In this document: positions 1 through 64,000 of the stretch, one piece after another | Layout of the letters: each line of letters opens with the position of its first letter | How positions within the stretch are numbered: position 1 is the first letter of the stretch | Source of the DNA: an uncultured Bacilli bacterium | GTDB taxonomy: Bacteria; Bacillota_I; Bacilli_A; RF39; UBA660 | Reading direction: 5' to 3' | Length of the DNA: 64,000 nt | Assembly: GCA_934101425.1 (NCBI GenBank) | Contig: CAKOQQ010000007.1 | Location: forward strand, 7,338 to 71,337 | Translations under genes and position numbers: made by a program | Notes under the pieces: model-generated | The model's input: only the letters and a program-made list of their open reading frames with translations | Databases searched by the model: none | What the model was told of the DNA's origin: nothing

Positions 1-172
<172 letters not shown>

Positions 173-186
173 TTAATTTTATCATA

Positions 187-801
187 TTATATTATTAAAT
201 TAAAGACTTTGGGTACCAAAAAAGTCTCATATGCTGATGTAATAAATATAAGAAGAAGCATTATAATTAGTAGTAAAAAATGTTTTTTTATAATAGTGAA
301 AAGATTTATTTTTTTCTTTTTTATAATGGAATTTAATAATTTTAATGAAATTATTATAGATACCATAGAAATTAAAGTAATTATAGTTATATTAATTATT
401 GTATGAGGAAATAAATATAAGAAAGAATATAATATTCCCTTTATCTTAAAATTGATTACAAATGATGAAATAGTAAACCCTATTACAAATACCTTGAAGA
501 AATATATAAGCAAAACAATTGGTATACCTATTATAAAATAGGATAATATCCATATTATTAGTATATAAGTAGAGTTTAATATAAAAGTATTTAAAAGTGT
601 CATAATGTAATTTATATTACCATTTTTTACTATACTATAAAATTCTTTAAAGTGGTCTAATACCAATAACGAATCTTTATCATTTAGTATCAGTCCAAAA
701 AATGCTCCACTTATAAGTGCAATTATGAATATTACAACATAAAATACAATTATTTTTTTATTAAATATATTTTTTAACTTGTCCTTTTTCATCTGAATCA
801 C
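187..801 (-). CDS. polytopic membrane protein, SpoIIM-like (stage II sporulation protein M family) by size and topology
   Basis: 204 aa, about 5 hydrophobic segments. Sits near a XerD-like gene, as spoIIM does in Bacillus. No catalytic motif, so family assignment is weak. Confidence 0.4.
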   Translation of the reverse strand: MIQMKKDKLKNIFNKKIIVFYVVIFIIALISGAFFGLILNDKDSLLVLDHFKEFYSIVKNGNINYIMTLLNTFILNSTYILIIWILSYFIIGIPIVLLIYFFKVFVIGFTISSFVINFKIKGILYSFLYLFPHTIINITIITLISMVSIIISLKLLNSIIKKKKINLFTIIKKHFLLLIIMLLLIFITSAYETFLVPKVFNLII

Positions 802-879
802 CTAAATAATTTTATTTAAATCTGTTAAAAATTATTCCAAAATATTAAAAAATATATTATAATTGATATAGGTGATAAA

Positions 880-996
880 ATGGCAAATAAAAAGAAGAAA
901 AAAAGTGAAAAGTATAGTATATTTACAAGAATAGTTATAGTAATTCTATTACTAGCTATGATATCAATGTATGTTGTTGCTATGGTTATTGGATAA
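880..996 (+). CDS. small (38 aa) membrane protein, hypothetical
   Basis: AGGTGA RBS 6 nt upstream of ATG. MANKKKKKSEKYSIFTRIVIVILLLAMISMYVVAMVIG has a basic N-terminus and one TM segment. Not in ORF track (too short). Confidence 0.3.
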   Translation: MANKKKKKSEKYSIFTRIVIVILLLAMISMYVVAMVIG

Positions 997-1049
997 TTTA
1001 TAGTATATATTAAAAAAATAAATCCATAATAATAATGGGTGATGAAATA

Positions 1050-1166
1050 ATGAAAAAAAAGAATGATTCAAGAGCTAGAAAAAATTCTAAGTCATCTATT
1101 CGTTCTTCAGCACGCTCAAATGCTAGATCAAATGCAAGATCTAACATGAGTGAAAATTGCGAATAA
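1050..1166 (+). CDS. small (38 aa) basic protein with ARSN tandem repeats, hypothetical
   Basis: GGGTGA RBS. MKKKNDSRARKNSKSSIRSSARSNARSNARSNMSENCE. Followed by a terminator hairpin. Confidence 0.35.
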   Translation: MKKKNDSRARKNSKSSIRSSARSNARSNARSNMSENCE

Positions 1167-1167
1167 T

Positions 1168-1192
1168 AAAAAAGAGATTATTCTCTTTTTTA
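1168..1192. terminator. bidirectional rho-independent terminator between convergent genes
   Basis: AAAAGAGAttatTCTCTTTT hairpin flanked by A-run and T-run. Confidence 0.5.
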
Positions 1193-1194
1193 TT

Positions 1195-2073
1195 TTATCC
1201 ATGAGGATGAAAATTCTTATATTCTTCCTTTACTTTTTCTTTTTCTACATGAGTATATATTTGTGTAGTTGAAATGGATGAATGACCAAGTAATTCTTGA
1301 ATACTACGTAAATCAGCGCCATATCTAAGTAAATGAGTAGCAAAACTGTGTCTAAGAGTATGAGGAGAAAAATCAGTCTTAATACCTTCTTTTTTTGCTA
1401 TTTTTTTAAGCAATAAGAAAAAAGTTTGCCTAGTCATTTTTTTTGATTGGTTACTTATAAAAATATATTCACTTTCTTTATCTCTTAAAAAATCATTTCT
1501 ATAGTTATCTATATAATATTTCAAATAATACATTGCATATTCACCTATGGGCACAATTCTTTCTTTACTCCCCTTCCCCATAGTTTTTAAGTATTCTTGA
1601 TCAAAATTTATATTGTTTAATTTTAAATTTACCAGTTCGCTTACTCTAAGACCAGTAGCGTATAATAATTCTATCATAGCTTTATTTCTATAATCAAATT
1701 TATCATTTAAAGGAATATTTAATAGTATATTAACTTCTTCAATTGATAAAGCTTTAGGTAAAGTTTTTCTAATTTTAGGTAATTCAATTTTATCAAGTGG
1801 TGATTTAGAAGTTATTTTTTCTATTATTAAGTATTTATAAAAACTTTTTAATGAAGATATTTTATTAGCAACACTTTTTTCACTAATGTTATTTTTATTT
1901 AAGTGCATTAAATATTTTTTTATATCTTCCTCTTCTACATTCTTAAAATTTTTATTTACAAATTCGCTGAAACTAGAAATATTCGTTATGTAAGTATTTA
2001 TAGTATTTATTGAATATTTTTTTTCTACCTTTAGGTATAATTCATATTCAGTAATAATGTCATAATTACTCAT
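1195..2073 (-). CDS. site-specific tyrosine recombinase, XerC/XerD family
   Basis: 292 aa with C-terminal HTLRHSFATHLLRYGADLRSIQELLGHSSISTTQIYTHV (R-H-R-Y catalytic region). No flanking att repeats or phage genes, so likely the chromosomal dimer-resolution recombinase. Confidence 0.8.
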   Translation of the reverse strand: MSNYDIITEYELYLKVEKKYSINTINTYITNISSFSEFVNKNFKNVEEEDIKKYLMHLNKNNISEKSVANKISSLKSFYKYLIIEKITSKSPLDKIELPKIRKTLPKALSIEEVNILLNIPLNDKFDYRNKAMIELLYATGLRVSELVNLKLNNINFDQEYLKTMGKGSKERIVPIGEYAMYYLKYYIDNYRNDFLRDKESEYIFISNQSKKMTRQTFFLLLKKIAKKEGIKTDFSPHTLRHSFATHLLRYGADLRSIQELLGHSSISTTQIYTHVEKEKVKEEYKNFHPHG

Positions 2074-2136
2074 ATTATCACCTATTTAATTATACCATAT
2101 ATTTTATTTTTATGATAAAATATATATGGTGATTTT

Positions 2137-3351
2137 ATGAATGAACCTTTAGCAATTAAATTAAGACCACAAACTTTAAATGATGTAGTTGGTCAAACTC
2201 ATTTGATTGGTGAAAATAAAATATTAAGTAATATTGTAAAAAATAAACATTTATTTTCTATGATTTTTTATGGCAAACCTGGTATTGGAAAAACAACTAT
2301 TGCAAATGCTTTAGTGCATGAATTAGGACTAAAATATCGTTCACTTAATGCAGTTATAAATAATAAAAAAGATTTCGATATAGTTGTAGAAGAAGCTAAA
2401 ATGTATGGCAATATAGTTTTAATTATGGATGAAATACATAGAATGAATAAGGATAAACAAGATTTATTACTTCCTTATGTAGAAAATGGTTTAATAACAC
2501 TTATTGGTTTAACAACCTCTAATCCTTATCATAGTATTAATCCAGCTATAAGAAGTAGATGCCAAATTTTTGAACTTAAAGAATTAACTAAAGAAGATAT
2601 TATATTAGCTATTAAAAATGCTTGTAATAGTGAATATTTAAAGGATATAACTATAGATGATGAGGCAATTAATTATATTGCAACATACTCTAGCGGTGAT
2701 TTAAGAAGTGCCTATAATTTAATAGAAGTAGCTTATTTTTCATCTAATGATAAAGTAATTACTGTAGAATATTTAAAACAAATAAGTAATAAAACTATAT
2801 TTTTTGCTGATAAAAATGGTGATGGACATTATGATTTATTGTCTGCTTTTCAAAAGTCTATTAGAGGTAGTGATGTAGATGCATCTTTATATTATTTAGC
2901 TAGGCTCATTGAATCAGGCGATTTTGATAGTATTTATAGAAGAATGAGTGTTATAGCTTATGAAGATATAGGACTTGCTAATCCTTCAATTGGCCCCAAA
3001 GTAGATGCAGCAATTCACGCATGTGAACGTCTTGGTATGCCAGAAGCTAGAATACCTCTTTCTGTAGTTATTGTTGAAATGGCATTATCTCCTAAATCAA
3101 ATTCTGCCCATGTTGCTTTAGATTTAGCTTTAAATGATATTAGATCAGGATCAACTGGTAATGTTCCAAATCATATTAAAACAAATTCTAAAGATTATAA
3201 GTATCCGCACAACTATAAAAATGCTTACGTAAAACAACAATATTTACCTGATAATATAAAAGACAGAAGATATTATAAAGCTAGAACAACTAGCAAATAT
3301 GAAACATCATTAAAAAATATAAATGATAAATTAAAAGGAATTAGTAATTAA
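2137..3351 (+). CDS. rarA: replication-associated recombination protein A (AAA+ ATPase RarA/MgsA)
   Basis: 404 aa with Walker A GKPGIGKTT and typical RarA length and C-terminal domain. GGTGAT RBS. Confidence 0.85.
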   Translation: MNEPLAIKLRPQTLNDVVGQTHLIGENKILSNIVKNKHLFSMIFYGKPGIGKTTIANALVHELGLKYRSLNAVINNKKDFDIVVEEAKMYGNIVLIMDEIHRMNKDKQDLLLPYVENGLITLIGLTTSNPYHSINPAIRSRCQIFELKELTKEDIILAIKNACNSEYLKDITIDDEAINYIATYSSGDLRSAYNLIEVAYFSSNDKVITVEYLKQISNKTIFFADKNGDGHYDLLSAFQKSIRGSDVDASLYYLARLIESGDFDSIYRRMSVIAYEDIGLANPSIGPKVDAAIHACERLGMPEARIPLSVVIVEMALSPKSNSAHVALDLALNDIRSGSTGNVPNHIKTNSKDYKYPHNYKNAYVKQQYLPDNIKDRRYYKARTTSKYETSLKNINDKLKGISN

Positions 3352-4295
3352 TTCCTTTTTTGATTTATTATAAATAGTTCTAATGCTAAATTTTTATCTA
3401 TTTTTCCTGTTTTAATTTTTAAATCTAAATCAGCTAAAGTATCTATTAAACTAAGTAATTTTTTATTGGTATAACCATTACCTTTCTCTAAAATAAATTT
3501 TATTCTATAAGGATTTTGTTCTAGCATATTACCTATGTCAAAAATATTATACCCTACCCTAGATAATTCTTTTGATTGATACATTAATCTAAAATTATCT
3601 GCTAATATACTAATGATTTTAATCGGTTCTTCATTATTTTTAAGCATTTCATAGTACATTTCTAAAGATTTTTCTATATTTCCATATATTATGTTATCTA
3701 TAAACTTAAATATATCTATTTCATATGTTTTAGAAATGACACTTATAATATCATCTTTAGTAATTTCTTTATCATTTTCTTTATATAACTTTAATTTATT
3801 TATTTCATTATTTATAATTCCTAAATCATTATTTATTCTATCTGCAAATAATTTAATGTTACTATCTGATATTTTATAATCTTTTAATTCTCTTTTTATA
3901 TATGATTCTTTATCAATTTCTTTATTAAATTCTTGTACTTTACCATTCTTTTTAATGGATTTAACAATTTTTTTTACATTGTTTATATTTTCATCGTTTG
4001 ATATAAAAATTATTATAGTTTCTTTTGGACTGTTATCTAAATATTTTTCTAATTCTTTAGTATCAATTTCCTTTTTCCTTTTTATCGTCGAAAAAATAAA
4101 TGCATCATCTACTATTATTAGTTTTTTATCTCCAAACATCGAAAACATTAGTGCATCATCTATTATATTTTTAAGTTCATCATCTTCTAGATTATATTTA
4201 CTTATATTTAAGTCATTTATATTATTTTCACTAATAATTTTCTTTATTTCATCATCGATAAGTACTCTTTGTTTCCCATATAATAGATAGTTCAT
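3348..4295 (-). CDS. holA: DNA polymerase III delta subunit (HolA-like)
   Basis: 315 aa with HolA-like length and N-terminal MNYLLYGKQ..LIDDEIKKI pattern. Convergent 4-nt overlap with rarA. Moderate. Confidence 0.55.
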   Translation of the reverse strand: MNYLLYGKQRVLIDDEIKKIISENNINDLNISKYNLEDDELKNIIDDALMFSMFGDKKLIIVDDAFIFSTIKRKKEIDTKELEKYLDNSPKETIIIFISNDENINNVKKIVKSIKKNGKVQEFNKEIDKESYIKRELKDYKISDSNIKLFADRINNDLGIINNEINKLKLYKENDKEITKDDIISVISKTYEIDIFKFIDNIIYGNIEKSLEMYYEMLKNNEEPIKIISILADNFRLMYQSKELSRVGYNIFDIGNMLEQNPYRIKFILEKGNGYTNKKLLSLIDTLADLDLKIKTGKIDKNLALELFIINQKRN

Positions 4296-4432
4296 ACAAT
4301 CACCTATTTAATTATAACATTTAATCATTATAAAAGAAATATAAATTTTTTGATTAAACCTTTGTTTTTATAAGAAAAGCCTTATAAAAACTTGCTTTTT
4401 TAGTGTTTTTGTGATATAGTATAGCACATGAG

Positions 4433-5035
4433 GTGGGGGAAATGGTAAATATAAGATCAAAAAGAGATAGTTTGACTGGTTTTTATACTTACGTTATTCA
4501 TAATCCTAATACTAATCAAGTATTAAGATGGGAATTAAAGAATAATGGTGATTTACTATGGAAATATATATCTCCTAATCAAGGTTCTGAACATTATGAA
4601 GTATTTACAGTAGATAAGAGTGATCATGAACTACATAGTATAATTGATAGATTATATAATGAAATTAAAAATGGACAAATTTTTGTTAATGATATTTCAG
4701 TTAATATAGATTTTAGAAAAGCTAACAGAGGAAATAATGTTAAATTTGCTGCTAGTGAAATGTATGATCCAAATACAAATATGGTTAAATGGTATAGTGA
4801 TGACGAAAATACTATTAGTTCTGTATTTATAAATAAAAATGGTGAAAATTATCAGCTAATATTTGTAAGTGACGAAAGAAAAAAATCAACTGATATAGTA
4901 TTTAAACAAAATGATAGTTTTTATGAATGTGGTGCTATTCCATTCTTAAGAGCTCATAATCGTTTGGAAAAATTAATTACTAAACAAGATGAAAAAGAAA
5001 ATGAAAAAATTTATACATTCAAAAAAAGTGCTTAA
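4433..5035 (+). CDS. hypothetical protein (~197 aa; probable ATG start at 4442 after GAGGTGG RBS, track start is GTG)
   Basis: Own sigma-A-like promoter (TTGCTT-17-TGaTATAGT) and terminator. No recognisable domain. Confidence 0.6.
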   Translation: MGEMVNIRSKRDSLTGFYTYVIHNPNTNQVLRWELKNNGDLLWKYISPNQGSEHYEVFTVDKSDHELHSIIDRLYNEIKNGQIFVNDISVNIDFRKANRGNNVKFAASEMYDPNTNMVKWYSDDENTISSVFINKNGENYQLIFVSDERKKSTDIVFKQNDSFYECGAIPFLRAHNRLEKLITKQDEKENEKIYTFKKSA

Positions 5036-5052
5036 ATAGCACTTTTATTTTT
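5021..5052. terminator. bidirectional terminator shared by convergent genes
   Basis: AAAAGTGCttaaataGCACTTTT hairpin. Both stop codons lie within it. Confidence 0.5.
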
Positions 5053-6322
5053 GCATTTTTATAGTTATAGCATTTACTATAGCATCTATATATAAATTCA
5101 TATTATCTTTTATATCTTTAATGTCATTAGCATTGTTCATGTATCCAAGTTCTATAATATATGATTCACTAGCTACTATATTATTTCTATATGGATTAAC
5201 TGATTTATTTTTATTAGTAGTACCATCTACATAAGCATCTGTTATTTCACCACCGGTTTCTCTTATCATATAATAATAGTTAGTTTTAGTATTTATATCT
5301 AATAATGGTAAATTATCTTTTTCTCTTTCTTTTTTTATTTCATTAAGTTCATATGTAGAAAATGTTCTAGTGTATATGCCGTTATATACTTGATAATATT
5401 TATTAGTAGAAGCATGAGATACTTTGCTTAAATTTTCACTTAATGATTTAGCAAAAGAATAATCAATATTGTACGGAGTATAAATTTCGTAACCACTACC
5501 CTTTTTGCTAGAACTACTATTTAAGTGAATTGAAATAAGTAATTTAGAATGTGTTTCATATGGTCTAGCTGTTCTAGATTTTGTTCCATACGTAGGTATT
5601 ACATCTTTATTAGTTATTTTATCGACGTCCCAAGTATATGCTACTTTATATCCTTTTTCTTCTAAGTTTTCTTTTAACCTAGAAGCAATCTCTGGAGTAA
5701 AAGTTCTTTCATTTATATCACATTTCTTATTATGACAAGCACCAGAATCAGTACCACCATGTCCAGGATCAATTATTATATCGTATGTTTCATCTTTTGT
5801 TATACCACTTTTTATAGATAACGTATTATATTTATTATTAGAGTTTATTTCTAATTTATAATTATTATTTTCACTATCTGTAGTTGTGTAATAATCTATT
5901 TCATCTTTACTATTTAAACTATAATAATAAGCATTTCCACTATTATCAGTAATTTTTAAAAATATTAAATAATATACATCTTTATATTGATCTAATAATA
6001 GTCCATCATTTACTTTATTGCTAATTTTAAATTCAATATAATCATCTAATACTTCATAATTAATAGGTATATTTTTATCTTCTTTCGAATGAATATAAAG
6101 TTCTATTTCTTTAATACTAGTATTATTTAGTTTACCCTCTAAATTTAAATGATTACCATATACATAATATTTTTCTAAATTTATAGTATCTTTTATTTCA
6201 ATGCTTAAACTATTTATAATATTTTCAATTTCATTTTTTTCTTTTATAAATTTAAAATTATATATTATATATGAAATTGCTATTAAAGAAATTATTCCTA
6301 ATATAATAAGTAATTTTTTCAT
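5045..6322 (-). CDS. N-acetylmuramoyl-L-alanine amidase (Amidase_3 catalytic domain) with N-terminal TM anchor and unknown ~180-aa domain
   Basis: IIDPGHGGTDSGA zinc-amidase motif. Probable start MKKLL after GAGGGTGA RBS (track start is an upstream GTG). Overlaps queH 3' end. Confidence 0.7.
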   Translation of the reverse strand: MKKLLIILGIISLIAISYIIYNFKFIKEKNEIENIINSLSIEIKDTINLEKYYVYGNHLNLEGKLNNTSIKEIELYIHSKEDKNIPINYEVLDDYIEFKISNKVNDGLLLDQYKDVYYLIFLKITDNSGNAYYYSLNSKDEIDYYTTTDSENNNYKLEINSNNKYNTLSIKSGITKDETYDIIIDPGHGGTDSGACHNKKCDINERTFTPEIASRLKENLEEKGYKVAYTWDVDKITNKDVIPTYGTKSRTARPYETHSKLLISIHLNSSSSKKGSGYEIYTPYNIDYSFAKSLSENLSKVSHASTNKYYQVYNGIYTRTFSTYELNEIKKEREKDNLPLLDINTKTNYYYMIRETGGEITDAYVDGTTNKNKSVNPYRNNIVASESYIIELGYMNNANDIKDIKDNMNLYIDAIVNAITIKMQK

Positions 6323-6323
6323 A

Positions 6324-6914
6324 CTATTCACCCTCTACTGAATATTCACATCCGCAATAATGTTGTCTATATAAATCATATTTTTTTGATAATTCGATTG
6401 ATTTTTTATATCCTTCTTTTTTCTTAAAGTCAGAATATAAATATTTAACATTATATTTTTGCTCTAATATAGCCCCTATTTTATTGATTATTTGGCTGTT
6501 TTTATAAGGACTAACTGTCAAAGTAGTACAGAAGTACTCAAATTGATTTAATTGAGCTAAAATGGCCGTTTTTTCAAGTCTCAAGGCAAAGCATTTATTA
6601 CATCTAGCTCCACCTTCTTTTTCATCTTCTAAACCTTTTACATTTTCTTTAAATTCGTTATGATCATAATCAATATCCATAATTGGTATATTTAATATTT
6701 CTAATAACTTAATTTGTTCATTTTTCCTTTTTAAATACTCTTCTAAAGGATATATATTTGGATTATAATATAATACTGTTACATCAAAATATTCTTTTAA
6801 AAGAGTTACTACATGACTGCTACAAGGTGCACAACAACTATGTAGTAATACCTTTGGTCTATAATTAAGTTTTGATGTTATATCTTCAAATATATTATTG
6901 TAATTTTCCTTCAT
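6324..6914 (-). CDS. queH: epoxyqueuosine reductase QueH (DUF208)
   Basis: 196 aa with LLHSCCAPCS cysteine motif and further conserved Cys (CNKC, CGC). Confidence 0.8.
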   Translation of the reverse strand: MKENYNNIFEDITSKLNYRPKVLLHSCCAPCSSHVVTLLKEYFDVTVLYYNPNIYPLEEYLKRKNEQIKLLEILNIPIMDIDYDHNEFKENVKGLEDEKEGGARCNKCFALRLEKTAILAQLNQFEYFCTTLTVSPYKNSQIINKIGAILEQKYNVKYLYSDFKKKEGYKKSIELSKKYDLYRQHYCGCEYSVEGE

Positions 6915-7035
6915 AATACCACCACTAATTCCTTACCTATTATACCACATTAATATAAAAATAAATTATATTAAATAATACTATACACTTATCTATACAT
7001 AAAAAAATACGATATAAATCGTATTTATAAACTAA

Positions 7036-7112
7036 TGGTAGCGACGGAGGGGATCGAACCCCCGACCTATTGGGTATGAACCAATCGCTCTAGCCAGCTG
7101 AGCTACATCGCC
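7036..7112 (-). tRNA. tRNA-Met (anticodon CAT), elongator type
   Basis: Cloverleaf found by hand. Acceptor GGCGATG/CGTCGCT (two GU pairs), D-arm GCTCAGCTGGCTAGAGC, anticodon stem ATTGG/CCAAT with loop TTCATAC, T-arm GGGGGTTCGATCCCCTC, encoded CCA. Near-identical to Bacillus elongator tRNA-Met and unlike initiator or Ile2. Confidence 0.85.
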
Positions 7113-7253
7113 ATAAATAAGTAAGCAATATAAATATATCATAAAATGATATTTTTAACAATACTTTTTTTGAAAAAAATATAAAAACATTTGTTTTTCA
7201 AATATTGACAATAATTAAAAAAAATATTATCATATCTTATATGGAGGCATAAT

Positions 7254-7721
7254 ATGAAAAAAATATTTTTAAGTTTAATGATAGTTAGTTCTATGCTACT
7301 TTTAACAGCTTGTGGAAATAGTGGTAATAAATATGATAATTCTGTTACACCAAAACTTGGTGATACCGTTATTATGGATGGTTTTGAAGTTACTTTAGTT
7401 AGTTATACAATAGGAAAAGCGATTGATCCTGATGATGAATATCAAGATTTAATATATTTAGATGTTAAAATTAAAAACACAGGTACTGCATCTGACAAAT
7501 TGTATAATAATAGTTATAAAATCTACAGTCCAAATAATACCTTGATTAATGAAATTTATAGTTCTGACTATCCTAATTCAATTGATAATATAACAGAAAT
7601 TCGTCCGAATGGTGAGGCTAGTGCACAAATGATATTCCCATTTTTAGGATATGGTAAATATTACATTGAATTTCCTGGGGTAAATGGCACTGTAACAGCA
7701 GAACTTGATATAAAAGAATAA
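7254..7721 (+). CDS. lipoprotein, hypothetical (DUF4352-like beta-sandwich?)
   Basis: Signal peptide with lipobox LLTAC. 155 aa. Confidence 0.6.
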   Translation: MKKIFLSLMIVSSMLLLTACGNSGNKYDNSVTPKLGDTVIMDGFEVTLVSYTIGKAIDPDDEYQDLIYLDVKIKNTGTASDKLYNNSYKIYSPNNTLINEIYSSDYPNSIDNITEIRPNGEASAQMIFPFLGYGKYYIEFPGVNGTVTAELDIKE

Positions 7722-7736
7722 AAAGTTAGGAATTTC

Positions 7737-8555
7737 CTAACTTTCTTTTTTTATTAAATTATAATATAACATAGCAACTGTCATAGGTCCTACTCCACCT
7801 GGAACTGGAGTAATATATTTTGCTTTTTTACTTACATGTTTAAAATCAACATCACCATATAACTTATTATCGACTTTATTTATACCAACATCTACTATAA
7901 TAGAACCACGTTTTACCATATTTTTAGTTATTAAATGTTTGCATCCTACTGCACAGATTAATAAATCTGCTTTTTTTGTATAATCTTTTAAGCGTTTAGT
8001 TTTACTATGGCAAACTGTTACAGTGGCGTTTTTTCTAAGTAGTAGTTCAATTAATGGCTTACCAACTAATTTACTTCTACCAACTATAACGGCATTTTTA
8101 CCTTCTAAATTTATATTATAGTACTCTAATAATTTAATAATTCCATATGGGGTACAAGATATTATACCAGGATTATTGCTAAATAAATTACCACAATTTT
8201 TTATAGTAAGACCATCAATATCTTTTGTTTCATCTATAGCATTTATAATTTTGTCTACATTTAAATGATCTGGTAATGGGAGTTGTACTATTATTCCATT
8301 TATCTTTTTATCTTTGTTTAAACTTTCTATTTTTCTAATTACAATATCATCTGTTATATCTAAATCAAATTTAAAATGGTTAAAGTTAACATTTAAATAT
8401 TCTGCAACTTTCTTTTTATTTTTTATATATACATTACTTGCTGCGTCATCACCAACTTGTATAACTGCTATACCATATTCTAAGTTATTTTCTTGTATAT
8501 AGTCTTTTAATTCTTCTTTGATTTTATTACTAACTAGTTTTCCATCTAGTATCAT
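7737..8555 (-). CDS. folD: bifunctional methylenetetrahydrofolate dehydrogenase/cyclohydrolase FolD
   Basis: 272 aa with N-terminal ILDGK, NAD(P)-binding VVGRSKLVGKP and PGGVGPMT motifs. Confidence 0.9.
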   Translation of the reverse strand: MILDGKLVSNKIKEELKDYIQENNLEYGIAVIQVGDDAASNVYIKNKKKVAEYLNVNFNHFKFDLDITDDIVIRKIESLNKDKKINGIIVQLPLPDHLNVDKIINAIDETKDIDGLTIKNCGNLFSNNPGIISCTPYGIIKLLEYYNINLEGKNAVIVGRSKLVGKPLIELLLRKNATVTVCHSKTKRLKDYTKKADLLICAVGCKHLITKNMVKRGSIIVDVGINKVDNKLYGDVDFKHVSKKAKYITPVPGGVGPMTVAMLYYNLIKKES

Positions 8556-8566
8556 TTAATCACATC

Positions 8567-9790
8567 CTATTCATATAATGGATATTTATCAGTTAATTCT
8601 TTAGTTTCTTTTCTTAATTCTTCGTATACTTCATCATTATCGATATTTCTTAAAGCTTTAGAAATAATTTTTCCTACTTTAATAAAATCTTCTTCTTTGA
8701 AACCTCTAGTTGTCATAGCTGGACTGCCTAATCTAATTCCACTTGTTTTAAATGGAGATTCTGTTTCATTTGGAATAGTATTTTTATTACATGTTATACA
8801 TATTTTATCAAGTGCTTTTTCTGCATCTTTTCCTGTTATACCTAATGTAGATTTAACATCAACTAATATTAAATGATTATCAGTACCATTAGATATTATT
8901 CTGAAGCCTTCTTCTTTTAAAGTTTCAGATAAAGCTTTGATATTCTTTAAAACTTGAATTTGATAATCTTTAAATTCTGGTTGTAAAGCTTCATAGAAAC
9001 ATTCTGCCTTGGCGCCAATAACATGCATTAAAGGTCCACCTTGTATACCAGGAAAAATAGTCTTGTTTATTTTTTTAATTATTTCTTCATTATTTGTTAA
9101 AATAAGCCCACCACGAGGTCCTCTTAGTGTTTTATGTGTTGTAGAAGTTACTACATCTGCATAAGGAAAAGGACTTGGATGAAGACCACATGCTACTAAT
9201 CCTGCAATATGTGCCATATCAACCATTAAAATAGCTCCACAAGCATCAGCTGCTTCTCTGAACTTTTTAAAATCTATTGTTCTAGAGTAAGCACTAGCAC
9301 CAGCAATAATCATTTTTGGTTTTTCTTTTTTAGCTAGTTCAATAAGTTCATCATAATTAATTTCTTCAGTTTCTAAATCAACATTATAAGATACAATATC
9401 ATATTCTAATCCACTAAAGTTAATGCTATGTCCATGAGTTAAATGCCCTCCATGACTTAAATTCATACCCATTACTTTATCTTTATAATTTAATAATGCC
9501 TTATATACAGCCATATTGGCACTACTACCACTATGTGGTTGTACATTAGCGTATTTACAATTAAATAATTTAGTAGCATATTCTATTGCTAGATTTTCAA
9601 ATATATCTATATATTCACAACCTCCATAATATCTTTTGCCACTATATCCTTCTGCGTATTTATTAGTCAAAATACTTCCTTGTAATTCCAATATATCTTT
9701 AGAAACAAAATTTTCAGAAGCAATTAATTCAATATTTCTTCTTTGTCTTTCTAGTTCTTTATTTAAAGCATCTTTAAGTAGTTTATCCAT
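8567..9790 (-). CDS. glyA: serine hydroxymethyltransferase GlyA
   Basis: 407 aa with ELIASENF and PLP-lysine region [12 protein letters not shown]. Confidence 0.95.
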
Positions 9791-9873
9791 TCTATCACCT
9801 ATTTCATTATATCATATTATAATTTAATTGACATCACTTTTTTAATAATATATAATTATGCTTAGGATAGGAG

Positions 9874-10455
9874 TTGAAGGAAATGTCAAAATGGAAAATT
9901 AATCCTAATTTTTTTGCATTATTGTTGGTTGCATCTTTATTTGCTGAATGGAAATACATGGCTATTCTTGCTTTCTTAGTTTTTGTATTATGGAATGAAA
10001 ATGAAAAATTAAGAAAACTAGCTATTCAAGTAGTTGCTATTTCATCAGCTTGTGCATTATTCTCACTATTATGGACTGCTATTAGCAATGGATTTAGTGT
10101 AGTTGAAAGTGCTGCTAATTTATTAAATAGTATTATTAAATTATTTGATGACACTTATACTAGACCTGAATGGGTAATTACATTATTAGCTATTTTAGAT
10201 AAAGTAGAAGCTTTAATTGCTAATTTAGTTAGTTTAGCTATTTATTTTGCTAAATTTAGCTTCATAGTAGCTATTATAAGTAATGAATTACCAAATAAAG
10301 GTATCTTTAGTAAAATTAGTGAATATTTAAATAAATTCAGTAGTTTTGTAGATAAAAAATTATATGATTTAGTATCTATAAATCCCGCTGGACCAGTAGT
10401 ACAAAATACACAACCAACAGTTAATCAAACTAATGAACAAAATTTAAATAATTAG
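9874..10455 (+). CDS. membrane protein, hypothetical
   Basis: 193 aa, several TM segments, Q/N-rich tail. No family recognised. Confidence 0.5.
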   Translation: MKEMSKWKINPNFFALLLVASLFAEWKYMAILAFLVFVLWNENEKLRKLAIQVVAISSACALFSLLWTAISNGFSVVESAANLLNSIIKLFDDTYTRPEWVITLLAILDKVEALIANLVSLAIYFAKFSFIVAIISNELPNKGIFSKISEYLNKFSSFVDKKLYDLVSINPAGPVVQNTQPTVNQTNEQNLNN

Positions 10456-10460
10456 GACAT

Positions 10461-10490
10461 AAAAAGCATATCAATGATATGCTTTTTATT
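10461..10490. terminator. bidirectional terminator
   Basis: AAAAAGCATATCAatgaTGATATGCTTTTT hairpin between convergent genes. Confidence 0.55.
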
Positions 10491-11007
10491 TTTTAAAAAT
10501 AGATAATACTTTCGATGACATAGTAATTATTTTTGTACTATTTTTAATAGCAACACCTTTTCCCATAGCTTTACCACCAATTGTAAGAGCTGCTATAGTA
10601 GCAGTTACTAATAATGATACTATAAATAGATTTATATCAAATTTTGAAGCTATAGAAGTAGCTACTGCAACACCTGCAGTACCTGATACGATACCACAAA
10701 TATCACCTACCACGTCGTTGCAAATAGATGATACTCTATCAGAATTTTTAATAAATTTAACGGCTATATTTGAACCTTTTACTTTTTTAGCATTCATAGA
10801 AATAATTGGTTTATCATCAGCAGATGTTACTGCAACACCAATCATATCAAATACTATACCTAATAAAATAAATATAAGTACTAATATTATACCAAGTATT
10901 AAACTAGCATCTTTAAGTACCATTTCTGATAAGAAAGAAAATAACATTGATATAGCAAATGCCATTATAGTTATAGTTATTATCCATTTTTTATTATTTT
11001 TTTTCAT
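10486..11007 (-). CDS. small 4-TM membrane protein, candidate OapA-like (OLE-associated protein A) partner of the upstream structured RNA
   Basis: 173 aa, four predicted TM helices, internal duplication (VFDMIGVAVTSADD / VVGDICGIVSGTAGVAVATS), one DxxxD (DVVGD). AAGGAG RBS. Directly downstream of and co-oriented with the ncRNA. Confidence 0.45.
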   Translation of the reverse strand: MKKNNKKWIITITIMAFAISMLFSFLSEMVLKDASLILGIILVLIFILLGIVFDMIGVAVTSADDKPIISMNAKKVKGSNIAVKFIKNSDRVSSICNDVVGDICGIVSGTAGVAVATSIASKFDINLFIVSLLVTATIAALTIGGKAMGKGVAIKNSTKIITMSSKVLSIFKK

Positions 11008-11017
11008 ATTACTCCTT

Positions 11018-11637
11018 ATAATAAAAAGGGACCAAGTCCCTTTATATACATCTTAAATGGCTATTAACATAATTAACTTTGCGTCTTAGGTCAAGTAGGT
11101 TTTCCCTGAATCTTGCATCACGTTACCATGGGTGCGGTTTCCCTTTAAAAGATTCAATATATCGTCTCCAAATATATGACTTGATTACCACTTAGTACGC
11201 ACTGTAATCTTATATTACGTCACTCTAGGGGATTTCCCCGGCTACTAATTTATTATTAATTCTTTTTTGCAAGTATTGTTTCAAACTGCGATTTTTAAAT
11301 AATCTTAGCTATAAACTACTTAAAATAGATCAGTTATCCCCATAACTCACTCAAGACAAGCTACGCTATTCATAACTTTCGCCACAAAATAGGTTCACGC
11401 CTAATTCGTATCTGGTCCGTCAACTAATAGTGTATAGGCCAAACACAAGATTAGGTCTCCATGAATGCTGGGTCGTTTGCGTATGCCATTACGGACGCCC
11501 ATCACTCTACCTTTCAGCATCCACCCCAAACTGGGCGTAAGAAGCAAACACCAAAAGTTTCACAGATGTGCTCTTTACCGGATTTTTAGCCCCGGCTTCC
11601 TAATAAATCAAATAGACTAGAATAATGTGCCACTTGA
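11018..11637 (-). ncRNA. large (~620 nt) structured non-coding RNA, candidate OLE (ornate, large, extremophilic) RNA
   Basis: ORF-free and markedly GC-enriched relative to the genome. G-rich on the minus strand. Nested helices GTTTGC(11475-80)/GCAAAC(11544-49) enclosing ACGCCCA(11495-501)/TGGGCGT(11532-38), a CCGG...CCGG hairpin (11578-95) and GGGGAaaTCCCC. Consensus promoter upstream and hairpin+U-tract at 11025-11043. Lacks RNase P GGAAAGUCC and tmRNA tRNA-like ends. Boundaries approximate. Confidence 0.45.
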
Positions 11638-11644
11638 TAGATAA

Positions 11645-11672
11645 ATTATATCATATTTTATAAAAATGTCAA
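11645..11672 (-). promoter_or_regulatory. near-consensus sigma-A promoter with extended -10 (TTGACA-16-TGaTATAAT) driving the ncRNA
   Basis: Minus strand reads TTGACATTTTTATAAAATATGATATAAT. Confidence 0.6.
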
Positions 11673-11680
11673 ATTGACAA

Positions 11681-12202
11681 TTATTTTCTCTTTTTTATTA
11701 CTTTGGCTGGATTACCTGCAACTATTGTATAACATTCTACATCTTTAGTAACAACAGCTCCAGCTGCAATAATTGATCCTTCATGAATAGTTACACCTGG
11801 TAATATTATTGCATTAGCTCCTATCCATACATCATTTTCTATAATAACTGGTTTTATTTCGCTATTTCCTTGCTTAATCATTGGTATATCTGTTCTATCA
11901 AATTTATGATTAGAAGTATATATAGAAACATTAGGTCCCATCATAACATTTGAACCAATAGTTACTGAAGATGTTATTTTAGCGTTAATACCAATACCAG
12001 AATTATCACCTATTTCAATATTTGGCGATATATTAGCATTTTTATCTATATTTATATTTTTACCAGTCTTATTTGCAAATCCTTTTACTAGTAAATTTCT
12101 TATTTGCTTACCAAATAAATTAATTGGAAAATCAGATGCTGGTAAATGTTTACCTATTAAATGATATAAAATATAACAAAAATATATTCGTAATTTACTC
12201 AT
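11681..12202 (-). CDS. sugar O-acetyltransferase, hexapeptide-repeat (LbH) family
   Basis: 173 aa with repeated [LIV]G.N..I hexapeptides ([25 protein letters not shown]). WbbJ/maltose acetyltransferase-like. Confidence 0.75.
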
Positions 12203-13346
12203 TAATTTCTTCCCCTTTTAAAATAATTTCTAGAAAATTTAACCATCTTTCTTTAATTTTTTCAAAAGAATATTTTTTAGCTGTCTCTTTAGCATTTTTT
12301 CCCATTATACTTATTTCTTTTTTATTATCCAATAGTTTAATTATTTTTTTAGCCATAACATCTTTACTTCTATTTTTTATTACATATCCAGAAAAATTAT
12401 TTTTTATAAGTTCCAAAGATCCAGAAGCACTATCAAAAATAATTCCAGGTAGACCATATGACATACCTTCTAAAAGAGCTATGCCAAATGATTCAGTATA
12501 TGATGTAACAATAAAAGCTTTAGAATGACTTAAAACATCATTGATATAATCTTTGTTTTGAAAGCCATGTAAGATGATATTATTTTCTAAATGTAAATTT
12601 GTTATTATATCTTTTAAATTATTTCTTTCTGGCCCATCACCAATTATATCTAGTTTATAATTAGGATTTTTTGCTACAACCTTTTTAAAAACATCTATTA
12701 AATCATCAAAACCCTTTTCTTTTGATAATCTCCCCACTGTTACAACATTTTTAGTATAATCACTATCTATTTCTGGAATATTATCAAGAGAGTTTGGCAT
12801 ATAATAACATTTTACTTTCCCTGTTAATGTTGCAGTATAAAAATTTGTAAGTTCTTTTGATACAGGCAATAAATAATCTATATTTTTGCATGCATCATTT
12901 AAATTTTGTATATATTTTTGATCATTTAAATGATGACGATGTTCTTGAGCTATTTTAATAATACTTTCTTTCCCGTATTTGCTTAAATAATTTGTAAATA
13001 ATACTCTCGTAGATATTATTACATCAGCATTACTATTTTTAATATAATCTATCATAGTTTTTTTTCTCAAATATAAAACTTTTATAGCTTTTATACCTTC
13101 TTTTAATAAATTAAAAATTTTAAAGTTTTTAAAGTTTTGCTTAATTTCTTTTTTATTTGGACCATAAGGTATTAAGTATTTTATTTTTACCTTGTCATCT
13201 ATTTTATATACAGGTTTCTTTCCCATTTTATAAGTACAAATTATTTCAACTTTATAATCATCACAAAGCATATTTGCAAGTGTTGCTACAGCTTTTTCAA
13301 CACCACCATAATTTAAATGTAATGATAATATTGCAATTTTTTTCAT
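12195..13346 (-). CDS. glycosyltransferase family 4 (GT-B)
   Basis: 383 aa with [16 protein letters not shown] (E-x7-E) motif. Paralogue of 15204-16427. Confidence 0.8.
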
Positions 13347-13366
13347 TTTATCACAACTCTTTTTCT

Positions 13367-14464
13367 TTAATTTGCATATTTTTCAATAATTGCATCAACA
13401 ATTCTTTCGCTTGCATGTCCATCACCATATGGATTAGAAGCTTTACTCATTTTTTCATATTTTTTATTATTATCTAATAATTCTTTAGTTTCACGAATTA
13501 TGTCTTCTTCTTTTGTTCCAACTAATTTTAATGTACCCGCATCAATTCCTTCCGGTCTTTCTGTTGTATCTCTAAGAACTAATACTGGTTTACCAAGTGA
13601 TGGAGCTTCTTCTTGAATTCCACCACTATCTGTTAGTATTAAATATGATTTATTTATTATATTATGAAAATCTAGCACATCTAGTGGCGGTACAATTTTA
13701 ACTTTATCATTATTAGCTAAGTATTCATCTACAATATTTTTAATTATTGGGTTTAAATGTACAGGATATAATACTCTTATATCTTCATATTCACTTGTTA
13801 ACTTATTTATAGCGCTAAAGATTCTCTTCATAGGTTCTCCTACATTTTCTCTTCTATGAGCTGTTAATAATATTAATCTTTTATCTTTAGCAAAATCTAA
13901 TATTTCATTTTCATAATCTTCTTTAACAGTAGTAGCCATAGCATCTATTGCAGTATTACCAGTTACATAAATATTTTTTCTACCTTCTTTAAGTAAATTT
14001 TCTTCACTTAATTTAGTTGGTGCAAAATTCATATCTGCTAAGCAACTAACCATTTGTCTATTCATTTCTTCTGGATATGGTGAATATTTTTCGTATGTTC
14101 TAAGTCCTGCTTCAACATGCCCTATATCTACTTGTTTGTAAAATGCTGCTAAAGCTCCTACAAATGTAGTAGTAGTATCACCATGAACAAGAACTATATT
14201 TGGTTTTTCATGTTCAATTATTTCTTCCAAAGCTATAAGTGATCTAGTAGTTATATCACCTAATGTTTGGCCTTGTTTCATAATATTTAAATCATATTCT
14301 GGCTTAATATCGAATGTTGTTAATACTTGATCTAACATTTCCCTATGTTGTGCTGTTACGCATACTATGCACTCTGTTTCTTCCCTTTTTTCTAATTCTT
14401 TAATAAGTGGTGCCATTTTAATGGCTTCTGGTCTAGTACCAAAAATTGTCATTACTTTTATCAT
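13367..14464 (-). CDS. wecB: UDP-N-acetylglucosamine 2-epimerase (non-hydrolysing), WecB/MnaA
   Basis: 365 aa starting MIKVMTIFGTRPEAIKMAPL, with the HVEAGLR motif. Confidence 0.9.
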   Translation of the reverse strand: MIKVMTIFGTRPEAIKMAPLIKELEKREETECIVCVTAQHREMLDQVLTTFDIKPEYDLNIMKQGQTLGDITTRSLIALEEIIEHEKPNIVLVHGDTTTTFVGALAAFYKQVDIGHVEAGLRTYEKYSPYPEEMNRQMVSCLADMNFAPTKLSEENLLKEGRKNIYVTGNTAIDAMATTVKEDYENEILDFAKDKRLILLTAHRRENVGEPMKRIFSAINKLTSEYEDIRVLYPVHLNPIIKNIVDEYLANNDKVKIVPPLDVLDFHNIINKSYLILTDSGGIQEEAPSLGKPVLVLRDTTERPEGIDAGTLKLVGTKEEDIIRETKELLDNNKKYEKMSKASNPYGDGHASERIVDAIIEKYAN

Positions 14465-14486
14465 ATATCCTCCTAATCAGCAATTA

Positions 14487-15197
14487 CTATTTCATTTTTT
14501 TAATTTTGAATATAAATTTTACATTATTATTATAAAATCTTTTTAATCTAGATGGTTCACACATAATTCTATATAACCATTCCATATTCATTTTAATAAA
14601 TAATTTTGGTGCTCTTTTCTTTGAACCACTTATTACATCTAGTGATCCACCTACTCCAACAAAAATACCTTTATCAAACTTATCTAAATGCTTATAGATA
14701 AGTTTTTCTTGATTAGGTATACCAAGAGCAACTAAGATTATATCTGGCTTTGATTTGATAATTTTTTCAAAATCCTTATCTTTATCTTTACTATAACCAT
14801 TTACCATACCTAAAATATTTAAATTAGGATATTTTTCTTTTAAAACATCTTTTAGTTTTACTAATACTTCTTCTTTAGAACCTAATATATATATTGATTT
14901 ATTATTTAAAGAACCAAGGCGTAATAGTTCTTCTGCTATTTCAACGCCTGGTATTCTTTCTTTTATATCATAATTAAGCATTTTAGCTGACTTCACTATA
15001 CCTATTCCATCAGGAACTATCGTAGTATCTTTTGATAATAATAATTTTTTAAAACTATCATCATTTTCTGCTATATTAAATGTTTCTGGATTTGCTGTTA
15101 CTATAAACATTTTTTTATTGTTTTCTAAATTTTCATCTAATACTTTATAAAAACTCTCTTTTGTATCTAAATATAATTTGTTAAATAAACTCTTCAT
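14487..15197 (-). CDS. tagA: WecB/TagA/CpsF family (GT26) N-acetylmannosaminyltransferase
   Basis: 236 aa with GT26 hallmarks (PDGIGIV, VGVGGSLDV). Confidence 0.75.
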   Translation of the reverse strand: MKSLFNKLYLDTKESFYKVLDENLENNKKMFIVTANPETFNIAENDDSFKKLLLSKDTTIVPDGIGIVKSAKMLNYDIKERIPGVEIAEELLRLGSLNNKSIYILGSKEEVLVKLKDVLKEKYPNLNILGMVNGYSKDKDKDFEKIIKSKPDIILVALGIPNQEKLIYKHLDKFDKGIFVGVGGSLDVISGSKKRAPKLFIKMNMEWLYRIMCEPSRLKRFYNNNVKFIFKIKKMK

Positions 15198-15203
15198 ACT
15201 ACC

Positions 15204-16427
15204 TCACTCTATTAAATTACTTGTATCTGGTTTTTGATTATCTTTATCTGCGATTTGTTGTAATAATGATTGTATATCATTTTTTGCATATATATCTTCT
15301 TTTATATCTTCAATTTTTACTTCTTTATCAAATTCTTTACCATTTATAATTGCATCTATAAAATCATTCCATCTATTTGTAAGTGAACTATAAGAATACT
15401 TTTTAGCTGTTTCTTTTGCTTTGTTACCAATAAGTATTTTAAATTCATCACTGCTTAATAAAAGTTTTACTTTTCTAGCCATTTCTTCGATATCTCTATT
15501 TTTTACAATATATCCATTTGAATTGTCTTCCATGAACTCTAATACACCAGTAGCTGTATCAAAAACTACAGATGGAAGCCCATATGACATCGCTTCTAAT
15601 AAGGAAAGTCCAAATGATTCTTTTTTACTTGCTAATACAAACACAGATGAATGACTTAATAAATCATTTATATAGTCTTTATTTTGGTATCCATGTAATG
15701 TTACTTTATCTTTTATTCTAAGATCAAATATTTTTTTCTTGATTTTATTAAGTTCAGGTCCATCTCCTACTATATCTAATGTAACATCAGGAAGTTCTAG
15801 TTGAACTTGATAATACATGTTTATTATATCTAAAACACCTTTATCACTAGTTAATCTACCAACAGTAATAATATTCTTTTTAGAAAAATCTGAATTTATA
15901 ATTGGTATATCATCTAGTACATTAGGCATATGATAACATGGCATTTTTAAATATTTTTTATAATAATCTCTAATTTCTTTTGATACAGTAAGAATATAAT
16001 TAGCATATTTATAATTTTTTCTTACTTTTTTTATTTCTTTTTTGTTATCCAAATGATAATTATTTTCTATAAACACCTTATATTTGTTCTTTTTATTATA
16101 TTTAAACCATTTTACATAAGTACTATTACTAGTTATAAGCACATCATAATCATTTTTCTTTATTTCTTTTTTTATTACACTTTTATTTAAAAATCCAACT
16201 TTTATTTTTAATAATAATTTCTTAACTATACTTCTTTTTTCTTCTTTTTCACTGCTAAGTAAAAATACTTGTTTTACGTTATCGTTTAGCTTATGAGTTC
16301 CATTTTCTTCTTTATATGTTTGTACTAGTGTTACTTCATGATTTACTGATAGCATATTTACAATACTACACAAAGATTTATCAATACCACTTAAACTAAG
16401 TTTTTTTGCTAATATTTTTATTTTCAT
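15204..16427 (-). CDS. glycosyltransferase family 4 with ~40-aa C-terminal extension
   Basis: 407 aa with ESFGLSLLEAMSYGLP and [16 protein letters not shown], which parallels 12195-13346. Confidence 0.8.
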   Translation of the reverse strand: MKIKILAKKLSLSGIDKSLCSIVNMLSVNHEVTLVQTYKEENGTHKLNDNVKQVFLLSSEKEEKRSIVKKLLLKIKVGFLNKSVIKKEIKKNDYDVLITSNSTYVKWFKYNKKNKYKVFIENNYHLDNKKEIKKVRKNYKYANYILTVSKEIRDYYKKYLKMPCYHMPNVLDDIPIINSDFSKKNIITVGRLTSDKGVLDIINMYYQVQLELPDVTLDIVGDGPELNKIKKKIFDLRIKDKVTLHGYQNKDYINDLLSHSSVFVLASKKESFGLSLLEAMSYGLPSVVFDTATGVLEFMEDNSNGYIVKNRDIEEMARKVKLLLSSDEFKILIGNKAKETAKKYSYSSLTNRWNDFIDAIINGKEFDKEVKIEDIKEDIYAKNDIQSLLQQIADKDNQKPDTSNLIE

Positions 16428-17602
16428 AAAGTCTCCTTATCTATATTCAAATATAAAATAATTGTTATTCCAAAATATATAGAAACTGCTGGTGCACTTA
16501 AGATATGACCTGCAAAAAAAGCTATTAAAAGAGACAACATAGTTATTAATATTAATATCATTTTATCATAATTATAGTTATTTAAATGTGATAATGCATA
16601 CTCCATCATTTTTAATACAATTTTAAAGAATGGAATCATAAATATTATAAATCCTATAATACCATATCTATATAATAAATCATAAAAATCCATTTCAACA
16701 TATTTTTCTAATACTTTATTATTTGTAGATCCTAATCCGAACAATTTTTCTTCTAAATTATGATTTATATATTCTCTAGTTGTATTATTTAAATATATAT
16801 CTCTAGATGAAAATACAGCATTAGTAGTACTTATATATCTTCCACTATTTAAATTACTTAAATATGAAGAATTAAAAAATAAAATAACTGTATAACTTAT
16901 AAAAAATACTATTTTAAATATATTTTTCTTATTTTTATCTTTAAGCAATATATGAATAAATAACGCGATTAGTGATATTAAAACCCCAAGAAGTGGTGTT
17001 TTAGTACCGAGCATCATCATCATAAATATAACATACATAACAAGTATAAAACTATACTTATTATTCTTTAAAATGTCTTCTAAAAATAATGGGAATAGAA
17101 TTGTTATTATTCCACTTATTTCATTTGCTGAATAATACCATCCTACAACCCCTGTAGTAACGGTATCACTATAACTATTAAATCCGGTATTTGTTAACTT
17201 CGCAATTAAAATAGTTGTTAAAATGAAAAATACATTATATTTTAAAATCTTTTTCATTTCTATATATGATATTTTATAATCATCATTATAATTAAGTAAA
17301 AATATAAAAATTATTGGTAAAAACATAAACTTTATAAGTTGTGTTCCACTGCTTACATAACTATTATTACCAATCAATATATGAATTATAGAAAATATTG
17401 ATAATAATAAATAATAAATAATACTTTTCTTTTTATATTTTGATTTAGTTATAAATAATATATAAATACCACTGAATAAAATTAATATTCCTTTAAAAAT
17501 TGTTCCTATTGATACTATATTACCATTTATTCTTTCTGTAAAAGATGTAATTAAATCTATAAATGGTAATATTAAAAATAAATAATAAATAATCTTTTTC
17601 AT
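16424..17602 (-). CDS. polytopic membrane protein, O-antigen polymerase/ligase (Wzy/WaaL)-like
   Basis: 392 aa with 10 or more TM segments, embedded in the glycosyltransferase cluster. Confidence 0.5.
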   Translation of the reverse strand: MKKIIYYLFLILPFIDLITSFTERINGNIVSIGTIFKGILILFSGIYILFITKSKYKKKSIIYYLLLSIFSIIHILIGNNSYVSSGTQLIKFMFLPIIFIFLLNYNDDYKISYIEMKKILKYNVFFILTTILIAKLTNTGFNSYSDTVTTGVVGWYYSANEISGIITILFPLFLEDILKNNKYSFILVMYVIFMMMMLGTKTPLLGVLISLIALFIHILLKDKNKKNIFKIVFFISYTVILFFNSSYLSNLNSGRYISTTNAVFSSRDIYLNNTTREYINHNLEEKLFGLGSTNNKVLEKYVEMDFYDLLYRYGIIGFIIFMIPFFKIVLKMMEYALSHLNNYNYDKMILILITMLSLLIAFFAGHILSAPAVSIYFGITIILYLNIDKETL

Positions 17603-18573
17603 ATAAACCTCGTTAATAATTTCACTGTTTTGTATTTTTTGTAATATAGCAAATTACAAGCTATCTTAAATTTTAAATTTTTCTTCTTGTAATATTTATT
17701 TTTTCTCCAATTTGGGCATTTTTCTTTTAACATTTTGTTTATTTTAAGTAAATCTTCTCTTGCTTCTTTAGTTTTAAATGGTAAAATTCTTAAAGAAGCA
17801 GATAAAAATATATGGTAAATGAATATAAATTCAAATTCTTCATCATAATTTTCTTTACTCTTTTTATATTTATCAAATAAAAAATCATAAGCGTAAAATA
17901 TATCTTTTAATCTTTTTGTATATTTTTCTTGATTCATCGTAGAATGTTTTCTTCTAACATATTTATAAGGTGCATATTTCATATATGCAATATTTTCTGC
18001 ATATATTGCATATATAGGTACAACTGCTAAATCTTCATATATATGCCTTTCAAGAAAATACAAATCATTTTTCAATAATATATCTTTCTTTATTATTTTA
18101 TTTGTTGGACCATTTGAAGAAACGATATAATTTTTTACTATATCACTTGTATAATAATTTATACCCTTTATTATAGTTTTATTTTTACCATCAATTTCAA
18201 ATCTTTCCATATCACATACTACTAAATCTGAATCAAATGAAATTGCTTTATTATACATTTTTTCGTACATTTTACTATCAACATAATCATCATCATCCAC
18301 AAATGCAATATACTCTCCTTTGGCTAATTTAATACAATAATTTCTTGCTGCTCCTTGCATTTGATTTTTTTGATAATAGTATTTAACTCTAGGATCTTTT
18401 ATTTGCAATACAAGATTTTTTGTATTATCTGTAGAACCATCATCTATAACAATTATTTCGATTTCTTTTAATGTCTGATCAAGTAATGAATTAATACATT
18501 TTAATATATATTGTTCACCATTGTAAGTTGGTACTATTATACTTATTTTTACCATATTCATCCACCTATTCAC
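17599..18573 (-). CDS. glycosyltransferase family 2
   Basis: IIVPTYNGEQYILKCINSLLDQT, DDGSTD and DDDD motifs. Confidence 0.8.
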   Translation of the reverse strand: MNRWMNMVKISIIVPTYNGEQYILKCINSLLDQTLKEIEIIVIDDGSTDNTKNLVLQIKDPRVKYYYQKNQMQGAARNYCIKLAKGEYIAFVDDDDYVDSKMYEKMYNKAISFDSDLVVCDMERFEIDGKNKTIIKGINYYTSDIVKNYIVSSNGPTNKIIKKDILLKNDLYFLERHIYEDLAVVPIYAIYAENIAYMKYAPYKYVRRKHSTMNQEKYTKRLKDIFYAYDFLFDKYKKSKENYDEEFEFIFIYHIFLSASLRILPFKTKEAREDLLKINKMLKEKCPNWRKNKYYKKKNLKFKIACNLLYYKKYKTVKLLTRFI

Positions 18574-18691
18574 TTATAAAATTATAACATTTTTTTTAGT
18601 AAAATAAAACATTTATATAAAACTTTACACGATAAATACTCTTTCCATTTCTTTTTATCATAAAATAAGATATAATTATAATGGTGATGAT

Positions 18692-20425
18692 ATGGAAAAA
18701 GAAAATAAAAGTATTAATGTAATGAACAAACTTATGGGGGTTCTGGTACTTGCCTCTTCAAGCGTGTATTTGGCTTATATAGTAAAAAATATGTATGATA
18801 AAGTAAATGGAATGTCACTTTTAATAGGTGCTCTTATACTAGAATTATTTAGTTTACTTTTCTTTCTAACTTCATTAGTTAAAAACAAAGTTAAAAATGC
18901 ACTTAATATATTTTCTTCTTTAGCTTTTATATCATTTATAACTTTTACAGTATTAGATTATAATGATATTATCAAAATAAAAAAAATGGATACTCTACCT
19001 AATTTTATAAATAAAAATATTGCAGATGTAGTAGTATATGCAGATGAAAAAAAATTAGATATTGATTATTCTTATGAATATAGTGACAACGTAGAAGAAG
19101 GAAAAATTATTAGTCAAGATGTTTTACCAGGTACTATACTTAAGAAAATAGATAAAGTATCATTTGTAGTATCAGGTGGCCCTAATTATGATAAAGAAAT
19201 TATTCTTACTAATTTTGAGGGGACTAAAATTGATGAATTAATTGATTTTATTAGCAAAAATTATCTAAATAATGTAAATATCGTTTATGAAATAAATAAT
19301 GAAATTGAAAGAGATATTATAATTAGTCAAAGCGTAAAAGGAAATACCAAAAGAAGCTCACTTATAACAGTAAAGGTTTCCTTAGGCAGTAAAGATTCAC
19401 TTAGTCCTATTAGTCTTGAAGATTTAAGAGACAAAAAATTATTTGACGCTACATTATATTTAAAAAGAAATGGAATATCTTATGAACTTAAATATGAATT
19501 TAGTGATACTATAAATAAAGATCATATAATAAGTACTGATCCTTCTAGTGGTGAAGTTACTCCTTTATCTAGCAAAGTAATTCTTACAGTATCCAAAGGA
19601 AAATCAATTACAGTACCTAATTTAAAAGATATGGAAATGAAAGATATAGTTTCATGGGCAAGTGAAAATAATGTTAAACTTAGTTTCAATGAAGAATATC
19701 ATAAAGATATAAAATTAGGTCAAATTATTAGTGTTAGTGAAAAAGAAAATAATATTATTGCTGAAGGAACTAATATTACAATTACTACTTCAAAAGGCCC
19801 ATTAAGACTTATAAACACTCATAATCTAGCAGAATTTAAAACTTGGGCTGATAAATATAAAGTTGATTATTCAATTAAATATGAATATAGTGATACCGTA
19901 TCTAAAGGTACTATTATAAAATACTCTATTGAAATTGATTCAATTATAGATTTCGATAATAGCATAACAGTTACCGTATCTAATGGTAAATCAATTACAG
20001 TACCTAATTTTGTTGGTATGTCAAAATATAATATAACTACTACTTGTAAAAATTTAGGATTAAATTGTACATTCTATTATACAGGTTACTCATCTACAGC
20101 AAAAGATATTGCAAAAAGTCAAAATGTAAGAGCAAAAACAGTTGTTATGAGTGGAACTTATGTTAGTATTGGTCTAAGTAGTGGCCCTGCTAAAACTTAT
20201 AATGTTTATATACAATCAGAATGGTATGGTAGAACTGCTGATGCAACAATTAGTACATTAAGAAGCAAATTAACAAGTTTATGTCCTGGAGTAACATTTA
20301 AGTTTGAAAAAAGAAGTTCTAATACTGGTGCTAGTGCTGGTTATATACATGAATCATCTCCTACTAGAGGCGGTCAAAATTCATTTACTCAAGGTAAAAC
20401 TTATACATTCTATATTATAAATTAA
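18692..20425 (+). CDS. membrane-anchored protein with six PASTA repeats and unknown C-terminal domain (no kinase or PBP domain)
   Basis: N-terminal TM segments then about 65-aa repeats of the PASTA pattern (EYSDxVxxGxIISQ....G....V.VSxG) repeated six times. Confidence 0.75.
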   Translation: MEKENKSINVMNKLMGVLVLASSSVYLAYIVKNMYDKVNGMSLLIGALILELFSLLFFLTSLVKNKVKNALNIFSSLAFISFITFTVLDYNDIIKIKKMDTLPNFINKNIADVVVYADEKKLDIDYSYEYSDNVEEGKIISQDVLPGTILKKIDKVSFVVSGGPNYDKEIILTNFEGTKIDELIDFISKNYLNNVNIVYEINNEIERDIIISQSVKGNTKRSSLITVKVSLGSKDSLSPISLEDLRDKKLFDATLYLKRNGISYELKYEFSDTINKDHIISTDPSSGEVTPLSSKVILTVSKGKSITVPNLKDMEMKDIVSWASENNVKLSFNEEYHKDIKLGQIISVSEKENNIIAEGTNITITTSKGPLRLINTHNLAEFKTWADKYKVDYSIKYEYSDTVSKGTIIKYSIEIDSIIDFDNSITVTVSNGKSITVPNFVGMSKYNITTTCKNLGLNCTFYYTGYSSTAKDIAKSQNVRAKTVVMSGTYVSIGLSSGPAKTYNVYIQSEWYGRTADATISTLRSKLTSLCPGVTFKFEKRSSNTGASAGYIHESSPTRGGQNSFTQGKTYTFYIIN

Positions 20426-20457
20426 AAAAATCACACTTTTGTGTGATTTTTATTTTG
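20424..20457. terminator. bidirectional terminator
   Basis: AAAATCACACtttGTGTGATTTTT hairpin. Confidence 0.55.
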
Positions 20458-20926
20458 CTAATTCTAGTGCTTTTTCTACAGCTTTAATATATGTATCAGC
20501 TGTAATAGTTACACCACTAACTGAATCTAGTTTAGTTTTTTCTGCATCAGACCATTTTACCCAATCTAAGTTTTGTTCTTCAACAATTTTCTTTTCAATT
20601 ACTTCTACTTGTTCATACCATTCAGCGCCATTTGGAATAACTCCTATATTTTTTGAAGTTTCTTTCATTCCATATGCATCTTTAAGTGTTTTTTTAGTAG
20701 TTGAAACATTATCTTTATTGTATGTTGAATCAATAAATACAGATTTAATTAAACCATTTTCGTCTACATATACAGTAGCTGTAGTAACATATTTAGCTCC
20801 ATATGATTCATATTCAACTGAACCAAAGTATGTTCCTTCTTTATATTCACCTTTATTTACTTTTTCGCATCCTGCTAAAGTAAATAATCCTACTAATGCT
20901 ACAAAACTTAATAATATCTTCTTCAT
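20450..20926 (-). CDS. FMN-binding-domain lipoprotein (probable ApbE flavinylation substrate)
   Basis: Lipobox LAGC. C-terminal FMN_bind-like VSGVTITADTYIKAVEKAL. The antisense 172-aa ORF on the plus strand is spurious. Confidence 0.7.
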   Translation of the reverse strand: MKKILLSFVALVGLFTLAGCEKVNKGEYKEGTYFGSVEYESYGAKYVTTATVYVDENGLIKSVFIDSTYNKDNVSTTKKTLKDAYGMKETSKNIGVIPNGAEWYEQVEVIEKKIVEEQNLDWVKWSDAEKTKLDSVSGVTITADTYIKAVEKALELAK

Positions 20927-20957
20927 AAATCCTCCTCTATTTTTAATTATATATTAA

Positions 20958-21461
20958 TTATTTATTCAAGTCAATTTCAATATAGCGAATAAGTTCTTTA
21001 CTTATAATCCCCACTATTATTCCTGTTGGAATAGAAAAAAGAAGTAGAATTGGTAAGTAATAAATCATTTTTGTATTTATTATTATAAATGAAATCAATA
21101 TTTGTCCTAGTGAATGAGTGATAGAACCAATTATGCTTACTCCTATTATAGAAAATGTTTTTATTTTACTTACCAAATACATAACTACAATACTAAGTAG
21201 TGATCCTGATAAACTAAAGAAAAATGGAATACTGAATAATCCTGTTCTAAGTATGCCTACTAAAAATACTCTTAAAATAGACAAATATAAGGCGTCTTTA
21301 AAGCCATATACGTATAAAACAGTAAGCGTAATAGTATTTGCAAGTCCTAGTTTTAATCCTGGTATATAACCATTAAAAAGAGGTATAAAGCTCTCTATAA
21401 TATTTAATACAACAGCTAAAGCTAAAAACATAGATAATCTTATAAATTTTTTTGTTTCCAT
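20958..21461 (-). CDS. Gx transporter family membrane protein (heptaprenyl diphosphate synthase component I, PF07456-like)
   Basis: 167 aa, 5 TM, N-terminus ...LALAVVLNIIESFIP...PGLKLGLANTITL typical of the family. Confidence 0.65.
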   Translation of the reverse strand: METKKFIRLSMFLALAVVLNIIESFIPLFNGYIPGLKLGLANTITLTVLYVYGFKDALYLSILRVFLVGILRTGLFSIPFFFSLSGSLLSIVVMYLVSKIKTFSIIGVSIIGSITHSLGQILISFIIINTKMIYYLPILLLFSIPTGIIVGIISKELIRYIEIDLNK

Positions 21462-21464
21462 AAA

Positions 21465-21813
21465 TCACCTTACAACTGTATCATAGTAATTATCATCATC
21501 TATAGTTATAACTACCTTATTTGGTAAACAGACTATAGTTTCATATGATTTGCTTATATAGCCTTGATTACTACATATATGTTTATCACTATTTTCTTCT
21601 ACTACTCTAATTTTTTTATCTTTAACTTCTATATTAATGTTACCATTATATCCTTCTACATTATATGTTTTATCTTCACTTAAATCAATTTCTAATACAA
21701 TTTTATTATCATAATAAACATAAGCTTTTTTGCTATTTTTGTTAAATAAATTAAATATAAGCAATAAGATAATTACAATAAAAATAGTAATTATTATTAA
21801 TTTTATATCATTT

Positions 21814-21821
<8 letters not shown>
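21465..21821 (-). CDS. NusG domain II-containing protein (PF07009)
   Basis: 118 aa with N-terminal TM and C..QG.I....CLPN.V.I pattern. Confidence 0.6.
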
Positions 21822-23870
<2,049 letters not shown>

Positions 23871-23931
23871 TCACATCCTAACTAATTATACCTTAAAATA
23901 AATATAAAAACAAATAAAAAAAGGAAAATTA

Positions 23932-24483
23932 TTATTTTCCTTTTTTAGCTTGTGGATGAGTACCAATTGTTTTTTGTTTACCAACTTCTTTTGTTTCTTC
24001 TTTAACATTTTCTTTAACGATAGAAGTGATAACTCCTTTAAATACTCCAGCAGGTGCTAAATATTCAAATACTTCATTTTCTTTTTTACCATAAACAGCT
24101 TTTCCTATAGGTGAAGAAATTGATATTTGTTTATATTCAGCATCAAAGTTAGGATTAGTTTGAACTAATACATAATTATCTTCCATTACTTTACCATCTA
24201 CACTTAAAGCAGCACTAAATTTAGTACCAATATCAACTTTTTCTGAATCATATACTGGTTCTACAGCACGAGATAAGATATCTCTATGTTCTTGAATTGA
24301 TTTTTCGATTGCATATAATGTTTCTCTAGCGTGTACAACTGTTGTAGATACTGAATCACCACTACCCACTTTGAATCCTTTGATTTCTTCTGCTAAACTT
24401 TCTGATAAACTTGCTCTACTAACTTCTAAAGCAGCTAATCTAGCTTCCATTGATTTTCTTTGTTCTTTTGTTAAATATTCCAT
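23932..24483 (-). CDS. greA: transcription elongation factor GreA with ~25-aa Lys-rich C-terminal tail
   Basis: Starts MEYLTKEQRKSMEARL after a GGGGGA RBS (the track ORF is extended upstream). C-terminal FKBP-like SSPIGKAVYGKK. Confidence 0.8.
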   Translation of the reverse strand: MEYLTKEQRKSMEARLAALEVSRASLSESLAEEIKGFKVGSGDSVSTTVVHARETLYAIEKSIQEHRDILSRAVEPVYDSEKVDIGTKFSAALSVDGKVMEDNYVLVQTNPNFDAEYKQISISSPIGKAVYGKKENEVFEYLAPAGVFKGVITSIVKENVKEETKEVGKQKTIGTHPQAKKGK

Positions 24484-24517
24484 AATTTTTCCCCCTTTAC
24501 CCCTCTTGGTACCACAT

Positions 24518-24546
24518 ATACTAACACAAAAATATGTATTTGTCAA
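24518..24546 (-). promoter_or_regulatory. sigma-A promoter for greA (TTGACA-17-TGtTAGTAT)
   Basis: The -35 overlaps the stop codon of the upstream gene. Confidence 0.45.
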
Positions 24547-25421
24547 ATCATTTTTTTAATAAATGCTTGTTTTTCCTTAGAATAACCTAAATAATGCTCT
24601 TTTAAATATTTAGGTATAGCAATTGGATAATTATCTTCTACCATATTTAAAAATGATTCCATATCAAAATCTATTAATCTTTTAAAAGTTTCATAAAATT
24701 TAGGATAATCATAAAATAGCTTTCTTGCTTCTCTTGATGGAAATGTTATATTTAAAAAAGCACTACCGAATTTTTGTTCTTTTTTTCTTTCATTTTCTTT
24801 ATAATAAAATGTATATAGTCTTGCAATATCATCAAATTTAGCGCATACACTTTTTCTACCTATATCCATCGAAAGTGAATAATCAAACATTGGTGCTAAT
24901 GATAAACTATTTTTATCTTTTATAAATAATAAATTTTCATTTACTCTGTCTATTTGATTCATATAAAAATCTATAGCTGTAGAAATAAGTAAGCTAGTTA
25001 TAAAATTATAGTAATCTTTTTCTTCTTTAAAATATTCTCTTGCAGTAACAATATTAGATAGTCCTTGATCATATACTGGCAATTTAAGATCATATGTAGT
25101 AGTATATGTTTTACCTTGCAATTTAAAATTTTTTGATATAAGACCATAAGAAGTATATCTACCATTAAAGTAACTAGCTACTTTAAATTTAGCTGTAGGA
25201 ATACCATTACTTTCTGCTAAGAAACTCCCTAATATTTCATTTATAAATCTCTCTAATTTATCCATAGCTTTAAAATAATACCATTCATCACCTATTTTAA
25301 ACCAATTTGGTTTATGAAGAATATCATATGGACTAGTATTAATTTCTTTTGATAATGTATCTATATCATAATCTGTTTTTTCAAGCTCAATCACAGGAGT
25401 TTTAAAACTAACTATATACAT
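24543..25421 (-). CDS. hypothetical protein (292 aa), no confident family
   Basis: AGGTGA RBS. Contains LAPMFDYS, a faint HipA_C-like hint only. Confidence 0.6.
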   Translation of the reverse strand: MYIVSFKTPVIELEKTDYDIDTLSKEINTSPYDILHKPNWFKIGDEWYYFKAMDKLERFINEILGSFLAESNGIPTAKFKVASYFNGRYTSYGLISKNFKLQGKTYTTTYDLKLPVYDQGLSNIVTAREYFKEEKDYYNFITSLLISTAIDFYMNQIDRVNENLLFIKDKNSLSLAPMFDYSLSMDIGRKSVCAKFDDIARLYTFYYKENERKKEQKFGSAFLNITFPSREARKLFYDYPKFYETFKRLIDFDMESFLNMVEDNYPIAIPKYLKEHYLGYSKEKQAFIKKMI

Positions 25422-25467
25422 ATAATCACCTATTAGTTAATTATATTAACATAAAAAAATACCATTT

Positions 25468-26754
25468 TCAACTTAAAAATGGTATTACTTCATCTAAATT
25501 TATTCCTCTAGATCCTTTTACTAAAATCATCTTATTTTTATATTTATGACTTTTTAAATAATTTATTAATTCTTTATAATTACAAAAATGTTCACCTTTA
25601 ATATACTTAGAATAATTACCAACTGTAATTACTTCTAAATCATTTATTTTACTTAATTCATTATTTATTTTTTTATGTATTTTTTTACTATATTTACCAA
25701 GTTCTAAAATATCGCCTAATATAAATACTTTATTTTTATAATTTTTAATTATATCTACTATTCCCATAAGTGATTCATAACTAGAATTATAAGTATCATT
25801 TATAACTATATTTTTACCTCTTATTATTTCTAACCTATTATTTTTACTTGTAAAATTAGTTAATACGTCTTTAATATCATTTATTTTTATATTATTTAAT
25901 ATACCTATTTTAATTGCAATTAAGAAATTAGGTATTAGGTGTTTATATGGTCCATTTAATATAAATTCTTCTACATTTCCATTTATTCTAACTTTAAATA
26001 TAGTTTTATCTATATCACTTTTTATGCCAAAAGGAATTAATTCATCACTACCAATTTTATCTATATTTTTATATTTTAATTTATTTAAATATTTATTTTT
26101 GCCGTTAACTATCAATCTTTTATTATTTAAACCATCTAATATTTCTAATTTAGCTTTTAATATGTTTTTAATACTACCTAAATTACCAATATGAGAACTA
26201 GATATATTAGTAATTATTCCAATATCTGGATTTAGTAATTTAGATAATTTAGATATTTCCCCTTTATGATTCATACCTAATTCAACTACTAAAAAGTCAT
26301 ATGTTTTATCAAGATTAAATATTGTTAAAGGAATTCCTATATGATTATTATAATTTTTTTCACTCTTTAATACTTTATACTTTTTACTTAATATCTCATA
26401 TATTAAATTCTTTGTAGTTGTTTTACCAATACTGCCTGTTACAGCTATTATATTCAAAGGATTAGTATTTAAGATATGTTTAGATAGTTTAAATAAGCTA
26501 TCATAAGTATCTTTAACTTTAATAACTACAATATCATTAGATTTTACATCTTCATCAGTTATAATAGCTTTTGCTTTATTTTTAATACTCTCTAAAATAT
26601 AATCATTACCATTTTTATATTTTCCTTTTAAACATATGAAAATATCATCTTTCTTTACTTCTCTAGAATTTATTCTTATTTTTTTAATTTTAGAGTCTTT
26701 ATAGTTTCTTTCTACTGTTCCATTAACAATATTTACTATTTCGCTTATTAGCAT
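25468..26754 (-). CDS. murF: UDP-N-acetylmuramoyl-tripeptide--D-alanyl-D-alanine ligase MurF
   Basis: 428 aa with P-loop TGSIGKTTTKNLI and Mur ligase domain order. Confidence 0.85.
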   Translation of the reverse strand: MLISEIVNIVNGTVERNYKDSKIKKIRINSREVKKDDIFICLKGKYKNGNDYILESIKNKAKAIITDEDVKSNDIVVIKVKDTYDSLFKLSKHILNTNPLNIIAVTGSIGKTTTKNLIYEILSKKYKVLKSEKNYNNHIGIPLTIFNLDKTYDFLVVELGMNHKGEISKLSKLLNPDIGIITNISSSHIGNLGSIKNILKAKLEILDGLNNKRLIVNGKNKYLNKLKYKNIDKIGSDELIPFGIKSDIDKTIFKVRINGNVEEFILNGPYKHLIPNFLIAIKIGILNNIKINDIKDVLTNFTSKNNRLEIIRGKNIVINDTYNSSYESLMGIVDIIKNYKNKVFILGDILELGKYSKKIHKKINNELSKINDLEVITVGNYSKYIKGEHFCNYKELINYLKSHKYKNKMILVKGSRGINLDEVIPFLS

Positions 26755-26796
26755 AATATCACCACTAAATATTATGCTAATATAAGAAAAAAATGA

Positions 26797-27021
26797 CTAC
26801 ATATATTTAGTCATTGCTTTCATTGTTTGATTAACTTGTTTTTGACTTGGTGTTCTTCCCATGCTAGATAGCATAGCTCTTATCATTTGTTCATTTATAG
26901 GCGGATTTTTTTGCATATATTTTTGTAAATAATGACGTGCTAAGAAAAATCCGATTACAGCACCAACTAATAAACATACTATTGCTAGTATTAATTCTCC
27001 AAAGAATCCCACTGTTATCAT
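26797..27021 (-). CDS. yneF: UPF0154 family small membrane protein (YneF-like)
   Basis: 74 aa, single N-terminal TM. Sits downstream of tkt as in Bacillus. Confidence 0.65.
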   Translation of the reverse strand: MITVGFFGELILAIVCLLVGAVIGFFLARHYLQKYMQKNPPINEQMIRAMLSSMGRTPSQKQVNQTMKAMTKYM

Positions 27022-27074
27022 TCCTCTCTATAAATATTTTACTAAATTTTAATTAAAAATACAACAAAAAAGGA

Positions 27075-29054
27075 TTATTTATACATATTAATAATCCTTT
27101 TCTTAATGCTTTCTTTATCAAAATTCATATATTTAAGTACATCTTCGGTTTTCCCACTTTTACCAAAACTATCTAAAGTTATTAAATAGTCACTATTATA
27201 TACAAATTTGCCCCAACCAAAACTTGATCCCGCTTCTATTACAAAAGTTTTATATCCTTCTGGTATTAAAGCTTTTTGGTATTCAACACTTTCTTTATCA
27301 AACAATTCCATGCATGGCATACTAACAACTCTTAAATCAAGTTTATAAGCACTATATAATTCTTCAGCTATTTCTAAAGCTGTATTAACCTCAGTTCCCG
27401 TAGCAATTATAGTACCATGAAGTTTTACTGCTTCTTTTCTTACTAAGTAAGCTCCTCTACTAACTTCTTTAGGATTAGATGTTGGAATAAGTTTAGTATT
27501 TACTCTTGATAATATAAGAGCAGATGGAGCAGTGCCATTAAGTATTTGATGCCATGAACCGATAAGTTCTTTAGCGTCAGCTGGTCTATAAACATTTAAA
27601 TTTGGTATGCTTCGAAGAGCTGCTAACTGTTCAATAGGTTCATGTGTTGGTCCATCTTCACCAACATTAATTGAATCATGTGTAAATATATAGGTAACGG
27701 GAATATTCATAAGAGCACTTAACCTAATTGATGGCTTCATATAATCAGAAAAACTTAAGAAAGTTGAACCAAAAGGTCTTAAATTTGATAAAGCAATACC
27801 ATTCATTATAGCTGCCATACCATGTTCTCTTACACCATACCATATATTTTTACCATTGTAGTTATCTCTCGTTATATCTTTATATTGTTCTAAATTAGTT
27901 TTTGTAGAACTTGCTAAATCAGCACTTCCACCAATCATTAAATCAGGTACTAACTCTACTAATTCATTTAATATTCTGCCATTAGTAACTCTAGTAGCTT
28001 CGAATAAATCTTCTTTTAAGTGAAAATCGCGACTTAAAACATCAACACTTATATTTTTACTAATTAAATATTTAAGTTTATCATAATCTCCGCCAAAAGT
28101 GTTTGATACATATTCACGGTAATTTCTAGCCCATAATTCATATTTTTTCATACTTCTTGAAAAAAGTTCTTTAGTAAAATATTCTTTAGCTTCATTATCA
28201 ACATAAAATTTATCTTCAGGATAATTAAACTTTAATTTAATTGATTCTAAGTCATGTTCTTCTAATTTAGCACCATGAACTTTATTAGTTCCTTCTAAGT
28301 ATGAACCTTCACCTATTATTGTTTTTACTTCTATGATAGCTGGTTTACCAGACTTAGAAGCTTTATCTATAGCTTTAGATATATCATCAACTTTATTAAA
28401 TTTGGCTAATTCATAATGCCAATTCATGGCTTCAAATCTTTCTTTTATATTTTCAGTATTACTATTTTTTAGTTCACCATCTAAAGTAATACCATTAGAA
28501 TCATATAAAACTATTAAATTATCTAATTTCAAATTACCGGCTAATGAACAAGCTTCATAACTTACACCCTCCATTAAGTCACCATCACCTACAAGTGTAT
28601 ATACTTTGTAGTTTACAAGTGGTGTAGTATATTTGCCATTATCTATTTTATATCTGTTTTCTAAAACTTTTTCACTAATTGCCATACCAACAGATGTAGC
28701 AATTCCTTGTCCAAGTGGACCAGTAGTACATTCAACCCCTGGAGTAACTCCATATTCAGGATGACCTGGAGTTTTAGAATTTAATGTTCTAAATTTTTTT
28801 AAATCATCTAGTGATATATTATATCCTGCCATATACATAGTCGCATATAATAAAGCAGAACCATGACCAGCGGATAATACAAACCTATCTCTATTAACCC
28901 AGTTATCATCTTTTACACTATAATTAAGATATTTACTAAATATAGTATATATAATTGATGTTGCTCCTAAAGCTATTCCTGGATGACCAGAAGAAGCTTC
29001 GTTAATCATATCAATTGATAAACTCTTTATATTATTTATTATTCTATCGTTCAT
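27075..29054 (-). CDS. tkt: transketolase
   Basis: 659 aa with TPP-binding GDGDLMEG motif and the HD/PTHEPIEQ region. Confidence 0.95.
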   Translation of the reverse strand: MNDRIINNIKSLSIDMINEASSGHPGIALGATSIIYTIFSKYLNYSVKDDNWVNRDRFVLSAGHGSALLYATMYMAGYNISLDDLKKFRTLNSKTPGHPEYGVTPGVECTTGPLGQGIATSVGMAISEKVLENRYKIDNGKYTTPLVNYKVYTLVGDGDLMEGVSYEACSLAGNLKLDNLIVLYDSNGITLDGELKNSNTENIKERFEAMNWHYELAKFNKVDDISKAIDKASKSGKPAIIEVKTIIGEGSYLEGTNKVHGAKLEEHDLESIKLKFNYPEDKFYVDNEAKEYFTKELFSRSMKKYELWARNYREYVSNTFGGDYDKLKYLISKNISVDVLSRDFHLKEDLFEATRVTNGRILNELVELVPDLMIGGSADLASSTKTNLEQYKDITRDNYNGKNIWYGVREHGMAAIMNGIALSNLRPFGSTFLSFSDYMKPSIRLSALMNIPVTYIFTHDSINVGEDGPTHEPIEQLAALRSIPNLNVYRPADAKELIGSWHQILNGTAPSALILSRVNTKLIPTSNPKEVSRGAYLVRKEAVKLHGTIIATGTEVNTALEIAEELYSAYKLDLRVVSMPCMELFDKESVEYQKALIPEGYKTFVIEAGSSFGWGKFVYNSDYLITLDSFGKSGKTEDVLKYMNFDKESIKKRIINMYK

Positions 29055-29105
29055 ATCACACCTCTACTATGATAATTATATCATAAAAAGTTGTAATTAA
29101 ATATT

Positions 29106-29243
29106 TTATTTTTCGACATAAATTATATTATTATCAATTTCTTGTTTCATAGCTTCTTTATCTCTTAAGCCTACCATGTAAGTTAAAGTTCCTACAAATA
29201 CCATAAATAATAATAAAATGTGTTCTTCCATAAATTTTTTCAT
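29106..29243 (-). CDS. small (45 aa) single-TM protein divergent from lexA: candidate SOS-induced cell-division inhibitor (YneA/SosA-type position)
   Basis: AAGGAGA RBS then MKKFMEEHILLLFMVFVGTLTYMVGL. Own sigma-A promoter (TTGACA-17-TAATAT, 29266-29294) with Cheo-like CGAACAAGTGTATG in the spacer. The track ORF extended upstream is unlikely. Confidence 0.4.
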   Translation of the reverse strand: MKKFMEEHILLLFMVFVGTLTYMVGLRDKEAMKQEIDNNIIYVEK

Positions 29244-29265
29244 TCTAACATCTCCTTGCAAATTA

Positions 29266-29343
29266 ATATTAACACGAACAAGTGTATGTGTCAATACATT
29301 TTACAAACAAATGTTTGACAACTTTACATATGTATGCTAAAAT
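29266..29343. promoter_or_regulatory. divergent SOS regulatory region: back-to-back promoters with LexA (Cheo)-box-like palindromes
   Basis: CAAACAAATGTTTG (29304-29317, 11/14 to CGAACATATGTTCG) overlaps the lexA -35 TTGACA (29315-20). Perfect palindrome TACATATGTA (29325-34) lies in the lexA spacer, and -10 TAAAAT at 29338-43. CGAACAAGTGTATG (29275-88) lies in the spacer of the divergent promoter. Confidence 0.5.
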
Positions 29344-29368
29344 GTATTTGTAAGATTAAGGAGGATAT

Positions 29369-29986
29369 ATGGAACAACTAACAAAAAGACAAAGTGATAC
29401 ACTTAAGTTTGTAAAAGAATATATAGTTAGTCATGGTTACCCACCTACTGTAAGAGAAATTGGAAAAGCTATAAATGTTTCATCCCCAGCTACTGTACAA
29501 GCACATTTAAATCATTTAGCAAATAAAGGATATATTAGAAAAGAAAATACAAAAAATAGAACAATTGAATTATTAGTAGAAAATGAATATGTAGATAAAA
29601 ATGAACTAGTTGTTGATGTACCTTTACTTGGTAAAGTTACTGCTGGAAGCCCTATAGAAGCTATTGAAACACCAAACGAATTCTTTTCATTACCAGCGTA
29701 TTTAATACCTAAAAACAAAGAAGTATTTACACTACATGTAAGTGGAGAAAGTATGATTAATGCTGGTATATTAGATGATGATATTGTTATTCTAGAACGC
29801 AGAAATGACGCTAGAAATGGTGATATCGTAGTTGCTATGACAGATGAAAATGAAGTTACTTTAAAAAGATTTTATAAAGAAAATGGTTATATAAGATTAC
29901 AACCTGAAAATGATTTTATGGATCCAATTATACTACCTAACGTAACTATATTAGGGAAAGCCATAGGATTATATAGAAAAATATAA
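29369..29986 (+). CDS. lexA: LexA repressor
   Basis: 205 aa with N-terminal wHTH and C-terminal S24 peptidase (GESM Ser, catalytic Lys in VVAMTDENEVTLKRF). Confidence 0.9.
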   Translation: MEQLTKRQSDTLKFVKEYIVSHGYPPTVREIGKAINVSSPATVQAHLNHLANKGYIRKENTKNRTIELLVENEYVDKNELVVDVPLLGKVTAGSPIEAIETPNEFFSLPAYLIPKNKEVFTLHVSGESMINAGILDDDIVILERRNDARNGDIVVAMTDENEVTLKRFYKENGYIRLQPENDFMDPIILPNVTILGKAIGLYRKI

Positions 29987-30008
29987 AGAGTCTAATTTAG
30001 ACTCTTTA
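29986..30008. terminator. bidirectional terminator
   Basis: AAAGAGTCTAAtttAGACTCTTT hairpin. Confidence 0.55.
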
Positions 30009-31160
30009 TTATTTTATAAAACCAATATAAATTAAGAATATAATAATAATACTTAACATTATTATTCCGTTTATTCTTTCACTTTTATCACTTTTATTGC
30101 TAACTCCTACTATTCTACTAGCTAAAACGCCACCAACAAGTCCACCTATATGTGCTGTATTTGCAATATCAGGCATCAATCCTATAATTAAATTAATAAT
30201 TATTATTGGTAATATTTGAGCTATAATAACATTTCCTAAATATGTTCTATAATAGTATCCAAAATACAATAATGAACCTAGTAATCCAAATATAGCTCCT
30301 GAAGCTCCAACAGCTATACTATTACCTAAAAATGGTATAGAAAGCAGTGATCCTGTAATGCCACTTATAAAGTATATAAATATAAATTTTTTAGTACCAA
30401 AGAAATTTTCTACTTGGGTACCTATTACATATAATGCATACATATTAAATAAAAAATGTATTATATTAGCATGTAAGAACATAGAAGTTATAATTCTATA
30501 ATATTCACCATTTACAGTATAAAACGGATATAAAGCGCCAAATTTTAGTAAAGTTATATTATCTATATCAGTAAAGCTACTACTTGATAACCATGTTATA
30601 ACAAATAAAATGGTATTTATTATAATTAATGCATTAGTAGCATATGGCTTTTTTTCTTGAAAAGTTGCTTCATTCTTTTTAGCTTCTTTTTCTCCTTTTT
30701 TATTTATATCTATTGATAACTTTTCAAAAAGTTCTATTCCTTCTTCACTAAATTTAGTCTTTTTATAAATATCAGGGAAATATTCTTTCACTACATCAAA
30801 TTTCTTTAAATCTTCTATTTCTTTTATTTCTACACATGATATATTCCCTGTATCACTGTATTTTTCTTTAGAAACATTATCTCCAATATTAACAAATATA
30901 CTAAGTGTATTCATGTTTAAAGATAATGTTTTTTTCTTTATTTTCTTTACTATTTGTTTTGTTCTAAATAAATCAAAATCCATTTGATCATTATTGTGAA
31001 TATAATTAGTTACAATTCTAACTATTTTATAGTCATTAGATAAATTCTCAAGCCATATTTCATTTTTAGCGCCTTGCAATATTATAGGTTGATATGACTT
31101 TTCTACTATAAAATAATGAAGTAATTTAATTGTTATTTCATCAAGCTTATTTACTTCCAT
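30009..31160 (-). CDS. rhomboid family intramembrane serine protease with ~190-aa N-terminal cytoplasmic domain
   Basis: C-terminal 6-TM core with GASGAIFGLLG (GxSG) and downstream AHIGG His. Confidence 0.8.
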   Translation of the reverse strand: MEVNKLDEITIKLLHYFIVEKSYQPIILQGAKNEIWLENLSNDYKIVRIVTNYIHNNDQMDFDLFRTKQIVKKIKKKTLSLNMNTLSIFVNIGDNVSKEKYSDTGNISCVEIKEIEDLKKFDVVKEYFPDIYKKTKFSEEGIELFEKLSIDINKKGEKEAKKNEATFQEKKPYATNALIIINTILFVITWLSSSSFTDIDNITLLKFGALYPFYTVNGEYYRIITSMFLHANIIHFLFNMYALYVIGTQVENFFGTKKFIFIYFISGITGSLLSIPFLGNSIAVGASGAIFGLLGSLLYFGYYYRTYLGNVIIAQILPIIIINLIIGLMPDIANTAHIGGLVGGVLASRIVGVSNKSDKSERINGIIMLSIIIIFLIYIGFIK

Positions 31161-31164
31161 TTAT

Positions 31165-32058
31165 TTATTCCTCCTTAAACATATTTATTATATCTACAAA
31201 TTCACTAGGTAACTCACTATCAAAATGCATATATTCTTTTGTAGTTGGGTGAATAAAACCTAATTCTTTGGCATGAAGACATTGTCCAAAATCATTTATA
31301 ATTTTCTTATTACCATAAACAGGATCATTAACTACTGGATGATTTATATATTCCATATGTACTCTTATTTGATGTGTTCTACCTGTTTCTAGTTTAAGTT
31401 CTATTAAAGTAGCTTTCTTATATCTTTCAAGTACTCTAAAGTTAGTAATAGCTTTCTTTGAATTTTCATCGGTAACAGCCATTTTCTTTCTATCTTTTTT
31501 ATTCCTACCTATTGGAGCATCAATAGTACCTGTATCATTATTTATAACTCCCCATACTAATGCAATATATTTTCTAGTTACGGTTTTATTTTTTAATTGT
31601 TCTGCTAAAAAATCATGAGCATAACTGTTTTTAGCAATCATAATTAGTCCTGTAGTATAAGCATCTATTCTATGAACAATACCAGGTCTAAAACTACTTT
31701 CAGATAAATTATCAGTATAATACATAAGACCATTTACTAAAGTATCAGTATAATTGCCATTACCAGGATGGACTACTACTCCATTTTTCTTATTTATTAC
31801 CATGACATCATCATCTTCATAAACAATATCAAGTTCCATTTTCTTTGGCTTTACTTCGATAGGATCTTCTACATAGTTAAAATCTATTATATCATTTTCT
31901 TTAACTACATAATTAGTTTTTACTTCATCGCCATTAACTAGTACTTGTTTATTTTTAATTGCTTTTTGTATTTGATTTCTAGATAATGAGATTTCATCAA
32001 GTAAAAATACATCAATTCTCTTACCACTTTCATTTACTTTTATTTGCATTCTTATCAT
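31165..32058 (-). CDS. rluD: RluA-family 23S rRNA pseudouridine synthase (RluD-like) with S4 domain
   Basis: HRIDAYTTGL catalytic Asp motif. Likely start at MQIKV, and overlaps the lspA 3' end. Confidence 0.8.
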   Translation of the reverse strand: MIRMQIKVNESGKRIDVFLLDEISLSRNQIQKAIKNKQVLVNGDEVKTNYVVKENDIIDFNYVEDPIEVKPKKMELDIVYEDDDVMVINKKNGVVVHPGNGNYTDTLVNGLMYYTDNLSESSFRPGIVHRIDAYTTGLIMIAKNSYAHDFLAEQLKNKTVTRKYIALVWGVINNDTGTIDAPIGRNKKDRKKMAVTDENSKKAITNFRVLERYKKATLIELKLETGRTHQIRVHMEYINHPVVNDPVYGNKKIINDFGQCLHAKELGFIHPTTKEYMHFDSELPSEFVDIINMFKEE

Positions 32059-32500
32059 CCTTTATTCCTAAAAATATTATACTTAATATAGATATTACAA
32101 TGCATATGTCTGCAAAATTAAATACTGGGTAACTATATCCAAAAAAGTTAAATGATAGGTAATCTACTACATAACCTCTTACTACTCTATCAATTAAATT
32201 ACCAAGTATTCCCCCTATTAAAATTAAATATAATATATATTCTAACTTTTTTATATTTTTATCTTTTATTAAATAATAAATAATTCCTATAATTATTGCT
32301 AAACTTATAAATGCTAAAAATAAAACTTCACCACTTAATATACTAAATCCAGCACCTATATTTCTAACATATAATAAACTAAAAAAATTATTTATAATTA
32401 TCTTTTCTTCGTATAAAGAAAAATTACTAGTAATTAAATATTTAATTAATTGATCTATAAATAATACTATAAATGGTATTATAACACACTTTTTCTTCAT
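32030..32500 (-). CDS. lspA: lipoprotein signal peptidase II
   Basis: 156 aa with NIGAGFS and FNFAD motifs. Confidence 0.85.
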   Translation of the reverse strand: MKKKCVIIPFIVLFIDQLIKYLITSNFSLYEEKIIINNFFSLLYVRNIGAGFSILSGEVLFLAFISLAIIIGIIYYLIKDKNIKKLEYILYLILIGGILGNLIDRVVRGYVVDYLSFNFFGYSYPVFNFADICIVISILSIIFLGIKDDKNANKSK

Positions 32501-32550
32501 TTTATCACCTTAATAATTATAACATAAAAAAAGCATAATAACTATGCTTT
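32501..32550. repeat. 50-bp intergenic module (terminator hairpin + TGTTATAAT -10 + RBS), copy A; 49/50 identical to 36227-36276
   Basis: tttatcaccttaataattataacataaaaaaagcataataactatgcttt versus the same sequence with one substitution at copy B. Confidence 0.8.
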
Positions 32551-34047
32551 AAATACTTTTTTTATAATACCATTTATATATATTTTTTCATCTTTATCAA
32601 GTAATAAATATATGTATATTAAATATATGATTCCATATATACATGCAAATATAAATAATTTAATCCAACCTAAAGTTATATTAGCAATTAAATATTTAAG
32701 TATTATAGATACTATTAATATAGGTAATAATATTTTTGTAAAATTTTTCCAATATGTAGGAATATCTATATTTATCACTTTATAATAATATATATTCATA
32801 ACTATAATTTGTCCAAGTATAGTTGCTAGAGCTGTTCCTATAGCAGCTCCAATTCCACCCCACGTTTTAGCTAGTGGTATACTTATTATTATGTTTAATA
32901 CAGCAACAAAAATATATACAATAGATCTAAATTTATGCTTGTTTTTAGCTTGAATTATTGATATACAAATATTTTGAGTAAGTGGAACTATGGATGGTGT
33001 TATTAGTAAAAGTACAATATAATAAACATCAATATAGTCCTTGCCTACCCATAATGTAATAAAGGTATTACCAAATATAATAAATCCTGTTAGAAACAGA
33101 AGAAGTACATATATTTGTAATCTAGATACTTTTATAAATATATTTGATAATTTTTTATCAGCATCTTTAGTTTCTAATGTTTTAGTTATCTTAGGCAAAA
33201 ACAAACCGCTAATTGCAGTAGAAAATAATGTATTCATTTGATTTATTTGACTTGCTAATGAGTAAATAGTAACAACTATAGTACCAGATACAGCACCTAG
33301 TATAACTTGATCAGTATTTCTATATATTTGATCAACTATTAAATTTAAAAATATATAAAAAGAATAAACAGATATTTCTTTAAATAAACCTGTATCAAAA
33401 CTTTTTAATTTAAAATCAATTTTCATTCTTAATTTTAGTAATGAATATATCATAATCATTACATTAATACTTAGTGATACTAATACAGCAACAAGTACCA
33501 TTGCTACTGATTTATATCCTATCATAAGTAATGGTAAAGTAAACACTGGCGTTGCTATAGTTTTTAAAAGTGCTAATAATTTTAAAAACTTAAACTTTTC
33601 ATGTGCCATTGCATATGATGTAAATGTACTAAGAGGAAATGTAAGTGCTATATTAAGTACCATTATAAACATAAGTAATTTAGCTTTATTTAGTTCAGAT
33701 TCTGTAAGTGATGCTGAAAATATAGCATCAACATTAATAACCATTATAATTCCTATAATAAACGCTACTATACCAATTATTATATATAAAAGCAAAAACA
33801 TACCATTTATTTTAGAGTCATCTTCACCTTTGGCTTGAGATTTTGATGAAAATCTAATCATAGCATTTCCAAATCCCATATCAAGCACAGATAAATACAT
33901 AGTTATAGAAGAAACAAGAGAATATAATCCATATTCACTCTTTCCAACTAAATTAAGCATTATAGGAGTATATACAAGTGTTACAATTATTGTTGCAAAT
34001 ATATTTAGATAACCAAGTATAGCTCCGGATTTAATTTCGTTTTTCAT
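32542..34047 (-). CDS. polysaccharide/teichoic-acid flippase (MOP superfamily, Wzx-like)
   Basis: 501 aa with about 14 TM segments. Confidence 0.7.
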   Translation of the reverse strand: MKNEIKSGAILGYLNIFATIIVTLVYTPIMLNLVGKSEYGLYSLVSSITMYLSVLDMGFGNAMIRFSSKSQAKGEDDSKINGMFLLLYIIIGIVAFIIGIIMVINVDAIFSASLTESELNKAKLLMFIMVLNIALTFPLSTFTSYAMAHEKFKFLKLLALLKTIATPVFTLPLLMIGYKSVAMVLVAVLVSLSINVMIMIYSLLKLRMKIDFKLKSFDTGLFKEISVYSFYIFLNLIVDQIYRNTDQVILGAVSGTIVVTIYSLASQINQMNTLFSTAISGLFLPKITKTLETKDADKKLSNIFIKVSRLQIYVLLLFLTGFIIFGNTFITLWVGKDYIDVYYIVLLLITPSIVPLTQNICISIIQAKNKHKFRSIVYIFVAVLNIIISIPLAKTWGGIGAAIGTALATILGQIIVMNIYYYKVINIDIPTYWKNFTKILLPILIVSIILKYLIANITLGWIKLFIFACIYGIIYLIYIYLLLDKDEKIYINGIIKKVFKA

Positions 34048-34055
34048 AAACCCTC

Positions 34056-35174
34056 CTACAAATCAAAATAGTCGACAAATACTTTTGTTGAAGTACCATC
34101 TTGATATTTATGATAGAAATCTCTAACTCTTTTTCTATCTTCTTTATAAGAATCTATATTATTAGATATTTTATCGATAAAAGTTATAAATTCATCTTTA
34201 TTTTTGATTTTGTCTCCTGGTGTTAATTTTTCAATATCATCAAAGCAAAATCCCCTATTATCTTTAAATTCTTTATAATCATCTACTATATATGCAATAG
34301 GCCTATCTAGTAATAGGTAATCAGCAAATACAGATGAATAATCTGTTATCAAAGCATCTGATTTACTCATAAGTTTATATAGATCTATATTTCTATCTAC
34401 TAACTCATCATTTTTCCATAAAAAGATATTACTAAGTGAACTACTATTTAGAGTTGATAAATCTTGGGCGGGATGAAATTTTAGTATCAGCAATATATTT
34501 TTATCTTTTAATACTTTATTTAAAGATTCTAATTCAGCATTATTAAAAAGTGGTACTGGATTATAATTTTTAGTAACAGAAGTATTTAAATCTTTATGTT
34601 TTTTATAAGTTGGAAGCCATAATATAAACTTACTAAACCCTTTTGTAATACTACTTACTTCATTATTTTCTAAAAATAATACATCATTTCTTGGTAAACC
34701 AGTTACAAGACATTTACTTACCTTACTATAGAATTCACTAGCCATAGCAGGAGAAACATTATCACTACTACTTAATACATAAGTAAAGTCTTCATCTTTT
34801 TGCATAAGACCTTTTGAACATTTAAATGGTAATCCATGAGTTAAATTAACTACTATTTGTTTTTTTATATTAGTTCCAATAACACCTCTATTACCAAAAA
34901 ATACATATTTGCTAGTAAAAACATGATAAAAATATCTTATTTTTTTCTTTTTAGTAATAAACTTTAATTTTTTTGTTTCTAATTTTTTATATCGTTCATA
35001 ATTATATACTGACCAAACAAAAGTATAATCTCTCTTACCCTTTTTTAATAAATAATCATATATAGCTTTAGCGTTATCAGAAAAATCTGGTGAACTTTCT
35101 AAAACTATTTTATTTTTATTTTTAGGAATTAATCCATTTATAAAAGATAGAATCTTTTTTAATATATTTTTCAT
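34056..35174 (-). CDS. CDP-glycerol glycerophosphotransferase family protein (TagB/TagF-like)
   Basis: 372 aa with C-terminal KFHP...ITDYSSVFADYLLLDRPIAY, the Glyphos_transf hallmark. Confidence 0.75.
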   Translation of the reverse strand: MKNILKKILSFINGLIPKNKNKIVLESSPDFSDNAKAIYDYLLKKGKRDYTFVWSVYNYERYKKLETKKLKFITKKKKIRYFYHVFTSKYVFFGNRGVIGTNIKKQIVVNLTHGLPFKCSKGLMQKDEDFTYVLSSSDNVSPAMASEFYSKVSKCLVTGLPRNDVLFLENNEVSSITKGFSKFILWLPTYKKHKDLNTSVTKNYNPVPLFNNAELESLNKVLKDKNILLILKFHPAQDLSTLNSSSLSNIFLWKNDELVDRNIDLYKLMSKSDALITDYSSVFADYLLLDRPIAYIVDDYKEFKDNRGFCFDDIEKLTPGDKIKNKDEFITFIDKISNNIDSYKEDRKRVRDFYHKYQDGTSTKVFVDYFDL

Positions 35175-36226
35175 GCTTTCTCCTTTAATAAATATTTATA
35201 TGCTGTATTAACTATTTTATCAAATATAATTGATAATAACAAAGTAAATATAATAGATACAATAAAATATAAATATACATTTACCTCGTTTAATCCTACT
35301 TCTTTGAATAATATATAACTAATTCTTTGAAGTATATAAATGTTAAATGTATTTTTACCTAAAAAATATAATATTTTATTACCGATATATACTTTAAAAG
35401 ATAAAAATAATATCATAAGTACAAATAAAATAGAAATTAAATTATATAATATAAGATTAATTATTCTATAATAAAGCATTCTTGAAATTAGATATAAAAA
35501 TATAAATGATACCATTAATATAAAAAGTGTTAAATAATATTTTTTGTTATCTTTTAAAAATAATAATATTTTATCTTTATAATAAGAAAAATACATACCA
35601 ATACTATAACATAAAATTGTATTGCACCAATGATTATCCTTATTCATTACTACGATAAATAATATATATACAAATGATAACATAGTAACAATATTTATAG
35701 ATTTTAAGACGTTTTTACATATTTTAAATGCAAATAAAGTTATAAAATACATACAAAATATAGCAAATATAAACCAATTACTATTACCAACTGCTTCATA
35801 TCCAATAAAAGAAAGTAAAATAGTTTTTAGACTATATGGTTCATTTATACATATATCAAGAAATAAGAAAAATAGTATAGCTATAGAAAATCTAATAAAT
35901 AATTTTAATATTCTGTTTTCAAAGAAAGTATCCATATAGTTCTTTTTATTCTTAATTGATTCTAATACACCATAACCAGAATAAAATAAAAAAGTGGTTA
36001 CCATTAGTTGACCTATTAAATTAAAAAAAGTAAAATATAGTCTATTTGTTTCTTGGTATTCTAAAACATATGAATTAAAATGGCTTATAAGCACCGCCAA
36101 AACAAACACACCATTTATCATTGTTGTTCTATTTTTTGATAATGCATCACTATCTATCGTATTTATACTCTTAAAATTAATACCATAGATAGATATAAGT
36201 ATCAATAATATAAGTAATAGTATCAT
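35171..36226 (-). CDS. acyltransferase family 3 membrane protein (O-acyltransferase)
   Basis: 351 aa with 10 TM segments. Confidence 0.6.
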   Translation of the reverse strand: MILLLILLILISIYGINFKSINTIDSDALSKNRTTMINGVFVLAVLISHFNSYVLEYQETNRLYFTFFNLIGQLMVTTFLFYSGYGVLESIKNKKNYMDTFFENRILKLFIRFSIAILFFLFLDICINEPYSLKTILLSFIGYEAVGNSNWFIFAIFCMYFITLFAFKICKNVLKSINIVTMLSFVYILFIVVMNKDNHWCNTILCYSIGMYFSYYKDKILLFLKDNKKYYLTLFILMVSFIFLYLISRMLYYRIINLILYNLISILFVLMILFLSFKVYIGNKILYFLGKNTFNIYILQRISYILFKEVGLNEVNVYLYFIVSIIFTLLLSIIFDKIVNTAYKYLLKEKA

Positions 36227-36276
36227 TTTATCACCTTAATAATTATAACATAAAAAAAGCATAAAAACTATGCTTC
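36227..36276. repeat. 50-bp intergenic module, copy B (see 32501-32550)
   Basis: tttatcaccttaataattataacataaaaaaagcataaaaactatgctt. Confidence 0.8.
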
Positions 36277-39200
36277 TTCTATTATTAATTCTAATCTCAT
36301 GCGGATACTATTATTTCTAACTATTTTAGCATTATATTTTTTACCATTATTATCATATGTAGTAGTAAAATTAATATTTGACCACATATAATCATATAGT
36401 TCTCCGTAATCATCTATATTATCTGTTTTAGTTCTAATTATAATTGCATATCTTCCTGGTTCTAAAGAACTTATATCTATAGTTTTATCATACCAAGCTT
36501 TTGTTTTATCAAAACCATCAGATACAGCTAAACTAACTTTATAATCTCCGTTAGTTATATACCCTAAATCAAATTCTTTTTTTGCAAATGTATTTATATT
36601 TTCAAAAATAATTTGTCTTTCTACATTTGATTTTAGACTGTAATTTCCTTTGTAAGAATGTGATGTACCTTTTATTTTTAAATTAAAACCACTAAACTCA
36701 ATTTTATAATATTGATTATACATATTATATAAAATTGATGTATTATAATTTGTAATTAATTCATTATCTCTAACGGTTAGTTCTAGAGGCATTTCTTTAG
36801 ATGAATAATCAGTTCTTAAAGTATATCCCCTACCATCACTTTCAAATCTAGATGGAATATTATTTAAGAAAAATACATTTTTTAATATTTTTTTAGTTTC
36901 AAAAGTATTTACTCTAGCTCGTACATATATTTTATAATTACCTTTTTCAATATCTTTTAAATTTATTTTTCCTGTGAACCATGACTTATTCTTATTTAAA
37001 GCTTCAAATGGTTCATTAGCAAGTATTCTATCTAAACTAACAATAGTAGTCTTTTTAGTTTCTTCATTTATGAGTAATAAATCATATTTTACAAACATAT
37101 CTTTTGTAATAACTATGCCATTTACATTTAAAAATCCTTTTATATCAAGTGTTTTCGTATTATTATTATAAGTTAAACTTTCTAAATGCAAATATCCATC
37201 TTTTTCTGTATAAGATATTTCTTCTACAGTAATAGTTACTGTTTTAGTTACTTCTTGATTATCTTTATCCTTTACCTTATAAGTAACATTATAAGTACCT
37301 GGTGTAGTTATATCTAAATTTGTATCAAAAATAATACTGCTAGTTAAGTCTCCATCTTCTTTATCACTAGCTTTTGCATAACTTTTTAAATCATAACTAG
37401 AATTTTGTTTTAAAGTAATATCAGATGCTGTAATTACTGGTAATTCATTTGCTATAACTGTTATTTTTCTATTATATGTATTTGATGTATTACCAAATTT
37501 ATCTATAGCTTTATAAGAAACATTATATATTCCTGGACTATTAATCATATCTGTAAGTGATACTTCTTTATCATTAAGTGTTATTATATAATCTACTTTT
37601 TCTAAATACTCATCATTGTATATTTTTAAGCCACTTAATATATCAAATTTCTTTAATGCAGCTATTTCTACATCATTACCCGTAACAATAGGATTATCAG
37701 CTTTTACTACTGTTATTTTAGCTACAACAGATTTATTGAAATTATTATTATCTTTTACTGAATAAGTAATTTCATATACACCCTCTTTGTAGTAATCCAC
37801 TTTAGAATCGTCATAAGTTATATTATTAGTTATATCTTTATCTTCTTTATCATAAGCTTTTATATTTTTAAGTAAATCAACAGTGTCACCTTGCTTAATA
37901 GTTTTATCTTCTACTGTTAACTCTGGTTGCGAGTTGTTTACATTTAAATAACTAGTTTTAATATATCCATAACTTCTTTCAAATGTGTAATTAGTATTTG
38001 CCATATTTTGATTATTATCAAGTGCTGGATCAGTTTGTACTTTATAGTATTCAGTATTATTATAAGTTACTTTATCTAATACTATAAATGCCATATTTTC
38101 TATTTTATAAGTACTATTTGAATAATTTTTGGTATAGTATATAGTGTTTGTTGCTGTAGCATCTCCCGGTTTTTTAAGTATTGGTACTACTTCACTAGAT
38201 TTTTTTATTCCAAGGGTATTATAATCATAATCTAATTTACCATATCTAGAGTCATATGAATATGCATGCATAGCTGCTTTTTCACCCCAATATGGATCAG
38301 ATGCATATTTAACATTCATACCACTTGCTTTATTACCGTAATGACTTCCAGCATAAACACTAGATGATGGTGATGCATATGAGTTGCCTAAAGTCCCATA
38401 TGCCATTATTGATAATCTAGGACTATCATATGTAGCAGCATTGGTACAAGGATTTTTATCAGAAGCGCCTATTCCAAATAAATTGTTTTTTTGCATGGCA
38501 ATTAAACTTGTTCCTGTACCAGATTCACTCATTGCTTTACCAAAAGCCATTAAACTATTTACTCCATATGTATTTTGAAGTTCAATAAAATAAACACCAG
38601 TACCATATAGTTTAGATAATCCTTTTCTACTCTCACTTGTCCATGCACAATTTTTAGCATAAACTTTAGTACTATCAGGTTGACTTGTATAACCAGCATT
38701 TCTAACTATCATATCAAACGTTTCAGCGTTATACCCAGATTTAGAATGACTAGGTAAATACATATAATATGAATAATATGGATTATCTTTATTTATTGCG
38801 TTACCATTAGTATTATTTTTATAATCATCTAGCATTAAAAGAATATCAGTATAAAAATAATTACTATCAAAACTATAATATTTATATAATGTACTATTAG
38901 ATACATTAGACATCTCTTTAGGAGCAATACCTATAACAAAGTTAGATGCTGAATCATATCCACCTATTTTTGTTTTATATCTATGGTATATTTCTCTTAC
39001 CATATTAGATCCACTACCAGTATTGTATGAATAATAATATGTACCTATTTCATCAGCATAAATCGTTTGTACTAAATCATCTCTTATATATCCTTCCACA
39101 CTACCATCTTTTACATAATACCAATCATAACCATCACTATTTACTGTTTTACTAGGTAAAAAAGTATATTTTATACCAGGGAATATAGTCTTTACTACTT

Positions 39201-39741
39201 CACTAGTTGTATTAGCTTCACTTCTTATATTAGCACCTATAGTGATATTTGATACTAAATATGGTTTAAAATATTTTGATATTGGTTTTATACTTACACT
39301 ACCAATTCTAGCCCATCCAGTAAAACCACTAATTTTTAATTTTACCATTCTATATGTTGGATTATAATCTATAAAAGCAGAATCTACTCCCCATCCACCA
39401 TTTACATAAGTATATGCATTACCATTAGAGCTTCCAAAAGATGGATCTTGGAATAAATTTAAATTATCTTCATAATCATTGTGATCTATTTGCCACTTAT
39501 TTGTTTCTACAAATGCATAATTAGCATTTAATATAACATTATTGTATTTTAATACTGCTACACAAGTAGTATCCGATTTTATTTCTTTCATTTTAGTTAA
39601 TGCTTCATTATATGTTTTATAACTACTAACTAACACATCACCATCATAATATGATTTATATACTTCATAGTCACTAGCATATACTTTTGAAGTGAAAATA
39701 AATAAAAATATAAATATACACGCTATAAATGTTTTTTTCAT
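36268..39741 (-). CDS. secreted cell-wall hydrolase: GH73 N-acetylglucosaminidase domain plus three Ig-like (Big/DUF5011-type) repeats
   Basis: Signal peptide ending VYASDYEV. SESGTGTS...NNLFGIGA matches the GH73 ESGWGTS...NNxFGI motif. Repeats of the ...PGTYNVTYKVKD...ITV type. Confidence 0.7.
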   Translation of the reverse strand: MKKTFIACIFIFLFIFTSKVYASDYEVYKSYYDGDVLVSSYKTYNEALTKMKEIKSDTTCVAVLKYNNVILNANYAFVETNKWQIDHNDYEDNLNLFQDPSFGSSNGNAYTYVNGGWGVDSAFIDYNPTYRMVKLKISGFTGWARIGSVSIKPISKYFKPYLVSNITIGANIRSEANTTSEVVKTIFPGIKYTFLPSKTVNSDGYDWYYVKDGSVEGYIRDDLVQTIYADEIGTYYYSYNTGSGSNMVREIYHRYKTKIGGYDSASNFVIGIAPKEMSNVSNSTLYKYYSFDSNYFYTDILLMLDDYKNNTNGNAINKDNPYYSYYMYLPSHSKSGYNAETFDMIVRNAGYTSQPDSTKVYAKNCAWTSESRKGLSKLYGTGVYFIELQNTYGVNSLMAFGKAMSESGTGTSLIAMQKNNLFGIGASDKNPCTNAATYDSPRLSIMAYGTLGNSYASPSSSVYAGSHYGNKASGMNVKYASDPYWGEKAAMHAYSYDSRYGKLDYDYNTLGIKKSSEVVPILKKPGDATATNTIYYTKNYSNSTYKIENMAFIVLDKVTYNNTEYYKVQTDPALDNNQNMANTNYTFERSYGYIKTSYLNVNNSQPELTVEDKTIKQGDTVDLLKNIKAYDKEDKDITNNITYDDSKVDYYKEGVYEITYSVKDNNNFNKSVVAKITVVKADNPIVTGNDVEIAALKKFDILSGLKIYNDEYLEKVDYIITLNDKEVSLTDMINSPGIYNVSYKAIDKFGNTSNTYNRKITVIANELPVITASDITLKQNSSYDLKSYAKASDKEDGDLTSSIIFDTNLDITTPGTYNVTYKVKDKDNQEVTKTVTITVEEISYTEKDGYLHLESLTYNNNTKTLDIKGFLNVNGIVITKDMFVKYDLLLINEETKKTTIVSLDRILANEPFEALNKNKSWFTGKINLKDIEKGNYKIYVRARVNTFETKKILKNVFFLNNIPSRFESDGRGYTLRTDYSSKEMPLELTVRDNELITNYNTSILYNMYNQYYKIEFSGFNLKIKGTSHSYKGNYSLKSNVERQIIFENINTFAKKEFDLGYITNGDYKVSLAVSDGFDKTKAWYDKTIDISSLEPGRYAIIIRTKTDNIDDYGELYDYMWSNINFTTTYDNNGKKYNAKIVRNNSIRMRLELIIEEA

Positions 39742-39832
39742 ATTATCACTCCTTTACCATATATTATTATATCAAAAAATGTCACTATTTTACATACCTT
39801 ATATAAAATATACAATTATTTTACAAAAAAAA

Positions 39833-39857
39833 GAAAACCGTAACGCTACGAGTTTTC
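39833..39857. terminator. hairpin terminator between divergent and convergent units
   Basis: GAAAACCGTAacgcTACGaGTTTTC followed by T-rich run. Confidence 0.4.
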
Positions 39858-39951
39858 TTGTATTATTTCTAATACAATTAATTATATGTTCTAGATTTTC
39901 TTTTATACTTTAATTTAAAAATAAACTATGTTATAATTTAATTGGTGATTT

Positions 39952-40539
39952 ATGAAAATATTAGATTATAGTCCAAAAGATGAGCTTAAAAATCTTACTA
40001 AAGATATAACTCATAAAAAGACTTTTAAAAAACAAATACCTAATTTACTTACCATGTCTAGAGCTTTTGGACCACTACTTATAGTTCCTATGGCACTTAA
40101 AAACAATATTCTTGGCGCTACAATAGTGTGTAGTTTAGTTGCTATAACAGATTTAATTGACGGCGCTGTAGCTAGAAAATTAGACGCTGTTACTGATTTT
40201 GGTAAGGATTTAGATCCATTATGTGATAAATTATTTGTGTTAGGTATAACAATACCTTTATTATTTTATAATTTATTATACTTAATAACATTATTTTTAG
40301 AAGGAGTTATCTCTATAATTAATTTAAAGTATAGAAAAGAAAAAATAACTAAAAGCAGTTATTTAGGTAAAATTAAAACAGGAACTTTATTTACATTACT
40401 TTGTACTAGTTATTTAAGTATCAATAATAGAATACCAGAACAAATAGTGCCATCATTATTTACTTTAACCACTTTTCTTCAAATAGCAGCAATATATGGA
40501 TATTATAATACATATAAAAAGATATCTAACTTAAATTAG
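39952..40539 (+). CDS. CDP-alcohol phosphatidyltransferase family protein
   Basis: DGAVARKLDAVTDFGKDLDPLCDK matches the D-G-x2-A-R-x8-G-x3-D-x3-D signature. Confidence 0.75.
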   Translation: MKILDYSPKDELKNLTKDITHKKTFKKQIPNLLTMSRAFGPLLIVPMALKNNILGATIVCSLVAITDLIDGAVARKLDAVTDFGKDLDPLCDKLFVLGITIPLLFYNLLYLITLFLEGVISIINLKYRKEKITKSSYLGKIKTGTLFTLLCTSYLSINNRIPEQIVPSLFTLTTFLQIAAIYGYYNTYKKISNLN

Positions 40540-41200
40540 ATATCTTTTTTATTAATTCCTCTAAACTACTTATAGTTGAAACAGATACTTCTTTTATGTA
40601 ATTGTTAGCAACATCCATAGCATATCCTTTGTAATTTTTAATCATTAGATAATCATTTACAGTATCTCCTACTGTATATATATTTTCTAAATTATATTTA
40701 TTTTTTAAGTATTCTATACCACTAGCTTTATTACATTTCTTATTATTTATGTTTATCCAATGTCTACTAATATAACCATCAATATTGTAATTATTTTTTA
40801 AATATTCTAGATTTTTTAAAGCTACATTAAAATCATTTGGAACACCTATTATAGAATTAACATTATCTATATTAGATGTTTTAGCATCTCCATTATCTAT
40901 ATATAACTCTTTATAATTTTTAGTATCTAATAGATAATTATATATATTATAAGCTTCTTTAGTATCTATATCACATCTATATATAAGTTCTTTTTTATCA
41001 TTATATATACTTGCACCATCTTTACAAATATACCATTTGCATGGTATATCTACTAAATCTCTTTCTAAATCATACATACTTCTTCCAGTTGCAATTATAA
41101 AGATATTTCCTTCTTTTACAAACTTTTTTATTGCTAATACATTATTAGCATAATTATCATCATAAAGAGTTAAATCAAAGTCACTTACTAATACTTTCAT
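40526..41200 (-). CDS. HAD-superfamily hydrolase (Cof-like, HAD-IIB)
   Basis: N-terminal motif I DFDLT and C-terminal GDTVND. Confidence 0.65.
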   Translation of the reverse strand: MKVLVSDFDLTLYDDNYANNVLAIKKFVKEGNIFIIATGRSMYDLERDLVDIPCKWYICKDGASIYNDKKELIYRCDIDTKEAYNIYNYLLDTKNYKELYIDNGDAKTSNIDNVNSIIGVPNDFNVALKNLEYLKNNYNIDGYISRHWININNKKCNKASGIEYLKNKYNLENIYTVGDTVNDYLMIKNYKGYAMDVANNYIKEVSVSTISSLEELIKKISNLS

Positions 41201-41823
41201 AGTTCCTCTTTAATAATTTTGATATTAAGTTTCTTTATATCTTCTATGTTTACTATACTAGATGATATAGCTTCACTTAAAGATATTTCATCTTTCGATA
41301 CTAAATATATATTATTTATATTACTACAAAATACATAGTAATTATATTTATCATCTTTCCCAACATATTGTTTTTCATTAGTACACATATCTGATTTATC
41401 AAATACCTTATAATTTTTTATAGTTCCCATATAAGTATATTCATCAAAATATTTATCACTATAATAACTATTTATATCATCAATACTATTAAAATACATA
41501 TTCTTATTTATGATATATTCACTATCTTCATATATAGTTTTTATATAATCTAAATCATTTATAAGATATAGTAAAGTATTAGAGTACTTTTCTATCAAAT
41601 AATAATCATATCTTTTATTTAAAGATAATTCTATACTATTATTAGTTTTATTAATAATTAAACCACTATTATCAATTTCTAATTTACCTATTATCTTTTT
41701 TACTTCTTTTGAATCATTTAAAGTAGTACCTTTATAATTTTCTAAATTTTTATCTCTATTTAAAATTAATATAAAAGATAAAATAATTAATATAGGTATT
41801 ACTATAATTATTATTTTCTTCAT
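41197..41823 (-). CDS. hypothetical exported/anchored protein
   Basis: 208 aa with N-terminal TM. No domain recognised. Confidence 0.5.
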   Translation of the reverse strand: MKKIIIIVIPILIILSFILILNRDKNLENYKGTTLNDSKEVKKIIGKLEIDNSGLIINKTNNSIELSLNKRYDYYLIEKYSNTLLYLINDLDYIKTIYEDSEYIINKNMYFNSIDDINSYYSDKYFDEYTYMGTIKNYKVFDKSDMCTNEKQYVGKDDKYNYYVFCSNINNIYLVSKDEISLSEAISSSIVNIEDIKKLNIKIIKEEL

Positions 41824-41868
41824 ATTATCACCTACTTAATTATAACATAAAAAAACTAACTATAAAAG

Positions 41869-42012
41869 TTAGTTTGTTAAGTCTTCAATATCTTCACAAG
41901 CACAAGAGATTTTCTCTTTTATCATGCCAAGCATCATAGGACTATATTTTTGATATAAAAGCACTCCTCCTACACCCAAAGAAATAAGACTCATATCTTT
42001 CACAAATTTCAT
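41869..42012 (-). CDS. small (47 aa) hypothetical protein
   Basis: GGTGA RBS. MKFVKDMSLISLGVGGVLLYQKYSPMMLGMIKEKISCACEDIEDLTN. Not in the track. Confidence 0.25.
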   Translation of the reverse strand: MKFVKDMSLISLGVGGVLLYQKYSPMMLGMIKEKISCACEDIEDLTN

Positions 42013-42042
42013 ATCATCACCATTATTATTATGCACTATAAT

Positions 42043-44232
42043 TTAAATATTATGCAATTTATTTATGATTTTATCATATAGGCTTGTTTTTCTTACATAT
42101 TCGCTATTATTACTAATTGCATATATAAACGCTTCTTTAGAACCAATCATTATAAGTTTCTTTTTAGCTCTTGTTATACCTGTATATATAAGTTTTTTAT
42201 ATAACATTCTTTTATAAGCCATACTAATAGGCATTACTACTATATCAAATTCACTACCTTGAGATTTATGAATACTAATTATATATGCATGTTTAATTTT
42301 GTTTAAATCTTTAGGTGTATATTTTACTAAATTATTATCAAAATCAATATGAATAAGTGTTTTTTTATCAGTGACTTCTATATATTTTATTATACCTATA
42401 TCACCATTATAAACATTATCATCAGGTGAATTAGTAAGTTCTATTACTTTATCATTTTCTCTATATACAACATCACCATATTTATATTCATTTAATGTAT
42501 CACTTTTAGGATTAAATATTTGTTGCAATTCTTTATTTAAATTATCAATACCAAATTCACCCATATACATAGGTGCCATAATTTGATATTTTCTATAATC
42601 TTTTTCTTTTAATTTTTCAGATATTATTTTTAAATTATTTTTTATATCTATACATTCTAAGAAAGTATAATCACTTTTTGTTTCATTAAAATTATCACTC
42701 AAAGAATTATTTTTAATTTCTTCTGCTAATGTATAAATATATGAATCTTCTTTTTGTCTATATAATAAATCTAATTTAACGATATCTATTATATTAGAAT
42801 CAATTAAATCTTTAAGCATATTACCAGGTCCTACACTTGATAATTGATTAGAATCTCCAACAATTATAAGTTTTATATTATTTGTAAGGCCTTTAAGTAA
42901 ATTAGAAAATAATAAAACATCTATCATACTAGCTTCATCAACTATTACAAGTTCACTATAATCTTTATTATATTCATTAATTAAAAATTCATTCTCTTCT
43001 TTATTCCATTTTAAAAACCTATGTATTGTACTTGCTGGATAAAGAGTTGATTCACTCATTCTTTTACTTGCTCTACCAGTTGGTGCTAATAAAGCTATTT
43101 TATCAACTAATGTTTCATAATTATATTTATTTATTTCAGCATAAATTTCTACAATAGCTTTTATAATAGTTGTTTTCCCTGTACCTGGACCACCAGTAAT
43201 AATAAGAATATTATTTTCAAGTGCTTTTGTTATAGCTTCTTTTTGTTTTTCATTATAAGTTATTGAATAAATGTTTTCTAAATCATTAATATAATTTTTT
43301 ATTTTTTTATTTTTTTTAGTATCTTTAGTTGCTAACATTATTACTTTTTCAGCTATATAATTTTCAGCGTCATATAAATCTTTTAAGTAATATTTAGAAT
43401 CTTCTATAATAATTTTATTAGAAGCCAAGTCTTCTAAGTATGTATCTATTTCTTCTAAATTTAAGCTTAGTCCTAATGTATTATCAAGAGCATTTAATAT
43501 ACTATATTTATCTAAATATACATCACCATTTTTATAGCATAACATCTTCATCAAATAAATGATGGCTGATTTAATTCTATTAGGATTATCATCACTAATA
43601 TTAAAATTATTTCTAAGTTTATCTATTTTATTAAATTCGATATCTTCAAAATCGTCTATTATTTGATAGATGTTATTTTTAATTATATTTAAAGTATCAT
43701 TTTTATACTTATTATATATATCTATAGCATCTTTTACTGGTAAACCTAAACTTGTTAAATAAACTATAGTTTTATCACTACCTTCATGCCTAGATAAAGT
43801 ATCATATATAGAATTAATTTTCTTTTCAGTGATATGTGGCACTAAATTTAATACACTTTTATCTTCTAATATTTTGTCTATAGCATCTTCACCTAATGTA
43901 TCAACTATACTTGTTGCAAGTTTAAGTCCAACACCTTTAAATAAATCAGAAGATAAAAAATCAATAAGGCCATTTTTATCTTCTGGTTTTACTCTTTCAT
44001 AATCTGTTACTTGATATTGAAAACCATATTTAGGGTGATTATTTACCTCACCATATAAAAAATAATTATCATCAATAACTAGTTCATAAAAATATCCAGT
44101 AAATGTCACTGTTTTATTTATGTATTCCTTCATAGTCTCATCATTAGTTTCTCTAACTTTAAATAAACCAATTATATAATTACCAGATGAATAAATTTTT
44201 CTTCTATATGATCCCTTTATATACGTTTTCAT
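42043..44232 (-). CDS. recD2: ATP-dependent RecD-like DNA helicase (RecD2)
   Basis: 729 aa with Walker A GGPGTGKTT and SF1 motifs, and an N-terminal HhH region. Confidence 0.85.
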   Translation of the reverse strand: MKTYIKGSYRRKIYSSGNYIIGLFKVRETNDETMKEYINKTVTFTGYFYELVIDDNYFLYGEVNNHPKYGFQYQVTDYERVKPEDKNGLIDFLSSDLFKGVGLKLATSIVDTLGEDAIDKILEDKSVLNLVPHITEKKINSIYDTLSRHEGSDKTIVYLTSLGLPVKDAIDIYNKYKNDTLNIIKNNIYQIIDDFEDIEFNKIDKLRNNFNISDDNPNRIKSAIIYLMKMLCYKNGDVYLDKYSILNALDNTLGLSLNLEEIDTYLEDLASNKIIIEDSKYYLKDLYDAENYIAEKVIMLATKDTKKNKKIKNYINDLENIYSITYNEKQKEAITKALENNILIITGGPGTGKTTIIKAIVEIYAEINKYNYETLVDKIALLAPTGRASKRMSESTLYPASTIHRFLKWNKEENEFLINEYNKDYSELVIVDEASMIDVLLFSNLLKGLTNNIKLIIVGDSNQLSSVGPGNMLKDLIDSNIIDIVKLDLLYRQKEDSYIYTLAEEIKNNSLSDNFNETKSDYTFLECIDIKNNLKIISEKLKEKDYRKYQIMAPMYMGEFGIDNLNKELQQIFNPKSDTLNEYKYGDVVYRENDKVIELTNSPDDNVYNGDIGIIKYIEVTDKKTLIHIDFDNNLVKYTPKDLNKIKHAYIISIHKSQGSEFDIVVMPISMAYKRMLYKKLIYTGITRAKKKLIMIGSKEAFIYAISNNSEYVRKTSLYDKIINKLHNI

Positions 44233-44277
44233 TTTATCACCATTATAATTTTATCATAAAAAAAATAAATAGTTAAA

Positions 44278-44502
44278 CTATTTATTTAATTCTTTAGTGA
44301 AAGTAAGTAGGACAAGTTCAAATTCTTCATCACTATCAAGTCCAGTTAAAATTTCTTTATCATTAATTACTTTTATTTTTTTAATAAAGAAGTCACTTGG
44401 ATCATCAATATTACTTAAATATACATATTTTTGATTATTAATAACCATTTCTTTAATAATAACATATCTAATATTATCAATTACAATTGTATCTATTTCC
44501 AT
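44278..44502 (-). CDS. DUF1292 (UPF0473, YrzB-like) small protein
   Basis: 74 aa with acidic C-terminus DSDEEFELVLLTF. Confidence 0.55.
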   Translation of the reverse strand: MEIDTIVIDNIRYVIIKEMVINNQKYVYLSNIDDPSDFFIKKIKVINDKEILTGLDSDEEFELVLLTFTKELNK

Positions 44503-44510
44503 ATTAACCT

Positions 44511-45080
44511 CTATCTTTTAATTGCATCTTTAACTTCTTCACTACTATCTAATGCTTTTAATGCAGCCTTTGCTAATATTTGAGTATCCATAACAGCTTT
44601 ATATTTTTCTTCTGATGGATTACCATTTTCATCTACAAACTTATTAGCTACTAAATATTCATCTAAACTGCTATATTCACCTGTTGCTCTTACTATTTGA
44701 TCTATATTACTATCACGATAACTCATATTTGTATATACTGCATATAATTCTTCATCAAATGTTTCTGCATCATCAGATATTTCTTTACCAATTTCATAGT
44801 GATCATAATAAAAATGTTCATTATCTTGTGTTCTATGTGTGTTATCACTTAATATAGTACTATATTGTGATAAATATTCATTGATAGTAATTTTATCTTT
44901 AATGCTATCAACACTATGTGTTATAAACGCAGTAAGTGCACTAGATGCTATTACAAGAGTTAATCCTGCTGCTATAAATAACTTCTTAAGTTTATTTACA
45001 TCAATTTTGCATCTTTCTTTCTTATATTCTACTACCATAACATCTCTAGATCTTCTTCTAGCTTCTTCATATTTACCCAT
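44511..45080 (-). CDS. hypothetical membrane-anchored protein
   Basis: 189 aa, basic N-terminus and single TM. Confidence 0.5.
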   Translation of the reverse strand: MGKYEEARRRSRDVMVVEYKKERCKIDVNKLKKLFIAAGLTLVIASSALTAFITHSVDSIKDKITINEYLSQYSTILSDNTHRTQDNEHFYYDHYEIGKEISDDAETFDEELYAVYTNMSYRDSNIDQIVRATGEYSSLDEYLVANKFVDENGNPSEEKYKAVMDTQILAKAALKALDSSEEVKDAIKR

Positions 45081-45120
45081 AATTCCACCCCTTAATTAGT
45101 TATATCATATAATTAAATTG

Positions 45121-46371
45121 TTATTTTGTCAAATCTCCAATACAATATGGATATTCTACTTTAGTTATTTTGGCGGTTATTTCACCACAAATATCTTCTT
45201 TACTATAACATTTTACTAATAAATAATTGCCAGTGTGACCAATTAAATAATTATCTTTATATACTTCTTTAATAAAAGTAACTTCCTTGCCAACATACTT
45301 GTTAAAATATTCATTTTCTAATTCTTCTGATTTTTTAATTAATTTTCTAACTCTAGCTTTTTTAACTTCTTCAGGTACTTGATTATCCATACTATCAGCT
45401 TTTGTACCTTTTCTTCTGGAATATGGAAATACATGTATTTTACTAAATCTAATTTTATCTACAGTATCCATAGTTTCATTAAATAATTCTTCTGACTCGT
45501 TTGGAAAACCAACTATTATATCAGTTGTAATAGATATATCTTTTCTAGACTCTCTTATCTTTTCTATTCTATCAATAAAATATTTTTTATCATATTTTCT
45601 ATTCATCAATTTTAATATTGTATCTGAACCTGATTGTAATGGGATATGAATATGATCAACTAATATTTTACTATTTTTAAATAATTCTATAATATCATCA
45701 TTAATTTCTGTTATTTCTATAGAAGATATTCTAAGTCTTTTAAGTCCTTCTATTTTTACTAGATCACATAATAAATTATAGAAAGAATAATCACCATCAT
45801 AATAGTGTCCTGTATGTATACCAGTAAGAACTATTTCAGAGTGCCCATTAGAAATTAAATTTTTTACTTCTTTTAAAACATCTTCTTTTTTCTTACTTCT
45901 TACCTTACCTCTAGTATAAGGTATAATACAGTAAGAACAATAATTTTCACATCCATCTTCTATTTTTACAAATGCTCTAGTTTTATCAAAATTAGTAAGT
46001 TCCATTATTTCAAATGGACTTTCCATAATATCCCTTACATCAACTATTTTTTTGCCTTCATATTCTCTTATGTACTTTATAATATTACCCTTACCAACAT
46101 TTCCTAATATTATATCAGCATCTATATTATCAGGATTTACTTGTGATAGGCATCCAACTGCTACTAAAATAGCATTTTCATGTTCTCTTCTTAATCTTCT
46201 CAATAACTTTAAAGACTTATTATCACTAGTGTTAGTTACTGTACAAGTGTTTACTATATATATATCAGCATCTATGCTGTATACATACCCACTTCTTTCT
46301 AATAATTCTTTCATAATGTTACTTTCATAAGTATTTACTTTGCAACCCAATGTATAAATATAAAACTTCAT
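45121..46371 (-). CDS. mtaB: radical-SAM methylthiotransferase, MtaB-like (tRNA t6A37 methylthiotransferase)
   Basis: N-terminal MTTase TLGCKVNTYES, radical-SAM CENYCSYCIIP, C-terminal TRAM. Next to rsmE as yqeV-yqeU in Bacillus. Confidence 0.7.
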   Translation of the reverse strand: MKFYIYTLGCKVNTYESNIMKELLERSGYVYSIDADIYIVNTCTVTNTSDNKSLKLLRRLRREHENAILVAVGCLSQVNPDNIDADIILGNVGKGNIIKYIREYEGKKIVDVRDIMESPFEIMELTNFDKTRAFVKIEDGCENYCSYCIIPYTRGKVRSKKKEDVLKEVKNLISNGHSEIVLTGIHTGHYYDGDYSFYNLLCDLVKIEGLKRLRISSIEITEINDDIIELFKNSKILVDHIHIPLQSGSDTILKLMNRKYDKKYFIDRIEKIRESRKDISITTDIIVGFPNESEELFNETMDTVDKIRFSKIHVFPYSRRKGTKADSMDNQVPEEVKKARVRKLIKKSEELENEYFNKYVGKEVTFIKEVYKDNYLIGHTGNYLLVKCYSKEDICGEITAKITKVEYPYCIGDLTK

Positions 46372-46399
46372 AATATCACCAAAAAATTTATAAGCTGCC

Positions 46400-46945
46400 T
46401 TATAAATTCTTTCTAAAATCTTTTAATGCATTTAAGAAATCTTCTGATTCCTTTATTTCTTTTTTTATAGGATCTAAATTAAGTGTTTTTTCTAGTTTAT
46501 GTTCATCAGCTTTAGTATTTTCAGGATAACTGAATCTACCAAAAACAGGTGAAATAACTTCAGTATTTTCAAACTTTTTAGGTTCTTTTGCTTCTTCAAT
46601 TTTTTCTTCTTTTTTTATTTCTTCCTTTTCTTCTAAAGCCATTTTTTTATCTTGTTCTTCTTTAAATTTTAACAATTCTTGAAAACTTATAATTGCATTT
46701 TCTTCTTGTTCTTGTTCAAATGATTCTACTTTAGATGGAGCTTCACTAGCTTTTTCCATTGCTTTATAAATTTCATTTGTAGAAGCTAAATTTTCATTAG
46801 TCTCATCTTTGAATACTTCTTTTTCTATTTCAATATCTGATTCCTTATTTTTAAATACTATCATACATATTATTAATATTAAAAGTATATTTAGTATTAC
46901 AATCCCAACTATATAAATCCAATTAGGTAAATCCATATTAATCAC
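46400..46945 (-). CDS. hypothetical protein, N-terminal TM and E/K-rich region
   Basis: 181 aa. Confidence 0.5.
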   Translation of the reverse strand: MINMDLPNWIYIVGIVILNILLILIICMIVFKNKESDIEIEKEVFKDETNENLASTNEIYKAMEKASEAPSKVESFEQEQEENAIISFQELLKFKEEQDKKMALEEKEEIKKEEKIEEAKEPKKFENTEVISPVFGRFSYPENTKADEHKLEKTLNLDPIKKEIKESEDFLNALKDFRKNL

Positions 46946-47640
46946 TCCATATTTTCATAATTTATTACACTCATTAAATATATAGGTACCGTCTCAACTC
47001 GCAGTATTAAATTACCCAAAGTTATTGCTTCATAACCATTATTTATTAGATAATCTTCTTCAATATCTGAGATTCCACCTTCAGGTCCTATCACTAAAAT
47101 AATTCTATCACAATTTTTATGATTGGTCAAAAATTTCTTTATACTTACACTACCTTTTTTAGTACTACATATTAGTTTCTCGCCTTCTAAAGAAACTATG
47201 TCTTTTAATGTTAATATATTAGATACTTTAGGTATATCTAATCTTTTTGATTGTTCAGAGGCTTCCTTACATATTTTATTCCATCTTAATACCTTTTTAT
47301 CATATTTATTTTCATCCAATTTAATTTTACTTCTTTCCATAATTACCGGAATTATTTCTTTAACTCCAAGTTCTGTACTTTTCTGTAAAATTAAATCCAT
47401 TTTAGTTTCAGTAAGCAAAGGAATAATTAAAGTAACATTAGATAAATAGCTTTTACTATCTACTTTTTCTAAAATAGTACCGTAACCATTATTTAATTTA
47501 CAAATATATAATTCATTATTATATACAACTTCTATTTTATCATTTTCTTTCATTCTCATAACGGTTTTTATATGATATAAATCTTCAGCTGATAAAATAA
47601 AATCATTACCAATTTTTTCTTTAGTAAAATATCTTTGCAT
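46942..47640 (-). CDS. rsmE: 16S rRNA (uracil1498-N3)-methyltransferase RsmE
   Basis: 232 aa with N-terminal PUA-like domain and SPOUT C-terminus (ILVIGPEGG). Confidence 0.8.
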   Translation of the reverse strand: MQRYFTKEKIGNDFILSAEDLYHIKTVMRMKENDKIEVVYNNELYICKLNNGYGTILEKVDSKSYLSNVTLIIPLLTETKMDLILQKSTELGVKEIIPVIMERSKIKLDENKYDKKVLRWNKICKEASEQSKRLDIPKVSNILTLKDIVSLEGEKLICSTKKGSVSIKKFLTNHKNCDRIILVIGPEGGISDIEEDYLINNGYEAITLGNLILRVETVPIYLMSVINYENME

Positions 47641-47682
47641 ATAATCACCATATATAATTATAACAAAAAAACATATATTAAT

Positions 47683-47940
47683 CTATATGTTTTTACTTAT
47701 CCAACTTTCTAAATCATTTTTTCTAATAAAACCAATATTTCTTGCAACTTCCTTATTATCTTTTAAAAGAACTATAGTAGGAACACTCATAATCCCAAAT
47801 TCTTTTACTAAATCTTCATTTTTATCTATATCAATTTTTACTACTTCTAAACTCCTATCTTCACTAAGTTCATCAATAATTGGTGATAACATTTTACAAG
47901 GCCCACACCACGTTGCATAAAAATCTAATAATTTTATCAT
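47683..47940 (-). CDS. thioredoxin-like protein (85 aa)
   Basis: WCGPC active site. Confidence 0.75.
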   Translation of the reverse strand: MIKLLDFYATWCGPCKMLSPIIDELSEDRSLEVVKIDIDKNEDLVKEFGIMSVPTIVLLKDNKEVARNIGFIRKNDLESWISKNI

Positions 47941-47948
47941 ATATTCTC

Positions 47949-48659
47949 CTATCTATATTTATCTAATACAGTATATACATAATCTATTTTTAATTTGTCT
48001 CTTTTTACTAAATCTTCTACTGTATCTACTGAAACAATTTTATATTTAAGCATTAAATTTAATGTTTCTAAATTTAATTTAGATTTATCTTCTTCATTTT
48101 TATATTTTTCAATTAAATCATTCAATTCATGATTTATTTTAACATTTTTTTCTACGAAATTAGATAAAATTGGAGTATTATATAGTATTTTATCTTTTAA
48201 CTTAGAATTATTTATAAATCCGTAATTGAAGAATGGTAAAGATAAAAAGTATAACGTAATAAATACTAATAAAAAGTTTTCAATAGCTCCTATTACCATA
48301 CCAATAATTTTTGATGGTATAGAAAGTATTATAGTTGCGCTTAATATTTTTTCTACTATTCCAGTAAAGAAAGTAACTAGTTTAAGAATACCATATAATA
48401 TACCAAATATAACTATGAATGCAATAACTTCATATAAAAGTATATTTATTGATGTTACACCTTTAATAACCCCAAAAAAATTAAAAAATGGGCATATTTT
48501 AAATAAAACTTCCGCTACAATATCTTTTAACATAAAAGATAGCACAGCTACAACTATAAAACCTATAGCAGAAACAAATGTCTTTATTCCTCCATTTACA
48601 AAACCTAATAAAGCACCAATTATTATAAGTACAATAATTATTATATCCAATATATTCAT
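47949..48659 (-). CDS. cvpA: CvpA family membrane protein
   Basis: 236 aa, 4-5 TM. Lies near rnhC as yshB does in Bacillus. Confidence 0.65.
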   Translation of the reverse strand: MNILDIIIIVLIIIGALLGFVNGGIKTFVSAIGFIVVAVLSFMLKDIVAEVLFKICPFFNFFGVIKGVTSINILLYEVIAFIVIFGILYGILKLVTFFTGIVEKILSATIILSIPSKIIGMVIGAIENFLLVFITLYFLSLPFFNYGFINNSKLKDKILYNTPILSNFVEKNVKINHELNDLIEKYKNEEDKSKLNLETLNLMLKYKIVSVDTVEDLVKRDKLKIDYVYTVLDKYR

Positions 48660-48753
48660 ATTACTCTCCCATCTTTATAATTATATTATATTTTTTTTAA
48701 AAAATAAAGTATATTTATAATATTATTTATGATAAAATGTAAATGGTGATATT

Positions 48754-49695
48754 ATGACAATTACTTTTAAAGTTAGTGAAAATACTATAAAAGAAATGCA
48801 GGAATTTTTAAAAGATGATATAAGAGTTAAAACACCACCTTATGCTGTTTTTCAAGCTGATGATGCTGATACTGTTATAACTGTATACGAAAGCGGTAAA
48901 GCTGTATTTCAAGGCAAAGATGCCGATTTAAGTTCAAATTTTTGGATAGAAAGAGAAAAATACTTAAATCCTAATAAGAAATTAGATGTTACTAATAGTG
49001 ATAACAAGGAAACTAAAAAAGATGATATTTATATAGATCCTAAAATATATAATTCCTCTAGTATAGGTTCTGATGAAGTTGGTACTGGTGACTATTTTGG
49101 ACCTATCGTTGTTACAGCATCATATGTAAAAAAAGATGATATTCCTTTTTTAGAAGAACTTGGAGTAAAAGATTCTAAAAAACTTACTGATGAAAAAATA
49201 CTTAATATAGTTCCACAAATAATAAAAAGAATTCCTTATGAAAGTTTTATCCTAACTAATAGTGAATATAATAAATATAGTGATAATTATAATATGAATA
49301 AAATAAAAGCTATTTTACATAATAAAGTGCTTTTAAAAATGAAAAATAACGGTTATAAATATGATTATATAATTGTAGATGAATTTAGTAAAAAATATGT
49401 TTATTTTAGTTATTTAAAAGAATCTAGTAATGTAGTTACTGATATTACTTTTTTAACTAAAGGTGAATCAAGACATTTAGCGGTTGCTGTATCTTCACTA
49501 ATAAGTAGATATATATTTATAAAAGAATTTAGTAAATTATCAAATGATTTAAAAGTATTACTACCTAAAGGAGCTTCAACTAGTGTTGATGATACTGCTG
49601 TTAAAATTGTTAACATGTATGGATTTGATAAATTAAAAGAATGTGCTAAATTAAATTTTAAAAATACAGAAAAAATAAAAGAGAAATTAAAATAA
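48754..49695 (+). CDS. rnhC: ribonuclease HIII
   Basis: 313 aa with N-terminal DUF3378-type domain and RNase HII-fold GSDEVGTGDYFGP. Confidence 0.85.
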   Translation: MTITFKVSENTIKEMQEFLKDDIRVKTPPYAVFQADDADTVITVYESGKAVFQGKDADLSSNFWIEREKYLNPNKKLDVTNSDNKETKKDDIYIDPKIYNSSSIGSDEVGTGDYFGPIVVTASYVKKDDIPFLEELGVKDSKKLTDEKILNIVPQIIKRIPYESFILTNSEYNKYSDNYNMNKIKAILHNKVLLKMKNNGYKYDYIIVDEFSKKYVYFSYLKESSNVVTDITFLTKGESRHLAVAVSSLISRYIFIKEFSKLSNDLKVLLPKGASTSVDDTAVKIVNMYGFDKLKECAKLNFKNTEKIKEKLK

Positions 49696-49703
49696 TTTCT
49701 CTT

Positions 49704-50090
49704 TTATTTTGCCATCATAATCTTAAATATTTTCTTTATTTTTTCTTTTTTATCATGATTCATATCAATAAAATTTAAATGCATTTGATATCCACTATCT
49801 AAACTACATAATAACTCTACTTTACCCGGTTTAAAATTAATTGCACAAGTTGATATTCTATTATAAGGTATTATATGTATTTTTTTATAGTATAAGCCTA
49901 ATGCATCTCTATCAAATAATATCATACGTTCACCTGTAAATAAAGCATAATCTCTACTATTTTTATATGCAAGTAATACATCTTCATTAGCATTTAAATA
50001 TTCTATTGTATATTCTGGTAAGTTTTTAGTATCTACTTCTAATCTAAAATCAAAATACTTTGTTAATTCTTTAAACTTTATATATGCCAT
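49704..50090 (-). CDS. bacterial PH-domain (YokE/bPH-like) protein
   Basis: 128 aa. Weak family call. Confidence 0.45.
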   Translation of the reverse strand: MAYIKFKELTKYFDFRLEVDTKNLPEYTIEYLNANEDVLLAYKNSRDYALFTGERMILFDRDALGLYYKKIHIIPYNRISTCAINFKPGKVELLCSLDSGYQMHLNFIDMNHDKKEKIKKIFKIMMAK

Positions 50091-50147
50091 ATGCCACCTC
50101 TTTATAATTATATTTTATAAAAAAGAAAAAGTCAATTTAGACTTTTT

Positions 50148-52880
50148 CTATTTATTTTCGCCATCGATGATTAATTTACCAGTTTCCCCTGGAACAAATC
50201 TACCATATAAATTATTACTTGAACTACCTAAAATAGTATTACCATAAATAGTATAATCATCAATAATAGTAGTTCCTACATGAGCAGTTCCAACAATAAG
50301 ACCTGTTTTATTAGTATTTGCTCCGTTAATAGCGTTATCTAAAACTAATACATTTTTCATTCTAGTTGTAGTATCAGGGTTTCCACCAGCGTGGCCAACA
50401 AATCCACCAACTGATCCAGTTCCTGTAATTGTATTATTTTGGAAATCACTATTAGTAATAGTAACAGTTGTATAAACTGGTCCATTATTTACTACATTAT
50501 ATCCAGCAGTATAGCCAACGAATCCACCAGTCCATCCACTAGTATTTTCGATATTACTATATCTAACTTTACAGTTTTCAATGGTTATATCTTTAGCGGC
50601 ATCAGCCATACCAACAAATATACCAGTTGCGTTTTGGCCAGTTGATTTACTAACTAACTTTGTATTTTCAATTATTATATCAGTAAAAGTAGCACTCTTA
50701 CCAGCTCCTAAATGTGTTAAGAAGATGCCGGCATCACCATTAGTTTCATATGTTATTCTTTCTATAGTATGATTATTACCTCTTACTACTAAATTAACAT
50801 CTTTATTAGCTTTCCAAGTAATACCTGTCATATTTAAATCTTCTTCAATATCAATTATTGTATTATCTAAATATGGACTACTAATTGCACTAGCAAATTC
50901 TTTTGGAGTATGTACTGCTATAGAAACATTTTCTTCAGTACTATCTGTAACAGTAAGCTTTTTACCATAAATATATCCTGTATAATAGTTATTATATATT
51001 GCTTTAGATGAAGCCCAAGTTAAACTATCAGTATATAATTTTACATTTTTAGCACTTGAATTAGTAACTGTTACATCACATACACCAAGTCCATATAAGG
51101 TACCAGCTGTAGCATTAGCACCACCTATTACCGAATCAGTTACTGAACTATCAGTAAATACTATAGTTGTATTTTCACCATATCCAACTATACCACCAGC
51201 TTGCCAATTATTAGTTACATGACTATTTTTTACATGAACATTAGTTATGTAAGTAGGTCCATATACTTTACCTAATACTACACCAGCGTATCTTTGACTG
51301 GCATTATCTTGAGTTACTACAGCACCATCAAATGTTAAATTCTTAATAGTAATACCACCAACATAACTAATAAATGCAGCAGATTGTTCGCCAGTTGTAT
51401 TAACTTTCATATTTTTGATAGTACTATTTTTACCATCAATAATAGAACCTCTTAATTCACCTTTTATAGCGTTAATTGGACTCCATTCTTCTCCATCTAA
51501 ATCTATATCATTTAGAATTTCAATTACTTTATTTTGATAAGCTAATGAACCATTATTAATATCATCTCTAAATTTAATTAAATCAGCTTTATTAAATATT
51601 CTAACTGTATTAACTGGTGCTTCATAATTTACTACTAATTCATAGGTATTTTTATTACCAGCTAAATCAGTAAATTCTATAGTTTCTGTTTTACTTTCAC
51701 TATAATGTAATGTTACTTCATTACCAGTTACTTCTATATTTTCACTATTTTTAGTTGTTACTTCTTCACTAAATTTAATAGTTACATCTACCATATTAGT
51801 TGTAGAATTAAATTTTTGATTTACTTCTACTACTTCTGGAAGCACTTTATCAATATTAGAAATTGAATAAGCTACATTAGTTTTATTACCAGCTAAATCT
51901 TCAATAACTACAATATTTGTTTCATTTTCACTAAATTCTTTACTTAATTCTTTTTTATCTAATGATAATGTCCATCCATCTAATTCTTTTAATTCCTCAT
52001 TAGCGATTATAGTTACTACTACATTTTCATTTGTTTTATCAGTAGTTGAATAGTTAGTAGTGGCATTTGGACTTGTTTTATCAATTGTAATTTTTACTGT
52101 AATTTCATTATATGCTCTATCTACTACAGTAATTTCATATTCACCTTCTGTTAAAATACTATTATTTTCAATAACAGTAGGTTCTCCTCCATTTTTAGTA
52201 ATAGTAATAACTACTTCATTTTCATCAGATACAGTAAGTTCTACATCTTCATTAAAATAGTCATTATTATTAACATTTAAGCTTGGAGCTACTATGTCAT
52301 CTAATATTTTAGATAATGAATCTAATAGACTAGTTAATTCATTTTTTACATCACTAAAAGATTCATGAATATTAGAAATTTTATCACTAATTTCATTTTC
52401 TTTATTAAATTCTCTTGCAGATTCTACTTCAGAAGCATTTGATGCAGATTCTACTTTACTAGCAAGTTCATTAACTAGTGATACTATATTCATAGTATCT
52501 TTAGCTCTTTTTAATTCTAATGCTAAAGCTTTTTTCTTATTTTGATCTTTAACTTTAGAAACTAAATTTGAAGCATTATTATAAGCATAACTAGCATTCT
52601 TACCATTATTTATTAATTCATTAAGTTTAGTAATTGCACTTAATGCAAGTTCATAAGAATTATCTGCAACCGGTTTAACTATAACTGGTTCGTTATCCTT
52701 ATTATCTTCAGTTTTGTCCTTGTCTTTATCCTTATCTTTGTCTTTATCCTCTTCTTCTTTTATTTCTGGTTTTTTTATATCTTCTTCTTTTTCTTCATCT
52801 TTTGGATTAGCAAAAGAAAAAATAGTAAAACCAATGAATAAAAATAATATAATTGCAATAATATACTTTTTCTTATTCAT
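50148..52880 (-). CDS. large secreted protein: signal peptide, KD-repeat low-complexity linker, coiled coil, Ig-like domains, C-terminal GLUG-motif beta-helix
   Basis: Start MNKKKYIIAIILFLF after AAGGAGGG RBS (the track ORF is extended upstream). EEDKDKDKDKDKDKTEDNKDNEP. Repeated GGIVGY / GGFVGY / GGFVGH GLUG-like motifs. Confidence 0.65.
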   Translation of the reverse strand: MNKKKYIIAIILFLFIGFTIFSFANPKDEEKEEDIKKPEIKEEEDKDKDKDKDKDKTEDNKDNEPVIVKPVADNSYELALSAITKLNELINNGKNASYAYNNASNLVSKVKDQNKKKALALELKRAKDTMNIVSLVNELASKVESASNASEVESAREFNKENEISDKISNIHESFSDVKNELTSLLDSLSKILDDIVAPSLNVNNNDYFNEDVELTVSDENEVVITITKNGGEPTVIENNSILTEGEYEITVVDRAYNEITVKITIDKTSPNATTNYSTTDKTNENVVVTIIANEELKELDGWTLSLDKKELSKEFSENETNIVVIEDLAGNKTNVAYSISNIDKVLPEVVEVNQKFNSTTNMVDVTIKFSEEVTTKNSENIEVTGNEVTLHYSESKTETIEFTDLAGNKNTYELVVNYEAPVNTVRIFNKADLIKFRDDINNGSLAYQNKVIEILNDIDLDGEEWSPINAIKGELRGSIIDGKNSTIKNMKVNTTGEQSAAFISYVGGITIKNLTFDGAVVTQDNASQRYAGVVLGKVYGPTYITNVHVKNSHVTNNWQAGGIVGYGENTTIVFTDSSVTDSVIGGANATAGTLYGLGVCDVTVTNSSAKNVKLYTDSLTWASSKAIYNNYYTGYIYGKKLTVTDSTEENVSIAVHTPKEFASAISSPYLDNTIIDIEEDLNMTGITWKANKDVNLVVRGNNHTIERITYETNGDAGIFLTHLGAGKSATFTDIIIENTKLVSKSTGQNATGIFVGMADAAKDITIENCKVRYSNIENTSGWTGGFVGYTAGYNVVNNGPVYTTVTITNSDFQNNTITGTGSVGGFVGHAGGNPDTTTRMKNVLVLDNAINGANTNKTGLIVGTAHVGTTIIDDYTIYGNTILGSSSNNLYGRFVPGETGKLIIDGENK

Positions 52881-52940
52881 ATAAACCCTCCTTTTTTCTA
52901 AACTGCACTTATTATAACACATTTTTAAAATTTGTCTATA

Positions 52941-53477
52941 TTAATATATCTTAAATTTATTAAATGGCCACAATTTTATTCTAATTTTTCCTAAAATGTT
53001 CTCTTTTTTTATAAATCCTATCTTTTTATCTCTACTATCGGATGAATTTTCTCTATTATCACCAAGAACAAAATACATATCTTTTGGAACAATAACTTCT
53101 AAATCTTCAGTAGTGCCAATTTTATAATCCTCAGTTATTTTTTCATCATTTATATATAAAATATTATCTTTAAATACCACTTTATCATTAGGTAGTCCAA
53201 TAACTCTTTTTACAATGTATTTACTTTGTTCATCATTGATTGCTACTATGTCATATCTTTTAATATTCTTTAATCTATATACTAATTTATCTAATATAAG
53301 TACATCATTATTATTTAGTGTAGGATTCATAGATGATCCTATCACTTGATTAAAACCAATTACATATATAGCAATAATAATAATTGTTAATACAAATAAT
53401 ATGTATTTAATGCTATCTTTTATAAATTCTTTAATATCCAACCAGTCCACACTATCAACTCCAATTATATAATACAT
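52941..53477 (-). CDS. lepB: signal peptidase I
   Basis: 178 aa with SSMNPTL (Ser) and GDNRENSSDSR box. Confidence 0.85.
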   Translation of the reverse strand: MYYIIGVDSVDWLDIKEFIKDSIKYILFVLTIIIIAIYVIGFNQVIGSSMNPTLNNNDVLILDKLVYRLKNIKRYDIVAINDEQSKYIVKRVIGLPNDKVVFKDNILYINDEKITEDYKIGTTEDLEVIVPKDMYFVLGDNRENSSDSRDKKIGFIKKENILGKIRIKLWPFNKFKIY

Positions 53478-53520
53478 TATTTTATATATATTTTCAATTA
53501 AAAAACAAAATAACTTTATG

Positions 53521-54651
53521 TTATTTTGTTATAGGTTGAATATAGTTAATTTTATATTCCTCATTTATCATTTTGTTTAATGGAATATCTAATTCTTCAT
53601 TATTTTTTGCAAATAAGAAAATGACATCTTCTGTTTTTGTACTTAAAAGTAATGAATTAGGAAAACCACCTATTTTTAATTCAGAATATATAAAAGTAAT
53701 AATTTCCATTGGAATATTTTCTGGTAATACTTTTATATTTAATTCATCTAAATATTCTTGTTCAGCTTTTGTTAAACTATAATCATTTACGTTATATAGA
53801 ATTGTATAGTTATCTTTATAAGTATCATATACTTGTTTAATCATATCTTTCATTTCAGCTTTAGTATACTTAGAAGTGTTACTACCAATTATAACTAAAA
53901 ATGGTTTTGTAGAAGTAAAATACTTATTATCATAATCTTTTTTGTCTACATTTATAATTTTTAATAAACTAGCTCTTTGTTCAGTTGTTAAACTATTGTA
54001 TATAGTTTTTGGATCATCTAAAACGAAATTAACTTTTTTTATTTCATCATTTACTTTATCTTCGTAAGCTGTAATATATTCTGGATATTGTAAATAATAT
54101 CTTGTATTATCTCTCTTTGCTGATATTAATAAATAATTATGATTATAATTATCTAAATCAAAATTATCCTTAAAGCCGTTAAATTCATTTTCATGTTTTT
54201 TATATATTTCGTAGCCATTTTCAAATTCATAATCATAATAATTATTATATGAATCTATACCATTTGAAAATATAGTTACATCATAATTATCTTTTAAATT
54301 AAGTTCAAATTCTAATAAATAATACTTTTCATCTAACATTAAATGAAATTTAGAATTACTATTATTATCTTTTATAAACTCATTTATTTCTTTTATTAAA
54401 TTTTTATCAAATTTACCATTATTTTTTGATATTTTAATATTTTTATTAGCATTTAAATAATCAGTATTTATTAAATCAGTATCTGTATACCATATAAATG
54501 ATTTATTATCATCTGTTTTTACTAAATTTAATAATGTATAAACAGTTGATAAATTAGAATCTGTAACATATATATAATAATCTTTTACTTCTTTTTCTTT
54601 AGCACATCCAACTAATAAAAATACCAATAATAATGCAATTATCTTCTTCAT
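53521..54651 (-). CDS. lipoprotein, hypothetical (376 aa)
   Basis: Start MKKIIALLLVFLLVGCAKE after AGGTGG RBS, with lipobox LVGC. The track ORF is extended by 15 aa. Confidence 0.6.
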   Translation of the reverse strand: MKKIIALLLVFLLVGCAKEKEVKDYYIYVTDSNLSTVYTLLNLVKTDDNKSFIWYTDTDLINTDYLNANKNIKISKNNGKFDKNLIKEINEFIKDNNSNSKFHLMLDEKYYLLEFELNLKDNYDVTIFSNGIDSYNNYYDYEFENGYEIYKKHENEFNGFKDNFDLDNYNHNYLLISAKRDNTRYYLQYPEYITAYEDKVNDEIKKVNFVLDDPKTIYNSLTTEQRASLLKIINVDKKDYDNKYFTSTKPFLVIIGSNTSKYTKAEMKDMIKQVYDTYKDNYTILYNVNDYSLTKAEQEYLDELNIKVLPENIPMEIITFIYSELKIGGFPNSLLLSTKTEDVIFLFAKNNEELDIPLNKMINEEYKINYIQPITK

Positions 54652-54727
54652 CTTACCACCTATTCTAATGATATCATATGCTAAAAATATTTTCAATAAT
54701 AATAAAAAGAAAAAGAGACATTGTCTC

Positions 54728-57700
54728 TTAATCCATTAATTCTTGTTCTAAAGCTTCTAATGGTTCATCTTTTAACATATCAACTTTTAAATCATAATCT
54801 GTTTTACGATATTTTTTAGCTCCTGTACCAGCAGGAATTAATTTACCAATAATAACATTTTCTTTTAAGCCATTTAAATGATCAACTTTACCATGAATTG
54901 CAGCATCTGTAAGAATTCTTGTTGTTTCTTGGAATGATGCAGCTGATAAGAATGAATCAGTTTCTAATGAAGCTTTTGTTATACCTAACAATACTGGTTT
55001 ACCAGTTGCAGGTCTCTTACCGCTAACAATTAATTCTTTATTTACACTAGTAAATTTATTTATGTTTACCATAGTACCAGGCAAGAATAATGAATCTCCT
55101 GAATTAATAATTTTAATTTTAGAAATCATTCTCTTAGCAATAACCTCAATATGTTTATCACTAATATCTACACCTTGTGATGAGTATACTTTTTGAGTTT
55201 CAGATAAGATGTATTGTTGTACAGTAATTGGGTCTGTAACAACTAATAATTCTTTAGGACTGATAGCTCCAAATGTTAACTTATCTCCAGCTTTTACTAT
55301 AGATCCTTCTGATACACATAATTTAGAACCATAATTTGTAACATGTTCTCTTGTTTCGACATCATTTTTAATCTTAATGATAAATTTGCCATTTTCATCT
55401 TCGATACTAATAACTTCACCATTTATTTCTGCTATTGTAGCTTTACCTTTAGGATTTCTAGCTTCAAATAATTCTTGAACTCTAGGAAGTCCTTGAGTAA
55501 TATCATCACCAGCAACACCACCAGTATTAAATGTTCTCATGGTTAATTGAGTACCAGGTTCACCGATTGATTGTGCAGCCATTATACCAACAGCTTCACC
55601 AACTTCTACTACTGAACCAGTTGCTAAGTTTCTACCATAACATTTAACACATACACCATTTTCTGTTTTACATGTAAGTAATGTTCTAATAGGTACTTTT
55701 GTAACTCCTGCTTTAATAATTTTATCTGCGATTTGTTCAGTTATATAAGTATCTTCATCTACTATTACTTCCTTAGTTTCTGGATGTAATACTTTCTTAT
55801 TAGTATATCTACCAATAATTCTATTAGCAAGTGATTCTATTACAGAACCATCTTTATCATCTACAAATGCTTCTACATTTACATATGCATCTGTATGACA
55901 ATCTTCTTCTTTAATAATTATATCTTGTGATACATCAACAAGTCTTCTTGTTAAATATCCTGCATCGGCTGTTTTTAAAGCTGTATCTACAGCACCTTTT
56001 CTAGCACCATGAGTAGATAAGAAGAATTCAGATATTGTTACACCTTCACTAAATGAAGATACTACTGGAATTTCTACATATCCACCACTTGGTTTAGCGA
56101 ATAATCCTCTCATACCAACTAATTGAGTTTGAGAATTAATATCCCCACGAGCTTTACTCATCATCATTATTGATACTGGGTTTTCAGGATCTGATTTAAC
56201 AATAGTTTCAATTTCTTTTTGGATTTTAGCTTTTGCATTTGTCCAAGTTTCAACTACTTTTTCGTATCTTTCTTGATCAGTAATTAAACCTCTTTTAAAT
56301 TGTTTATTTATTTGATCTACAACAGCTTGACTTTCTTTTAATACTTCAGGTTTAATAACACTTTCTTTTAAGTCACTGATAGCAATTGAAATACCAGACA
56401 ATGTAGAATGTTTAAATCCTAAATCTTTAAGTCTATCAAGCATAACAGAAGTTTCTGTTGTATGATATCTCTTATATATTTGAGCAATTAATTTACTTAA
56501 TACACCTTTATTAAATGCTTCAACTAATGGCATACTAGCTATTTCAGCTTTAATATCTTTACCTTTATCTATAAAGTATTTACTTGGTACCATTACTTCA
56601 ATATTTTCAGTACTTCCATCATTAATATATTGGAAAGTATCTGGGAATATTTCATTAAATAATATTTTACCAACTGTAGTAACTAAATATTTGTCTATGT
56701 ATTTATCTGGGAATATTTTATGTTTAAATGACTTAACTGGTAGGACTATTCTAGTATGAAGAGTTATTTCTCTTCTTTCATAAGCCATACAAGCTTCATT
56801 TTCATTTTTAAATACTCTACCTTCACCAGGAAGTCCAGCTTTTTCAATAGTTAAATAATAGTTACCAAGTACCATATCTTGTCCAGGTGTAACAATTGGC
56901 TTTCCATCTTTTGGAGATAGGATATTATTAGCACCTAACATAAGAATTCTGGCTTCTGCTTGAGCTTCATCAGAAATAGGTACATGGATTGCCATTTGGT
57001 CTCCATCGAAGTCTGCATTAAATGCTGTACATACAAGGGGGTGAAGTCTTATACTTCTACCTTCAATTAATTTTGGTTCAAATGCTTGAATACCTAATCT
57101 ATGTAGAGTTGGTGCTCTATTAAGTAATATAGGGTGTTCTTTAATTTTTTCTTCTACAATATCCCAAACTCTATCATCTTGATCTTCAATCATTCTTTTA
57201 GCAGCTTTAATATTAGATGCTATTTCTTTAGAAACTAATCCGTTAATAACATGTGGTTTAAATAATTCTAGAGCCATTTCTTTTGGTACACCACATTCAT
57301 ACATCTTTAGACTTGGTCCTACAACAATTACTGAACGACCAGAATAATCTACACGTTTACCAAGTAAGTTTTGACGGAAACGACCTTGTTTACCTTTTAA
57401 CATACTTGAAAGTGATTTAAGTGGTCTATTACCAGCTCCTGTTATATTTCTTCCACGTCTGCCATTATCAAATAATGCATCTACAGCTTCTTGAAGCATT
57501 CTCTTTTCATTTTGAATAATGATAGATGGTGCATTTAATTCGATAAGTTTTTTAAGTCTGTTATTTCTATTAATAACTCTTCTATATAAATCATTTAAGT
57601 CTGATGTAGCAAATCTACCACCATCTAATTGTATCATTGGTCTTAAATCAGGTGGAATAACTGGAAGAGCTTCAATTATCATCCATTCTGGTCTATTACC

Positions 57701-58363
57701 AGATTCTAAGAATGCATCTAGTACATCTAGTCTTTTAATTAATCTAATTCTCTTTTGACTAGTAGAATCTTTTATTTCTTCTATTTCTTTTTTAAGATCA
57801 TTTACTTCTTTTTCTAAATCTACTTCTTTTAGTAATTCTTTAATAGCTTCAGCACCCATGCCAACTCTAAATGAATCACCATATTTTTGATAGTATTCTC
57901 TATAATCTCTATCACTAATAGTTTGTTTCTTTATAAGTCCAGTAGGTCCTGGATCTAATACTACATAACTTACGAAATATAATACTTCTTCAAGATCTCT
58001 TGGAGACATATCTAGTACTAATCCCATTCTAGATGGAATACCTTTAAAGAACCAGATATGTGACACTGGAGTTGCTAGTTCGATGTGTCCCATTCTTTCT
58101 CTTCTTACTTTACTTCTAGTAACTTCAACTCCACATTTGTCACAAACTATATTTCTATATCTTAATCTTTTATATTTACCACAAGAACATTCAAAATCTT
58201 TAGTTGGTCCAAATATCTTTTCACAGAAAAGTCCATCTCTTTCAGGTTTTAATGTTCTATAATTGATAGTTTCAGCTTTTTTTACTTCACCATAACTCCA
58301 TGAACGGATTTTTTCAGGAGAAGCAATGGCTATTCTTAATCCTTCAAAATTATTTACATCCAT
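54728..58363 (-). CDS. rpoC: DNA-directed RNA polymerase subunit beta'
   Basis: 1211 aa with NADFDGD catalytic motif and zinc-finger cysteines. Confidence 0.97.
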
Positions 58364-58365
58364 TA

Positions 58366-61300
58366 CTATTCAACTCCTTCCAAATCGATATCACTATCAT
58401 CAATATCATCTAATGAATCATAACCATCGTCAAATTCTTCTTCTTCTAAATCATCTTCTTCTGGTTCTTCAACTGGTTCAGGTATACTTTCTTTTGCTTT
58501 ATCTAATTCTTCTTGTGATAAGAAAGAATCTTTTTCATTTTCTTCTAAATCTTTAAATTCAGCAAATTTACCATCTTCAGTTAATACTGTCATATCAAGT
58601 CCTAAAGCTTGGAATTCTTTTATTAATACTCTAAAACTTTCTGGTATACCAGATGCTGGTATTTCATTTCCTTTAACGATAGCTTCATAAACTTTTACTC
58701 TACCTACAACATCATCTGATTTAGTAGTCATCATTTCTTGTAAAATGTGTGCAGCACCATATGCATATAATGCCCAAACTTCCATTTCCCCAAATCTTTG
58801 ACCACCAAATTGTGCTTTACCACCTAGTGGTTGTTGTGTAACCATACTGTATGGTCCAGTACTTCTAGCATGTAATTTATCATCAACCATGTGATTTAAT
58901 TTAATCATATACATGATACCAACTGATGCTCTATTATCAAATGGTTCACCAGTTCTACCATCATATAATTGCATTTTACCATCTTCACTTAACCCAGCTT
59001 CTTTTAGTGAATCAATAATTTCACTTCTTGTAGCTCCGGCAAATACTGGAGTTGCAACTTTAATATTTAATGCTTTAGCAGCAGCACCTAAGTGCATTTC
59101 TAGGATTTGTCCAATGTTCATACGAGATGGTACCCCAAGTGGGTTTAATAAGATATCTACAGGCTCACCATTTTCCATGTATGGCATATCTTCACTAGGT
59201 AATATAAGTGAAATAACCCCTTTATTACCATGACGTCCAGCCATCTTATCCCCTACAGATATTTTTCTCTTTTGAGCTATATAAACTCTTACAATTTTTG
59301 ATACACCAGCTGGAAGTTCATCAGAATCTTCTTTAGTGAAGATTTTAACATCATGAACAATTCCTTCTCCACCATGTGGAACTCTAAGTGATGTATCTCT
59401 TACTTCTCTTGTTTTTTCTCCAAATATTGCATGTAATAATTTTTCTTCTGAAGTAAGTTCAGCTACTCCTTTAGGAGTTACTTTACCAACTAATATATCA
59501 TCATCTTTTACTTCAGTACCAATTCTTACAATACCATTTTCATCTAAGTTCTTACGAGCTTCTTCACCAACATTTGGAATATCTCTTGTAAATTCTTCTG
59601 GTCCTAATTTAGTGTCACGACATTCAATTTGATAATCTTCAATATGAATTGATGTATAAACATCATCTCTTACTAATCTTTCATTTAAGATAACAGCATC
59701 TTCATAGTTATAACCATTAAAGTTCATGAATGCTACTGTAACATTTCTACCAAGTGCCATTTCACCATTTTGTGTACTAGGTCCATCAGCTATAACTTGT
59801 CCAGATATTACTTTATCACCAACTCTTACAATTGGTACTTGATGATAACAAGTTCCAGCGTTACTTCTTTCATAACCAGTTAAGTAATATGTATCTGTTC
59901 CTTTTAAGTTTTTAACTATAATTTTTTTAGAATCAACATAATCTACTACTCCATCAGCTTTAGCCATTACAACTGCTCCAGAATCTTTTGCAGCAATAGC
60001 TTCAATACCAGTTCCAACTATAGGAGCTTCTGGTTTTAATAATGGGATAGCTTGTCTTTGCATGTTAGCACCCATAAGCGCTCTTTTACCATCATCGTGT
60101 TCCAAGAAAGGAATACAACTTGTTGTAATAGAAACTACTTGTTGTGCTGATACATCAGCAAAGTCTACTTTTTCTTTTTCAATAATGATATTTTCACCAT
60201 AAAATCTTACAGGTACTCTATCATCTATTATTTTATTATCATCATCTACTTTTACAGTAGCTTGTGATATGTAATGTTCTAATTCTTCATCAGCAGTCAT
60301 ATAAACTATTTCATCAGTAAGTTTACAATCAACTACTTTTCTATATGGAGTCATAATAAATCCATATTCATTTACCTTAGCGAAACTAGCTAAAGATGTA
60401 ATTAAACCGATATTTGGTCCTTCTGGTGATTCAATTGGACATAATCTACCATAGTGACTTACATTAACGTCACGAACTTCCATACCAGCTCTATCTCTAG
60501 ATAATCCTCCAGGTCCTAGAGAAGATAATCTTCTTTTATTTGCAAGTTCTGCTATTGGATTAACTTGATCCATGAATTGTGATAATTGACTTGAACCAAA
60601 GAATTCTTTCATAGCAGCAGTAAGAGGTCTAATATTAATAAGTGATTTAGGACTTACTTCCCCTACATCTTGAGTAGACATTCTATCTCTTATTACTCTT
60701 TCAATACGACTAATACCAATTCTAAATTGGTTTTGTAGTAATTCTCCTACTTGTCTAACACGTCTATTAGATAAGTGGTCAATTTCATCATATGATCCAA
60801 TACCATCTAATAAATTTAAATAGTATGATACAGATGCATATACATCTGAAATAGTTAATCTCTTTTCAGTAATAGTTTGATCATTACCTATTACTTTAAC
60901 TACTTTATTTTTATCATTTTTAGAATATACTTTTATAATTTGTACTTTATTATAACTATCAAGATCAGTATTAATAGTAGTTTCTACTACTCCGTATCCA
61001 TCTTTTAAGATAGGTTTTAATATTTCCATATTTTCTTTTGTAAGTAATGTATCTTTAGGTAAAATAACTTCTTTACCAACTTTAATATCTTCTGCAAGAG
61101 TACAGTTATAAAGTCTTTCAGCTACATTTAACTTTTTATTAAATTTGTATCTACCAACTTTAGCTAAATCATATCTAAATGAATCAAAGAATCTAGTGAT
61201 TAATTGATTTTGTGCAGATTCTAATGTTGATGGTTCACCTGGTCTTAATTTACTATGAATATCAATTAATGATTCATCAGTATTCTTATTAACATCTTTT

Positions 61301-61968
61301 TCTATAGTTTTAACTAAACTATCATTTTCACCATATAAATCTAATATATCTTCATCATTAGAAAGTCCTAATGCTCTTAAAAGTGTAGTAACTGGAACTT
61401 TTCTAGTTCTATCAATTCTTACATAAATAACATCACGAGCATCTGGTTCATATTCTAGCCAAGTACCTCTTGTAGGTATTATTTGTGATTTGATAATAGA
61501 TTTACCATTTTTCTTATCTATTTCACGACTGAAATAAACACTTGGTGATCTTACTAATTGAGAAACAATTACTCTTTCTGCCCCATTAATAATAAATGTT
61601 CCTGTTTCTGTCATAATAGGCATATCACCTAAATAAACTTTTTGTTCTTTAACTTCTCCAGTTTCTTGATTAAAAAGTCTAGCTTCTACATTTAGTGGTG
61701 CTGCATATGTAGAATATCTTTCTTTGCATTCCTTGATTGAATGTCTTGGTTCATCTAATGAATATTCACCAAATTCTAATTTTAAGTTTCCTGTAAAGCT
61801 TTCAACAGGAAAAATATCATCAAATACTTCTTTGATGCCTTCAGTAATAAATTCATTATATGATTTTTTTTGTATTTCTAGTAAGTCTTTTAATTCAATT
61901 GCATTGTCTGTTTTTGAGTAACTTCTTCTTACAGTGTAGTCCCCAAATTTTTTATTAGTATAAGCCAT
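58366..61968 (-). CDS. rpoB: DNA-directed RNA polymerase subunit beta, with ~50-aa acidic C-terminal tail
   Basis: 1200 aa with conserved rif-region and catalytic blocks. Only a 2-nt gap to rpoC. Tail [34 protein letters not shown]. Confidence 0.97.
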
Positions 61969-62053
61969 GTTTCACCCCAATTATTTAAATTTTTTTATAC
62001 TATAAAAAGTATATGCCACCAACTTATAATTTTAACAAATAACTTACAAGTTG

Positions 62054-62635
62054 TCAACGAGATTTAAGTGAAATAATATAAAATCCTTTAACTTTATTTA
62101 ATACTTCCACATTATAGTATTCTTCTAAATCTTTTATAATAGATTTTGCTCCTTGATCTTTATTTACAACAAAAATCATTTTACCATCACTTTTTAAATA
62201 ATTTTTAGCATTTATTAAAATATCATAAAGTATTTTTTTCCCTACCCTTATAGGTGGGTTGCTGATTATATAATCATATTTTTTATTTACATTTTCATAT
62301 ATATTGCTTTCAAATACATTTACTGTTACATTATTTAAATCAGCATTTTTAATAGCTAAATTAATACTTCTTTTATTTATGTCAACCATATCAACATATG
62401 TATCAAATGTTTTCTTTATAAAAATACCGATAGGTCCGTATCCACAACCAAAATCTAGTACATCTCCAGAAACATCTTTTAAAGATTCTAATAATGCTCT
62501 TGTTCCAAAATCAAGACCTTTTTTTGAAAATACACCATTATCGGTATAAAAAGAAAATTTCGCATTATTTATTATAACATCATGCTTTTTTATTTCACTT
62601 TTTACTGTATCATCATTACTAAAATAATAACTCAT
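62054..62635 (-). CDS. class I SAM-dependent methyltransferase (RsmC/RlmG-like small MTase; YbxB position between rplL and rpoB)
   Basis: VLDFGCGYGPIG motif I and IISNPPI (NPP) motif IV. Confidence 0.7.
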   Translation of the reverse strand: MSYYFSNDDTVKSEIKKHDVIINNAKFSFYTDNGVFSKKGLDFGTRALLESLKDVSGDVLDFGCGYGPIGIFIKKTFDTYVDMVDINKRSINLAIKNADLNNVTVNVFESNIYENVNKKYDYIISNPPIRVGKKILYDILINAKNYLKSDGKMIFVVNKDQGAKSIIKDLEEYYNVEVLNKVKGFYIISLKSR

Positions 62636-62642
62636 ATAACCT

Positions 62643-62840
62643 CTATTTTGTTTTTACTAGTTTTTTAGTTTTATCTTTAACTCTCTTATATTCTTTATTT
62701 TCTTCTAAGCTGAAAGGTTCAGTATACATTACATCCCTTGTAACTTTTAAATCTTTTACAAAAACATTAGAAAGCGATCCTACCAGTACAAAACTCATGG
62801 CAACTGCTAATGCTTTTTTACTAAATCTAAAATTTCTCAT
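62643..62840 (-). CDS. small (65 aa) hypothetical protein with signal-peptide-like N-terminus
   Basis: ORF only. Short RBS spacing. Lies between the rplL terminator and the methyltransferase. Confidence 0.25.
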   Translation of the reverse strand: MRNFRFSKKALAVAMSFVLVGSLSNVFVKDLKVTRDVMYTEPFSLEENKEYKRVKDKTKKLVKTK

Positions 62841-62872
62841 GCGTCCCCCAATCCAAGTTTTATAAACACTTA

Positions 62873-62902
62873 AAGCCCATACTATAAATATAGTATAGGC
62901 TT
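62873..62902 (-). terminator. rho-independent terminator/attenuator downstream of rplL
   Basis: AAGCCtATACTAtatttaTAGTATgGGCTT hairpin on the minus strand. Confidence 0.5.
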
Positions 62903-62918
62903 AAAATTTTAAATAAAA

Positions 62919-63284
62919 TTATTTTAATTCTACTGAAGCTCCAGCTTCTTCAAATTTAGCTTTCATTTCATTTGCTTCTTCTGATTTAACTTTTTCTTTA
63001 ACAACTCCACCGTTATCAGCAATGTCTTTAGCTTCTTTTAATCCTAAACCAGTAATTTCTCTTACTAATTTAATAACAGCTATTTTATTAGCTCCAGCTG
63101 ATGCTAATACAACATCTACTGTGCTTGGTCCTTCTTCAACTTGTGCAGCAGGAGCAGCAGCTACTGCTACAGCACTTGGATCAACACCAAATTCTTCTTT
63201 CATTGCATCTACTAATTCTTTAACTTCTAGAATTGTCATTTCTTTTAAACCATTTATAAATTCTTCTTTTGTAAATTTAGCCAT
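62919..63284 (-). CDS. rplL: 50S ribosomal protein L7/L12
   Basis: Starts MAKFTKEEFINGLKEMTILEV after AAGGAGG RBS (track ORF +6 aa). Ala-rich hinge and C-terminal KEAKDIADNGG. Confidence 0.9.
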   Translation of the reverse strand: MAKFTKEEFINGLKEMTILEVKELVDAMKEEFGVDPSAVAVAAAPAAQVEEGPSTVDVVLASAGANKIAVIKLVREITGLGLKEAKDIADNGGVVKEKVKSEEANEMKAKFEEAGASVELK

Positions 63285-63301
63285 TTTAAATTCCTCCTTC
63301 A

Positions 63302-63793
63302 TTATTTTTCTAAATTTTCACTATATAAATTTAATCCTATAGATAAGTCTCTTACAGTACCCATAAGTCCACTTGCTAACATAGTTAGTAATTCTTGTCT
63401 TGATGGTAATGTAGCTAACTTATTTAATGTTTCGATAGCAGTTATGTCGCCATCTATGATACCAGCTTTAATTTCTAATGCTGGGTGCTTTTTAGCATAT
63501 TCATATAAAACTTTTAATGGTGCAATTGCATCCTTACTAAATGCTATTGCTTTAGGTCCATTAAAGTGTTCTTTTAAATCATAATTACAACTTGTTAATG
63601 CTCTATCAGCAAGTGTATTTTTATAAACTTTAACTTCTGAATCATTATTTCTTAGATTTTTTCTAAGTTCAGTCATTTCATCAACAGTAAGTCCTCTGTA
63701 TTCAAATAAAATGATTGAAGATGATTCTTTAACCTTTGAAGCAATTTCATTTACTACTTCTTTTTTTCTTTCAATAATCTTATTATTTGCCAT
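63302..63793 (-). CDS. rplJ: 50S ribosomal protein L10
   Basis: 163 aa. MANNKIIERKKEVVNEIASKV. GGGAGG RBS. Confidence 0.9.
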   Translation of the reverse strand: MANNKIIERKKEVVNEIASKVKESSSIILFEYRGLTVDEMTELRKNLRNNDSEVKVYKNTLADRALTSCNYDLKEHFNGPKAIAFSKDAIAPLKVLYEYAKKHPALEIKAGIIDGDITAIETLNKLATLPSRQELLTMLASGLMGTVRDLSIGLNLYSENLEK

Positions 63794-63930
63794 TTCACAC
63801 CTCCCTAGGCTAATGTACCAAATAAAAGCCTTACTAAAACAGTAAGGCCGAATAAACTTTATTATTAAGTTCCTCGGTAGGAAATATTAAGCTTTCGCTC
63901 CTACTGTCTATGGTACTAAATTATTTAATT
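63794..63930 (-). promoter_or_regulatory. rplJ (L10) leader with hairpin+U-tract attenuator
   Basis: GCCTTACTgttttAGTAAGGC (63828-63848) followed by TTTTATTTGG on the minus strand, immediately 5' of the rplJ RBS. Its position matches the L10-leader autoregulatory element of Bacillota. Confidence 0.4.
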
Positions 63931-64000
63931 TTTCAAGAACAAATTGATTATAACATACTTTTTATTAAATGTCAAAAGAATTTAAATCAATTTTAATTCC

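Follow-up and report, generated by a model that had tools for sequence, protein, structure and literature searches.

The window analysed here, a stretch of 64,000 nucleotides with a GC content of 25%, holds a structured RNA directly followed by a gene for a small membrane protein, and the question raised by this locus is whether that protein is OapA (OLE-associated protein A). OapA is encoded directly downstream of ole more often than any other protein; four TM helices are predicted in it, and its cytoplasmic face bears conserved basic residues in a cluster. The OapA of Halalkalibacterium halodurans, of about 21 kDa, binds OLE cooperatively, with a protein:RNA ratio of 2:1 or higher, and the membrane localisation of OLE is OapA-dependent (PMC12265935, PMC11332333, PMC9723947, PMC7936274). 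Stress phenotypes (ethanol, cold and Mg2+) have been shown experimentally in H. halodurans, and that any OapA transports ions is so far a hypothesis in published work. All statements made below on the window protein are drawn from homology, synteny and predicted fold. The features of the locus are listed in Table 1.

Table 1. Coordinates (window numbering) of the features of the ole-oapA locus and of other elements of the window.
Feature	Position	Strand	Details
tRNA	7039..7112	-	Rfam; one found
Convergent ORF, 193 aa	9874..10455	+	Hydrophobic stretches; no Pfam match
14-bp hairpin flanked by T and A runs	10459..10489	.	At the oapA stop codon; pattern scan
oapA CDS	10486..11007	-	173 aa, stop codon included, ATG start; ORF call and homologues
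DxxxD codons, D98-V-V-G-D102	10702..10716	-	On TM3; sole DxxxD in the protein
Ribosome-binding site AAGGAG	11012..11017	-	4 nt ahead of the oapA ATG; read from sequence
Terminator-like hairpin AAAGGGAC-TTG-GTCCCTTT, then TTATTAT	11025..11043	-	Between OLE and oapA; pattern scan
OLE RNA gene	11041..11649	-	Rfam RF01071, 394.9 bits, E 1.6e-112, model positions 1-616 (full length)
Consensus sigma-70 promoter	11645..11672	-	TTGACA, 16 nt, TG-extended TATAAT; 12/12 matches
Envelope-polysaccharide/teichoic-acid-like cluster	11681..18573	-	Directly upstream of ole
L10 leader	63813..63931	-	Rfam, 77.8 bits; upstream of rplJ-rplL

The OLE RNA was recognised by an Rfam scan of the whole window, in which the gathering score of the OLE model is 50. 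The oapA start was found 33 nt past the end of the OLE model and in the same orientation. The consensus promoter would drive OLE and, via read-through, probably oapA too; the OLE RNA of H. halodurans also has its own strong proximal promoter (PMC3413148). The Rfam OLE model, the consensus of which begins with 'uaauau', overlaps with its first bases the -10 box of the window promoter, and it probably includes promoter sequence.

According to the earlier note the gene is co-oriented with the RNA and separated from it only by a hairpin. The co-orientation, the short gap and the hairpin were all found in the window, but the hairpin does not stand as a feature of the family: a terminator-like hairpin between OLE and oapA was detected in only 14 of 69 related loci, which rules it out as a conserved trait and makes it a lineage-specific one. 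The fold of the window hairpin (-12 kcal/mol) is only modestly better than that of shuffled sequence (z -1.45). Its probable role is to mark or stabilise the 3' end of OLE and to limit the read-through that reaches oapA. The 14-bp hairpin at the other end of the gene is likely to be a bidirectional terminator common to oapA and the convergent ORF.

The reading frame itself is real, as shown by its ATG start, the AAGGAG site ahead of it and its homologues. A search of a large protein collection with the product (calculated mass about 18.3 kDa) gave 7956 homologues at E ≤ 0.001, with a top E value of 1.9e-91, and for this reason it is no chance ORF. All of the best 120 of these 7956 homologues were 173–210 aa long; among the same 120, a precomputed PF01595 tag was present in a minority and a name in almost none. 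Long ORFs arise easily at 25% GC and no curated family matched above its threshold, so that a spurious ORF in AT-rich DNA, or a small membrane protein of an unrelated family such as MntP, YtaF or similar, had to be considered. Against this reading stand the number of homologues, with E values down to 1e-91 and many invariant residues, and the confident AlphaFold2 (AF2) fold described below; no match to MntP or YtaF was obtained at E ≤ 1. Membership of MntP, YtaF or another unrelated family, which the earlier note had named as the finding that would speak against OapA, was not seen in the Pfam or NCBIfam scans, the latter giving no match to any model. Homology and conservation refute this explanation, to which we attach practically no credence.

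Linkage to the RNA was analysed in a sample of 80 loci, with one genome per species and relatives at 41–62% identity, each of which was scanned with Rfam. Most of these loci came from uncultured gut 'Bacilli', 'Mollicutes' or 'Tenericutes' MAGs, and from Oscillospiraceae. As to whether the homologues always sit 3' of an OLE-like RNA, OLE was present upstream on the same strand in 77 of the 80 loci (96% of the genomes sampled). The distance from the end of the OLE model to the first aligned codon had a median of 79 nt and was 200 nt or less in 68 loci; in three others (L021, L032 and L079) OLE and the oapA homologue are 1.1–1.8 kb apart, which, compared with the usual spacing of under 200 nt, indicates an insertion between them. 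The three exceptions (L006, L016 and L031) showed no OLE within 2.5 kb when re-scanned at E ≤ 1, and in these OLE may have been lost or relocated. Their homologues, with 50–57% identity, are located at about 2450–3030 in each locus. In L031 the homologue is preceded by an AAA_21/AbiEii-like gene and by AT-rich DNA without coding sequence, about 640 nt long, and glyA is still found downstream, as in the window. An identical protein with identical neighbours was found on several human-gut metagenome contigs, Hadza samples among them.

These data bear on the explanation that the protein is a truncated stand-alone Mg2+/Co2+ transporter of the CNNM/CorB type, whose adjacency to OLE is functionally meaningless. 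The three homologues without an adjacent OLE are in its favour, but the presence of OLE in 77 of 80 loci across a divergence of 41–62% is no coincidence. The remaining evidence on this point comes from the topology and fold of the protein.

Hydropathy analysis of the window protein showed four hydrophobic peaks, at residues 9–27, 35–53, 99–121 and 125–143. The AF2 model (pLDDT 85.9, pTM 0.77) contained helices at residues 5–32, 36–62, 65–73, 79–87, 89–123, 127–155 and 157–171, of which four (5–32, 36–62, 89–123 and 127–155) are long, and the four TM helices predicted earlier were thus confirmed by both approaches. The N-terminus, the loop 63–96 and the C-terminal segment, with net charges of +4, +4 and +6, respectively, fall on the same predicted side of the membrane, which by the positive-inside rule would be the cytoplasmic one.

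In an alignment of 81 sequences D54, D98, D102, K146 and K150 were invariant. D98 and D102, present in 81 of 81 sequences, were also invariant in alignments A2 and A3, whereas D64 was found in 59 of the 81 and position 65 was mostly occupied by Glu. The conservation of Asp residues claimed beforehand therefore holds for D54, D98 and D102, and not for the variable D64 and D65. Given the predicted topology, the invariant polar residues (D54, N97, D98, D102, T142, G144/G145, K146 and K150) are placed toward the predicted cytoplasmic ends of helices 2–4. The count of one clear DxxxD was exact (D98-VVG-D102), and the concern attached to it, that a single motif might be too few for OapA, is moot because the OapA family is defined by one such Asp pair. 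The H. halodurans protein has the strictly conserved aspartates D100 and D104 (PMC9723947, PMC7936274), and its PM1 mutant, D100A+D104A, is dominant negative (PMC9723947). By residue number and motif D98/D102 is the positional counterpart of this pair, at almost the same position.

The internal two-fold repeat that had been read in the protein found no statistical support. In a half-versus-half profile-profile comparison built on a 100-sequence alignment, hhalign aligned residues 1–90 with residues 91–173 at a probability of 0.3% and E 0.21 over 14 columns. The resemblance between the N-terminal and C-terminal halves consists of a short Gly/Ala/Val-rich stretch of membrane helix, in a register unlike that of the earlier pairing, and the repeat was rejected.

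The Pfam scan matched PF01595 (CNNM/DUF21) to residues 42–172 with 22.6 bits and E 9.2e-5, below the gathering threshold of 28.4; of the more distant relatives, P0121 passes this threshold with 31 bits and P0128 fails it with 24.1 bits. No PDB entry was matched by sequence, either with the single protein or with two family profiles. In the Foldseek search the only credible PDB matches of the model were MtCorB (7m1t/7m1u) and the CorC membrane domain (7cff/7cfg), with probabilities of 0.96–1.0 and TM-scores of about 0.5–0.6. The CorC membrane domain is built of TM1, CH1, CH2, TM2, TM3 and a belt helix, with an extracellular N-terminus (PMC7875539). The window protein shares with the CNNM/CorC/CorB/MpfA proteins (PF01595; 7M1T, 7M1U, 7CFF, 7CFG) the succession in which a TM helix is followed by a pair of short cytoplasmic helices, a further two TM helices and the belt helix, as well as conserved polar residues within membrane helices. 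It differs from them in the extra N-terminal TM helix and in the absence of a CBS pair and of a CorC/HlyC domain, neither of which was found in it by Pfam; the chain ends at residue 173, after the belt helix. From the model, OapA looks like a DUF21 core with an additional N-terminal TM helix that would return the N-terminus to the cytoplasm.

By pattern, the Mg2+ ligands of TpCorC (Ser43, Ser47, Asn90, Gly129 and Glu130) do not appear to be kept as a set in the window family. There is a parallel in pattern between N90-x3-N94 (TM2) and G129-E130-x3-K134 (TM3) of CorC and D98-x3-D102 and G145-K146-x3-K150 of the window protein. The parallel is suggestive of a possible replacement of Asn by Asp and of Glu by Lys relative to the CorC Mg2+ site.

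The CNNM, CorB and DUF21 names carried by relatives in databases, the weak PF01595 match and the CorB/CorC-like fold are what a stand-alone transporter has on its side. Besides the linkage to OLE, this explanation is opposed by the PF01595 score, which is under the gathering threshold, and by the lack, in a protein of 173 aa, of the CBS pair and CorC/HlyC domain that define MpfA/CorC, and we regard it as very improbable. The full-length Rfam OLE, the linkage in the sampled loci, the weak CNNM/DUF21 signal and the CorB/CorC-like fold support instead the OapA-like protein 3' of OLE RNA that the earlier note had put forward as a candidate, and the window gene encodes, with a high degree of confidence, an orthologue of OapA.

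The protein can also be brought into relation with the classical loci. The top OLE score among the loci (558 bits) was obtained for L071, from Candidatus Petromonas tenebris, in which the gene order is xseB, ispA, DUF212, OLE, homologue and dxs. We take this order to match that of the H. halodurans isoprenoid and DNA-repair operon in which ole-oapA is located. Genes for isoprenoid biosynthesis, DNA repair and cell-wall synthesis are common in the clusters around ole. The window protein showed 41% identity over the full length with the Petromonas protein (E 6e-52) and 42% identity, also in a full-length alignment, with a protein of Caminicella sporogenes. The tie to H. halodurans OapA (WP_010898928.1) is an indirect, transitive one, running via the homologue in the xseB-ispA-OLE-x-dxs context.

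In agreement with orthology, the window gene resembles that of H. halodurans OapA (BH2780 / WP_010898928.1) in its location directly 3' of ole and its co-orientation with it. Both proteins are small and share basic segments in the cytoplasm, a prediction of four TM helices and the invariant Asp pair at i/i+4 (98/102 and 100/104, matched by residue number and motif). Both have weak CNNM homology and a CorB-like predicted fold: the homology of OapA to the CNNM/DUF21 domain of MpfA is weak, OapA makes up the cluster that comes next after MpfA when PF01595 is searched, and the AlphaFold model of H. halodurans OapA resembles MtCorB 7M1U (PMC11332333). Compared with its H. halodurans counterpart of about 21 kDa, the window protein (173 aa, about 18 kDa) is shorter, chiefly at its two ends. 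Its locus also differs: in place of ispA and dxs there are genes for envelope polysaccharides on the upstream side and glyA-folD on the downstream side, the RNA is set apart from the gene by a terminator-like hairpin, and no candidate for OapB or OapC is present within the 64 kb. The hosts are unlike as well, H. halodurans being an extremophile and the window host an uncultured low-GC gut bacterium.

When the homologue search was seeded with the Petromonas protein, relatives were found in many cultured Clostridia. The public names of relatives were 'hypothetical', 'CNNM transmembrane domain-containing protein', 'Mg2+ and Co2+ transporter CorB' and 'DUF21 domain-containing protein'. Some relatives from cultured Clostridia are labelled 'CBS domain containing-hemolysin-like protein'. 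The OapA-family proteins of cultured Clostridia have no CBS domain, which points to a systematic mis- or under-annotation. None of the homologues found carried OapA as its public name, and no NCBIfam or Pfam model names the family, so that annotation pipelines miss OapA.

The envelope cluster directly upstream of ole codes for a hexapeptide acetyltransferase, a GT4, a UDP-GlcNAc 2-epimerase, WecG/TagA, a second GT4, an O-antigen-ligase-like protein and a GT2. It is not the classical ispA context; the literature links ole neighbourhoods to cell-wall synthesis too. Downstream of oapA the convergent ORF is followed by glyA and folD. This ORF was present in 5 of 5 metagenome contigs that carry an identical oapA, but it was rejected as a conserved OLE partner, since Pfam gave no match to it and none of the 80 loci held a homologue. 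Neither OapB (KOW) nor OapC (L7Ae/YbxF) was found among the nine small ORFs scanned in the 64-kb window, a result that says nothing on the genome as a whole. It agrees with published work in which some gut clades with reduced genomes lack OapB and OapC. A CNNM-CBS protein of the MpfA type was found neither in the window nor in the fetched loci. Elsewhere in the window, an ORF of 391 aa directly downstream of rpoC (53521..54696, minus strand) gave no Pfam match at E ≤ 1e-6.

From these features a mode of action of the locus can be proposed. The unit would begin with the consensus promoter and an OLE RNA of about 600 nt, continue with the terminator-like hairpin, which is weak, and with oapA, and close with a strong terminator. 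The promoter would yield abundant OLE and the weak hairpin would pass a fraction of the transcripts into oapA; so compact a unit could give an excess of OLE RNA, oapA being translated from the read-through transcripts. By the positive-inside rule, the protein would be inserted into the membrane with four TM helices and both termini in the cytoplasm. Helix 1 would be the N-terminal addition, and helices 2–4, the two short cytoplasmic helices and the belt helix would constitute the DUF21 architecture of CNNM/CorC. OapA, probably as a dimer, would then hold OLE at the membrane, the RNA being bound, by homology, most likely by the Lys/Arg-rich N-terminus, the 63–96 loop and the C-terminal helix. 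A site for the binding or transport of a divalent cation (Mg2+) would most likely, again by homology, be formed by D54, N97, D98, D102, T142, K146 and K150, close to the inner leaflet. The OLE RNA would then take the place of the regulatory CBS and CorC domains, which are absent from OapA as compared with MpfA-type transporters.

An OapA orthologue could instead be a passive anchor or chaperone of OLE with no role in the binding or transport of ions, its Asp residues contacting other partners or Mg2+ bound to the RNA. What experiments show for OapA is limited to RNA binding and membrane localisation, and a recent membrane-spanning-RNA model of OLE requires shielding by protein. Furthermore, the position of the CorC ligand Glu130 appears, by pattern, to correspond to the invariant Lys K146. 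With such a role it would be hard to explain why the DUF21 architecture is kept and why acidic and polar residues within the membrane are invariant; moreover, disruption of the OLE complex leads to Mg2+ hypersensitivity, like the loss of mpfA, and MpfA anticorrelates with OLE across Bacillota. On balance we consider a purely passive OapA possible but rather doubtful. An OapA with a cation site is the reading preferred here, and it may take a particular form in this lineage, although we judge this improbable: a reduced low-GC gut lineage could have retained a minimal OLE + OapA module, with its own promoter, attenuating hairpin and terminator and without OapB/OapC, perhaps with a rewired cation site in which Asp98/Asp102 replace the Asn pair and Lys146 replaces the Mg2+-ligand Glu. 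If the site were so rewired, OapA would be no Mg2+ transporter alone and the cation site would be shared with the RNA backbone.

The ole-oapA pairing has been known since 2006, and OLE and OapA in uncultured gut clades have already been surveyed (PMC11332333); the evidence supports the window gene as a new orthologue in a family that is already well described, and its genomic arrangement is a known one too. The gene and its thousands of relatives go under 'hypothetical', 'CNNM' or 'CorB' in public databases. The compact and self-contained ole-oapA unit of a small-genome gut bacterium could serve as a minimal system for the reconstitution of the OLE particle, and the invariant residues D54, N97, D98, D102, T142, K146 and K150 are targets for mutagenesis directed at the question of whether OapA moves divalent cations.

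What the first reader, a model, noticed from the sequence alone, without database searches (positions are those of the whole stretch)
11018..11672. ~620-nt ORF-free, GC-enriched, highly structured RNA with consensus promoter: candidate OLE-class large ncRNA
The segment is the only part of the window whose composition departs strongly from the roughly 25% GC background. It is G-rich on the minus strand and has no ORF of 60 aa or more in any frame. Several nested and local helices are visible by eye: GTTTGC/GCAAAC enclosing ACGCCCA/TGGGCGT, a CCGG-10nt-CCGG hairpin and GGGGAaaTCCCC. The best promoter in the window sits upstream on the minus strand (TTGACA-16-TGaTATAAT), and a hairpin plus U-tract closes the segment. 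The size of about 600 nt and the position directly 5' of a co-oriented small 4-TM protein gene match what is described for OLE RNA and oapA in anaerobic or extremophilic Bacillota. If it is not OLE, it is an uncharacterised large ncRNA.
Basis: partly seen in the sequence, partly recalled or inferred. Interest (0 to 1): 0.85.

Follow-up and report, generated by a model that had tools for sequence, protein, structure and literature searches.

The report
OLE RNA gene with oapA partner

Summary
Rfam's OLE model (RF01071) matches window 11649..11041 (minus strand) end to end, at 394.9 bits against a threshold of 50. No other large-RNA family matches.

Evidence from 25 related gut 'Bacilli bacterium' MAG loci:
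- The Rfam consensus fold is kept by compensatory changes: 88.9% of cells paired against 40-45% in slid controls, and 103 of 147 pairs with double changes.
- The long-range stems P1-P3 and P15, absent from the Rfam model, are supported too.

The RNA carries the published functional signatures:
- an A-rich L4 loop and complementary L5.1/L6.1 loops;
- a palindromic L9.3 loop (AGCU);
- a P13 GNRA tetraloop with a one-base bulge, and a k-turn core;
- a 14-bp P3/P3.1 stem.

A consensus extended -10 promoter is conserved across the clade.

Verdict: already known family, routine instance, low interest.

The parts
11645..11672 (-). sigma-70-type promoter of ole. The -35 TTGACA is at 11672..11667, then a 16-nt spacer with the extended -10 TG at 11653..11652, then the -10 TATAAT at 11650..11645. 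The predicted transcription start is about 11638 (inferred).
   Evidence: scores it 12/12 with the TG. One search shows it is one of 3 perfect matches in the window (0.21 expected by chance). One search finds TTGACA-17-TG-TATAAT-like promoters at a fixed distance upstream of the conserved 5' box in nearly all 26 related loci.
11041..11649 (-). OLE RNA (Rfam RF01071), full-length type, 609 nt as matched. The mature RNA probably spans about 11638 to about 11020.
   Evidence: 394.9 bits, model 1-616/616; 88.9% of cells paired and 103/147 pairs with compensatory changes; z = -2.8; no ORF of 60 aa or more.
11601..11635 (-). 5' strands of the long-range stems: P1 (11635..11629), P2 (11621..11617) and P3/P3.1 (11615..11601). 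Their 3' partners are at 11061..11055 (P1), 11228..11224 (P2) and 11255..11242 (P3/P3.1). P3 plus P3.1 makes 14 bp with a one-base bulge.
   Evidence: Derived by hand on the window sequence. One search then tested it on alignment A1: 89.3% paired against 32-49% when slid, and 19/28 pairs with double changes. These stems are not in the Rfam consensus structure.
11577..11596 (-). P4 hairpin with the A-rich loop CUAAAAAU (L4). In published structures this is dimer bridge B1, made of A-A pairs.
   Evidence: helix 1, 94% paired, loop As invariant. The role is taken from PMC12286853 and PMC12265935.
11457..11566 (-). Region holding the k-turn core, P5/P5.1 and P6/P6.1. The k-turn core is C85-UGU-G89-A90 at 11565..11560 together with G191-A192-G193 at 11459..11457. 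P5/P5.1 carries loop GCCCA (11536..11532). P6/P6.1 carries loop AUGGCA (11489..11484).
   Evidence: C85, G89, A90, G191, A192, G193, GCCCA and GGCA are invariant in 26 sequences. Helices 2-5 covary. The k-turn and OapC site come from PMC9723947 and PMC12286853. Mapping those sites onto this sequence is an inference.
11261..11455 (-). P7 (11455..11400), P8 (11392..11366) and the long P9 arm (11357..11261). The apex loop of P9, L9.3, contains the palindrome AGCU at 11310..11307.
   Evidence: helices 6-11; 62/72 homologs have a palindromic tetranucleotide in L9.3 (GGCC, AGCU, GUAC or GCGC). Because P7 and P8 are present, this is the 'full-length' type as defined in PMC11332333.
11062..11239 (-). 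3' domain. It holds the P10 hairpin GGGGAAAUCCCC (11239..11229), P12/P12.1/P12.2, P13, P14/P14.1 with a GUAA loop, and P15. P13 (11177..11157) reads AUAUA-U(bulge)-UUG-[GAGA]-CGA-UAUAU.
   Evidence: helices 12-18, 90-100% paired; P15. A GNRA tetraloop plus a one-base bulge are the determinants of OapB binding (PMC7936274).
11016..11043 (-). Terminator-like hairpin (8 bp, 4 of them G-C) plus a U-tract, sitting between ole and oapA. The oapA ribosome-binding site AAGGAG at 11017..11012 follows directly.
   Evidence: One search shows hairpins and/or U-tracts at the same place in many relatives.
10486..11007 (-). oapA, the 173-aa OLE-associated membrane protein A.
10459..10489 (.). Hairpin with T-runs on both sides, lying between the convergent oapA and the 193-aa ORF. 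It is probably a bidirectional terminator that ends the ole-oapA unit.
   Evidence: 14-bp stem with T-runs on both sides.

Best explanation
The segment is the ole gene. It encodes a full-length OLE RNA and forms a two-gene unit with oapA.

Shown here:
- The sequence and its covariation-supported secondary structure are those of OLE, from P1 to P15.
- A consensus extended -10 promoter sits about 10 nt upstream of P1.
- A terminator-like hairpin lies between ole and the oapA ribosome-binding site.
- The downstream protein has the OapA signatures.

Inferred from work on Halalkalibacterium halodurans and Clostridium OLE RNAs:
- The RNA is transcribed at high level from its own promoter. Most transcripts end at the hairpin, and a fraction read through to translate OapA.
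- Two OLE RNAs dimerise through L4 A-A pairs, L5.1-L6.1 kissing loops and the palindromic L9.3 loop (AGCU here).
- OapA dimers, which have a CorB/CNNM-like transmembrane fold, bind the RNA near P4a and hold it at the cell membrane. The 14-bp P3/P3.1 stem lies alongside or across the bilayer.
- P13 (GNRA tetraloop plus bulge) and the k-turn are docking sites for OapB and OapC, if the genome encodes them.
- The assembled ribonucleoprotein helps the cell adapt to stresses such as cold, short-chain alcohols, excess Mg2+ and poor carbon sources.

Its precise biochemical activity is unknown for the whole family.
For: RNA identity and fold:
- Rfam OLE at 394.9 bits, full length, and no rival family.
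- 88.9% of cells paired against 40-45% in slid controls, 103/147 pairs with compensatory changes, and 0/500 shuffles reaching the observed values.
- P1-P3 and P15 are supported independently of the Rfam model.
- L4, L5.1, L6.1 and the k-turn core are invariant, P13 keeps its GNRA loop and bulge, and L9.3 is palindromic.

Linkage to oapA:
- an OLE sequence lies directly upstream of the oapA homolog in 84/88 loci.
- 19/19 related loci with enough upstream sequence give full-length OLE hits of 323-438 bits.

Expression signals:
- the promoter and the terminator-like element are conserved.

OapA identity:
- DxxxD motif, four transmembrane helices, and a CorB/CorC fold. The top structural match, 7M1U, is the same entry reported for H. 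halodurans OapA in PMC11332333.

Selection:
- the locus is 100% identical on several independent gut-metagenome contigs, which suggests it is maintained.

Mechanistic background: PMC9723947, PMC7936274, PMC12286853, PMC12265935, PMC10898510.
Against: - There are no expression data, so the transcript ends, abundance and read-through are all inferred.
- OapB (KOW) and OapC (L7Ae/YbxF) were not found among the window's small proteins, and the rest of the genome could not be inspected. Reduced gut lineages are reported often to lack them (PMC11332333).
- A small hairpin of the Rfam model (positions 424-435) and the first three pairs of the outer 3'-domain stem are missing here.
- The apex of P9 aligns poorly in the MAFFT alignment (helix 11, 57% paired).
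- The family's biochemical function is still unknown, and the transmembrane-RNA model is a proposal.
Confidence: 0.93

Rival explanations
1. The RNA works mainly in cis, as a long structured 5' leader or attenuator of oapA, rather than as a stable trans-acting RNP component.
For: In this clade the only promoter for oapA appears to be the one upstream of ole. The terminator-like hairpin lies directly before the oapA ribosome-binding site.
Against: The RNA has about 600 nt of deeply conserved structure, with protein-binding and dimerisation motifs identical to OLE RNAs that are known to accumulate as stable ~600-nt RNAs and to bind OapA, OapB and OapC (PMC9723947; PMC12286853). A leader would not need these features.
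Confidence: 0.04
2. It is a decaying, non-functional relic of OLE in a reduced gut genome.
For: Reduced gut lineages often carry truncated OLE variants and lack OapB and OapC (PMC11332333). One small hairpin is missing here. Two relatives, L022 and L024, have a truncated P9.
Against: The match is full length at 395 bits. Every conserved block is intact. Compensatory changes keep the helices paired across the clade. The consensus promoter is conserved, oapA is intact with invariant motifs, and the sequence is identical across independent metagenomes.
Confidence: 0.02
3. It is a different or uncharacterised large ncRNA (GOLLD, ROOL, HEARO, raiA, RNase P, tmRNA or 6S), or it holds a small protein-coding gene.
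For: None beyond its size and lack of long ORFs.
Against: Only OLE passes the Rfam gathering thresholds. The largest internal ORF is 51 aa. The substitution pattern among homologs is helix-compensating, not codon-like.
Confidence: 0.01

Closest known systems
OLE RNA (Rfam RF01071), full-length type as defined by Fernando & Breaker 2024 (PMC11332333); model systems H. halodurans, Clostridium acetobutylicum and C. botulinum
   Same: - Length of about 610 nt, with all stems P1-P15, including P7 and P8.
- The conserved sequence blocks.
- The L4, L5.1/L6.1 and L9.3 dimerisation motifs.
- The P13 GNRA tetraloop with its bulge, and the k-turn core.
- oapA immediately downstream.
- Its own promoter, which H. 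halodurans ole also has (PMC9723947).
- A host in the Bacillota; this one is an anaerobic gut organism.
   Different: - The helices are very AU-rich (37% GC overall).
- The small hairpin at Rfam model positions 424-435 is absent in this whole Bacilli clade.
- The neighbours are cell-wall polysaccharide genes upstream (acetyltransferase, GT4, wecB, tagA-like) and glyA/folD downstream, with no sign of ole being embedded in a large operon as described for H. halodurans.
- A terminator-like hairpin separates ole from oapA.
OLE variant 1 (TANB77) and variant 2 (RF39) of reduced gut bacteria (PMC11332333)
   Same: The host type is the same: uncultured, low-GC gut Bacillota known only from metagenomes.
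   Different: Variant 1 has shortened P7-P9 and often lacks the OapB site. Variant 2 lacks P7 and P8. The window RNA keeps all of these, so it is not a variant. Two relatives, L022 and L024, do have a shortened P9.
OapA, and more distantly the CNNM/CorB/MpfA Mg2+ transporter transmembrane domain (PF01595)
   Same: - A sub-threshold CNNM match and a DxxxD motif.
- A four-helix membrane protein.
- A predicted fold that superposes on MtCorB 7M1U and CorC 7CFG.
   Different: It has no CBS or CorC_HlyC cytosolic domains and is only 173 aa long.

Membership tests
OLE RNA (RF01071) | Covariance-model score above the curated threshold, over the full model | tested here: met
   394.9 bits against 50, E = 1.6e-112, model 1-616/616, not truncated.
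OLE RNA (RF01071) | Conserved multi-stem secondary structure (P4-P14) maintained by compensatory changes | tested here: met
   on a structure-blind MAFFT alignment of 26 sequences: 88.9% of cells paired against 40-45% when slid, 103/147 pairs with double changes, and 0/500 shuffles as high. The weakest part is the P9 apex at 57%.
OLE RNA (RF01071) | Long-range stems P1, P2 and P3/P3.1 that enclose the domains (P3+P3.1 typically about 12 bp) | tested here: met
   89.3% paired against 32-49% when slid, and 19/28 pairs with double changes. P3+P3.1 is 14 bp here.
OLE RNA (RF01071) | A co-oriented oapA gene immediately downstream | tested here: met
   for the window; 84/88 loci with an OapA homolog have OLE directly upstream.
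OLE RNA (RF01071) | Dimerisation motifs: A-rich L4, complementary L5.1/L6.1 loops, palindromic L9.3 | tested here: met
   CUAAAAAU, GCCCA and UGGCA are invariant or nearly so. AGCU in the window, and a palindrome in 62/72 homologs. Dimerisation itself was not tested.
OLE RNA (RF01071) | OapB site (P13 GNRA tetraloop plus a single-nucleotide bulge, next to P12.2) and OapC k-turn core | tested here: met
   Sequence motifs only. P13 has a GAGA loop and a U bulge. C85, G89, A90 and G191-A192-G193 are invariant. Protein binding cannot be tested here.
OLE RNA (RF01071) | Full-length type rather than variant 1 or 2 (P7, P8 and a long P9 present) | tested here: met
   alignment, and helices 6-11.
OLE RNA (RF01071) | Accumulates as an abundant ~600-nt RNA located at the membrane | not testable with these tools
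   No expression or localisation data are available.
OLE RNA (RF01071) | Host is a Gram-positive Bacillota anaerobe or extremophile | tested here: met
   the exact locus is found on human gut metagenome contigs; the nearest relatives are 'Bacilli bacterium' gut MAGs. The window also encodes cell-wall genes. The exact taxon was not determined.
OapA | Small protein with four transmembrane helices | tested here: met
   long helices at residues 5-31, 36-62, 89-123 and 127-155, with pLDDT 80.5.
OapA | Conserved DxxxD motif | tested here: met
   N97-D98-V99-x-G101-D102 is invariant in 26 homologs.
OapA | Distant CNNM/CorB relationship: a sub-threshold PF01595 match and a CorB-like fold, without CBS or CorC domains | tested here: met
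OapA | Binds OLE RNA and brings it to the membrane | not testable with these tools
   This needs biochemistry.
OapB / OapC partners | The genome encodes a KOW-domain OapB (YbzG) and an L7Ae-family OapC (YbxF) | tested here: inconclusive
   no KOW or L7Ae hit among 10 small proteins of the window. No ybxF-like gene follows rpoC. Only 64 kb of the genome is visible.
Other large ncRNAs (GOLLD, ROOL, HEARO, raiA, RNase P, tmRNA, 6S) | Match to the family covariance model | tested here: not met
   the only matches at gathering thresholds in the whole window are OLE, the L10 leader and one tRNA.

The most novel reading that the evidence does not exclude
In this low-GC gut Bacilli clade, ole-oapA may be a free-standing two-gene cassette. 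A consensus extended -10 promoter drives it, and a conserved terminator-like hairpin or U-tract between ole and the oapA ribosome-binding site sets the RNA-to-protein ratio by partial read-through. The clade's L9.3 loops add palindromes (GUAC, GCGC) to the GGCC, GAUC and AGCU reported in PMC12286853, which adds independent covariation support for RNA dimerisation. Neither point changes what OLE is.
Probability: 0.35. Interest if true: 0.3.

Novelty: already known. Interest (0 to 1): 0.22.

Why it matters
OLE is one of the largest and best-conserved bacterial noncoding RNAs whose biochemical function is still unknown. Each well-defined representative therefore adds comparative data. This instance shows that an uncultured gut Bacilli lineage of about 25% GC keeps the complete full-length architecture, including all the dimerisation and protein-docking motifs, in very AU-rich form and under its own promoter. 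It opens no new question and makes no open question more testable. Standard Rfam annotation finds it at once, and a published survey already reports 2,822 OLE genes across the Bacillota.

Tried and rejected
GTTTGC/GCAAAC is rejected: 46-53% paired with no covariation, and it conflicts with P5. ACGCCCA/TGGGCGT involves invariant residues, so covariation cannot test it, and it is probably not an intramolecular helix.
- **Other RNA families.** None reaches threshold.
- **Coding potential.** None.
- **PDB sequence search with OapA.** No match even at E <= 10. The relationship to CorB shows only at the fold level.
- **OapB and OapC in the window.** Not found. This says nothing about the whole genome.
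- **Naming the organism.** The exact taxon and GTDB order remain undetermined.
- **A covariance model of the whole RNA.** Not attempted, because 610 nt exceeds the tool's practical size limit. I used a structure-blind MAFFT alignment instead, which is conservative.
- **L058.** This OapA homolog has no OLE within 3 kb on either side, even at permissive Rfam thresholds. It is left unexplained.

Full report
**Observation**

- Window 11018..11672 has no ORF of 60 aa or more. The largest internal ORF is 51 aa.
- Its GC content is 0.36 against a background of about 0.25. That is the highest 500-nt bin, but rpoB/rpoC reach 0.32-0.35, and the strand skew is ordinary.
- On the minus strand there is a 12/12 promoter with an extended -10 TG at 11672..11645, and a terminator-like hairpin at 11043..11025.
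- The promoter is one of three perfect consensus promoters in the window, where 0.21 are expected by chance.
- The RNA folds better than all 20 dinucleotide shuffles (z = -2.8).

**Identity**

- A scan of the whole window against Rfam 15 gives one large-RNA match. It is OLE (RF01071) at 11649..11041 on the minus strand, at 394.9 bits against a gathering score of 50, E = 1.6e-112, covering model positions 1-616 of 616.
- No other large-RNA family reaches threshold. The only other hits are an L10 leader and a tRNA.
- Relative to the model, 149 of 159 consensus pairs are retained and 10 of those are non-canonical.
- The one notable loss is a small hairpin at model positions 424-435, together with the first three pairs of the outer 3'-domain stem.

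**Source and relatives**

- The exact downstream protein occurs on many human gut metagenome contigs with the same neighbours. The 648-nt ole region is 100% identical on seven of them.
- In GTDB species representatives, the closest homologs of the protein are 'uncultured Bacilli bacterium' gut MAGs from human, rabbit and goat, at no more than 62% identity. Oscillospiraceae, Faecousia and Agathobaculum follow at about 45%.
- In 84 of 88 loci an OLE-like sequence lies directly upstream of the homolog and is co-oriented with it. Three of the four exceptions lack upstream sequence.
- Of 20 loci tested with Rfam, 19 give full-length OLE hits of 323-438 bits. The exception is L058.

**Structure test**

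- I projected the Rfam consensus structure through the window row onto a structure-blind MAFFT alignment of the window plus 25 Bacilli-group homologs.
- 88.9% of cells form standard pairs, against 40-45% when the 3' partners are slid by 1-3 columns. 103 of 147 pairs show changes on both sides, and none of 500 shuffles reaches any observed measure.
- Only the apex of the long P9 arm is weak, at 57%. It is variable in length and hard to align.
- The long-range stems P1, P2, P3/P3.1 and P15 are absent from the Rfam model. I derived them on the window sequence and they are also supported: 89.3% paired against 32-49%, and 19 of 28 pairs with double changes.
The ACGCCCA/TGGGCGT complementarity involves invariant bases and cannot be tested this way.

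**Functional motifs**

The published determinants are all present.

- The P4 loop CUAAAAAU corresponds to the A-A dimer bridge.
- The L5.1 loop GCCCA and the L6.1 loop AUGGCA correspond to the intermolecular kissing loops.
- The L9.3 loop has an AGCU palindrome. This is one of the covarying palindromes reported for the symmetric kissing loop (PMC12286853, PMC12265935).
- Across 72 homologs, 62 have a palindromic tetranucleotide in the predicted L9.3 loop: GGCC 53, AGCU 4, GUAC 4 and GCGC 1. Shuffled loops give a mean of 31 and a maximum of 43.
- P13 reads AUAUA-U-UUG-[GAGA]-CGA-UAUAU. That is a GNRA tetraloop plus a one-base bulge, the OapB determinants (PMC7936274).
- The k-turn core, C85-NNN-G89-A90 with G191-A192-G193, is invariant in the alignment (PMC9723947, PMC12286853).
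- P3+P3.1 is 14 bp, in line with the roughly 12 bp proposed to span the membrane (PMC12265935).
- P7 and P8 are present, so this is the full-length type and not variant 1 or 2 (PMC11332333).

**OapA**

- The 173-aa protein at 11007..10486 gives only a sub-threshold CNNM match, 22.6 bits against a 28.4 cutoff. That is the behaviour published for OapA (PMC11332333).
- Its family alignment has an invariant CNDV(V/I)GDICGI block, which holds the DxxxD hallmark.
- AlphaFold2 gives pLDDT 80.5 and pTM 0.71, with four long helices.
- There is no sequence-level PDB match.

**Expression architecture**

- TTGACA-17-TG-TATAAT-like promoters lie at a fixed distance upstream of the conserved 5' box in nearly all 26 clade members.
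- Hairpins and/or U-tracts followed by a ribosome-binding site and the oapA start codon lie downstream in many of them.
- H. halodurans ole also has its own promoter (PMC9723947), so this feature is not new.
- I infer strong transcription of ole with partial read-through into oapA.

**Limits**

- There are no expression data.
- OapB and OapC were not found in the 64-kb window, and the rest of the genome is unseen.
- The exact taxon is undetermined.
- The biochemical function of OLE is unknown for the entire family.

**Verdict**

This is a routine, full-length member of a known RNA family together with its known partner gene.

Noticed in passing
window 63813..63931 (-) and 63947..63975 (-): A ribosomal protein L10 leader (Rfam RF00557, 77.8 bits) lies upstream of rplJ-rplL-rpoB-rpoC. 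It is preceded by a perfect TTGACA-17-TATAAT promoter with an extended -10 TG.
   Followed up: partly
window 7039..7112 (-): A single tRNA gene (Rfam 65.3 bits). The anticodon loop reads CAU, so it is of the Met/Ile2 type.
   Followed up: no
window 9874..10455 (+), promoter 9828..9856 (+): A 193-aa predicted membrane protein with no Pfam or NCBIfam match lies convergent to oapA. It is driven by one of the three perfect consensus promoters in the window and is conserved on all the metagenome contigs, where it is called as 190 aa. A hairpin with T-runs on both sides at 10459..10489 separates it from oapA.
   Followed up: partly
L058 (CANQYK010000029.1, rabbit-gut Bacilli MAG), oapA homolog at 3001..3501: An OapA homolog (53% identity) has no OLE RNA within 3 kb on either side, even at permissive Rfam thresholds. 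A small protein gene and a separate promoter precede it. This is the only clear break in ole-oapA synteny among 88 loci.
   Followed up: partly
L072 and L086 (Bengtsoniella intestinalis NZ_CP133584.1, around 258-265 kb and 8-15 kb): One complete genome carries two separate ole-oapA loci with near-identical nhmmer scores. This suggests the cassette has been duplicated.
   Followed up: no
L022:2410-2953 and L024:2310-2876: Two members of the same Bacilli group have a much shorter P9 arm (42 and 51 nt, against about 88) that lacks the palindromic L9.3 loop. This resembles the published 'variant 1' shortening.
   Followed up: partly
L018, L020, L021, L043 (GUAC) and L059 (GCGC), L9.3 loops: The L9.3 apex loops use the palindromes GUAC and GCGC, which are not among the GGCC, GAUC and AGCU set quoted in the cryo-EM paper. 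They are further covariation consistent with a symmetric intermolecular kissing loop.
   Followed up: partly
window 11532..11538 and 11496..11502 (-): The P5.1 loop ACGCCCA is complementary to UGGGCGU on the 5' side of P6, and both are nearly invariant. UGGG already pairs with CCCA in P6, so this could be an alternative or tertiary pairing, or it could be coincidence. Covariation cannot decide.
   Followed up: partly
alignment A1 columns 486-504 (window about 11219..11217): The small hairpin at Rfam model positions 424-435 is absent from the window and from 24 of the 25 aligned relatives. Only L060, a Clostridia MAG, has sequence there.
   Followed up: partly
window 11681..18573 (-): Directly upstream of ole lies a run of cell-envelope polysaccharide genes: a hexapeptide acetyltransferase, a GT4 glycosyltransferase, UDP-GlcNAc 2-epimerase, a 236-aa ORF read by eye as WecG/TagA-like, another GT4-like ORF, an O-antigen-ligase-like membrane protein and a GT2-like ORF. 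Only the acetyltransferase, the first GT4 and the epimerase were confirmed with Pfam. Downstream of oapA are glyA and folD.
   Followed up: partly
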